From a virus (lineage: Duplodnaviria; Caudoviricetes): a stretch of DNA of 35,926 nt. The notes beneath the pieces are model-generated. The model saw nothing but the letters and a program-made list of their open reading frames with translations. It did no database searches and was not told where the DNA came from. This document shows positions 1 to 35,926 of this stretch, in pieces. Location of the stretch: positions 1 to 35,926 of IMG/VR virus record IMGVR_UViG_3300037422_000215; one strand, given 5' to 3'. Position 1 is the stretch's first letter, and the number at the start of each line of letters is the position of its first letter. Position numbers and translations under genes: made by a program.

Positions 1-99
1 AGCGTCGCCGCGAACTGATCGCCAAGGTGCGCGCTGCCGTTGCCGTTGCCGATGCCGTTGCCGATGCCGTTGCCGCTGCCGTTGCCGTTGCCGCTGCCG
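1..99. repeat. Terminal direct repeat (identical to 35713-35811); circular or circularly permuted genome of about 35,712 bp
   Basis: AGCGTCGCCGCGAACTGATCGCCAAGGTG... matches base for base for 99 nt, then the two copies differ inside a hexamer array. Confidence 0.9.
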
Positions 100-374
100 C
101 TGCCGCTGCCGCTGCCGCTGCCGCTGCCGATGCCGCTGCCGATGCCGCTGCCGATGCCGCTGCCGATGCCGCTGCCGCTGCCGTTGCCGCTGCCGATGCC
201 GCTGCCGATGCCCGCAGGCGGGCGTGGAACGAGACCTACGAGAAGGTGTACCGGGAGACCTTCTCGCGGCTGGTCCCGATCTATCGCGAACGGTTCGGTA
301 CCACGAGCGAGACGGTGGAGGCCTCGGCGGTCGAGATGGTCGGACGGCTCTGTGACATGGGCCGTGCGGCATGA
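1..374 (+). CDS. C-terminal part of the Ala-repeat hypothetical protein that starts at 35256 and wraps across the contig end
   Basis: Same frame as the 35256 ORF through the 99-nt overlap; Ala/Asp/Val tract, then ...SAVEMVGRLCDMGRAA*; ATGA overlap with next gene. Confidence 0.8.
   Translation, partial: RRRELIAKVRAAVAVADAVADAVAAAVAVAAAAAAAAAAAAADAAADAAADAAADAAAAAVAAADAAADARRRAWNETYEKVYRETFSRLVPIYRERFGTTSETVEASAVEMVGRLCDMGRAA
33..212 (+). repeat. Coding hexamer array (G[A/C/T]T GCC) x30
   Basis: Read directly; encodes alternating (A/D/V)-A. Confidence 0.9.
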
Positions 375-871
375 CCGACGAACGACTGATGACACGTGCG
401 CTGATGATCGCATCATCGAACCGGACGCGGCCGGGGCCGTTGACCGTCGCTGATGTCGTACGCGCGGCACGGTCCGAACGTCTTGCCCCGACGACACTTG
501 TGAGCTTTGCGTGGGCGAAGGGCTACCTGCCGGCATGGGACCAGGCAACGATCCATGAGCTGATCGCCGAGATCGCCCGCATCGAGTCCGGGCTCGCATC
601 AAGGTGGCTCGCCCCGGAGGCCCGGCTCGTCTGCGCATGGTGCGGTGCCTGCAACAACGCGGCGACGACACGCGAGGAGGTCGCCACCTACGCGCCGCAG
701 CCCGAGGACGCCGGGCTCTGCGCCAACTGCGAGCGATGGAACATCGTTGACGATGCCGGCCAGTTCCGGCGGCCGAGCCAAGAGGAGATCGAGGAACTCG
801 ACGAAGCCGCTGAGGACGCGCGCCTAGACGCGGGCTGGTGCGCGAACGTCGTGAAGGAGTTCCGGCGGTGA
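371..871 (+). CDS. Hypothetical protein with two CxxC pairs (possible zinc ribbon)
   Basis: CAWCGAC...CANC; coupled overlaps at both ends. Confidence 0.65.
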   Translation: MTDERLMTRALMIASSNRTRPGPLTVADVVRAARSERLAPTTLVSFAWAKGYLPAWDQATIHELIAEIARIESGLASRWLAPEARLVCAWCGACNNAATTREEVATYAPQPEDAGLCANCERWNIVDDAGQFRRPSQEEIEELDEAAEDARLDAGWCANVVKEFRR

Positions 872-1836
872 GCGCGGCGATCGATATCGCCGGGCTCGAC
901 CGTGAACGCTGGCTCGCGCTTCGCCGGCAAGGGATCGGCAGCAGCGACGCGCCGGCGATCGCCGGGTTCGACCGTTACCGGTCCCCGTTCGCGGTCTATG
1001 TCGACAAGATCGAGATCCTCGATCTTGTCGACACAGACAACGCGGCGATGGAGTGGGGCCGGCGGCTCGAGCAGGTCGTCGCCGAGAAGTTCGCCGATGA
1101 GCATCCCGAGCTCGAGCTGACGAAGCCGACGGTCATGTACCGGCACCGTGACTACGCGTGGATGCTCGCGTCACCCGACCGGATCGTCACCCCCGTCGCG
1201 TCGGGGTACGGCGAGGTCGGGCTCCTCGAGGTCAAGACGACGTCGCATTGGCGGGCCGGCGACTGGTCGGACGGCCCGCCGAACCATGTGCTCATCCAGG
1301 TGCAGCATCAGCTCGCCGTCACCGGCCTCGGACGGGCGTGGGTCGCCGCGCTGGTCGACGGCCGGACCTACCGCGAGTACGAGGTCGCCCGCGACGACGC
1401 CGCGATCGACGCGCTGATCGCGGTCGAGCACAGCTTCTGGTTCGATCATGTGGCCGCGCGGGTCCCGCCACCGATCGACGGTTCGGAGTCGACCGCGGAT
1501 GCGATCCGTGCCCTCTACGCGCATGTCCGGCCGGCGTCCGTGATCGAGCTGCCGGCGCACTACGGCGAGATCCTCGACGAGCTGGCGCGTACCCGCGCGT
1601 CGATCAAGGACGCCAAGGGCGACGAACGGCACCTGCTGAACACGATCCAGGCGGCGCTCGGCGAGAACGAGATCGGCCTGATCGACGGTGAGGTCGTCTG
1701 TACCTGGAAGGAGACGACGAGCCGGCGTGTGAACGTCGAACGGCTCCGTGAGCTCTACCCGGACGCGGCCGCCGACTGCACCGAGCTGTCTCGAACGCGA
1801 CGGTTCCTCTTGTTGAAAGGACCGACCGGTGAGTGA
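868..1836 (+). CDS. YqaJ-like viral recombination exonuclease
   Basis: WLALRRQGIGSSDA, EWGRRLE, LASPDR, LLEVKT, QVQHQL motifs; GAAGGAG RBS; GTGA overlap; directly upstream of recT. Confidence 0.92.
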   Translation: MSAAIDIAGLDRERWLALRRQGIGSSDAPAIAGFDRYRSPFAVYVDKIEILDLVDTDNAAMEWGRRLEQVVAEKFADEHPELELTKPTVMYRHRDYAWMLASPDRIVTPVASGYGEVGLLEVKTTSHWRAGDWSDGPPNHVLIQVQHQLAVTGLGRAWVAALVDGRTYREYEVARDDAAIDALIAVEHSFWFDHVAARVPPPIDGSESTADAIRALYAHVRPASVIELPAHYGEILDELARTRASIKDAKGDERHLLNTIQAALGENEIGLIDGEVVCTWKETTSRRVNVERLRELYPDAAADCTELSRTRRFLLLKGPTGE

Positions 1837-2827
1837 TCTCGCGAAGCAGATCGCCGCGAAGAGCGTCGAGGTCGAGCAGCGGCCGCGGGGCGTGACGGTC
1901 GCGGACCTGATCGAACGGCAGAAGGGCGAGATCGCGCGGGCGTTGCCGATCGGGATGGCACCCGAACGGTTCGCCCGCCTGCTCCTCACCGAGTGCCGCA
2001 AGACGCCTCAGCTGCTCGCGTGCACGCCTGCGTCGCTGCTCGGGGCGATGATGACCGCCGCGCAGCTCGGCCTCGAGCCTGGTGTCCTGCAGCACTGCTA
2101 TCTGATCCCTCGCAAGAAGCGGGGGACGCCGGAGGCGACGTTCCTGCTCGGCTACCGCGGAATGGTCGAGCTGAGCTTGCGGGGCGGCCGGACGTTGAGC
2201 GTCGACGCGCATGTCGTGCACGAACACGACGAGTTCGAGTTCGCGTACGGGACCGACCCGCGGCTGCGCCATGTCCCGCGGCTCGACGAGCGTGGCGAGC
2301 CGGTCGCCGTCTACGCGGTCGCCCTGTTGGCGACGGGCGGGAAGCCGTTCGTCGTCTTGTCGATGGCCGAGGTCGCACGCCGCCGGGCACATTCGCAGGC
2401 GGGCGAGACCGGCCCGTGGTCAACCGACTTCGAAGCAATGGCGCGTAAGAGCGCGGTGCGGGCGCTCGCCCCGTACTTGCCGCAGTCGGCGGAGTTCGCG
2501 GCCGCGCAGCGCCTCGACGAGATCGTGCGGACCGACTTCGATGTGAGCCTCGACGAGTACGAGCCGCCCGAACCGGTCGAGAACGAGAACTCAGGCGGAG
2601 ACCCCAACCCGGGCGACGAGGGGGCGGGTACACGTGGCGTGCCCGCCCCCGACTCGCCCGAGGCCGTCGAGCTGCTGAAGGGCGTGCGTCGGACGAAGAA
2701 GGGCGAGGCCGAATACCGCGAGTGGTGCAACACGTTCGAGCTCGACCCTGACGGCCATCTCGCATGGCCAGCCGAACGGTGGGCGACGTTCGTTGCCTGG
2801 GTCCACCAGGAGCCAGAGCCCGCATGA
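1829..2827 (+). CDS. recT: RecT-family ssDNA annealing recombinase
   Basis: SLLGAMMTAAQLGLEP, CYLIP, LGYRGMVEL, GPWSTDFEAMARKSAVRAL..YLP motifs. Confidence 0.93.
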   Translation: MSDLAKQIAAKSVEVEQRPRGVTVADLIERQKGEIARALPIGMAPERFARLLLTECRKTPQLLACTPASLLGAMMTAAQLGLEPGVLQHCYLIPRKKRGTPEATFLLGYRGMVELSLRGGRTLSVDAHVVHEHDEFEFAYGTDPRLRHVPRLDERGEPVAVYAVALLATGGKPFVVLSMAEVARRRAHSQAGETGPWSTDFEAMARKSAVRALAPYLPQSAEFAAAQRLDEIVRTDFDVSLDEYEPPEPVENENSGGDPNPGDEGAGTRGVPAPDSPEAVELLKGVRRTKKGEAEYREWCNTFELDPDGHLAWPAERWATFVAWVHQEPEPA

Positions 2828-3174
2828 GCCTCGCCTCCGACGTGCACGTGTGCGAGAGCTGTGGTGTGCCTGTGCCGCGGTGGCCGGACCGTGAACGGTG
2901 GCCGGACCGCTGCACCGCATGCAACCGGGAGCGGCGCGCCGCCCACCAGCGCGCCTACTACGAGGCCAACCGGGAGCGGCTCGCCGCCCACAAGCGCGCC
3001 TACTACGAGGCCAACCGGGAGCGGCTCGCCGCCTACCAGCGCGCCTACCGCGAGGCCAACCGGGAGCGGCGCGCCGCGGTGACGGAGGCGTCAGGCGCGT
3101 GCCCGTGGTGTGCGGTCGGTCAGCATGACGCCTGCGCTGGCGGGGCCTGCACATGCCATGGGGCCGCCGCGTGA
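2824..3174 (+). CDS. Cys-rich hypothetical protein with 15-aa tandem repeats
   Basis: ATGA overlap with recT; CxxC pairs flank NRERxAAxxRAYYEA repeats. Confidence 0.65.
   Translation: MSLASDVHVCESCGVPVPRWPDRERWPDRCTACNRERRAAHQRAYYEANRERLAAHKRAYYEANRERLAAYQRAYREANRERRAAVTEASGACPWCAVGQHDACAGGACTCHGAAA
2922..3077 (+). repeat. 45-bp coding tandem repeat, about 3.5 copies
   Basis: CAACCGGGAGCGGC starts at 2922, 2967, 3012 and 3057. Confidence 0.9.
3139..3174 (+). repeat. Junction repeat B (36 bp; copy B' at 5243-5278, 2 mismatches)
   Basis: GGCGGGGCCTGCACATGCCAYGGRGCCGCCGCGTGA; both copies end on the GTG(A) start of a methyltransferase gene. Confidence 0.9.
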
Positions 3175-4241
3175 GCATGACGGAGCTTGTCGCGACTGCC
3201 GGCGCGCTGGCCGTCCCTGATCCACGGGCCGGTGTGGTTCCTGTGGGCTGGTGGGAGTACGCGGCGGAGGCGATCGACGCGACCGATTCGTGGGACGAGC
3301 TCGATGATCTCGAGGGGAAGTTGGCTGCGGTCGTCGCGTATCTCGAGTCGCTCGGTGGCGATCAGGTCGAGTTCCTGAAGGCGCTCCGGGTGGTCGAGAA
3401 ACGCCGCGGCGACCTCCTCGGCCCGAAGGAGAAGGGCGGGCGCGGGAAAACTCTAACACGCGTGTTAGAGATTGACGCGTCGGCGATGACCTTGTCGCGG
3501 TGGCGTCTGCTGTCGGAGCATTGGGCGTTGCTGCTCCCGTGGCTGCGTGACGCGACGAGACGCGAGCAGGTGTCGCAGTCGCAGCTACTCCGACTCGTCC
3601 GCGAGCACACGCCGGCACGCGCCGACCCTGACGTTGCGGACGTCGCCGGCGAGCGGTTGACGATCCTGCACGGCGACTTCCGGGAGCGGCTGCTCGAGTT
3701 GGAAGCGGGTTCTGTGGATCTGATCGTGACCGACCCGCCGTACCCGAAGGAAGACCTGCCGCTCTACAGCGATCTCGGACAGGTCGCAGCGCTGCTGCTC
3801 GGCCCGCGCGGGATCCTGTTCTGCTGGACCGGCCAGATCTTCTTGCCGGAGGTGATCGGACGGCTCTCCGAACAGCTCACCTACGGATGGACGTTCGCGC
3901 TGCGGCTGCCCGGTCAGGGCTCACGGATCCTCGGCCGGCACATCGTCCAGGCATGGAAGCCGGTACTCGCGTTCACGACCGGTACATGGCCGTCGGGGAA
4001 GTGGGGCGACGACCTGCTCATCTCGCCAGCACCCGACAAGGACACCTACGAGTGGCAGCAGTCGGCGTTGCCGGCGCGACGTCTGATCGAGCGTTACTGT
4101 CCTCCCGACGGGCTCGTCGTCGATCCGTTCCTCGGTGTCGGCTCATTCGGTGTCGCAGCCCGTGAGGCTGGCTGCCGGTTCGTCGGCGTCGAGCTCGACG
4201 CGGGCCGGCACGCGAAGGCCGTCCAACGGATCGCAGGATGA
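3171..4241 (+). CDS. N6-A/N4-C DNA methyltransferase (beta-class motif order) with N-terminal extension
   Basis: VDLIVTDPPY (motif IV) precedes VVDPFLGVGS (motif I); FVGVELD. Confidence 0.88.
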   Translation: MSMTELVATAGALAVPDPRAGVVPVGWWEYAAEAIDATDSWDELDDLEGKLAAVVAYLESLGGDQVEFLKALRVVEKRRGDLLGPKEKGGRGKTLTRVLEIDASAMTLSRWRLLSEHWALLLPWLRDATRREQVSQSQLLRLVREHTPARADPDVADVAGERLTILHGDFRERLLELEAGSVDLIVTDPPYPKEDLPLYSDLGQVAALLLGPRGILFCWTGQIFLPEVIGRLSEQLTYGWTFALRLPGQGSRILGRHIVQAWKPVLAFTTGTWPSGKWGDDLLISPAPDKDTYEWQQSALPARRLIERYCPPDGLVVDPFLGVGSFGVAAREAGCRFVGVELDAGRHAKAVQRIAG

Positions 4242-4795
4242 ACGACCGTCGTTGCTGTGTCTGCGATGTCGTCTGGAGCGACCCGTTGCATCTGGCGCAG
4301 GTCGACCGCGATTGTGGCGGTTCGGTATGGCGCGGGAATCTCGGGCAGCTCATCCCGTACCGGCAGTGGGTACGCGAGAACTTCCCTTCGTCGCGTGACG
4401 GTGTGACTGTCGCCGGCGATGACGGTTTCTTGCGGTTCTTCTCTGATGAGGATCCGATCGGTGTTGTGTGTCCGTGGGAGTGGAAGACGTTCGGGAAGCC
4501 GCTCGATCGTCCGACTGCTCACACCTTTGCTGCGTTCCGAGAGGGAGCGGTTCTGGAGCCGGTCGTGATCAGGCTGATCGGCGGGAACACGCCCGGCCCG
4601 CTGCTGCACTACCCGTCCCCATGCGACTGCTGCGGGCTCCCGGAACGCCCGGAGACAGCCGACGCGATCCAAGTGAACGGCTCGGTGTTCGCGGCCGACC
4701 GGCTCGTCGACTGGCTCTTGCAGTATCTCGGTGACGAGCGTGCGTGGCTTGCCGATCCGGTGATCGATGTTCGTGTCGCGGGCGGTCGGTTGTGA
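4238..4795 (+). CDS. Hypothetical protein, possibly PD-(D/E)XK nuclease-like
   Basis: Coupled to the MTase; acidic stretch followed by WEWK; weak resemblance only. Confidence 0.5.
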   Translation: MNDRRCCVCDVVWSDPLHLAQVDRDCGGSVWRGNLGQLIPYRQWVRENFPSSRDGVTVAGDDGFLRFFSDEDPIGVVCPWEWKTFGKPLDRPTAHTFAAFREGAVLEPVVIRLIGGNTPGPLLHYPSPCDCCGLPERPETADAIQVNGSVFAADRLVDWLLQYLGDERAWLADPVIDVRVAGGRL

Positions 4796-4875
4796 ACGCG
4801 GAGACGCCCTGGGACCTGCTGCGCCGCGACTCTAGGGTGGCCGCGCCGTCGCTATTCGACGAGGCCGTCCTGTGA
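4792..4875 (+). CDS. 27-aa linker ORF (MNAETPWDLL...SLFDEAVL)
   Basis: GTGA overlaps at both ends, which keeps translational coupling. Confidence 0.4.
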   Translation: MNAETPWDLLRRDSRVAAPSLFDEAVL

Positions 4876-4929
4876 GCGCGCGCTGCAGCTATATGGATCG
4901 TCGTGGCCGTCAGTGCCTCCGTACCGTCG
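4872..4929 (+). repeat. Junction repeat C (copy of the 5' end of the HNH gene at 7710-7767)
   Basis: GTGAGCGCGCGCTG plus an exact 34-bp block GATCGTCGTGGCCGTCAGTGCCTCCGTACCGTCG (4896-4929 = 7734-7767). Confidence 0.92.
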
Positions 4930-5069
4930 AGGAGTACGAGCCCGACGACGACCAGGTGCTGGATGTCGATGAGGTCCCCAACCCGGGAGGGTCGGAGGCG
5001 GGGGACACGGTCGCCGCTGTCGAGCCCGCCTCCGCTCCCGACTACTACTCGCAATCCGAGGGAGGCCGA

Positions 5070-5291
5070 ATGCTCACCGTGCCCGAGCTCGCGCGGCGTT
5101 GGACCACAACCGCGCAGGTGATCTACAACCTGCGGCACCGCGGCGAGGGACCGCCCGCGATCCGCATCGGCCGTGAGCTGCGATTCCGGCTCGAGGACGT
5201 CGAGCGTTGGGAGCAGTCGCGGCTCGAAACGCCGACGCCCGCGGCGGGGCCTGCACATGCCACGGAGCCGCCGCGTGATCATCTCGACTGA
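5070..5291 (+). CDS. Excisionase/AlpA-like HTH DNA-binding protein (also the in-frame end of chimeric ORF 4872-5291)
   Basis: GGAGG RBS; MLTVPELARRW...IYNLRHRGEGPPAIRIGRELRFRLEDVERW. Confidence 0.85.
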   Translation: MLTVPELARRWTTTAQVIYNLRHRGEGPPAIRIGRELRFRLEDVERWEQSRLETPTPAAGPAHATEPPRDHLD

Positions 5292-7713
5292 CGAGCATGG
5301 CGCAGCGATCCTCACGCTCGAGGAATACCCCGATCTGCTCGCGTGCCGCGCTCTCGCCGAATGGCATTTCATAAGCGAGGATCCTCCCGAAGTCGCGACG
5401 AGAGTGGAGCATCTCGCCGCTGCTGGCCTCGCCGATGAGAGCGCGGCTGTCCGGTGGGCGCCACAGCCGGACTTCTTGTTCGATTATCAGCGGTGGATGG
5501 TTGAGCGGGCGCTCGACCGGGAACGGTTCGCGATCTTCGCCGATTGTGGCCTCGGCAAGACGCTCATGCAATTGGAATGGGCCCGCCAGATCATGCACGC
5601 GACGCAGGGGCGCGTGTTGATCGTCGCGCCGCTCCAGGTTGTGCACCAGACGGTCGACGAGGCGCACCACTTCTACGGTGAGTATCCGATCGTCGCACTC
5701 GATGATAGCGCGATGGTCCCCGCGTGGCTTTCTGCGCCCGGCCCGTCGGTCGCGATCACGAACTACGAGAAGATCGAGAAGCTTGACGGTACGATCTCCG
5801 TCGCGGGGGTTGTGCTCGACGAGTCGTCGGTCCTGAAGCAGACGATGGGCGCGCGGCGTACCGCGCTCATCCGGTGTTTCGCTGGCATCCGATACAAGTT
5901 GTGTTGTACGGCGACGCCAGCGCCGAACGATCGCGTCGAATACGCCGAGCACGCCTTCTTTCTTGATGTGGTCCGGTCGACCCGCGAATTCCTCGCCCGG
6001 TTCTTCGTCAATCTCGATGGCGAATGGCAGCTCAAGCACCACGGCGAGACGGCGTTCTACCGCCATCTCGCATCATGGTCGGTGTTCATGCGCGACCCCG
6101 CCGCTTACCGCTTCGCCGATAATCTGCGGGACCTCGCACCGATGACCGCGAAGTTCCCGGCTGTCCCGTTGACGGTCGAGCAGGCCGAAGCCGCACGTGG
6201 GTACGAGGCTGGCACGCAGCCGTCGCTGTTCGGCGCGACGCCGGGCGGGATCGTCTCGCGGACGAAAGTCATGCAGATCGCGCATGGGTTCCTGCTCGAC
6301 GGTAAGGGCAAGGTCACGGAGAGATACCCGACCTTGAAGCCGACCGCGATCGCCGAGCTTTGCAATATCACACACGGCGACGAGCAGGTCATCGTATGGG
6401 TGACGTTCGACGAGGAAGCCCGACAGGTCGCGGAACTGATCCCCGACGCGGCGGTGATCTCCGGCAAGACCCCGAAACCGAGGCGTGCGGTCCTGATCGA
6501 CGAGTTCCGACAAGGCGGCGGCCCGCGGGTGCTACTCGCGAAACCGTCGATGCTCGGGTTCGGCCTGAACCTCCAATCGTGTCGCATCCAGGTGTTCTCG
6601 ACGATCACCGACAGTTTCGAGCGGTACTACCAGGCCGTCCGACGCTCACACCGCTACGGCCAGACACGCCCGGTAATCGTCTACGTCCCGCTCACGCCAC
6701 TCGACGACGCGATGTGTCAGAACGTGCTCAGCAAAGAGGCCGTGTGGCGCGAAGACGGCCGTCGCCAAGAACAAGCGTACGTCGATGTGCTCAGACCCCG
6801 CGACGACACCGAACGGAGAGTGCTAGTGACAACCCCGCAAGCCGAGCTCGATCGCGTCGAGGCCACCGAGTGGACGATGATCCAGGGCGACTCGATCGCC
6901 CACATGGAGACGATGGCCGATCAGTCGGTCGACTTTTCGATCTTCTCGCCACCGTTCGCGAACCTGTTCACCTACTCCAGCGCCGCCGCGGATATGGGCA
7001 ACGTCCGCGGCGATGCGGAGTACCGGCTCCAGTGGCGTTGGTTCGCTGAACGCCTCCTCCGGGTGATGCGACCGGGCCGCAACGTCGCGATCCACTGTAT
7101 GGACATCATCCGGTTCGCGAGTCAACACGGGGTCCGGCACACCTACGACTACCCGTCCGATCTACGCGCGGGGATGCAGGACGCAGGGTTCCTCTACCGG
7201 GCTCGCGTGTCGATCGACAAGAACCCGCAGGCCCAGGCGACCCGGACCAAAGACGCCAATCTGCTGTTCGTGACACTGACCCGCGACGCGCTCGATTCGC
7301 ACCCGCAGGCCGGTGAGTACGTACTTCTGTTCACCGCTCCCGGTGAGAACGAGACGCCGGTCATGGCGATGGATGTCTCGAACGCGGAGTGGATCGAGTG
7401 GGCACACCACGTCTGGTACGGCATTCGCGAAACTGATGTCCTGAACGCGGCGCTCGGGAAAGAGCACCAGGACGAGCGCCATATCTGCCCGCTGCAACTC
7501 CCCTTGATCGAACGGTCTGTACGACTCTGGTCGAATCGCGGCGAGATGATCTTCTCGCCGTTCGCGGGAATCGGATCCGAGGGCTATGTCGCATTGGAGT
7601 GGGGCCGCCGGTTCTACGGCGTCGAACTAAAGCGCTCATACTTCGATCAGGCATGCCGGTTCTTGGATCAGAAGACGAATGCCGTTGCTGGTCGTATGGG
7701 CTTCGCGTCGTGA
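5275..7713 (+). CDS. SNF2-like helicase fused to a C-terminal N4-C/N6-A DNA methyltransferase
   Basis: FADCGLGKT, LDESS, TATPAPND, GFGLNLQ, QAVRRSHRYGQ; then SIFSPPF and IFSPFAGIGSEG; start inferred from repeat B'. Confidence 0.88.
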   Translation: MIISTDEHGAAILTLEEYPDLLACRALAEWHFISEDPPEVATRVEHLAAAGLADESAAVRWAPQPDFLFDYQRWMVERALDRERFAIFADCGLGKTLMQLEWARQIMHATQGRVLIVAPLQVVHQTVDEAHHFYGEYPIVALDDSAMVPAWLSAPGPSVAITNYEKIEKLDGTISVAGVVLDESSVLKQTMGARRTALIRCFAGIRYKLCCTATPAPNDRVEYAEHAFFLDVVRSTREFLARFFVNLDGEWQLKHHGETAFYRHLASWSVFMRDPAAYRFADNLRDLAPMTAKFPAVPLTVEQAEAARGYEAGTQPSLFGATPGGIVSRTKVMQIAHGFLLDGKGKVTERYPTLKPTAIAELCNITHGDEQVIVWVTFDEEARQVAELIPDAAVISGKTPKPRRAVLIDEFRQGGGPRVLLAKPSMLGFGLNLQSCRIQVFSTITDSFERYYQAVRRSHRYGQTRPVIVYVPLTPLDDAMCQNVLSKEAVWREDGRRQEQAYVDVLRPRDDTERRVLVTTPQAELDRVEATEWTMIQGDSIAHMETMADQSVDFSIFSPPFANLFTYSSAAADMGNVRGDAEYRLQWRWFAERLLRVMRPGRNVAIHCMDIIRFASQHGVRHTYDYPSDLRAGMQDAGFLYRARVSIDKNPQAQATRTKDANLLFVTLTRDALDSHPQAGEYVLLFTAPGENETPVMAMDVSNAEWIEWAHHVWYGIRETDVLNAALGKEHQDERHICPLQLPLIERSVRLWSNRGEMIFSPFAGIGSEGYVALEWGRRFYGVELKRSYFDQACRFLDQKTNAVAGRMGFAS

Positions 7714-8084
7714 GCGCGCGCTGTCCGCATGTCGATCGTCGTGGCCGTCAGTGCCTCCGTACCGTCGGGACGCACCGGCTGCACGTCTATGTCGCGCTCC
7801 CGCGGCACTCGCGGAAGGGCTACCGGAAGGCGCGACTGTGGGCGCTCGACCGTGCCCGCGGGCGCTGCGAAGCGACCGCGCTCGAGCATGAGTGTGACGG
7901 GCCGCTCGAGGTGCATCACATCTTGAAGCGTTCGCAGGGCGGAAGCGACGACCCGGACAACCTGCTCGTCGCGTGTGCGGTGGCGCACCGGCAGATTCAT
8001 GAGAACCCGTCGCTCTCGGAGATGCTCGGGCTGCTCAGGAGACGGGCTGCTCAGAGGGCGATGGTTGGAAGGTCTCGCCGGTGA
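7710..8084 (+). CDS. HNH endonuclease
   Basis: GRCE...LEVHHILKRSQGGSDDPDNLLVACAVAHRQIH. Confidence 0.88.
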   Translation: MSARCPHVDRRGRQCLRTVGTHRLHVYVALPRHSRKGYRKARLWALDRARGRCEATALEHECDGPLEVHHILKRSQGGSDDPDNLLVACAVAHRQIHENPSLSEMLGLLRRRAAQRAMVGRSRR

Positions 8085-8236
8085 GTTTCGTGGGGCAGCT
8101 GCTGGTCGTGTGGGCGTGTCTGCTCGCGGTGTTCGTCGCGGGATGGTCGGTCCACTCGCGGGAGCTACGGGAGCGTGAGGCGAAGGCCCGGCGGATGTTC
8201 GCAGGCCGTACCGAGCCGTGCGAGGGCGACCGGTGA
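8081..8236 (+). CDS. Small single-pass membrane protein (51 aa)
   Basis: Own translation MSFVGQLLVVWACLLAVFVAGWSVHSRE...; GTGA overlaps at both ends. Confidence 0.6.
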   Translation: MSFVGQLLVVWACLLAVFVAGWSVHSRELREREAKARRMFAGRTEPCEGDR

Positions 8237-8622
8237 CGCTCGTGAAGTGCAGGGAGTGCTCCGAGCCGTTCAACGGCCCGGGCCGGCTCGCGACGCATAT
8301 GCGTCGCGAGCACCGCCAAGAGCTCCTCGACGACGAGCAGCCGGAGCAAGCCATGGAGGGGCGCGTGGAGCACCAGGCATGTGCCCACCGGGACGCGGAG
8401 CCGTCCCCGCCGCCGTCTCCGGCGCCCGCGGCATCCCCGGTCATGCCGATGACAAGCGACCGGACGCGGCCGAACGGTGCGGGGCGGCTCGGTGCAATCG
8501 GACAGTTACGGCGCTGCCGGGAGCAGATCCTCAAGGACCTCGAGCAGGTCGAGCCGGGTCTCGTGGGTGATCTGGTCCGGGTCGAGGCTGCGCTCGACAT
8601 CCTCGAAGGGAGGGTCGGCTGA
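8233..8622 (+). CDS. C2H2 zinc-finger protein
   Basis: CRECSEPFNGPGRLATHMRREH fits C-x2-C-x12-H-x4-H. Confidence 0.7.
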   Translation: MTLVKCRECSEPFNGPGRLATHMRREHRQELLDDEQPEQAMEGRVEHQACAHRDAEPSPPPSPAPAASPVMPMTSDRTRPNGAGRLGAIGQLRRCREQILKDLEQVEPGLVGDLVRVEAALDILEGRVG

Positions 8623-9395
8623 TGGCAGACCTGTACGTCCCGCTCGATGTGAACGCCCCTGACGACCCGAAGATCCTCGCGGCCGGCGACCGGGCCGAGC
8701 TCGTCTTCTACCGGGCGCTCTGCCTCGCGAAGCGGCTGTCGTCGGACGGATTCATCGCGGCGGCACAGCTGACCCGCCAGCTCGGCGGCGTCACGGACGA
8801 CGCGGGGCGGCTTGTCGCGGTCGGGTTGTGGGCCGAAGTCGACGGCGGCTGGCAGATCGTGTCGTTCCTGAAACGCAACCCGTCCGCGGCCGCGCTGGCG
8901 GAACGTCGCGAGGCACAGAAGTCCCGGAAGGACAAGTGGCGTGCGCGACGCGATGGTCCCGACGATCCGGCTGACGATCGCGACGCGGACGCGACGCGGG
9001 ACAGCAGCGTCGCGCGACGTGATCGCGACGTGGGACCGTCGAAGCCCGCGACGCGCAGTGAAGTTGAAGTGAAGAGAAGTGAAGTGAAGAACCCTCCGGG
9101 GGGCGCGCTCGCAAGCTCGCCGCACCCCGACCGGCAGCCCCGAACCGACCCGGCACCGGCCGGCAAGGTCGCCGTTGCCGGCTACATCGCCGACTACCGA
9201 GCCACGCACGGCGGCAAGAGCCCGCCCGGGATCTGGATGGCGCAGGCCGGCGCGCAGTCGAAGGCGCTGCTCGCAGACGGCACCGACCTCGGCGACATCC
9301 AGATCGCGCTCGGAGTGTGCGCCCGCGAGAACAAGTCGCCGAAGACGCTCGCGCATGTGCTGGCCGACTTGCACTCGTCGAGGGCCGTGTCGTGA
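8622..9395 (+). CDS. Putative phage replication initiator (replisome organiser)
   Basis: N-terminal DDPKI...ALCLAKR..SDGFI...LVAVGLW domain, basic helix, then a low-complexity repeated linker. Confidence 0.7.
   Translation: MADLYVPLDVNAPDDPKILAAGDRAELVFYRALCLAKRLSSDGFIAAAQLTRQLGGVTDDAGRLVAVGLWAEVDGGWQIVSFLKRNPSAAALAERREAQKSRKDKWRARRDGPDDPADDRDADATRDSSVARRDRDVGPSKPATRSEVEVKRSEVKNPPGGALASSPHPDRQPRTDPAPAGKVAVAGYIADYRATHGGKSPPGIWMAQAGAQSKALLADGTDLGDIQIALGVCARENKSPKTLAHVLADLHSSRAVS
8940..9091 (+). promoter_or_regulatory. Candidate intragenic replication origin (iterons plus purine-rich tract)
   Basis: Clustered CGCGACG repeats followed by GTGAAGTTGAAGTGAAGAGAAGTGAAGTGAAGAA inside the initiator gene, as in lambda O-type genes. 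Confidence 0.5.
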
Positions 9396-9488
9396 CGTCC
9401 GGCCGGTTCCAACGCCCGACAGCACCCGCGGATCCGACGCGCCCGGTCGAGTGTTGGGTCGTGACGCTCACCTGGGTCGAGGACGAGC
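9344..9488 (+). repeat. Exact 145-bp direct repeat D (copy at 9822-9966)
   Basis: Base-for-base match at offset 478; spans the initiator stop and the next gene's first 32 codons. Confidence 0.95.
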
Positions 9489-9811
9489 CCGGTCGAGCGC
9501 GCGTTGTCCGAGTGCAGCTCGAAGCTGGCGGAGAGCGCGGGATCACCCGGCAGCACGTCCCCGGCGAGCTCGGCGCGTCGCTCGTGATCGGCGATCCGGA
9601 GTGGTACTCGCCAGCGGCGACCGAGGCCGCGCGGGCAACACGCAAGCGGGTGACGCCTGCCCGGCTCGCCGAGGTCGCCCAGGCCTGGCGCGAGGCCGGT
9701 ATCGACGGGATCACGGCGCTCGGCGTCAGCGAGCGCCAGGCGTGGCGCCTGAAGGCACGTGCCAAGGAGGCCGGCCTCCTGACCGGCATCGACGACAAGG
9801 AGACGCAATGA
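9392..9811 (+). CDS. Chimeric protein: duplicated N-terminus plus C-terminal HTH-like domain
   Basis: Shares MTSGRFQ...WVEDE with 9870-10142; ends RLAEVAQAWREAG...LGVSERQAWRLKARAKEAGLL. Confidence 0.65.
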   Translation: MTSGRFQRPTAPADPTRPVECWVVTLTWVEDEPGRARVVRVQLEAGGERGITRQHVPGELGASLVIGDPEWYSPAATEAARATRKRVTPARLAEVAQAWREAGIDGITALGVSERQAWRLKARAKEAGLLTGIDDKETQ

Positions 9812-9869
9812 GGCGTAGAGCGACGCTCGCGCATGTGCTGGCCGACTTGCACTCGTCGAGGGCCGTGTC

Positions 9870-10142
9870 GTGACGTCCGGCCGGTTCCAACGCCCGACAG
9901 CACCCGCGGATCCGACGCGCCCGGTCGAGTGTTGGGTCGTGACGCTCACCTGGGTCGAGGACGAGCACGGCCGGCCGATCACCTGCGCTCGCACCAGCTA
10001 CCTGGCGACCGAGGCCGAAGCGACAGCGCGCTTCTGCGAGCTTGACCGGCTGATCCGGTTCGAGGCGTGGCGCCCGAATCTGCGTGCCCGCGACGTCCAG
10101 GTTGACCTGCCGTATCGGCAGCCGGGACGGAGAACCGCGTGA
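9870..10142 (+). CDS. Hypothetical protein
   Basis: ORF track; GTGA overlaps at both ends. Confidence 0.6.
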   Translation: MTSGRFQRPTAPADPTRPVECWVVTLTWVEDEHGRPITCARTSYLATEAEATARFCELDRLIRFEAWRPNLRARDVQVDLPYRQPGRRTA

Positions 10143-10174
10143 GGCCGATCTTCCGTGACGAAGGAGTTCCGGCG

Positions 10175-10855
10175 ATGACCATGTTGACCTACCACGGCGA
10201 TCACGACCTGAAAGCGGCAGTACTCGCGGAGTTGGCGGCGCACCGTGTCGCGGACGAGATCATCCAAGGGACCTACTGGCGTGACGGGAAGGGCTGCGCG
10301 GTCGGCTGCCTGACCCACGACCCTCACGGTGGCCATCACCTGTACGAGTCGAGGTGGGGGATCCCGGAGTGGCTCGCTCGCCTCGAAGACGCCGTGTTCG
10401 AGGGACTCCCGCTCGACGCGGCGAAGGGCTGGCCGGAGCGGTTCATGGGTGCGGTCCCGGTCGGTGTCGAGATCACCGACAGTGTCGCGGACGGGCTTGC
10501 GGTCGAACGGCTGACGGTCGAGGTCCTGCCGCTCGCGCCGTCGTGGCCCGAGCCGGTACGGGCTGAGGTTGTGGGGGCGGTGGAGCAGGTGATCGATGCG
10601 CTCGGCGGCGACGACCTAGCAGCACGCGCGCGGTCGGCGGGGGCGGCGTGGGCGGCGGAGTCGGCGGCGTGGGCGGCGGCGTGGGCGGCGCGGGCGGCGG
10701 CGGAGTCGGCGGCGTGGGCGGCGGAGTCGGCGGCGTGGGCGGCGCGGTGGGCGGAGTCGGCGGGGTGGGCGGCGGAGTCGGCGGCGCGGTGGGAGGCGGA
10801 GGCGGACCGGATCATCGCAGCGCTCGCGATGCTCGGGGAGACGGCCATCGCGTGA
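10175..10855 (+). CDS. Hypothetical protein with AAWAAES repeats (in-frame upstream GTG at 10139)
   Basis: AAGGAG RBS; QGTYW..GKGCAVGC...GIP..LARLED..FEGL domain, then Ala/Trp repeats. Confidence 0.75.
   Translation: MTMLTYHGDHDLKAAVLAELAAHRVADEIIQGTYWRDGKGCAVGCLTHDPHGGHHLYESRWGIPEWLARLEDAVFEGLPLDAAKGWPERFMGAVPVGVEITDSVADGLAVERLTVEVLPLAPSWPEPVRAEVVGAVEQVIDALGGDDLAARARSAGAAWAAESAAWAAAWAARAAAESAAWAAESAAWAARWAESAGWAAESAARWEAEADRIIAALAMLGETAIA
10633..10803 (+). repeat. Degenerate G-rich coding repeat (GCGGCGTGGGCGGCGGAGTCG units)
   Basis: Read directly. Confidence 0.85.
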
Positions 10856-11454
10856 GATCGATCTTCCGTGACCACGCCGACCTGAGCGGCTACGCCGGCG
10901 ATCTCGTGCAGCTCGTCGCCGAGCTCGTCGCCCAGCACGACGCGCTCGACCGTCTCGAACGGAACCAGAGGGCCGCCCGCGGCTACCCGCGCCGCTCGAT
11001 GGGCGAACGGACCAGCCCGGGAACGGTCCTCGACGACCAGGGGATCCCGATGCCGGCCGTCTCGGACCCGACCGGCGAGGCAGTGATCGCCGGCGACCAG
11101 CTCCACACGCAGATCGCGGCCCGCCGGCAGACGATCGAGCACCACCTCGTCGCAGCACGGAAGCTGATCGTGGAGGCGACCGACGGAGCCCGCAAGCTCA
11201 CACTCCCACCGATCGACCTCACGACCGGCACCGGAGCCGACGACCTGTGGTGCGAGCATCACCTGAAACACGGGATGTGCGAACCGCGTGGCTCACCGAA
11301 AGATGTCGGCCGGCACGGCCAGCACTGCGTCTGGTGCCACGCATGGAACCGCGAGCACGGCCAGCTCCCACCCCGCCGGATCCTCGAACGCCGTGCCGCC
11401 GGCGAACGGATCACTACCCGGGTGATCGACGAAGTCCTCGGCCGGACGGGCTGA
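10852..11454 (+). CDS. Hypothetical protein with a C-terminal Cys/His cluster; possible late-gene regulator
   Basis: Last early gene before the packaging module; WCEHH...C...CVWC; role inferred from position only. Confidence 0.55.
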   Translation: MRSIFRDHADLSGYAGDLVQLVAELVAQHDALDRLERNQRAARGYPRRSMGERTSPGTVLDDQGIPMPAVSDPTGEAVIAGDQLHTQIAARRQTIEHHLVAARKLIVEATDGARKLTLPPIDLTTGTGADDLWCEHHLKHGMCEPRGSPKDVGRHGQHCVWCHAWNREHGQLPPRRILERRAAGERITTRVIDEVLGRTG

Positions 11455-11488
11455 CGCTCGCAGCCCTGCGACCAGGAGGATCACTCGC

Positions 11489-11566
11489 ATGAACCACACG
11501 GATGTGCTTTACTTCCAGTTGAATCCAGAACCGCGCCCCGACAGCGCTCGATCGGACGCCGCATGA
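11489..11566 (+). CDS. Possible 25-aa leader ORF coupled to the HNH gene
   Basis: AGGAGG RBS; ATGA overlap at 11563. Confidence 0.3.
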   Translation: MNHTDVLYFQLNPEPRPDSARSDAA

Positions 11567-11838
11567 CCCGCCTCCGACGGTGCCTCGGCTGTCGCACACT
11601 CACATCCGCAGCACGCTGCCCCGCCTGCCGCAGCATCCAACGCGCGAAGTACCGCGGAACCTGGCCAGCACACGCACAGGCAGCCATCGACGCGCACCGC
11701 GCGAATTTCGGCAACACATGCCCCGGCTGGCGGACACCGCCCCACCCGACCCACGATCTGACGCTCGACCACGGCCCCCCCGAACGGGTCCTCTGCCGCG
11801 CGTGCAACACCCGCAAACGCCGCCTCGACGGCACCTGA
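11563..11838 (+). CDS. Terminase-associated HNH endonuclease
   Basis: CLGC...RCPAC, LTLDH...VLCRACNTRK; sits just before terS, as HK97 gp74-like genes do. Confidence 0.78.
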   Translation: MTRLRRCLGCRTLTSAARCPACRSIQRAKYRGTWPAHAQAAIDAHRANFGNTCPGWRTPPHPTHDLTLDHGPPERVLCRACNTRKRRLDGT

Positions 11839-11972
11839 ACCCAAGCCCAACAGGGAGGGAGGGCAGGGGGCCAGAAACAGACGCGAACTCGACCGGCCAC
11901 CTCCCAAGACCCTCGCCCCTCGCTCGCATTGTCCACGAGTCTCGGCCTGAGGCCGAGGTCTGAGGTGTTGTC
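11839..11972. other. Candidate cos/packaging initiation region
   Basis: Non-coding gap between HNH and terS with a purine tract then a pyrimidine tract; positional inference. Confidence 0.4.
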
Positions 11973-12413
11973 ATGGCCGGGAATGGTCCTGCCCCGAAGC
12001 CGGATTCGGAACGTCGACGGACGAACCGGCCGACGTTCGAGTGGACGTTGCTGCCGGCGTCGGGCCGGAAGGGCAAGACGCCGCCGCTACCGAAGTGGCG
12101 GTTGTGGCATCCGGAGACGCTCGTCTGGTGGCGGGCGCTGTGGCGCAAGCCCCAGGCGACGGCGTGGGATCAGTCGGGCGCGACGCTCCATCCGCTCGCC
12201 ACGCTGTACGACGATCTGATCTCGGGCCGGGAGCCAGCGGCGAAGGTCAGCGCGGAGATGCGACAGCACGAGGACAGGCATGGCCTGAACCCCAAGTCGT
12301 TGTTGCAGCTGCGCTGGCGGATCGTCCCGGACGCGGATCTCGCGGCGGTGAAGGAGGCGGCCGTGGCCCGTGCCGGCGGCGCTCGCCGCGACCGACTGCG
12401 TGTCGTGTCGTAG
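11973..12413 (+). CDS. Terminase small subunit
   Basis: MAGNGPAPKP..RRRTN, W..LW..PQA..W, EMRQHEDRHGLNP..L..LRW; directly before terL. Confidence 0.85.
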   Translation: MAGNGPAPKPDSERRRTNRPTFEWTLLPASGRKGKTPPLPKWRLWHPETLVWWRALWRKPQATAWDQSGATLHPLATLYDDLISGREPAAKVSAEMRQHEDRHGLNPKSLLQLRWRIVPDADLAAVKEAAVARAGGARRDRLRVVS

Positions 12414-13931
12414 ATGCCGTGGCGCGGGGCGGGCTATCCGGGCGAGTTTCCTTCGCTCGGCTGGCAAGTCGCCGACTGGATCGAGGCGCATTTCCGCGTA
12501 CCGGACGGGCCACGCGCGGGGGAGCAGCTGATCCTCACAGATGAGCAGACGACACGGCTCGTCCGCTGGTATGCGCTCGACGACCAGGGCCGGTTCTCGT
12601 ATCGCCGTGGCGCGAAACGCGGCCCGAAGGGCGAGGGGAAGTCGCCGGAAGCGGCGATGATCGGGCTCGCCGAGTTGTGCGGGCCGACGCGGTTCGCCGG
12701 TTGGGATGCGCTCGGCGAGCCCGTCGGGACAGAGCCGGTCGCGCCGCTCGTCCAGATCGCGGCCGTGTCGGAGGACCAGACTGCGAACACCTACGGATGG
12801 GTGTATGAACTGCTGCGAACGAGCCCGCTCGTCGACGAGGCACAGCTCGACGTCGGCCTGACCCGCGTGTTTCTGGCCGGCCGGCCGGGTTTGCTCGAAC
12901 CGGTGACCGCCTCGGCAGGGACCAGGGAAGGGCAGCGCCTCACGTTCGGTGTCCTCGACGAGACTCACCTCTGGCTGCAGTCGAACGGTGGCCGGCGCCT
13001 CGCCGCGGTGATGCGACGCAACGCCGCCAAGATGGGCGGCCGGACGTGGGAGACCACGAACGCGTACATCATCGGGCAGGGCTCGGTTGCCGAGGAGAGC
13101 CATGCTGCGGCCGAACGTGGCGCTGTAGGGCTGCTCTACGAGGCGAAGGCGGCCCCGCCGACGACCGATCTCAACAACGACGGGTCGCTACGGTCGGGGC
13201 TCGAAGCCGCATACCGGGAGAGCCTCGCCTGGGTGCCGATCGACCGGCTTGTCGCGGAGATCCGCGACCCGGCAACAACCCGCGACGACGCGCTCCGGTT
13301 CTACCTGAATATCCCGGTCCGAGTCGATACCGAGAGCTGGCTCGCGGACTATCCGCAGGCATGGGAGCGGTGCACAGCCCCGGACCTGCGTCTCGACGAC
13401 TGCGACCGGATCGTCGGCGCGGTTGACATGAGCCTCCGCCACGACAGCACCGCCGTCGTCTGGGCCGGCGATCATCCCGAAGGACGGACGGTGCTCCGGG
13501 CGAAGATCTGGCGGGCGCCACCCGCAGGCAAGGTCGATTTCGTCGCGGTCGCCGGCCACATCCGCGCGGAGACCTCCCGGCTCGGAGCACGTGCCGTCAG
13601 CTACGACCCGCGGTTCCTCGAGCTTGTCGCGCAGCAGCTCGCCGACGAGGGCCTACCGATGGAGGAGTTCCCGCAGTCGCCGGAACGAATGGTTCCCGCC
13701 TGCGGGCGGCTGTTCGAGCTGATCGTCGGGACGACACTCGCGCACGACGACGACCCAGACCTGCGCGCGCATGTGACCTCGGCGGTACGGCGCGACGCCG
13801 AACGGGGCTGGACGTTGAGCAAGGGCCGGTCGTCCGGGCCGATCGACGCCTGCGTCGCGGCGGCGATGGCAGTACAGACGCTCGCGCGACGCGAGGAGCC
13901 CGACGTTGAACCGTTCGCAGCCTGGTCGTGA
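12414..13931 (+). CDS. Terminase large subunit
   Basis: GPKGEGKS Walker A, IAAVSEDQT, VLDETH, GAVDMS..HDSTA, YDP, IDACVAAAMA. Confidence 0.95.
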   Translation: MPWRGAGYPGEFPSLGWQVADWIEAHFRVPDGPRAGEQLILTDEQTTRLVRWYALDDQGRFSYRRGAKRGPKGEGKSPEAAMIGLAELCGPTRFAGWDALGEPVGTEPVAPLVQIAAVSEDQTANTYGWVYELLRTSPLVDEAQLDVGLTRVFLAGRPGLLEPVTASAGTREGQRLTFGVLDETHLWLQSNGGRRLAAVMRRNAAKMGGRTWETTNAYIIGQGSVAEESHAAAERGAVGLLYEAKAAPPTTDLNNDGSLRSGLEAAYRESLAWVPIDRLVAEIRDPATTRDDALRFYLNIPVRVDTESWLADYPQAWERCTAPDLRLDDCDRIVGAVDMSLRHDSTAVVWAGDHPEGRTVLRAKIWRAPPAGKVDFVAVAGHIRAETSRLGARAVSYDPRFLELVAQQLADEGLPMEEFPQSPERMVPACGRLFELIVGTTLAHDDDPDLRAHVTSAVRRDAERGWTLSKGRSSGPIDACVAAAMAVQTLARREEPDVEPFAAWS

Positions 13932-14082
13932 CGCGACACTTCTTCTCGTCTTCGCGTTTGCAGCAGGTGTCGCGAGCATCGTCGTCGGTGTCGCGCTGAT
14001 CTACCCGCCGGCCGCGTGGATCGTCGCCGGCCTGGCCGCCGCGACGGCGGCCCTGCTCGTCGATGCGGGGGAACGCCGATGA
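13906..14082 (+). CDS. Small two-TM membrane protein between terL and portal
   Basis: GAGGAG RBS plus TTG; ...LLLVFAFAAGVASIVVGVALIYPPAAWIVAG... Confidence 0.65.
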   Translation: MNRSQPGRDATLLLVFAFAAGVASIVVGVALIYPPAAWIVAGLAAATAALLVDAGERR

Positions 14083-15422
14083 ACCTGCTCGCCCGCGCGA
14101 CGCGCCCACGCCGTCCCGACACGAGCCTGCGCTACACGCTCGAGAACTGGTACCAGGACCTGACGAAGGCCATCTACCAGGGCCTCACGTACGGGACGAC
14201 GACGATCCCGCCCGCGAAGGGCGAGCCGATCGGCAACAACTTCGAGGGGTATGTCCGTGGCGCATACCAGCGTGACGGTGTCGTGTTCGCCTGCATCCTC
14301 GCCCGGCTCCTCGTCTACTCCGAGGCCCGGTTCCAGTGGCAGCGGCTGATCGCCGGCCGGCCCGGCGACCTCTATGGGACCGCCGAGCTCGGGATGCTCG
14401 AGCGGCCGTGGCCGGGCGGCACGACCGGCGAACTGCTCGCGCGGATGGAACAGGACGCGTCGCTCGCCGGGAACGCGTTCATCGCCCGCCGGGCTGACGG
14501 GACGCTCGCCCGGCTGCACCCCGACCGGGTGACGATCGTCCACGGCTCGCCGAACGGGCCGATGGGCGCGCCTGACGACGACCCGGACGCTCAGGTCGTC
14601 GGCTACCTTTACAAGCCCGGCGGGCCGACATCACGGGCGCCGATCCGCGAATACCCGGTCGAGCAGGTCGCGCACTACAGCCCGATCCCCGATCCGAACG
14701 CCCGTTGGCGCGGCATGTCGTGGCTCACGCCCGTGCTGCTCGAGGTCGACAGCGACATCGCCGCGACCACACACAAACTCCGTTTTTTCGAGAACGGCGC
14801 GACACCGAACATGGTCGTGAAGCTCCCGCCGGCGATCACGAACAGCGCACAGTTCCAGGAGTTCAAGGAGATGATCGACGCGGGCCACTCCGGCCTCGCG
14901 AACGCGTACAAGACGCTCTACCTCTCGGCTGGCGCGGACATGACCGTGGTCGGGTCGACGTTCGAGCAGATGAGCTTCAAGGCGACGCAAGGCGCCGGCG
15001 AGACGAGGATCGCCGCCGCCGCGGGTGTCCCGCCGGTGATCGTCGGGCTCTCCGAAGGTTTGCAGGCCGCGACGTACAGCAACTACGGCCAAGCTCGGCG
15101 ACGGTTCGCGGACGGGACACTCCGGCCGTTGTGGCGCACGACGGCCGGTTCGCTCGAGACGATCGTCCCGCCACCCGCCGGCACGCGGCTCTGGTACGAC
15201 GACCGCGACATCGCGTTCCTGCGCGACGACGCGACCGACGCGGCACAGATCCTGAAAGAACAGATGCTGACCGTCGAGTCGGGAGTCCGGGCCGGGTTCA
15301 CGCCGACGACCGTGGTCGCGGCGGTCACCGCCGGCGACCTGTCGCTCCTGCAGCACACCGGTCTGTTCTCCGTCCAGCTCCAGCCGCCAAACCCCGCCGA
15401 GCTCGAACCATCCTCGGAGTGA
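14079..15422 (+). CDS. HK97-type portal protein
   Basis: VFACI, LAGNAFI, LHPDRV, GMSWL, FFENGATP, IAAAAGVPP..VG, TYSNY. Confidence 0.93.
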   Translation: MNLLARATRPRRPDTSLRYTLENWYQDLTKAIYQGLTYGTTTIPPAKGEPIGNNFEGYVRGAYQRDGVVFACILARLLVYSEARFQWQRLIAGRPGDLYGTAELGMLERPWPGGTTGELLARMEQDASLAGNAFIARRADGTLARLHPDRVTIVHGSPNGPMGAPDDDPDAQVVGYLYKPGGPTSRAPIREYPVEQVAHYSPIPDPNARWRGMSWLTPVLLEVDSDIAATTHKLRFFENGATPNMVVKLPPAITNSAQFQEFKEMIDAGHSGLANAYKTLYLSAGADMTVVGSTFEQMSFKATQGAGETRIAAAAGVPPVIVGLSEGLQAATYSNYGQARRRFADGTLRPLWRTTAGSLETIVPPPAGTRLWYDDRDIAFLRDDATDAAQILKEQMLTVESGVRAGFTPTTVVAAVTAGDLSLLQHTGLFSVQLQPPNPAELEPSSE

Positions 15423-16159
15423 ACATGTTGGATCCCGAAACGGTTCCGCGCGACAACCTGACCCGGACGCTCCCGTTCGTCGTCGAACGCGCCGACAGCG
15501 ACGATGACGGCCTGACGCTCACCGGCTACGCCGCGGTGTTCAACGAGCCGACCCTGATCGACTCGTGGGAAGGGTTCTTCGACGAGCAGATCGCGCCGGG
15601 CGCATTCCGGAAGACCCTCTCGGAACGGACGCCCGTGCTGCAGTTCGACCACGGCGCCCACCCGGTCGTCGGATCGATCCCGATCGGCGTGTACGAGACA
15701 CTGCGCGAAGACCGCCGCGGCCTCTTCGTCGAGGCCCGCCTGCACGACAACTGGCTGGTCGAACCGGTCCGCGACGCGATCGCGTCCGGGTCGATCACCG
15801 GCATGTCGTTCCGGTTCACGGTCGTGAAGGAAGAATGGGACGATAGCGGCGACATCCCGCTGCGGACCCTCCGCGAAGTGAAGCTGTTCGAGGCCGGTCC
15901 GGTCGTCTGGCCCGCCTACGAGACGACCACCGTCGGAGTACGCGCCGCGGAGACCGCCGCCGCGCTCACCACCGACGCGTCATTCCGCCGCGAAGTCGCG
16001 GCAGCACTCCTCCTCGGCACTCCCGCCCAGCCGCCCCCTGGCACTGGTAACGGAGCCGCCGCCCACGACGAGCCGCACGCGCGCACTCGTCAACACCAAT
16101 CACAAGCCCGTGCCCGGATGCTCCGGGCCCGGCTCCCCCTGCCCGAGGAGGCAGCATGA
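15419..16159 (+). CDS. HK97-family prohead protease
   Basis: LTGYAAVFN, EQIAPGAF, QFDH, GMSFRF, LFEAGPVVWPAY. Confidence 0.93.
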   Translation: MNMLDPETVPRDNLTRTLPFVVERADSDDDGLTLTGYAAVFNEPTLIDSWEGFFDEQIAPGAFRKTLSERTPVLQFDHGAHPVVGSIPIGVYETLREDRRGLFVEARLHDNWLVEPVRDAIASGSITGMSFRFTVVKEEWDDSGDIPLRTLREVKLFEAGPVVWPAYETTTVGVRAAETAAALTTDASFRREVAAALLLGTPAQPPPGTGNGAAAHDEPHARTRQHQSQARARMLRARLPLPEEAA

Positions 16160-17622
16160 ACCTGCAAGAGAAGCGCGCACGGCTCGAAGAGCTCCGCGCG
16201 CAGATCACCGACCTGTCCGAGCGGGAGACGCTCGACGACGACGGGATCATCGCGCTCGACCTGGCTGTCGACGAAGCCGAGCAGCTTCTCGGCGAGATCC
16301 GTGTCGACGAGGCCCGCGAGGCCCGGATCGTCGAGATCCGCGCGTACGCGAACGCCGGGAACACCACCTCAGGCGACGCGACACGCGATGCCGACCCGCT
16401 CGGCACCGACGCCGACACGACCCGCCGCGGTACCCGCAACCCGTGGGACTACGACGCCGTCCGTGCGCTCAGCATGGGCGACCCCGATCGGGCGATCCCC
16501 GAGATGCGGTCCCGGGCGCTGGATGCTGTCGCCCAGTCCCGCGGGCTCAGCGACGTCCATCGGCAGGCCGCAACCGCACTGATCGAGCGGCTCGACCCCG
16601 AGGACATCGATCAGTCGACCGGGACCGTCCGGGTGCTCAGGCACATCATCGCCGTCTCCGACCCCGTGTACGCGCGGGCGTTCGGACGGTGGATGCGGGC
16701 AGGACTCTCCGGTCGGTCGGACCCCGACGCCGCGCAGATCCTCGCCCGTGCGATGAGCCTCACGGACGCGGCCGGCGGGTATGCAGTCCCGCTGCCGATC
16801 GACCCGACCCTGATCCTCACGAGCGACGGGTCGGCGAACCCGTTCCGGCAGATCGGCCGGGTCGTGCCGGTCGTCACCGACCAGTACCGGACCGTCAACA
16901 CGACCCACGCGAGCTTCTCGTGGGACGCGGAGGCCGCCGAGGTCAGCGACGACGCGACGACGTTTGCCAACATCGACATCACCGTCCACAAGGCGCAGGG
17001 GTTCATCCCGTTCTCGATCGAGATCGGGCAGGACTACCCGAACTTTACGGAGGATGTCGGGCGGATCATCGCCGGCGGGAAGGACGACCTCGAGGCGACC
17101 GCGTTCGCGACCGGCTCGGGTTCCGGTCAGCCGTTCGGGATCGTGACCGCGCTCGACGGGACCAGCAGCGAGATCACCTCGGCGACGACCGACACGTTCG
17201 CGATCGCGGACGTGTACTCGACGATCGAGGCGCTCGGCCCCCGGTTCCGGATGGGCGCATCCTGGGTGTCGAACCTGAACATCCTGAACGACATCCGCCA
17301 GTTCGGCACCGCGAACAACTACCACGGCTTCACGGTCGACCTGACTGCCGAGGGCGTCCCCGCGATCCTCGGGAAGCGCTGGTACGAGTCCTCGGCGATG
17401 GACGGCACCATCAACGCGCTGGCCGACAACAACATCCTCGTCTGCGGTGACTTCTCCAACTACGTCATCGCCGATCGGGTCGGCCTGAGCATCGAGCTCG
17501 TCCCGCACCTGCTGCACACGAGCAACAACCGGCCGTCCGGCCAGCGCGGCTTCTACTGCTACTGGCGAGCGGGGGCCGACAGCGTGAACGACGCAGCGTT
17601 CACCCTGCTCAACGTCACCTGA
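16156..17622 (+). CDS. HK97-fold major capsid protein with N-terminal delta domain
   Basis: Coiled-coil N-terminus, GGYAVP, WDAEAAE, GSGSGQPFGI, ILG, GDFSNYVIADRVG. Confidence 0.93.
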   Translation: MNLQEKRARLEELRAQITDLSERETLDDDGIIALDLAVDEAEQLLGEIRVDEAREARIVEIRAYANAGNTTSGDATRDADPLGTDADTTRRGTRNPWDYDAVRALSMGDPDRAIPEMRSRALDAVAQSRGLSDVHRQAATALIERLDPEDIDQSTGTVRVLRHIIAVSDPVYARAFGRWMRAGLSGRSDPDAAQILARAMSLTDAAGGYAVPLPIDPTLILTSDGSANPFRQIGRVVPVVTDQYRTVNTTHASFSWDAEAAEVSDDATTFANIDITVHKAQGFIPFSIEIGQDYPNFTEDVGRIIAGGKDDLEATAFATGSGSGQPFGIVTALDGTSSEITSATTDTFAIADVYSTIEALGPRFRMGASWVSNLNILNDIRQFGTANNYHGFTVDLTAEGVPAILGKRWYESSAMDGTINALADNNILVCGDFSNYVIADRVGLSIELVPHLLHTSNNRPSGQRGFYCYWRAGADSVNDAAFTLLNVT

Positions 17623-17624
17623 TC

Positions 17625-18080
17625 GTGACGCTCGCGTCTCGGCTCGTCGAGGCGCTCGACGCGATCCCTGCGGCCGCCTGGTCCAGACCGTCGAACATCG
17701 AGACGACCGGCGCCCATCACGGGTACAGGCGACTCGTGCTCGCCGACAACCGACGGCCGCAGGGTCCCGCGCCCTCGTTCGCGTTCGTGCTCGACCTTTT
17801 CGCGCCCGTCCATACGGCGTGGCTCTCCTGGATCGTGCCGGGCGGCTACATCGTCACGCACCGTGACGCCGGCCCGTACCGGGAACGGTGGCAGATCCCG
17901 ATCCTCGCCGGGAACATGGACGGGCTCCCATGCGAACCGGCCCGTCCATTCCGGGTCGAACACTGGCGGCCGCATTCCGTCGCGCCCGTCGCGACGGACC
18001 GGGTGCATCTCGTCATCGACCGTGACGTGCTTCTCGATCACACGGCCCTGCCGTTCACTATCCTCGAGGAGGCATCCTGA
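17625..18080 (+). CDS. Aspartyl/asparaginyl beta-hydroxylase-like 2OG-Fe(II) dioxygenase
   Basis: LSWIVPGGYIVTHRD (HxD)...WQIPI...PHSV...DRVHLVID. Confidence 0.75.
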   Translation: MTLASRLVEALDAIPAAAWSRPSNIETTGAHHGYRRLVLADNRRPQGPAPSFAFVLDLFAPVHTAWLSWIVPGGYIVTHRDAGPYRERWQIPILAGNMDGLPCEPARPFRVEHWRPHSVAPVATDRVHLVIDRDVLLDHTALPFTILEEAS

Positions 18081-18313
18081 TGGCTCTGTACCGTCCGACG
18101 CAGACGATCGTCTGCGCGAACCCCGACGGCGGCCGGCCGGTCGTTCTCGACCCGTCGACGATCATCAACGAGAAGCACTGGGCATACCAGGGCCGCGAGC
18201 AGTTGTTCGAGCCGGTCGAGCAGACCGCCGAACGCGTCGAACAGGCGACCGCCGCGCCCGGCGAGCGGCGAACGCTTCGTAACCCCAAGAAACCGAAGGC
18301 CGAGGCCGAGTGA
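18080..18313 (+). CDS. Small head-associated hypothetical protein
   Basis: VEQATAAPGERR motif, which I associate with post-capsid genes of actinophages. Confidence 0.65.
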   Translation: MALYRPTQTIVCANPDGGRPVVLDPSTIINEKHWAYQGREQLFEPVEQTAERVEQATAAPGERRTLRNPKKPKAEAE

Positions 18314-19206
18314 ACATCGCCCCTGTCGCGCATTCGCGGCACCTGCGGGGCGCCCCGGCCACCCTGAACGTCACCCTCTACGACGAGAACGGCGAACCGG
18401 CCGACGCGGCCGGAACCGTCACCGTCGGGATCACCAAGGCCGACGGCACCGACCTGCTCGCCGCCGGCAGCTCGACCACGAACCCATCCGGGACCGGCAG
18501 TTACGCGCGGGCACTCACCGCCGCGCAGACCGCAACGCTCGAGCTCCTTACCGCGACATGGACCGACGGCGGCGACGCGAGCACACACACGAGTGCCCAC
18601 GAGCTCGTCGGCGCCTACTACTTCAGTCTCACCGAAGCCCGCCAGTCCGACACCGCTCAGCTCCGCCAAGAACGATACGACGACACGCAGCTCATCGAGG
18701 CTCGTCGCGCGGTCGAAGGCGAGTTCGAGATGATCTGCGGCGTCGCGTTCGTCCCGCGTTACGCGCGGGTTCGGCTCGACGGGACCGGCTGCGACACGAT
18801 CAAGGTCCCCGACGCGCTCGTCCGCACTGTCCGCTCAGTCCGGACCTATAGCTCCGGTTCGAGCTACACGACCTTCACGGCTGGCCAACTCGCAGCGATC
18901 CGGGTCGGCGAGACGGGCCGCCGGTCGAGGCTCGTCCGCTCCGACGGCGGCACGTTCGATGCCGGTTGCCAGAACATCGTCATCGAGTACGAGCACGGCC
19001 ACGACCGGCCACCCGCCGAGATCAAGCAGGCCGCGCTCCGGCGGCTCCGCCAAACGCTCGGGCTCGCGAAGTCGGCGATCCCATTCAACGCGATCAGCTT
19101 CACGCCCGAGACCGGCGTCACCTACCGGCTCTCGACACCGTCGATCGAACGGACCGGCGACGCCGACATCGATTCGATCCTCGCACGCTGGTCACTCCGC
19201 GTCTGA
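18310..19206 (+). CDS. Head-tail adaptor with an N-terminal beta-rich extension
   Basis: FEMICGVAF, LDGTG, NIVIEYEHG...PAEIKQAAL, TGDADIDSILARW; position. Confidence 0.75.
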   Translation: MNIAPVAHSRHLRGAPATLNVTLYDENGEPADAAGTVTVGITKADGTDLLAAGSSTTNPSGTGSYARALTAAQTATLELLTATWTDGGDASTHTSAHELVGAYYFSLTEARQSDTAQLRQERYDDTQLIEARRAVEGEFEMICGVAFVPRYARVRLDGTGCDTIKVPDALVRTVRSVRTYSSGSSYTTFTAGQLAAIRVGETGRRSRLVRSDGGTFDAGCQNIVIEYEHGHDRPPAEIKQAALRRLRQTLGLAKSAIPFNAISFTPETGVTYRLSTPSIERTGDADIDSILARWSLRV

Positions 19207-19673
19207 TGGCCGCACGAGGCTTCATCCGGGCGCAGATCCGTCAACGGCTCCACGAACGGCTTCTCGAACATGAGACGCTCACGAACATCGACGTGCAACG
19301 GTCTGTCGCCGCCGGGCATATCGAACAGACCGCCGTGATGATCTTCGACCCGGAAGGTGCCGAGACCGGCATCCGTGATCTACGTGCCGGGAAGAAGGCG
19401 TACCGCGACGAGTTCGAGTTCGATGTCGGCGTGACCGCGCAGGACGGCCATGACAACCCGCACGACGCCGAAGCCCGCTGCGAGGTGCTCGTGAACGCTG
19501 TCCTCGATGTGGTCGCCGACGATCCGACGCTCGGCGGGACCGACATTCCCGGATTCCATCACATCAAGATCATCCGGTATGACGGGCCCGCGTCGTTCCC
19601 GACCGACAACGCCGGATGGACCGCACACGCTGTCATCCGCGTCCAGGCGCTCGCCGAGACAGGAGCAACATGA
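19206..19673 (+). CDS. Tail terminator-like neck protein
   Basis: VADDPTLGG motif; position. Confidence 0.65.
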   Translation: MAARGFIRAQIRQRLHERLLEHETLTNIDVQRSVAAGHIEQTAVMIFDPEGAETGIRDLRAGKKAYRDEFEFDVGVTAQDGHDNPHDAEARCEVLVNAVLDVVADDPTLGGTDIPGFHHIKIIRYDGPASFPTDNAGWTAHAVIRVQALAETGAT

Positions 19674-19897
19674 ACGACACGGTGACGCTCACCTACTGTG
19701 GCCCGCAAGAGGCGGTCGAGGTCAACTTCGCTGGCCGCTGGTACGCGTTCACGAACGGCGTGCCGCAAGAGGTGCCGGCGGTCCTCGCGCACGGCGGCGA
19801 CACACCGACCGGTCTGACCGCCGGCCTGCTGGTGCAGGGCGACGGGAAGTGGTGGAAGGTCGCCGACAAGAAGAAGCCGGCGAAGGACGAGGAGTAA
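19670..19897 (+). CDS. Small hypothetical protein upstream of the tail tube gene
   Basis: AGGAG RBS; ATGA overlap. Confidence 0.6.
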   Translation: MNDTVTLTYCGPQEAVEVNFAGRWYAFTNGVPQEVPAVLAHGGDTPTGLTAGLLVQGDGKWWKVADKKKPAKDEE

Positions 19898-19901
19898 CCG
19901 A

Positions 19902-20879
19902 ATGTCCGTCGACACACAACTCGGATTCAAAGATGAGGTGACATGGGGGACCGCGGTCACCGTCGACCGGTTCAGCCCGCTCCTGTCCGAGAAGATCGCC
20001 CCGCAGGTCGCGCGTCTGCACTCCGAGGCCCGCCGTGCGGGCGAGCTCGTAATGCGCAACGACGGGATCCCGATCGTGAAGGGCTACTCCGGCCCGGTCG
20101 AGATCCCGATCTACAGCAAGGACTTCGGGTTCTGGTTGAAGCACCTCTGCGGGACGGTCGCGACGGCGGGCCCGACCGACAGCGCCTACACGCATACCGG
20201 CACGATCGGGACGCTGCTCGCCGACAGTTTCACCGCGCAGGTGAACCGGCCGTTCCACGATGCCGGCACGAACCAGGCGTTCACCTACGAAGGCGGCAAG
20301 ATCACGAGCTGGGAGCTGACCGCCGCGGTCGACGAAGAAGCGAAACTCGCGATGGAATGCGACTTCGAAGATTGCTCGACCGCGACCGCGCTCGCGACCG
20401 CCTCGTACACCGCGAGCATGGAACTCCTGAACTGGGCGCATGCCGAATCGAACCTGACGATCGGCGGCAGCGCCTACCCGGTCACCAAGTTCAGCCTCAA
20501 GGTCGACAGCAAACTGAAGACCGACCGGCACTACATCCGCGGCTCCGCCCTCAAGAAGCAGCAGGTGCAGGCCGGGTTCCGTGAGATCACCTGGGAGCTC
20601 GAAGGCGACTTCGACGCACTCACCCACTACAACCGTGTGATCGCCGCGACCTCCGCGGCGGCGCACGCCGCGATCGTCGTCACCCTGAAGGCGAACACGC
20701 TCATCGGCGTCAGCTCGGAGGCGGCGTTGGTGATCACGATCCCCGCCGCACGGTTCGACGAGATCGACCTCGAGAACGGGATGGACCCGAACATGCAGAC
20801 CCTGTCGGGGACCGCCTGGTACGACGCGTCCGCATCCGCGGTGAGCCTCGCCTACACGACCTCGCAGAGCACCCCCTGA
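19902..20879 (+). CDS. Major tail tube protein
   Basis: QLGFKDEVTWGTAVT, YTHT, YEGGKITSWEL, GFREIT; position. Confidence 0.85.
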   Translation: MSVDTQLGFKDEVTWGTAVTVDRFSPLLSEKIAPQVARLHSEARRAGELVMRNDGIPIVKGYSGPVEIPIYSKDFGFWLKHLCGTVATAGPTDSAYTHTGTIGTLLADSFTAQVNRPFHDAGTNQAFTYEGGKITSWELTAAVDEEAKLAMECDFEDCSTATALATASYTASMELLNWAHAESNLTIGGSAYPVTKFSLKVDSKLKTDRHYIRGSALKKQQVQAGFREITWELEGDFDALTHYNRVIAATSAAAHAAIVVTLKANTLIGVSSEAALVITIPAARFDEIDLENGMDPNMQTLSGTAWYDASASAVSLAYTTSQSTP

Positions 20880-20882
20880 CCG

Positions 20883-21389
20883 ATGGCCGCCGTCTCGCGG
20901 CGTACGTCGACGGACGCGATCCGCATCGAAGGACTCGCCGACTTCCAGCGTGCAGTCCGGGCGGCCGGGCCACGCTTCGCCCGCGAACTGCGCAACGCGA
21001 ACCGTGACGCCGCCGAGACCGTCGCCGACACCGCCCGTGCACGTGCACGGTCCCTCGGCGGGATGCAGGCCAGGGCCGCGACCACGATCAAAGCCCGCGG
21101 CGAGCAACGGTACGCGAAACTCACACTCGGCGACGCCCGCCACCCGGAGGCGCTGGGCGCGAACTTCGGCGCCTACCACGATCGGATCCGCAACACACGC
21201 CGCGGGATCCAGGCCGGCTGGAACCAGTTCCCCGAATGGGGCGGCAACCAGTTCACCGGCGGTGCCCGCGACCAGTTCCTCTACTGGGCGGTCCGCCGTT
21301 CCCGCCAGACCGGCGAGTTCGCGGCCGCCTACGAGCAGGCGCTCGACCGGCTCATCCGCCTCCTCAGCGACAACCAAGGGACGCCCTGA
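20883..21389 (+). CDS. HK97 gp10-like tail completion protein
   Basis: IRIEGLADFQRAVR...ANFG...FLYWA. Confidence 0.6.
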   Translation: MAAVSRRTSTDAIRIEGLADFQRAVRAAGPRFARELRNANRDAAETVADTARARARSLGGMQARAATTIKARGEQRYAKLTLGDARHPEALGANFGAYHDRIRNTRRGIQAGWNQFPEWGGNQFTGGARDQFLYWAVRRSRQTGEFAAAYEQALDRLIRLLSDNQGTP

Positions 21390-21706
21390 TGCCGCCCGAA
21401 CAGCCCCGCAAGCGTGACGACGACATCGACCCGTTCAAGGTGACGTTGACGGACGGCCGGACCGTCGTCTGCGACCCACGATCCCTCACATTCGCGGACC
21501 GGCGCGACATCAAACGTGAAATCCGTCAGATCGCCGACGACGACGACGACCTCGACGAGCTGATGATGCCGGCGCTCGCCTGGGTTCACCTCCGGCGCGA
21601 CGGACATCCCGACACGCTCGAGGACGTCTGCGGGCTCCTGACCGTCGGGGCGGTCGCCGACGGGATCCGTGAAAGCGAACAGGACCCTTCCGACCCGGAA
21701 GCGTGA
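21389..21706 (+). CDS. Tail assembly chaperone (gpG-like)
   Basis: Acidic ORF of about 105 aa between tail tube and tape measure genes. Confidence 0.7.
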   Translation: MPPEQPRKRDDDIDPFKVTLTDGRTVVCDPRSLTFADRRDIKREIRQIADDDDDLDELMMPALAWVHLRRDGHPDTLEDVCGLLTVGAVADGIRESEQDPSDPEA

Positions 21707-21876
21707 GGCGCCGTCTACGGACGACGTGGCCGGCGCTCTCCCATCTCTACGGCCTCCACCCGTACGACCTCGACCGCCTCACGCCAGGCGAGCTCGACGC
21801 CTACCTGACGGATCTCGACCGGCACGTGAAGGCGTTGAAGGCCGCCGAACGTCAAGCCCGCCAGCGGAGGATGTGA
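21703..21876 (+). CDS. Tail assembly chaperone extension (gpT-like), in the -1 frame
   Basis: Own translation ...WPALSHLYGLHPYDLDRLTPGELDAYL...; frame open from 21673. Confidence 0.65.
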   Translation: MRRRLRTTWPALSHLYGLHPYDLDRLTPGELDAYLTDLDRHVKALKAAERQARQRRM

Positions 21877-21880
21877 TCGG

Positions 21881-23653
21881 ATGGCGACACGCCGCCTCGA
21901 GCTGATCATCGCGGGTGACGCGAAGGGACTGAACCGGGTCCTCGGCGAGGTCGACGGGTTCGGCAAGAAGCTCTCCGGGAAGCTCCGCAGCATCGGCCGG
22001 GCCGGCGCGCTCGCATTCGGCGGCGCCGCGGTCGGTGTCGGCGCGGGGCTCGTCGACGCGTTCGGCGAGGCCCGTGAGGCCGAGAAGATCGGGCGGGTCA
22101 CCGCTCAGCTCGTCAAGACGACCGGCGGCGCCGCGAACGTCACCGCCGGCCAGGTCGCCGGGCTCTCCGAAAAGCTCGCCGCGCAGATCGGTGTCGACGA
22201 CGAGCTGATCCAGGCGAACGCGAACGTGCTCCTCTCGTTCAAGCAAGTCGCGAACCAGGCCGGTGCCGGCAACAACATCTTCGACCGGACTGTCGCGCTC
22301 TCCCAGGACATGGCGCAGGTGCTCGGCACCGACTCGAAAGCCGCGACGCTGCAGCTCGGCAAGGCGCTCGCGAACCCGGTCAAAGGGCTTACCGCCCTCA
22401 CCCGTGCGGGTGTCGTGTTCACGAAGCAGCAGCGTGAACAGATCGAGCAGCTCGTCGAATCCGGCGATCTGCTCGGCGCGCAGAAGATCATCCTCGGAGA
22501 GGTCGAAGGCGAGTTCGGCGGCGCCGCGAAAGCGGCGGCGGATCCGATGGCGAAGCTCGGGATCGTCGTCGACAACCTGAAGGAGAAGGTCGGCCTCGCG
22601 CTCCTGCCGGTCGTCGAGAAGGCAGCGACGTGGCTCGGCGAGAACCTCCCGATCATGATCGAACGCGCGAAACCGATCGTCCGAGGTATCGGCGAGGTGT
22701 TCGGGTGGCTCGGCGACCGGATCCGCACCATCGTCGAATGGGTCCGGGCGAACTGGCCGCAGATCCAGGCGACGATCAGCCGGGTCCTCGAGCAGGTCCG
22801 TGCGAAGGTGCAGGCGGTCGTCGCGGTCGTCCAAGCACTCTGGGCACGGTTCGGTGAACGGATCCTCAACCAGGCCCGGGCCGTCTGGGAGTTCATCGTC
22901 CGGATCGTCACCGCCGCGGTCGAGGCGGTCCGTGGCGTGATCAAGATCGTCACGGCGCTCATCCGCGGCGACTGGGGCGCCGTATGGAACGGGATCAAAC
23001 AGTTGGTCTCGGGAATCTGGGACGGGATCAAGGCGATCATCGCGGGCGCGATCGCGACGATCAAGAACACGCTCGCGATCGTCCTCGAAGCGATCAAAGG
23101 GCTCTGGTCCGCCGCGTGGGGATGGGTCTCACGCGAGGTCTCCGAAGCGTGGGATGGGATCAAACGGACGGTCTGGACAGCGATCGGTACGGTCGTCCGT
23201 TGGGTCGGCGACATCGCTCACCGGTTCACGTCCGTGCTCGGCGATATCGCCGGGATCCTCGTCGCGCCGTTCCGTGAGGCGTTCAACGCGATCGCCCGGC
23301 TCTGGAACAGCACCGTCGGGAAACTCCATTTCGAGATCCCGGGCTGGATCCCGTTCCTCGGCGGCAAGTCGTTCGACGTGCCAGACATCCCGACGTTGCA
23401 TCAAGGCGGAGAGTTCCGTGCACCCGTCCCCGGCGGCGAAGGGCTCGCGTTGCTCCGAGACCGTGAACGGGTCCTCCCGCCCGGCGTGTTCGGCACGTTC
23501 GCCGGCACGTCGACCAGCGTCGTGATCGAGATGCATGTGACAGCCCCACCGGGCGCGGATCGTGGCTGGCTCCACTGGCTCGCCGACGAGGTGCACCGCG
23601 ACAGCCGAGACGGAGGCCCGTTGAGCAACGCGATCCGGAAGGCCGTGAGCTGA
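21881..23653 (+). CDS. Tape measure protein
   Basis: QLGKALANPVKGLTALTRAGV, periodic Trp repeats (GDWGAVWNGIK), IPTLHQGG. Confidence 0.93.
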   Translation: MATRRLELIIAGDAKGLNRVLGEVDGFGKKLSGKLRSIGRAGALAFGGAAVGVGAGLVDAFGEAREAEKIGRVTAQLVKTTGGAANVTAGQVAGLSEKLAAQIGVDDELIQANANVLLSFKQVANQAGAGNNIFDRTVALSQDMAQVLGTDSKAATLQLGKALANPVKGLTALTRAGVVFTKQQREQIEQLVESGDLLGAQKIILGEVEGEFGGAAKAAADPMAKLGIVVDNLKEKVGLALLPVVEKAATWLGENLPIMIERAKPIVRGIGEVFGWLGDRIRTIVEWVRANWPQIQATISRVLEQVRAKVQAVVAVVQALWARFGERILNQARAVWEFIVRIVTAAVEAVRGVIKIVTALIRGDWGAVWNGIKQLVSGIWDGIKAIIAGAIATIKNTLAIVLEAIKGLWSAAWGWVSREVSEAWDGIKRTVWTAIGTVVRWVGDIAHRFTSVLGDIAGILVAPFREAFNAIARLWNSTVGKLHFEIPGWIPFLGGKSFDVPDIPTLHQGGEFRAPVPGGEGLALLRDRERVLPPGVFGTFAGTSTSVVIEMHVTAPPGADRGWLHWLADEVHRDSRDGGPLSNAIRKAVS

Positions 23654-24333
23654 TGGCGACACCGCCGTCACTCCCGACCACATGGGCGAACAGCTCGCTG
23701 CGCGAGGACAACCTGCCGGGCGCGGTGAACGACCTCGCGACCGCGGCGAACACTGCGTTCCCGGTCGGTGTCGCCGCATGGACCGACTACACGCCCGCGT
23801 TGACCGCGTTCACGACGAACCCGACGCTCGGTACCGGCAGCGTCCAATACGGCCGCCGGTTCCAGATCGGCAAGCTCGTCGTCTGCCAGTTCAAGATCAA
23901 GTTCGGGACCTCGGGGACGGCCGCAGGCAGCGGCCTCTACTTCGTCAGCATCCCGACCGCGACGACCGCGAACGCCGTGACACACAACCTGCCGGTAGGT
24001 CACGGCTACCTGCTCGACAACTCGAGCGGTGGCCCCGGCGCCTACCGGCAGGTGACGTTCTACGCGGCGACGACCACGACCGCGCTCGTCGCGCTCGGCG
24101 ACAACCACACCGGCACGCTCCCGACGTTCACCGCATCGAACCTGACGACCGACCGGACCTACAACGCGGACGCGACGAGCCTCGACGAGCTCGCCGACGT
24201 GCTCGGCACGCTCGCCGCCGACCTGACAACCCTGACCGGCGGGAACACGCTCGATCTCGTCCAGCACAACGCGCCGTGGTCGTGGGCCGCGTCCGACGCG
24301 ATCGTCGGCCAGTACATGTACGAGGCGGCCTGA
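23653..24333 (+). CDS. Minor tail protein
   Basis: WTDYTP...TLG.G...GR..QIGKLV beta-sandwich-like segment; position. Confidence 0.65.
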   Translation: MATPPSLPTTWANSSLREDNLPGAVNDLATAANTAFPVGVAAWTDYTPALTAFTTNPTLGTGSVQYGRRFQIGKLVVCQFKIKFGTSGTAAGSGLYFVSIPTATTANAVTHNLPVGHGYLLDNSSGGPGAYRQVTFYAATTTTALVALGDNHTGTLPTFTASNLTTDRTYNADATSLDELADVLGTLAADLTTLTGGNTLDLVQHNAPWSWAASDAIVGQYMYEAA

Positions 24334-25112
24334 TGCCCACACTCGGCTCGATCCTCTCGACGACGAACGTCGCGACCGACGGTCTGCCGACCTCGGGCGG
24401 GACGATGACCGGCGATCTCACGCTCGTCGGCAACCCGACATCGGCGAACCATGCGGCGACGAAGCAGTACGTCGATTCGGTCGCGACCGGGTCGATCACC
24501 GACTGGAAAGAGGCGGTCGCCTGCGCGACGACCGGCAACATCACACTGTCCGGCGAGCAGACGATCGACGGCATCGCGACGGCCGCGTCTCGCGTGCTGG
24601 TGAAGAACCAGACGACCGGCGCCCAGAACGGCATCTACGTGAGCGCGGCCGGCGCATGGGCACGCTCCGCCGACGCGGACGTCACCGGCGAGATCACCCA
24701 AGGGACCGCGGTGCTCGTCGCCGGAGGCAGCACGCAGATCGGCACGACCTGGTTCGTCACCACGACCGGGACGATCACGATCGGTACGACCCCGATCACT
24801 TGGGTGCAGATCACCGCCGGCGGCAGCGCGTCCTACAACTACAGCATCCGGACTGTCTCCGGCGCGACGACGATCACGAGCGGCGACCAGGTTCTGATCA
24901 CCACCGGTACCGCGGACCACACGATCAGCCTCCCCGCCATCGCGTCCGCGCCACAGCACCTCTTCGTCGTCAAGGCCTCCGGCGGGTCGAACCAGGTGAC
25001 GATCGACACCGCCGATACCGCGCTGATCATGGGCTTCGCGACATTCGTCCTCGACGAACCGTGGGATTCCGTGCACCTCATCAAATCCGGCGCCGACTGG
25101 GTGGCACTCTGA
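24333..25112 (+). CDS. Tail fibre-like protein
   Basis: GGTMTGDL..PT...HAATKQYVD, LSGEQTIDG, RVLVKNQT..QNGIY. Confidence 0.75.
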   Translation: MPTLGSILSTTNVATDGLPTSGGTMTGDLTLVGNPTSANHAATKQYVDSVATGSITDWKEAVACATTGNITLSGEQTIDGIATAASRVLVKNQTTGAQNGIYVSAAGAWARSADADVTGEITQGTAVLVAGGSTQIGTTWFVTTTGTITIGTTPITWVQITAGGSASYNYSIRTVSGATTITSGDQVLITTGTADHTISLPAIASAPQHLFVVKASGGSNQVTIDTADTALIMGFATFVLDEPWDSVHLIKSGADWVAL

Positions 25113-26284
25113 TGGAACTGTCATTCTGGCAGAAGCGATTCACGGTCATCCCCTCCGACGCGCCGACCGCATGGAAGAACCGCGGCCGGTACGTGTGCGA
25201 CGGGACGAACGACCAGGTCGAGATCAACGCCGCGATCACCGACGCGTTCAACACCTCCGGAACCGCCGAAGGCGGGTTCGTGCAGCTCTGCCCCGGCACC
25301 TACACGATCGCGCATCCGGGCGTGACGATGCTCGGCCGGACGATCCTGCGCGGCGCCGGCGCCGCGACAGTCCTCTCGGGGACCGGCACATGGTCGACAC
25401 GTTCCGGGCTGATCACATTGAGCGACGACGACGACAGCGAACGGTGGCTCGTCGAAGGATTCATGCTCCGCGGGAACAACATCGCGAACTGCGACGGCGT
25501 CTATGTCAAGATCGACATCGGCGGTGGCGGCGGGAACTTCACCGGCGACGGCGACGTCGACGCCGCCGGACGGATCGATCTCATCTGGATCTGGAACACC
25601 GACTACGGCGTCCACATCGACAGCATCGGGACGAACGGCGACGCGCAGGCGATCCTCACCAGCCGCGTCCGGATCCGCAACACACGGAGCAGCGGGATCC
25701 GCAGCAACGTCGCCGACAACCACTTCCACATGGTCGACGTCGGCGGCTGCTCCGACGCGAATCCCGGTGCCGGGATCGAGATTCTCCAGGCGAACAACAA
25801 GATCTCGAACAGCAAGTTCTGGTACACGACCCGTGCCAGCGGGTCGTCCGCCGATTGGCACGGCGCCGGAATGCGGATCGGTTCGGCCGGCAACCACATC
25901 AGCAATGTGATCTGCCAGGAGAACCAGGGGCACGGAGCGATCCTCGTCAACGCGTCCGGCCAGTTCGGCGCCCGGACGAAAATCGATATCGTCGCCCACG
26001 CGAACAGCCGTGGTAACGAAGGTGTCTACGACGGATTCCATGCCGCGTCGGGCGCCCACCATTTCGTCGCTGATGTCGTCTCGCATTCCGCCGGCGCGGA
26101 CGGCCGTCACCGCGCCGGTGTTGGACTGATCGCGCCGACCGACTTCCTCGTCAGGATCGTGAGCGACAAGGGTCTCACCGGCGACGCTGACGTCGACGAC
26201 GTGTTCATCTCCGGGACACCACACCGGGGCGCGATCCAGGCCGCGTCCGCCGACGGCTACAGCCTCACGACCTACCCGACATGA
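25112..26284 (+). CDS. Right-handed beta-helix tailspike/depolymerase-like protein
   Basis: CDGTNDQVEINAAI, VQLCPGTY, LRGAG; Asn/Gly/Ile repeats. Confidence 0.7.
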   Translation: MELSFWQKRFTVIPSDAPTAWKNRGRYVCDGTNDQVEINAAITDAFNTSGTAEGGFVQLCPGTYTIAHPGVTMLGRTILRGAGAATVLSGTGTWSTRSGLITLSDDDDSERWLVEGFMLRGNNIANCDGVYVKIDIGGGGGNFTGDGDVDAAGRIDLIWIWNTDYGVHIDSIGTNGDAQAILTSRVRIRNTRSSGIRSNVADNHFHMVDVGGCSDANPGAGIEILQANNKISNSKFWYTTRASGSSADWHGAGMRIGSAGNHISNVICQENQGHGAILVNASGQFGARTKIDIVAHANSRGNEGVYDGFHAASGAHHFVADVVSHSAGADGRHRAGVGLIAPTDFLVRIVSDKGLTGDADVDDVFISGTPHRGAIQAASADGYSLTTYPT

Positions 26285-27648
26285 CCTGGGGCGAGGTCGG
26301 CGGCCTGTTCGGCGCCGACGGTTTCGGGACCACGTGGGGCGCCGACGGGATCGTCACGACCGAGAGCTGGCCCGACATCCAGATCCTCGTCAACTTCACG
26401 ACCGGTCCGCTCGAGACTCCGACATGGACCGACATTGCGACACTCGTCCACGGCTTCACGATCCAGCGGGGACGGACGAGCGAACTTGCCGAGTTCCCGG
26501 CCAGCACCGCGACGTTCGAGCTCGACAACAGCTACGACGGAGGTTCACGGCCGTTCGACCCCGACGACACCAGCTCGCCGTATGCAGGGAAGTTGACGAC
26601 GAACCGGCGAGTCCGAGTGCAGGCATCCTGGGATGGGTTCAGCTACATCCTCTGGGATGGCTATATCGAGGACTGGCCGGCGCCCGTGCCGACGACGTTC
26701 GACGCCGAGTCGATCCAAGTCACCGCGTCCGACGCGCTCAGCCTGTTCGCAGGTCGTCGACTCACGCCGGCGAAGCCGTTCACGATCGGCGACCCGGTCC
26801 TCGGCAAGCTCGACGACCCGACCGTGTTCATTGCCGGGACCGCGCACTTCGGAGAGCAGCGTTCCGGCGACCGTGTCGGCACGATCCTCGATCTTGTCGG
26901 CTGGCCCTCCGACCGGCGCGACATCGACGAAGGACTCACCCGACTGATCGCCGACAGCCCCGACCCGAAGACCAGCGTCGTCGACTCGTTGAACGGGATC
27001 GCCCGCACCGAGTACGGGCGGCTGCTCGTCACCGCGGACGGCGACATCGCCTACTGGCAGCGCCGCTCGTGGACGACCCGCACGACCCAAGCCGCCACGA
27101 ACCTGACGCTCACCGACAATCCGGCGAACCCAGGCAGCCCGTACACCGATCTCGCGATGCGGCCTGCCGCCCGTGTGAACATCCGCAACCTGGTCGAGCG
27201 TGGCGTCAGGAACGGCCGGACGTTCGTCGCCCGCGACAGCACCAGCTGCGACAGTTACGGCGTCCGCGAAGATTCGCAGACCGACCTGCTCATGCTGGAT
27301 GATCAGGAGGCGCAGGACCAGGCCGAGTACGTCCTCGCCCGTTACAAGGACCCGGTCCGCCAGATCGAACGGCTCACGCTCGAACCGTTCGCCGACCCGG
27401 CTGGGCTCTGGCCGCAGGTCCTCTCCCGCGAGATCGGGGATCGGGTCACCGTCGAGCGGACGCCCCGGCCCGGCGCGACGACCGTCAGCGACGACTACTG
27501 GATCGAAGCGATCGGACATACGGCGACCGCGCGCCGTGCCTGGTCGACGACCTGGCATCTCGCCCGGGTCGATGACGGACAGTTCTTCACGATCGGCGAC
27601 CCGGTCCTCGGCAAGCTCGACGACCCGATGATCGTCCTCGCCTACTAG
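26281..27648 (+). CDS. Tail tip (hub/baseplate-like) protein
   Basis: IQRGR, LDN...FDP, LWDGYI, SGDRV..ILD..GWP, EIGDRVTV, IEAIGH. Confidence 0.75.
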   Translation: MTWGEVGGLFGADGFGTTWGADGIVTTESWPDIQILVNFTTGPLETPTWTDIATLVHGFTIQRGRTSELAEFPASTATFELDNSYDGGSRPFDPDDTSSPYAGKLTTNRRVRVQASWDGFSYILWDGYIEDWPAPVPTTFDAESIQVTASDALSLFAGRRLTPAKPFTIGDPVLGKLDDPTVFIAGTAHFGEQRSGDRVGTILDLVGWPSDRRDIDEGLTRLIADSPDPKTSVVDSLNGIARTEYGRLLVTADGDIAYWQRRSWTTRTTQAATNLTLTDNPANPGSPYTDLAMRPAARVNIRNLVERGVRNGRTFVARDSTSCDSYGVREDSQTDLLMLDDQEAQDQAEYVLARYKDPVRQIERLTLEPFADPAGLWPQVLSREIGDRVTVERTPRPGATTVSDDYWIEAIGHTATARRAWSTTWHLARVDDGQFFTIGDPVLGKLDDPMIVLAY

Positions 27649-27683
27649 CGCCACCACGCCCTCGGATCAGGGAGACGCTTACC

Positions 27684-28154
27684 GTGGCCGATTTCTCGCG
27701 CACGCCAACCGATTTTGTTTCCGGGAGCGTCCCGGCCGCAGCCGCGTTCGACGGGCTCGCCGGAGGTATCAACGCCGCCGAAGATCTCACGTCGTCGGTC
27801 GGTTCGATCACCGGTACCGAAGTGACATTGATCTCACGCGACTTCACGGCGTTGGCGAGCCGGACGATTCTGATCATCGGCGAGACGAACATCGAGAGCA
27901 CCGTCGCCGACGACGTGTTCCGCATCCGGATCAAGGAGGGGTCGACGAACCTCGGTTTCCGGGACGTCAGCCTTCCTGTCGCGAACCGCCACAACGGCGT
28001 GACCGTCCATTCGCTCCAGACCGCGTTCTCTGCCGGCTCACACACGATCACGCTCACCGCCGAACGAGTCGCAGGCACCGGGACCGGCCAAGCGACACTC
28101 TCCGCATCATCGCCGGCGATCCTCGTGATCGTCGACCTCGGCCCGAACAGCTGA
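27684..28154 (+). CDS. Minor tail protein
   Basis: Beta-rich; ends ILVIVDLGP; GGGAG RBS. Confidence 0.65.
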   Translation: MADFSRTPTDFVSGSVPAAAAFDGLAGGINAAEDLTSSVGSITGTEVTLISRDFTALASRTILIIGETNIESTVADDVFRIRIKEGSTNLGFRDVSLPVANRHNGVTVHSLQTAFSAGSHTITLTAERVAGTGTGQATLSASSPAILVIVDLGPNS

Positions 28155-28723
28155 TGGCCGGACAGCACAACTTCACCTGCGATCAGGGCGCGACCTTCTC
28201 CCGGACGCCACGATGGTCGACTCGCGACGAGACGACCGACCCGCAACGCTCGGTGTCGGATCTCGTCACGAACGGCACGACGACGGTCACGTCCGCGACC
28301 GCGAACTTCACCGCGAACGACGTGCAACGCGAGATCGCCGGGACGCACATCCCCTCCGGCGCATATATCGCCTCGTTCACGAACAGCACGACCGTCGTCA
28401 TATCCGCCGCCGCGACCGGCACCGGGACCGGCGGGAACCTCACGATCAAGAGCGACCGGCGCGTCAACCTCACCGGCTATACCGCCCGGCTCCAAGTCCG
28501 CAGGACCAAAACACATCCCGACACGCTCGTCTCGCTGACCGACGCGTCGGGGATCACGCTCGGCGCGGCCGCCGGCACGATCGCGATCCTGATCGCCGCG
28601 GCGACAACTACGACGCTCCCGGCCGGCGTCTGGGTCTACGACCTCGAGCTCATCTCCGGCGCCGGGCTCGTGACGCGGCTGCTGGAAGGCAGGTTCCAGG
28701 TCGTCGGTGAGGTGACCCGATGA
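28154..28723 (+). CDS. Baseplate/fibre attachment-like structural protein
   Basis: DQGATF, NLTGYTARLQVR, VYDLEL, RLLEG...EVTR. Confidence 0.7.
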   Translation: MAGQHNFTCDQGATFSRTPRWSTRDETTDPQRSVSDLVTNGTTTVTSATANFTANDVQREIAGTHIPSGAYIASFTNSTTVVISAAATGTGTGGNLTIKSDRRVNLTGYTARLQVRRTKTHPDTLVSLTDASGITLGAAAGTIAILIAAATTTTLPAGVWVYDLELISGAGLVTRLLEGRFQVVGEVTR

Positions 28724-30381
28724 CCGATGTGGTCCGGGTCGAAGAGACCGAGACCGTCACTGTGGACGGCGAACAGATCACCGTCGTGTCGGTCGGGATA
28801 CAAGGTCCCGCCGGCGCAGGGGGCGGTGGTGGCGGAGCGCCGACCGACGCGACCTATCTCGTCGGCACCGGTCACATTGACCTGTCGGCAGAGATTGTTG
28901 TCGGGGCGACCCCCGGCGGGGAGCTCGGCGGGACGTGGGATTCCCCGACCGTCGATGCCGTCCATTCGGGCAGCAGCCATGCGGCAACCCAAGCCGCCGC
29001 CGAAGCGACCGCCCAAGCCGCGCTCGACGCGCACCTCGCCGACACCACGGACGCGCACGACGCCTCGGCGATCTCGATCCTCGACACCGCCGCCGATTTC
29101 ACCGCGACCGACGTGGAAGGCGCGCTCGCCGAGCTGCAGGCCGACCATGAGGCCGACGAGGCGGCGCTCGCCGCCCACCTCGCCGATACCGTTGACGCCC
29201 ACGACGCCAGCGCGATCAGCTCGGTGCCGGCGGGGACGCTCGCCGCGACCGACGTGCAGACAGCGTTGAATGAGCTCGACACCGAGAAGGCCGCGGCCGC
29301 CGCCGCGGTGATGGACGGCGACGCGGCTGGCGGTGATCTCACCGGCACTTACCCGTCACCGACGATCGCCGCGAACGCGGTCACGTTCGCGAAGATGGCC
29401 GATATCGCGACCGACCGTCTCGTCGGGCGTGATACTGCCGGGACCGGCGACCCCGAGACGTTGACGGTCAGCGGCGGGATCGAGTTCACCGGTACGGGCG
29501 GGATCCAGACCGCGGCGTTCACTGGCGATGTCACGAAAGCCGCGGGTGGGACCGCGCAGACCATCGCGGACGATGCGGTCACCTACGCGAAGATCCAGAA
29601 CGTCACGGCGACCGACCGGATCCTCGGCCGGGATACCGCCGGGGCCGGCAACGTGGAGGAGCTGACCCTCGACGACAGCCTCGAGTTCACCGGCACGGGC
29701 GGTGTGCAACGTGCCGCGTTGACCGGCGACACGACCGCGGCCGCCGGATCGAACGCGACGACCGTCGAGCGGATCCGTGGCAATACCGTCGACGCGGGGA
29801 CGTTCGCCTCAACAGACGTCGACCGTGGCTACGTGTGGGACGGCGATTCGTTCGCCAAAGCTGGGATCAGTCGCCGGCTATTCGTCGACGCAGGGATCGC
29901 CTCCTACAACAACGATGCTGCGGAGAAGAGCTACCTCTCCGCGACATTCGATATCCCCGCAAACAGCCTTCGCGTCGGCGACATCATCGAGATCGAGCAT
30001 GTCGGGACCGTCGTCAACGACACCGGCGCGACGAAAACGATCCGGATCGAGGTCGACCTCGACGCGAACGTCATGTTCGACCTGACCTCCGGAGCGATGA
30101 CGGCCAACGCGTTCGGCCGCTACTACGACTTCCGGTGCCTGCTCGTCGTCGTCACGATCGGCGGCACCGGCACGATCAAGCCGATGTGGGGAGAGCTGCG
30201 GGTCTCGAACGTGCTCGGTATCGGCGACAGCGCGTTCGACACCTATCTCGCTGACGTCGCCGTAGTCACGTGTGATACGACCCAGGCGCTCACCCTCGAT
30301 CTTCGGGGAGCGCTCTCCGCCGCGTCGACGTCGCTGACTGCCGACCCGTCGTACACCATCGTCCGCAAGGATGCCGCGTGA
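28720..30381 (+). CDS. Tail fibre protein with internal repeats
   Basis: AHLADT.DAHDASAIS x2; AVT.AK...TDR..GRDTAG.G..E.L.....EFTGTGG.Q x2; GGDLTGTYPSPT. Confidence 0.75.
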   Translation: MTDVVRVEETETVTVDGEQITVVSVGIQGPAGAGGGGGGAPTDATYLVGTGHIDLSAEIVVGATPGGELGGTWDSPTVDAVHSGSSHAATQAAAEATAQAALDAHLADTTDAHDASAISILDTAADFTATDVEGALAELQADHEADEAALAAHLADTVDAHDASAISSVPAGTLAATDVQTALNELDTEKAAAAAAVMDGDAAGGDLTGTYPSPTIAANAVTFAKMADIATDRLVGRDTAGTGDPETLTVSGGIEFTGTGGIQTAAFTGDVTKAAGGTAQTIADDAVTYAKIQNVTATDRILGRDTAGAGNVEELTLDDSLEFTGTGGVQRAALTGDTTAAAGSNATTVERIRGNTVDAGTFASTDVDRGYVWDGDSFAKAGISRRLFVDAGIASYNNDAAEKSYLSATFDIPANSLRVGDIIEIEHVGTVVNDTGATKTIRIEVDLDANVMFDLTSGAMTANAFGRYYDFRCLLVVVTIGGTGTIKPMWGELRVSNVLGIGDSAFDTYLADVAVVTCDTTQALTLDLRGALSAASTSLTADPSYTIVRKDAA

Positions 30382-30974
30382 TGCCGCTCGTCTGGGATCC
30401 GATCGACGGGCAGATCCACGGCCACCAGCCCGGCACCGACCTGCTCATGCGGGTCTCCGGGGAGATCTTCGGGACGACGACGGACGGCCAGACGTTCGTC
30501 GTCAAGAAGGTCGGCCGCTCGTTCCACCCCGAGGGCCGTGCCGGCGACAGCTCCGGCTACCCGGGGCCGATGCGCGCGCTCGCCGACGGGTTCGTCGCCC
30601 ACGCGCATGACGGCCCGGCCCCGTGGCTCCAGGAGGTGATCTACGACCATCGGATCTGGCGTTCCTACTACAACGACTTCCAGGGCGCGTGGGAGTCGCT
30701 CGAAGCCGACGACCCGCACACGAGCCATGTGCACTGGGCGCTCACCTGGTGGGGCGCGCACAACCTGACCGAGCCGCTGATCCGGGCGATCCTGCTCGGC
30801 GAGGAGGAACCCTTGAAACTCGATGCTGAGGACCGGGCGTGGATCGAGCAGACGATCGAACGCAAGGTCGACGAGCAGCTCGTAAAACGGATCGGGCAGG
30901 TCGCCGCCGGCGCGAAACAGACCGTGCACGAAGCGTGCCGGCAGGCGATCCGACTCACCGACCCGAAGCACTGA
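30378..30974 (+). CDS. Putative endolysin, M15/LAS-type Zn peptidase
   Basis: SFHPEGRAGD (H-x6-D) and PHTSHVH (HxH); EVIYDHRIW; first gene of a membrane-protein cluster. Confidence 0.7.
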   Translation: MMPLVWDPIDGQIHGHQPGTDLLMRVSGEIFGTTTDGQTFVVKKVGRSFHPEGRAGDSSGYPGPMRALADGFVAHAHDGPAPWLQEVIYDHRIWRSYYNDFQGAWESLEADDPHTSHVHWALTWWGAHNLTEPLIRAILLGEEEPLKLDAEDRAWIEQTIERKVDEQLVKRIGQVAAGAKQTVHEACRQAIRLTDPKH

Positions 30975-30984
30975 ACCGAGACCG

Positions 30985-31344
30985 ATGACGTCGCAGCGTC
31001 TCGTCAGCGCGATCTACGCCGGGGGGATGATGACCATCGCGGCTGTCCTCGCACCCCCCTACCTGTGGACGGAGCATGGTGGCGTGCAGCGGGCGGCGTT
31101 CGTGCTGCTCGGGCTCGGGCTCGGCGCGATCGCGTGGTGGTGCACCGCCGCGGTCGCCTGGGCCCGCTGGCTCGTCATCGTCGGGCTGCTCGGGCCGGTC
31201 TCGCGTGCCGCGGCACTCGTCGTCGAGGCAACGAACCTCCAGGCCGGGCAGCGGGCGTCGGGCGTCGTGCTCTATGTCGTCGTCGCGGTCGCGGCCGCGC
31301 ACGTCACCGCGCAGATCTCGGCTGCTCGGAAACACGGACTCTGA
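30985..31344 (+). CDS. Four-TM membrane protein (lysis cluster)
   Basis: Four hydrophobic segments. Confidence 0.65.
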   Translation: MTSQRLVSAIYAGGMMTIAAVLAPPYLWTEHGGVQRAAFVLLGLGLGAIAWWCTAAVAWARWLVIVGLLGPVSRAAALVVEATNLQAGQRASGVVLYVVVAVAAAHVTAQISAARKHGL

Positions 31345-31347
31345 ACG

Positions 31348-31563
31348 ATGAGCTGGGATCAACGCGTCGCGAGCGTGTTTCTCTCCCTCGCGGGCGTGCT
31401 CGCGCTCGGCCGCTGGATCATCCGCAACGACCGGTGGATCACCGCCGAGCTGCGCCTCGAGGTCCGGCAGCTTCGCAAGGACCTCGAAGACGAACGCGCC
31501 CGCTGCGACAAGCTGCAACAGCGGCTCGACCGTCTCGAACGGAAGGTCAACGGCGATGCGTGA
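31348..31563 (+). CDS. TM plus coiled-coil protein
   Basis: N-terminal TM, then heptad-like LRLEVRQLRKDLEDE... Confidence 0.65.
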   Translation: MSWDQRVASVFLSLAGVLALGRWIIRNDRWITAELRLEVRQLRKDLEDERARCDKLQQRLDRLERKVNGDA

Positions 31564-31639
31564 ACTGCTCATCGGGACGCTCGTGATCGTCGTCGCGACG
31601 CTGCTCGTCTTCGTTGCGATCGCGGTCGCGACGAGCTAG
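31556..31639 (+). CDS. 27-aa hydrophobic peptide
   Basis: MRELLIGTLVIVVATLLVFVAIAVATS*. Confidence 0.45.
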   Translation: MRELLIGTLVIVVATLLVFVAIAVATS

Positions 31640-31649
31640 GAGGGAAACG

Positions 31650-31859
31650 ATGAACCCACGTCTGCGACGCGTGCTGCTGTCCGCGGCCCGCGTCTACGCC
31701 TACAGCGTGCTCGGCGCGTTGATCGCCTCGGGGATCTTCGACGAGCCCGCGGTCGACGATGCCGGCGTCGCCTTGAAGCTCGCCTACGCCGGGATCCCCG
31801 CCGCGCTCTCTGTCCTCGTCAACGCGCTCGAGCCCGACACGAGCCCCGTCAAGCCCTGA
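31650..31859 (+). CDS. Putative holin (two TM)
   Basis: GGAGG RBS; SAARVY...LGALIA...AGIPAALSVLVNALE. Confidence 0.6.
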   Translation: MNPRLRRVLLSAARVYAYSVLGALIASGIFDEPAVDDAGVALKLAYAGIPAALSVLVNALEPDTSPVKP

Positions 31860-31863
31860 GCCG

Positions 31864-32046
31864 ATGCACTTCTTCCTCGACGAACGCGGCCGGCTGTTCC
31901 GTCATGTGCCCGAGCTCGGCGCCTGGGCGCGGGTCCCGGGCCGATACGAGTTCCGCGATCCTGAGACCGACGGCCGTGAGCCGGCGGATGGGGATGTCGA
32001 GGATGTGCTGCTCGGCTGTGAGCGGCTCCTGCGGAGCGTCGGATGA
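31864..32046 (+). CDS. Hypothetical protein
   Basis: ORF track; ATGA overlap downstream. Confidence 0.45.
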   Translation: MHFFLDERGRLFRHVPELGAWARVPGRYEFRDPETDGREPADGDVEDVLLGCERLLRSVG

Positions 32047-32171
32047 CCCGCCGGACACGGCGGCTCGCGGTCGCCGCGGCCACCGTGGGCGGCGCAGTCT
32101 GCGCGATCATCGGCTACCTGACCGGCCAGCTCTATGAGCGGCTCACCCGCCACGACACCTGGCGCCCGTGA
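32043..32171 (+). CDS. Small membrane peptide (42 aa)
   Basis: MTRRTRRLAVAAATVGGAVCAIIGYLTG...; overlaps at both ends. Confidence 0.45.
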   Translation: MTRRTRRLAVAAATVGGAVCAIIGYLTGQLYERLTRHDTWRP

Positions 32172-33340
32172 TGGCCAGCTCGATCACCGCGAACGTCCTC
32201 GCCCAGAACCTGATCACCGACGGCGAAGACCAGTACTGCGTGCTGATCACGGACGCCGGCCGGGTCCGCGTCGGCTGGCGCCAGCTCCCTGACGGTGTGT
32301 GGCGGTTCAACACGATCGGCTCGACGATGCTCGGCCAGCCGGTCGCCGACGACGAGCATTGCTACCCGACGATCGGCATCGACGACGACGGGTTCCTCTT
32401 CGTGCTCGCGAACATGCACGTCGGGCCGCTCCGCATGGTCCGCTCGAAACTTCCGCGCCGGACCGACGCCGGCTGGAAGGCCGTGAGCCTGCCCGCCGCG
32501 TTCTCGCGCAACACGTACCCGCTTCTCGCGCGGCTCGCCGACGGCACCTTGTGGCTGCACCTACGCGCGGGGGAGAAGGGCGGGCCGGGCCGGTCCGACA
32601 GTTACGTCTGGCTCCGCCGCGACGGGCAGTGGTCGGGGCCGACGAAGCTGTTCAAGGGCGTGAACGTCGCGGGCGGGAGCGGCCCGGAGATCGACGACAG
32701 CACGAACTACAGCGCCTACCCGATGCGCCCGCACGTCGACAATTACGGGACGACGATGCACCTCGCCTGGTGCTGGCGCACCTGGGGCGACGACGCGTCG
32801 ATGCGGACCGGCGACGCGTCACGCTCGAACTTCGGCCTCTCCTACGCGCGCAGCCACAACGGCCTCAGCTGGTACACGATCGACGGCACGCCGCTCAAGC
32901 TGCCGATCGACCCGATCCACGACACCGCGTCCCAGACGCTCGAGCTGCCGTCGTTCGTGAACGGCGGCGGCATCACCGTCGGCGATGACGACGACGTGCA
33001 TCTCGTCGTCTCGCGTGCGCCGTACTGGCATGTCTGGCACGACAACGGCTGGCGCACCGAACAGCTCCCCGACCCGGCCGGCCCGGTGAATTGGACCGGG
33101 TTCCTCACCCCCCACTGGTACGACGGCAAACTCTGGCTGCTCGGCACCGAAGGCGCAGAACGCCGCCTCGTCCTCGCCCGACCCGACGGCAGCGACGTGA
33201 CCGAGCTCGGCCGGCCCGGGCAGGACTGGTCGACGCACGCCGACCCCGAACAGGCCCGCCGCGGCCGGATCGAGGTCCTGCTCCCCGACGGCGACCTCCC
33301 CGCCACCGTCGCCGCACCCACGACCGCGTCAATCGCATGA
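32168..33340 (+). CDS. BNR-4 repeat beta-propeller protein
   Basis: DEHCYPTIGIDDDGFLFVLANMH, TYP, SAYP, HLAWCWR, LSYARSHNGLSW (Asp-box-like). Confidence 0.8.
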   Translation: MMASSITANVLAQNLITDGEDQYCVLITDAGRVRVGWRQLPDGVWRFNTIGSTMLGQPVADDEHCYPTIGIDDDGFLFVLANMHVGPLRMVRSKLPRRTDAGWKAVSLPAAFSRNTYPLLARLADGTLWLHLRAGEKGGPGRSDSYVWLRRDGQWSGPTKLFKGVNVAGGSGPEIDDSTNYSAYPMRPHVDNYGTTMHLAWCWRTWGDDASMRTGDASRSNFGLSYARSHNGLSWYTIDGTPLKLPIDPIHDTASQTLELPSFVNGGGITVGDDDDVHLVVSRAPYWHVWHDNGWRTEQLPDPAGPVNWTGFLTPHWYDGKLWLLGTEGAERRLVLARPDGSDVTELGRPGQDWSTHADPEQARRGRIEVLLPDGDLPATVAAPTTASIA

Positions 33341-33348
33341 CCTGAAGG

Positions 33349-33473
33349 TCCCCGGCCGTGAGCCCCTGCTCACCGCCGGGATAGCGCGCCCCGCCCGATC
33401 TTCTCGCCGCCGGACACGGCCGCGCCCCGGGCGGGGCGCGCACACCTGCTCCGCACCGTGCAGCAAACGGTGC
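33349..33473 (+). terminator. Three consecutive GC-rich hairpins (terminator or structured leader)
   Basis: CCCGGC.GTGAGC/GCTCAC.GCCGGG; GCGCGCCCCGCCCG/CGGGCGGGGCGCGC; GCACCGT/ACGGTGC; no U-tract. Confidence 0.5.
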
Positions 33474-33503
33474 CGTCCCATCCCCGACCAGGAGTTGTGA
33501 CCC

Positions 33504-34118
33504 TTGCCTCGTCGCGCACTCACCACCCTCATCCTCACGATCCTGATCGCAGCATGCGCCGGCCGCCCCTCGGGGCGGCCTTCGTCGTTCACGACCGATG
33601 CCCGCGAGTTGTCTGCCGATCTGTCCGGCCTCGCCGATATGAAAGCCCAGGTCACGACAACACGAGTACACGCGCGGCAACTCGTATTGTCACGCGTGTT
33701 GTCCACAGATTTGTCCCACGCTGAGGTCGTGCTCTGCTCGCCCGCGTGCGCACGGTGGGTCGTCGCGACGATCCAGCTTGCCGCCTGGCGTGCGGCGCTC
33801 GCGGACGGCCCGCCCGAAGGCTGCCCCAACCCGGAGTGTTACCGGGGCGGTATCCGCTCGAGACGGCCGTGCGCGATCCCCGACTACATCTGCGAACGCG
33901 AGTCGAACAACTGGATCGACATCGGCAACCCCGGCTCCTCCGCGGCGGGGAAGTACCAGTTTGTGATCGGGACATGGGAGTGGGCGTCGGAGAGCGCGGG
34001 CTACCCGGAGTGGTCGGGAGACAGCGCGGGTTACGCGCCTGAGTATGTGCAGGACGCCGCCGCGGGATGGCTCTGGGCGGACGGCGCGGGCGCCGGTCAC
34101 TGGTCCGAGACACTCTGA
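33504..34118 (+). CDS. Secreted or lipoprotein Rpf-like lytic transglycosylase
   Basis: Signal peptide ending IAAC; ICERES, SSAAGKYQF..GTW, AP..VQD..A..L...G.GHW; AGGAG RBS. Confidence 0.82.
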   Translation: MPRRALTTLILTILIAACAGRPSGRPSSFTTDARELSADLSGLADMKAQVTTTRVHARQLVLSRVLSTDLSHAEVVLCSPACARWVVATIQLAAWRAALADGPPEGCPNPECYRGGIRSRRPCAIPDYICERESNNWIDIGNPGSSAAGKYQFVIGTWEWASESAGYPEWSGDSAGYAPEYVQDAAAGWLWADGAGAGHWSETL

Positions 34119-34127
34119 AACACACCC

Positions 34128-34156
34128 TTGACTCGCCCACCGGATGACTCTATGAT
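34128..34156 (+). promoter_or_regulatory. SigmaA/sigma70-type promoter, probably giving a leaderless transcript
   Basis: TTGACT-17 bp-TATGAT; ATG at 34165 follows the -10 box after 8 nt with no RBS. Confidence 0.8.
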
Positions 34157-34164
34157 CCTCGGGT

Positions 34165-34368
34165 ATGGCGAGACCCTCGACACTTGGCCTCAACGACCGT
34201 GCCTCACAAGGCGCGCTCATCCCGCTCCTTCTCGAGCTTGCCGATGAAGGCATGCCCGCCTACCGGATCGCGGCGGAGATCTTCGGCCGGTTACAGGTGA
34301 TCGCGACGCCGACGACGGTCCGGAACTGGATCCGCGAGCTCGACCAACAGAGAGAGGTGCCGCGATGA
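34165..34368 (+). CDS. Small HTH regulator, first gene of the early operon
   Basis: GMPAYRIAAEI...ATPTTVRNWIREL. Confidence 0.7.
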   Translation: MARPSTLGLNDRASQGALIPLLLELADEGMPAYRIAAEIFGRLQVIATPTTVRNWIRELDQQREVPR

Positions 34369-34694
34369 CGTGTCCTGAGGGGACTGTGTGGGACCCGGAG
34401 CCTGCCCCGTGGGGGACGTGCGAACCGGCCGAGACGACCACGACAACCACGGCTGTGGAGACGACTACCACGATCGTCGTGACGACGACCGTCGCCCCGT
34501 CCACGACGACCGGGCCAGCCTCGACGACTTCCGGGGTTCCGGCCACGACCGCCGCCCCCACCGGCACGACGGTCGGGACCCCGGCCGAACTCCCCGAGAC
34601 AGGTGGCGGGCCGTTCGTCGCGTCGGTCGGGCTCGGGCTGATCGGTAGCGCTGCGCTGCTCCTCGCCGCCGCACGACGTAGGGCCACCCGATGA
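34365..34694 (+). CDS. Thr-rich protein with an LPXTG-type sorting signal
   Basis: LPETG, hydrophobic helix, RRRATR tail. Confidence 0.78.
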   Translation: MTCPEGTVWDPEPAPWGTCEPAETTTTTTAVETTTTIVVTTTVAPSTTTGPASTTSGVPATTAAPTGTTVGTPAELPETGGGPFVASVGLGLIGSAALLLAAARRRATR

Positions 34695-34942
34695 CACTCG
34701 TCCATCCGGTCGATCTCGACGGGCTCCATTTCGAGGCCGGGAAGCACGACGACCATCAGGCGGGCCGCTGGTGTGTGATGGAAGCGCTCGCCTGGCATGC
34801 GGGCGAGCCAGCGTTCGTGCGTGTGGACGCTGCGCGGGACGCTGCGGGGGACGCTGCGGGGGCCGCGCTCGCGCCGACCGTCACCGAACTCCAGGAATCC
34901 GCCGGGCGTCTCCTCGCCCGAATGTGTCGGGCCACCCGATGA
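34691..34942 (+). CDS. Internally deleted paralog of the 35256 protein (possibly a pseudogene)
   Basis: CVMEALAWHAGEP versus CVMEAVAWVAGEP; similar C-terminus; flanked by 14-bp direct repeats. Confidence 0.65.
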   Translation: MTLVHPVDLDGLHFEAGKHDDHQAGRWCVMEALAWHAGEPAFVRVDAARDAAGDAAGAALAPTVTELQESAGRLLARMCRATR

Positions 34943-35214
34943 TCGCGCTCGACCCGTCGCAGACCCCGGCGCTCGACAGCACCCGCGAGTGGGCCGTGAC
35001 CGGTGCGCTGATCGTGGCGGCGGTCGTCGCGCTCGTCGCCTCCTATTTCTCGGATCGGATCCGCGTCTATGTGGCGCGGTTCTTCTCGCGTCCGCGCTCT
35101 GGTGCGGAGCGCCTCGTTGCAGGCGCGGGCATTCATCGCGGGCGTGAGCTGCGGGCCCGGCGTCGTCAGGTCCGCCCGGATCTGACGCCGGGCTCGCGCC
35201 CAATCGACAACTGA
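34939..35214 (+). CDS. Single-TM hypothetical protein
   Basis: ATGA overlap; WAVTGALIVAAVVALVASYF. Confidence 0.55.
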   Translation: MIALDPSQTPALDSTREWAVTGALIVAAVVALVASYFSDRIRVYVARFFSRPRSGAERLVAGAGIHRGRELRARRRQVRPDLTPGSRPIDN

Positions 35215-35255
35215 ACCAGCCCACCGTCCAGCAACGTTCCAGGGGGGACGCCACG

Positions 35256-35926
35256 GTGAACACACAACCCCAGGTCGTACGCGATCTCGATCTCGACACG
35301 CTGATCCTCCGCGCAGGTGGCCACACGGAGCATCAGGACGCGTTCTGCGTCATGGAAGCAGTCGCATGGGTCGCCGGCGAGCCGTGGTCGGACCACCCTG
35401 AGTGCGCATGCCCGGTCATCACCTCGTTCATGGTCCGGTGGAACGATCGGATCGGCGATGATGAGACCCGTACGCGGCTGCTCGTCCCGCTGATCCCGCG
35501 CCTGATTGGTACCCGTTCGAGCCGTGAGGTCGAGCAGGCGCGGCGTTGGGCGCTGGCGGATTGGGCGGCCCGGACCGCCGCGCCGATCTGGCTGCGGGCG
35601 GCCGGTTTGGATGGTGACGCGGCCGCGTTGGAAGGCTGCGCGCCGATCGTCGACCGCGCGACGGCGGACGCGGCAGGGTCGGTCGCGACCCCGATCCGCG
35701 AACGTGCATGGGAGCGTCGCCGCGAACTGATCGCCAAGGTGCGCGCTGCCGTTGCCGTTGCCGATGCCGTTGCCGATGCCGTTGCCGCTGCCGTTGCCGT
35801 TGCCGCTGCCGATGCCGCTGCCGATGCCGCTGCCGATGCCGATGCCGATGCCGCTGCCGCTGCCGCTGCCGATGCCGATGCCGCTGCCGCTGCCGCTGCC
35901 GCTGCCGCTGCCGCTGCCGCTGCCGA
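35256..35926 (+). CDS. Ala-repeat hypothetical protein, N-terminal part (continues at 1-374)
   Basis: Missing from the ORF track because no stop occurs before the contig end; own translation MNTQPQ...GGH...FCVMEAVAWVAGEPWSDHPECACPVITSFMVRWND... Confidence 0.8.
   Translation, partial: MNTQPQVVRDLDLDTLILRAGGHTEHQDAFCVMEAVAWVAGEPWSDHPECACPVITSFMVRWNDRIGDDETRTRLLVPLIPRLIGTRSSREVEQARRWALADWAARTAAPIWLRAAGLDGDAAALEGCAPIVDRATADAAGSVATPIRERAWERRRELIAKVRAAVAVADAVADAVAAAVAVAAADAAADAAADADADAAAAAAADADAAAAAAAAAAAAAAA
35713..35926 (+). repeat. Second copy of the terminal overlap plus a variant hexamer array
   Basis: 35713-35811 equals 1-99; unit order differs afterwards. Confidence 0.9.

Follow-up and report, generated by a model that had tools for sequence, protein, structure and literature searches.

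Two unrelated putative methyltransferase genes on repeated gene ends in a Caudoviricetes genome: likely phage mosaicism rather than a switchable cassette

Background

Does a phage region in which two methyltransferase (MTase) genes are set among three repeated short homologies constitute a switchable methylation system, or is it the product of recombination between related phages? The region in question lies in a window (the whole stretch of DNA that was analysed) of 35,926 nucleotides, positions 1 to 35,926 of IMG/VR record IMGVR_UViG_3300037422_000215 (Duplodnaviria; Caudoviricetes). An earlier sequence-only reading proposed that the homologies (A, B and C, with second copies A', B' and C') form a maintained scaffold for two exchangeable MTase modules. 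The analysis presented here suggests that the region is likely to reflect mosaicism of the kind usual in phages, and not a cassette system that can be switched.

Gene content of the region

All the features described are on the forward strand. Upstream are a gene for a YqaJ-like exonuclease, the RecE-type partner (868..1836; Pfam PF09588, E 8.8e-29), and an intact gene for a RecT single-strand annealing protein (1829..2827; PF03837, E 8e-45). The two are adjacent and make up a RecE/RecT pair. The core, acidic linker and C-terminal domain of this RecT recur in homologs, as shown by an alignment with 12 of them.

The first block then includes a Cys-rich gene with a 45-bp tandem repeat (2824..3174), MTase1 (3171..4241) and a hypothetical 185-aa gene (4238..4795) that has no Pfam or PHROG match and the lowest GC3 (0.75) among the genes measured. 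The sequence-only reading gave the order and gene labels correctly but overlooked a 27-codon ORF or gene remnant (4792..4875) between the hypothetical gene and C. The second block contains an HTH_17/excisionase-like gene (5070..5291; PF12728, PHROG 66) with its own strong ribosome-binding site (SD duplex -10.7), a gene for an SNF2-like helicase fused to a beta-class amino-MTase (helicase-MTase2, 5275..7713; Pfam, PHROG and motif matches) and an intact HNH endonuclease gene (7710..8084; PF01844, PHROG 740). Rfam gave no matches in 2300-8200. No sigma-70-type promoter was found in the region, and a single terminator-like site was at chance level.

MTase1 is a predicted beta-class amino-MTase with an additional N-terminal domain (PF01555, PHROG 67, matches to CcrM and DpnA, and motifs), starting at GTG 3171 or ATG 3177. 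In both enzymes motif IV precedes the SAM-binding motif I: DPPY (186) before DPFLGVGS (316) in MTase1 and SPPF (558) before SPFAGIGS (761) in helicase-MTase2. Judged by these features, both look intact and belong to the beta-class N4/N6 enzymes (PF01555). The two are unrelated to each other. Two such putative MTases would act together, both protecting the phage DNA from host restriction.

MTase1 has 801 relatives at E <= 1e-30. Among cultured phages its family is represented by eight records with partial, distant matches (none with more than 80% coverage), and a profile scan of 4 of the 64 parts of the collection returned distant MTases only. Helicase-MTase2 matches 1096 phage records, including a homolog with 68% identity and a matching start in one phage locus (L004). 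A DNA search of cultured phages gave 59 matching records, of which the best 15 all match inside the helicase-MTase gene.

The three repeats

All three homologies were located, each present twice and in the same order, and all three pairs are direct. B (3139..3174) and B' (5243..5278) are identical at 34 of 36 positions, with mismatches at 3159 and 3162; their local score is 71, compared with a maximum of 49 for 481 random window pairs. C (4872..4929) and C' (7710..7767) are identical at 51 of 58 positions. All seven mismatches fall within 4886-4895 and are followed by an exact core of 34 bp (4896-4929); the score of 91 compares with a maximum of 46 (468 random window pairs). B and C are therefore far above chance.

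A (2550..2660) and A' (4927..5040) are weaker. They share a 16-mer (15/16) and the 12-mer CCCCAACCCGGG, both at the places where they had been reported, and each carries a hairpin. The pair was missed by self-BLAST and, with strict scoring, was not above chance (28 against a null median of 25 for 472 pairs). With a looser scoring, chosen post hoc, the score was reached by none of 3000 dinucleotide shuffles and A' was the best partner of A among 1771 genome windows; at the protein level it was reached by 290 of 5000 shuffles. The A repeat is statistically marginal. Exact cores are 12 bp in A, 20 bp in B and 34 bp in C, and the span between direct repeats is 2377 bp for A/A' and 2838 bp for C/C'. 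No inverted pair bracketing the MTase genes was detected by self-BLAST.

Direct comparison of the hairpin arms of A (2610-2660, GC-rich) and A' (4984-5040) revealed two compensatory changes in A'. Folding of A gave a z of -4.3, while B folded no better than shuffled sequences (z about 0.3). A hairpin similar to that of the recT linker also occurs in an unrelated Gp3-like gene.

The repeats as pieces of genes

Each repeat corresponds to a piece of a flanking gene: the recT linker (A'), the Cys gene 3' end together with the start of the next gene (B') and the HNH 5' end (C). A had been described as a 3' segment of recT. It covers the core/linker boundary and the linker but not the very 3' end, lying about 55 codons before the stop. 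A' begins at the same boundary and in the recT frame. When it was compared with the tails of 120 RecT homologs, the three that matched best did so from the corresponding point of the linker onwards; A' is likely to be the orphan recT linker of a sister phage. A match of A' to another locus (L232, 80%) falls within an unrelated gene and was discounted as a chance hit.

B comprises the final 12 codons of the Cys gene; the stop codon of this gene overlaps a GTG that is in the MTase1 frame. B' is the orphan 3' end of a Cys-gene homolog and holds a GGAG and the GTG start of helicase-MTase2. B' encodes the same 12 codons; both differences are synonymous, and both variable codons of B' equal those of an outgroup Cys homolog (L151). 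C, whose start is overlapped by the stop of the 27-codon ORF, is the orphan beginning of an HNH homolog (19 codons of its 5' end), while C' is the first 58 bases of the intact HNH gene, in agreement with the original assignment and with the Pfam and PHROG matches. The clustered differences in C change three residues. C is joined to A' through a TCG microhomology (4927..4929); this 3-bp overlap and the in-frame C-A'-HTH join described previously were both verified.

On the evidence of these gene matches, A, B and C are coding remnants and not a dedicated scaffold. The idea of a maintained scaffold also fares poorly against a distant Cys-gene homolog in which the B peptide is retained and the surrounding 13.4 kb contains no MTase match. 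The repeats are not equally alike (94% identity for B, 88% for C, patchy for A), which would fit divergence as between sister phages.

Relatives were sought in several ways. The sole B-like match in 231 loci (27 nt, 85%) is in one phage with no MTase match nearby. Searches for the exact B pattern in viral contigs, for a 26-mer of C in metagenome contigs and, by single queries, for HNH and MTase1 relatives in viral contigs gave none, and two RecT scans gave only relatives at 38-49%, none with A, B or C. No relative, and no close one is among those found, has B and C around other cargo. The parents of the tandem are only inferred, since searches of viral and metagenome contigs and of cultured phages yielded no sister phage in which the interval is single-copy.

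Origin of the tandem

We consider that the region is probably a tandem pair of non-identical recT-to-HNH versions, formed when a piece of 2.4-2.8 kb from a sister phage recombined beside the resident copy. This would involve one illegitimate joint at the 3-bp TCG, linking an HNH 5' end to a recT linker, and one homologous crossover with the sister phage, which may have occurred at the recT boundary or in the 34-bp core of C. RecE and RecT of the phage itself may have aided the recombination. The resulting phage would carry both MTase versions of an early-operon interval. B and C would have survived because they are gene ends with start signals and stop-start overlaps, and only operon-coupled products persisted. 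Occasional one-way deletion through C would be expected, as decay and not as a programmed switch.

The sequence-only reading treated the blocks as two alternative alleles of the same slots. They do look like versions of one recT-to-HNH interval from related phages, but the second is no simple allele: it has the HTH gene where the C-terminal domain of RecT and the greater part of the Cys gene would be expected, which means that more than one event is needed.

Such structures occur elsewhere. This genome contains another insert flanked by repeats (repeat of 152 bp, 99% identical, at 9344/9822). Spaced direct repeats were found in 12 of 92 dereplicated phage loci (two or more in 4 of the 92), and two loci (L046 and L029) contain colinear duplicated gene pieces. 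The region is useful as an example, although it will not surprise a phage genomicist: it may be a snapshot of mosaicism in which both alleles of one interval have been caught next to each other and the joint can still be read. It also suggests a route by which phages may accumulate several anti-restriction MTases.

Relation to known phage insertions

In the mycobacteriophages, LRRHood has a 1.35-kb insertion between 29-bp repeats and Island3 gene 68 is flanked by direct repeats of about 50-60 bp; in both cases the repeats are duplicated gene ends, attributed to recombination involving a partner phage, or to deletion in relatives, through general recombination enzymes (PMC3029335). The present region is similar in having extra genes between short direct repeats that are gene ends. 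It differs in that a duplicated interval of several genes is marked by three colinear remnants, each of the two cargos contains an MTase, and relatives with a single copy are not known. Short gene-boundary homologies, an adjacent RecE/RecT pair and retained operon coupling also recall models of mosaicism by boundary sequences or illegitimate recombination, and relaxed Rad52-like recombination (PMC3029335, PMC3945230). In these models the usual product is allele replacement, whereas here both alleles are retained in tandem. The best reading of the region would be a further case of the repeat-flanked insertion or heteroduplication known from phage mosaicism, of the LRRHood and Island3 type.

There is also a resemblance to the orphan MTases of actinophages, which are frequently transferred (PMC9957025, PMC7468147). 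For example, mycobacteriophage ByChance (cluster F) carries a run of recombinase, HNH, helicase, methylase and further methylase genes, with no switch annotation. Its helicase-MTase homolog (about 36% identity) likewise lies near recombinase and HNH genes with more than one methylase gene; unlike in ByChance, helicase and MTase are fused here, and the MTase1 family is only distantly matched in cultured phages.

Could the region switch?

A RecT-driven cassette would use B and C as maintained homology slots, with circles deleted and re-integrated, so that the population would alternate between having two MTases and having one and thereby vary its methylation pattern. We regard this as unlikely, although several observations are in its favour. 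As the sequence-only reading stated, either deletion leaves a coupled operon: in silico, B x B' deletion gives the Cys gene (116 aa) followed by an 812-aa gene and C x C' deletion gives the HNH gene (124 aa), with frames intact. In variable phage islands, no known genes are more frequent than orphan MTases (PMC7468147). The RecE/RecT genes adjoin the region, and Rad52-like recombinases act on short, diverged homologies (PMC3945230). The YqaJ/RecT pair, confirmed by Pfam, had been credited with recombining homologies as short as these; among the repeats only the C core exceeds the quoted minimum of 23-27 bp for Red-beta (PMC3945230). With RecE/RecT and a 34-bp exact repeat present, deletion is mechanically feasible.

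The exact cores of B and A are, however, short, and the repeats are not homogenised and are direct, so that recombination between them only deletes. Neither an integrase nor a resolvase (PF00589 or PF00239) is found in the record. In one public run, contigs pass through B (3048-3403) and through B' (4900-7763) without interruption, and the depth of module 2 is close to that of its flanks. Neither deletion joint (3174>5279 or 4929>7768) is among the joints listed for contigs of this run, a comparison blind to rare variants and to a crossover inside the C core. Joints of low likeness, with sides of 20-33 letters, were treated as noise. The homologs of the Cys gene (L151) and of helicase-MTase2 (L004) each have other neighbours. 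The proposal of a switchable system is thus not upheld.

Phase-variable hsdS shufflons depend on inverted repeats and a site-specific recombinase, and in Helicobacter restriction-modification genes target-recognition domains are reportedly exchanged within genes (domain movement). These share with the earlier proposal a repeat-mediated change of specificity; within-gene exchange, inverted repeats and a recombinase of this type are all missing here.

A variant that we find equally doubtful is an accordion, in which MTase blocks of sister phages would be stacked, collapsed through the C core and re-acquired at gene-end homologies beside RecE/RecT, giving several methylation types per population, with the recT-linker hairpin marking the entry point. 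Frequent collapse and re-expansion, if true, would mean recombinase-driven methylation variation without a site-specific recombinase. Among the papers listed by literature searches, none showed an MTase cassette switch in a phage.

Assembly, self-duplication and mobility

It is improbable that the arrangement is an assembly artefact in which the 2838-bp unit, a separate circle or part of another strain, was threaded in through the C core. This core does break contigs in a k-mer graph, where a linear and a circular reading would yield identical pieces, and no contig covers about 3526-4899, leaving the join from the hypothetical gene to C without independent contig support. We do not count this gap against the presence of module 1: the gap proves nothing, and the public run (possibly the assembly's own source) holds 0.98 of 742 sampled words of 1800-9000. 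The sequence-only reading had reasoned that a chimera of two strains would have nothing spanning C-A' at about 4927. The joint instead lies inside an unbroken unitig (4900-7763; contigs, not reads) with no differences, though the unitig extends just 30 letters to the left of where the joint ends, one fewer than the bridging rule asks for. A two-strain chimera, which would be without the C-to-A' words, is therefore unlikely. Depth also agrees (10.5 in this unitig, 11.7-13.5 upstream and 11.9 downstream), and a 34-bp repeat is shorter than usual sequencing reads.

If one phage had duplicated its own interval and the cargo of each copy had then been replaced separately, the geometry would be the same. 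B' agrees with the outgroup at the two variable codons, which would require change in copy 1 alone, and the 152-bp repeat indicates that young duplications of its own DNA occur in this genome. This origin is nevertheless about as improbable as an artefact: divergence varies widely among the three repeats, an orphan B' would not have escaped change when A' had diverged so far, and the seven differences in C are clustered and alter three residues.

Least probable of all is a small selfish element, made up of the HTH and helicase-MTase genes, that inserts at HNH 5' ends: this unit has no integrase or transposase and the L004 helicase-MTase homolog stands without the HTH gene, A', B' or C, even though the unit lies between the C repeats, its HTH gene is excisionase-like and its helicase-MTase is widespread and found in other contexts.

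Composition of the repeats

Three short homologies each occur twice and in the same order: A (2550-2660 and 4927-5040), B (3139-3174 and 5243-5278) and C (4872-4929 and 7710-7767), with longest exact matches of 12, 20 and 34 bases, respectively. B (score 71, against a maximum of 49 over 481 random pairs) and C (91, against 46 over 468) are far above chance. Under strict scoring A is not (score 28, null median 25). Under a more permissive scoring, picked post hoc and with the window centred on the claimed position, none of 3000 shuffles was as high and, of 1771 windows, A' was the best partner; at the protein level the outcome was marginal, A's score being reached by 290 of 5000 shuffles. The claimed order, the TCG overlap between C and A' and the reading frames were borne out by a sequence check.

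The sequence-only reading had treated A-B-C as a scaffold carrying two alternative methyltransferase (MTase) modules. This scaffold is not dedicated but consists of gene ends. A starts at the end of the RecT core, in the RecT reading frame, and RecT homologs carry similar acidic linkers at the same place. B is the final 12 codons of a Cys-rich gene. The B' peptide is identical, with two base differences, both synonymous, and both differing codons agree with a Cys homolog in a distant phage (locus L151). B' also contains the GGAG and the GTG that start helicase-MTase2, a start backed by a 68% homolog in another phage locus, L004. C is the opening 19 codons of an HNH gene; its two copies show seven differences inside 10 bases, altering three residues. 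A, B and C are the recT linker, the Cys gene end and the HNH gene start, and coding and translation signals account for their conservation.

The hairpins in A and A' (2600-2660 and 4974-5040) both have fully paired stems, with two compensatory changes between copies. In L151, the linker of an unrelated Gp3-like gene (2352-2468) has a comparable GC-rich hairpin, likewise preceded by a similar 9-base motif. Rfam gave no match for the A/A' hairpin and, with three sequences, a hairpin in recombination-gene linkers may be regarded only as a lead.

The Cys gene contains a 45-base tandem repeat (2922-3077), and the number of 15-residue repeats differs among database copies (116 versus 101 aa; in a homolog, 136 versus 106 aa). 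A 27-codon ORF (4792-4875), coupled to both neighbouring genes and without a match in the fetched loci, may be the remaining tail of a gene since lost.

Continuity of the tandem arrangement

Of 742 sampled words, 0.98 occur in one public run, from which the assembly may itself derive. As claimed, deletion between B and B' or C and C' would leave coupled genes: frames are kept in the modelled products, a 116-aa Cys gene with the 812-aa gene after it and a 124-aa HNH, respectively (A x A' gives a 362-aa RecT-HTH fusion). These products are compatible with a population-level accordion, in which such units are gained and lost. Neither 3174>5279 nor 4929>7768 is among the 2 joints found at 97% likeness or the 15 of 36 joints listed at 85%, and we consider an accordion unlikely.

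In this run, a contig covering 3048-3403 crosses B (depth 11.7) and another, 4900-7763 (depth 10.5, no differences), is unbroken from the core of C through A' and B' into C'; flanking contigs have depths of 13.5 and 11.9. The C-to-A' join would be missing from a two-strain chimera, which is disfavoured because the words of this join stand in an unbroken contig. Up to the last base of C this contig has only 30 letters, one fewer than the bridging rule demands. The run contigs are without cover of about 3526-4899, would look alike for a linear form and for a 2838-bp circle, and would conceal a crossover inside the 34-bp C core. A separate circle or a misassembly is very unlikely.

Origin of the arrangement and the two methyltransferases

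The arrangement probably arose when a sister phage's recT-linker-to-HNH-start interval was added next to the resident one; either block may be the incoming one. One joint would be illegitimate, at the 3-base TCG, and the other a homologous crossover, perhaps within C's 34-base core or at the recT boundary. The former position would suit a 2838-base piece entering in Campbell-like fashion. A further event would be required for the HTH gene, which lies between A' and B'. Rad52-like recombinases are described as using short diverged homologies, with a quoted Red-beta minimum of 23-27 exact bases (PMC3945230); only C exceeds this, A and B falling below it.

Self-duplication would also yield paired gene ends, the cargo being replaced later, and is very improbable. 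A selfish unit is extremely improbable. A domain search of the window found no tyrosine integrase or resolvase.

Both MTases, each beta-class with intact motifs, lie in one coupled run of genes, and they would therefore be expressed together, adding protection. The repeat observation of the sequence-only reading is confirmed and its interpretation partly supported, without the scaffold and the switch: A, B and C are direct repeats, which permit loss only and no reversible switching. Shufflons employ inverted repeats and a site-specific recombinase, features that are absent here. A literature search at listing level found no phage MTase cassette switch. Such a system would be new if true; no evidence here demands it.

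Comparison with other phages

No close relative was found, and exact B and C patterns gave no matches in contig collections. The sole meaningful match in 231 loci (2.6 Mb) is between B' and the Cys homolog of L151/L152, one phage (27 bases, 85%). This homolog follows the Gp3-like gene; there is no MTase, HNH or RecT match in the 13.4-kb L151 locus, nor a DNA match in the 19.6-kb record of this phage. In L004 the helicase-MTase homolog has other neighbours, with recT about 5 kb downstream. These distant phages appear neutral as to B and C as slots, which they neither show nor exclude.

Spaced direct repeats of at least 30 bases occur in 12 of 92 phage loci, and two or more in 4 of 92, a set reduced from 133 fetched loci of at least 8 kb (own-genome loci and L152-L155 left out) and consisting mostly of recT neighbourhoods rather than a random sample. 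Two unrelated phages carry duplicated gene pieces with the same geometry as the window: a colinear set around different cargo (L046, 13879-16019) and a 161-base gene fragment around cargo (L029, 6465-8166). PMC3029335 describes 1.35 kb between 29-bp repeats in LRRHood, and about 60 bp that Island3 gene 68 has in common with the gene 67 end; for both cases its authors invoke recombination with a partner, or deletion. In ByChance, genes for a recombinase, an HNH protein, a helicase and a methylase, and further methylase genes, are consecutive. Among the known genes of variable phage islands, orphan MTases occur most often (PMC7468147); they are transferred often among actinophages (PMC9957025).

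The phage genome

Terminase, portal, protease, capsid and tail-tube genes were identified by domain search, and G+C is 68%. The window is an entire virus record of 35,926 bases. Because bases 1-45 recur at 35713, the DNA probably forms a closed circle, about 35.7 kb long, in contrast to the record's own classification ('linear, 73% complete'). Named RecT matches include Actinotalea, Nanopelagicales and one mycobacteriophage, so that an actinobacterial host is likely.

Other repeats are present. A 152-base, 99% direct repeat (9344-9495/9822-9973) surrounds a 326-base insert and spans the 3' end of a replication gene and the start of the next, both junctions being in frame; contig depth is 17.5 on it versus 8-12 alongside. 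A 43-base exact direct repeat (26779-26821/27586-27628) lies within ORF 26281-27648, among tail genes. Low-complexity alanine-coding repeats occur at 1-212/35713-35926, a pair joining both record ends, and at 10630-10805. Near-perfect palindromes within coding sequences, at 994-1038 (yqaJ), 3448-3473 (MTase1) and 8286-8311 (a zinc-finger gene), are possible operators.
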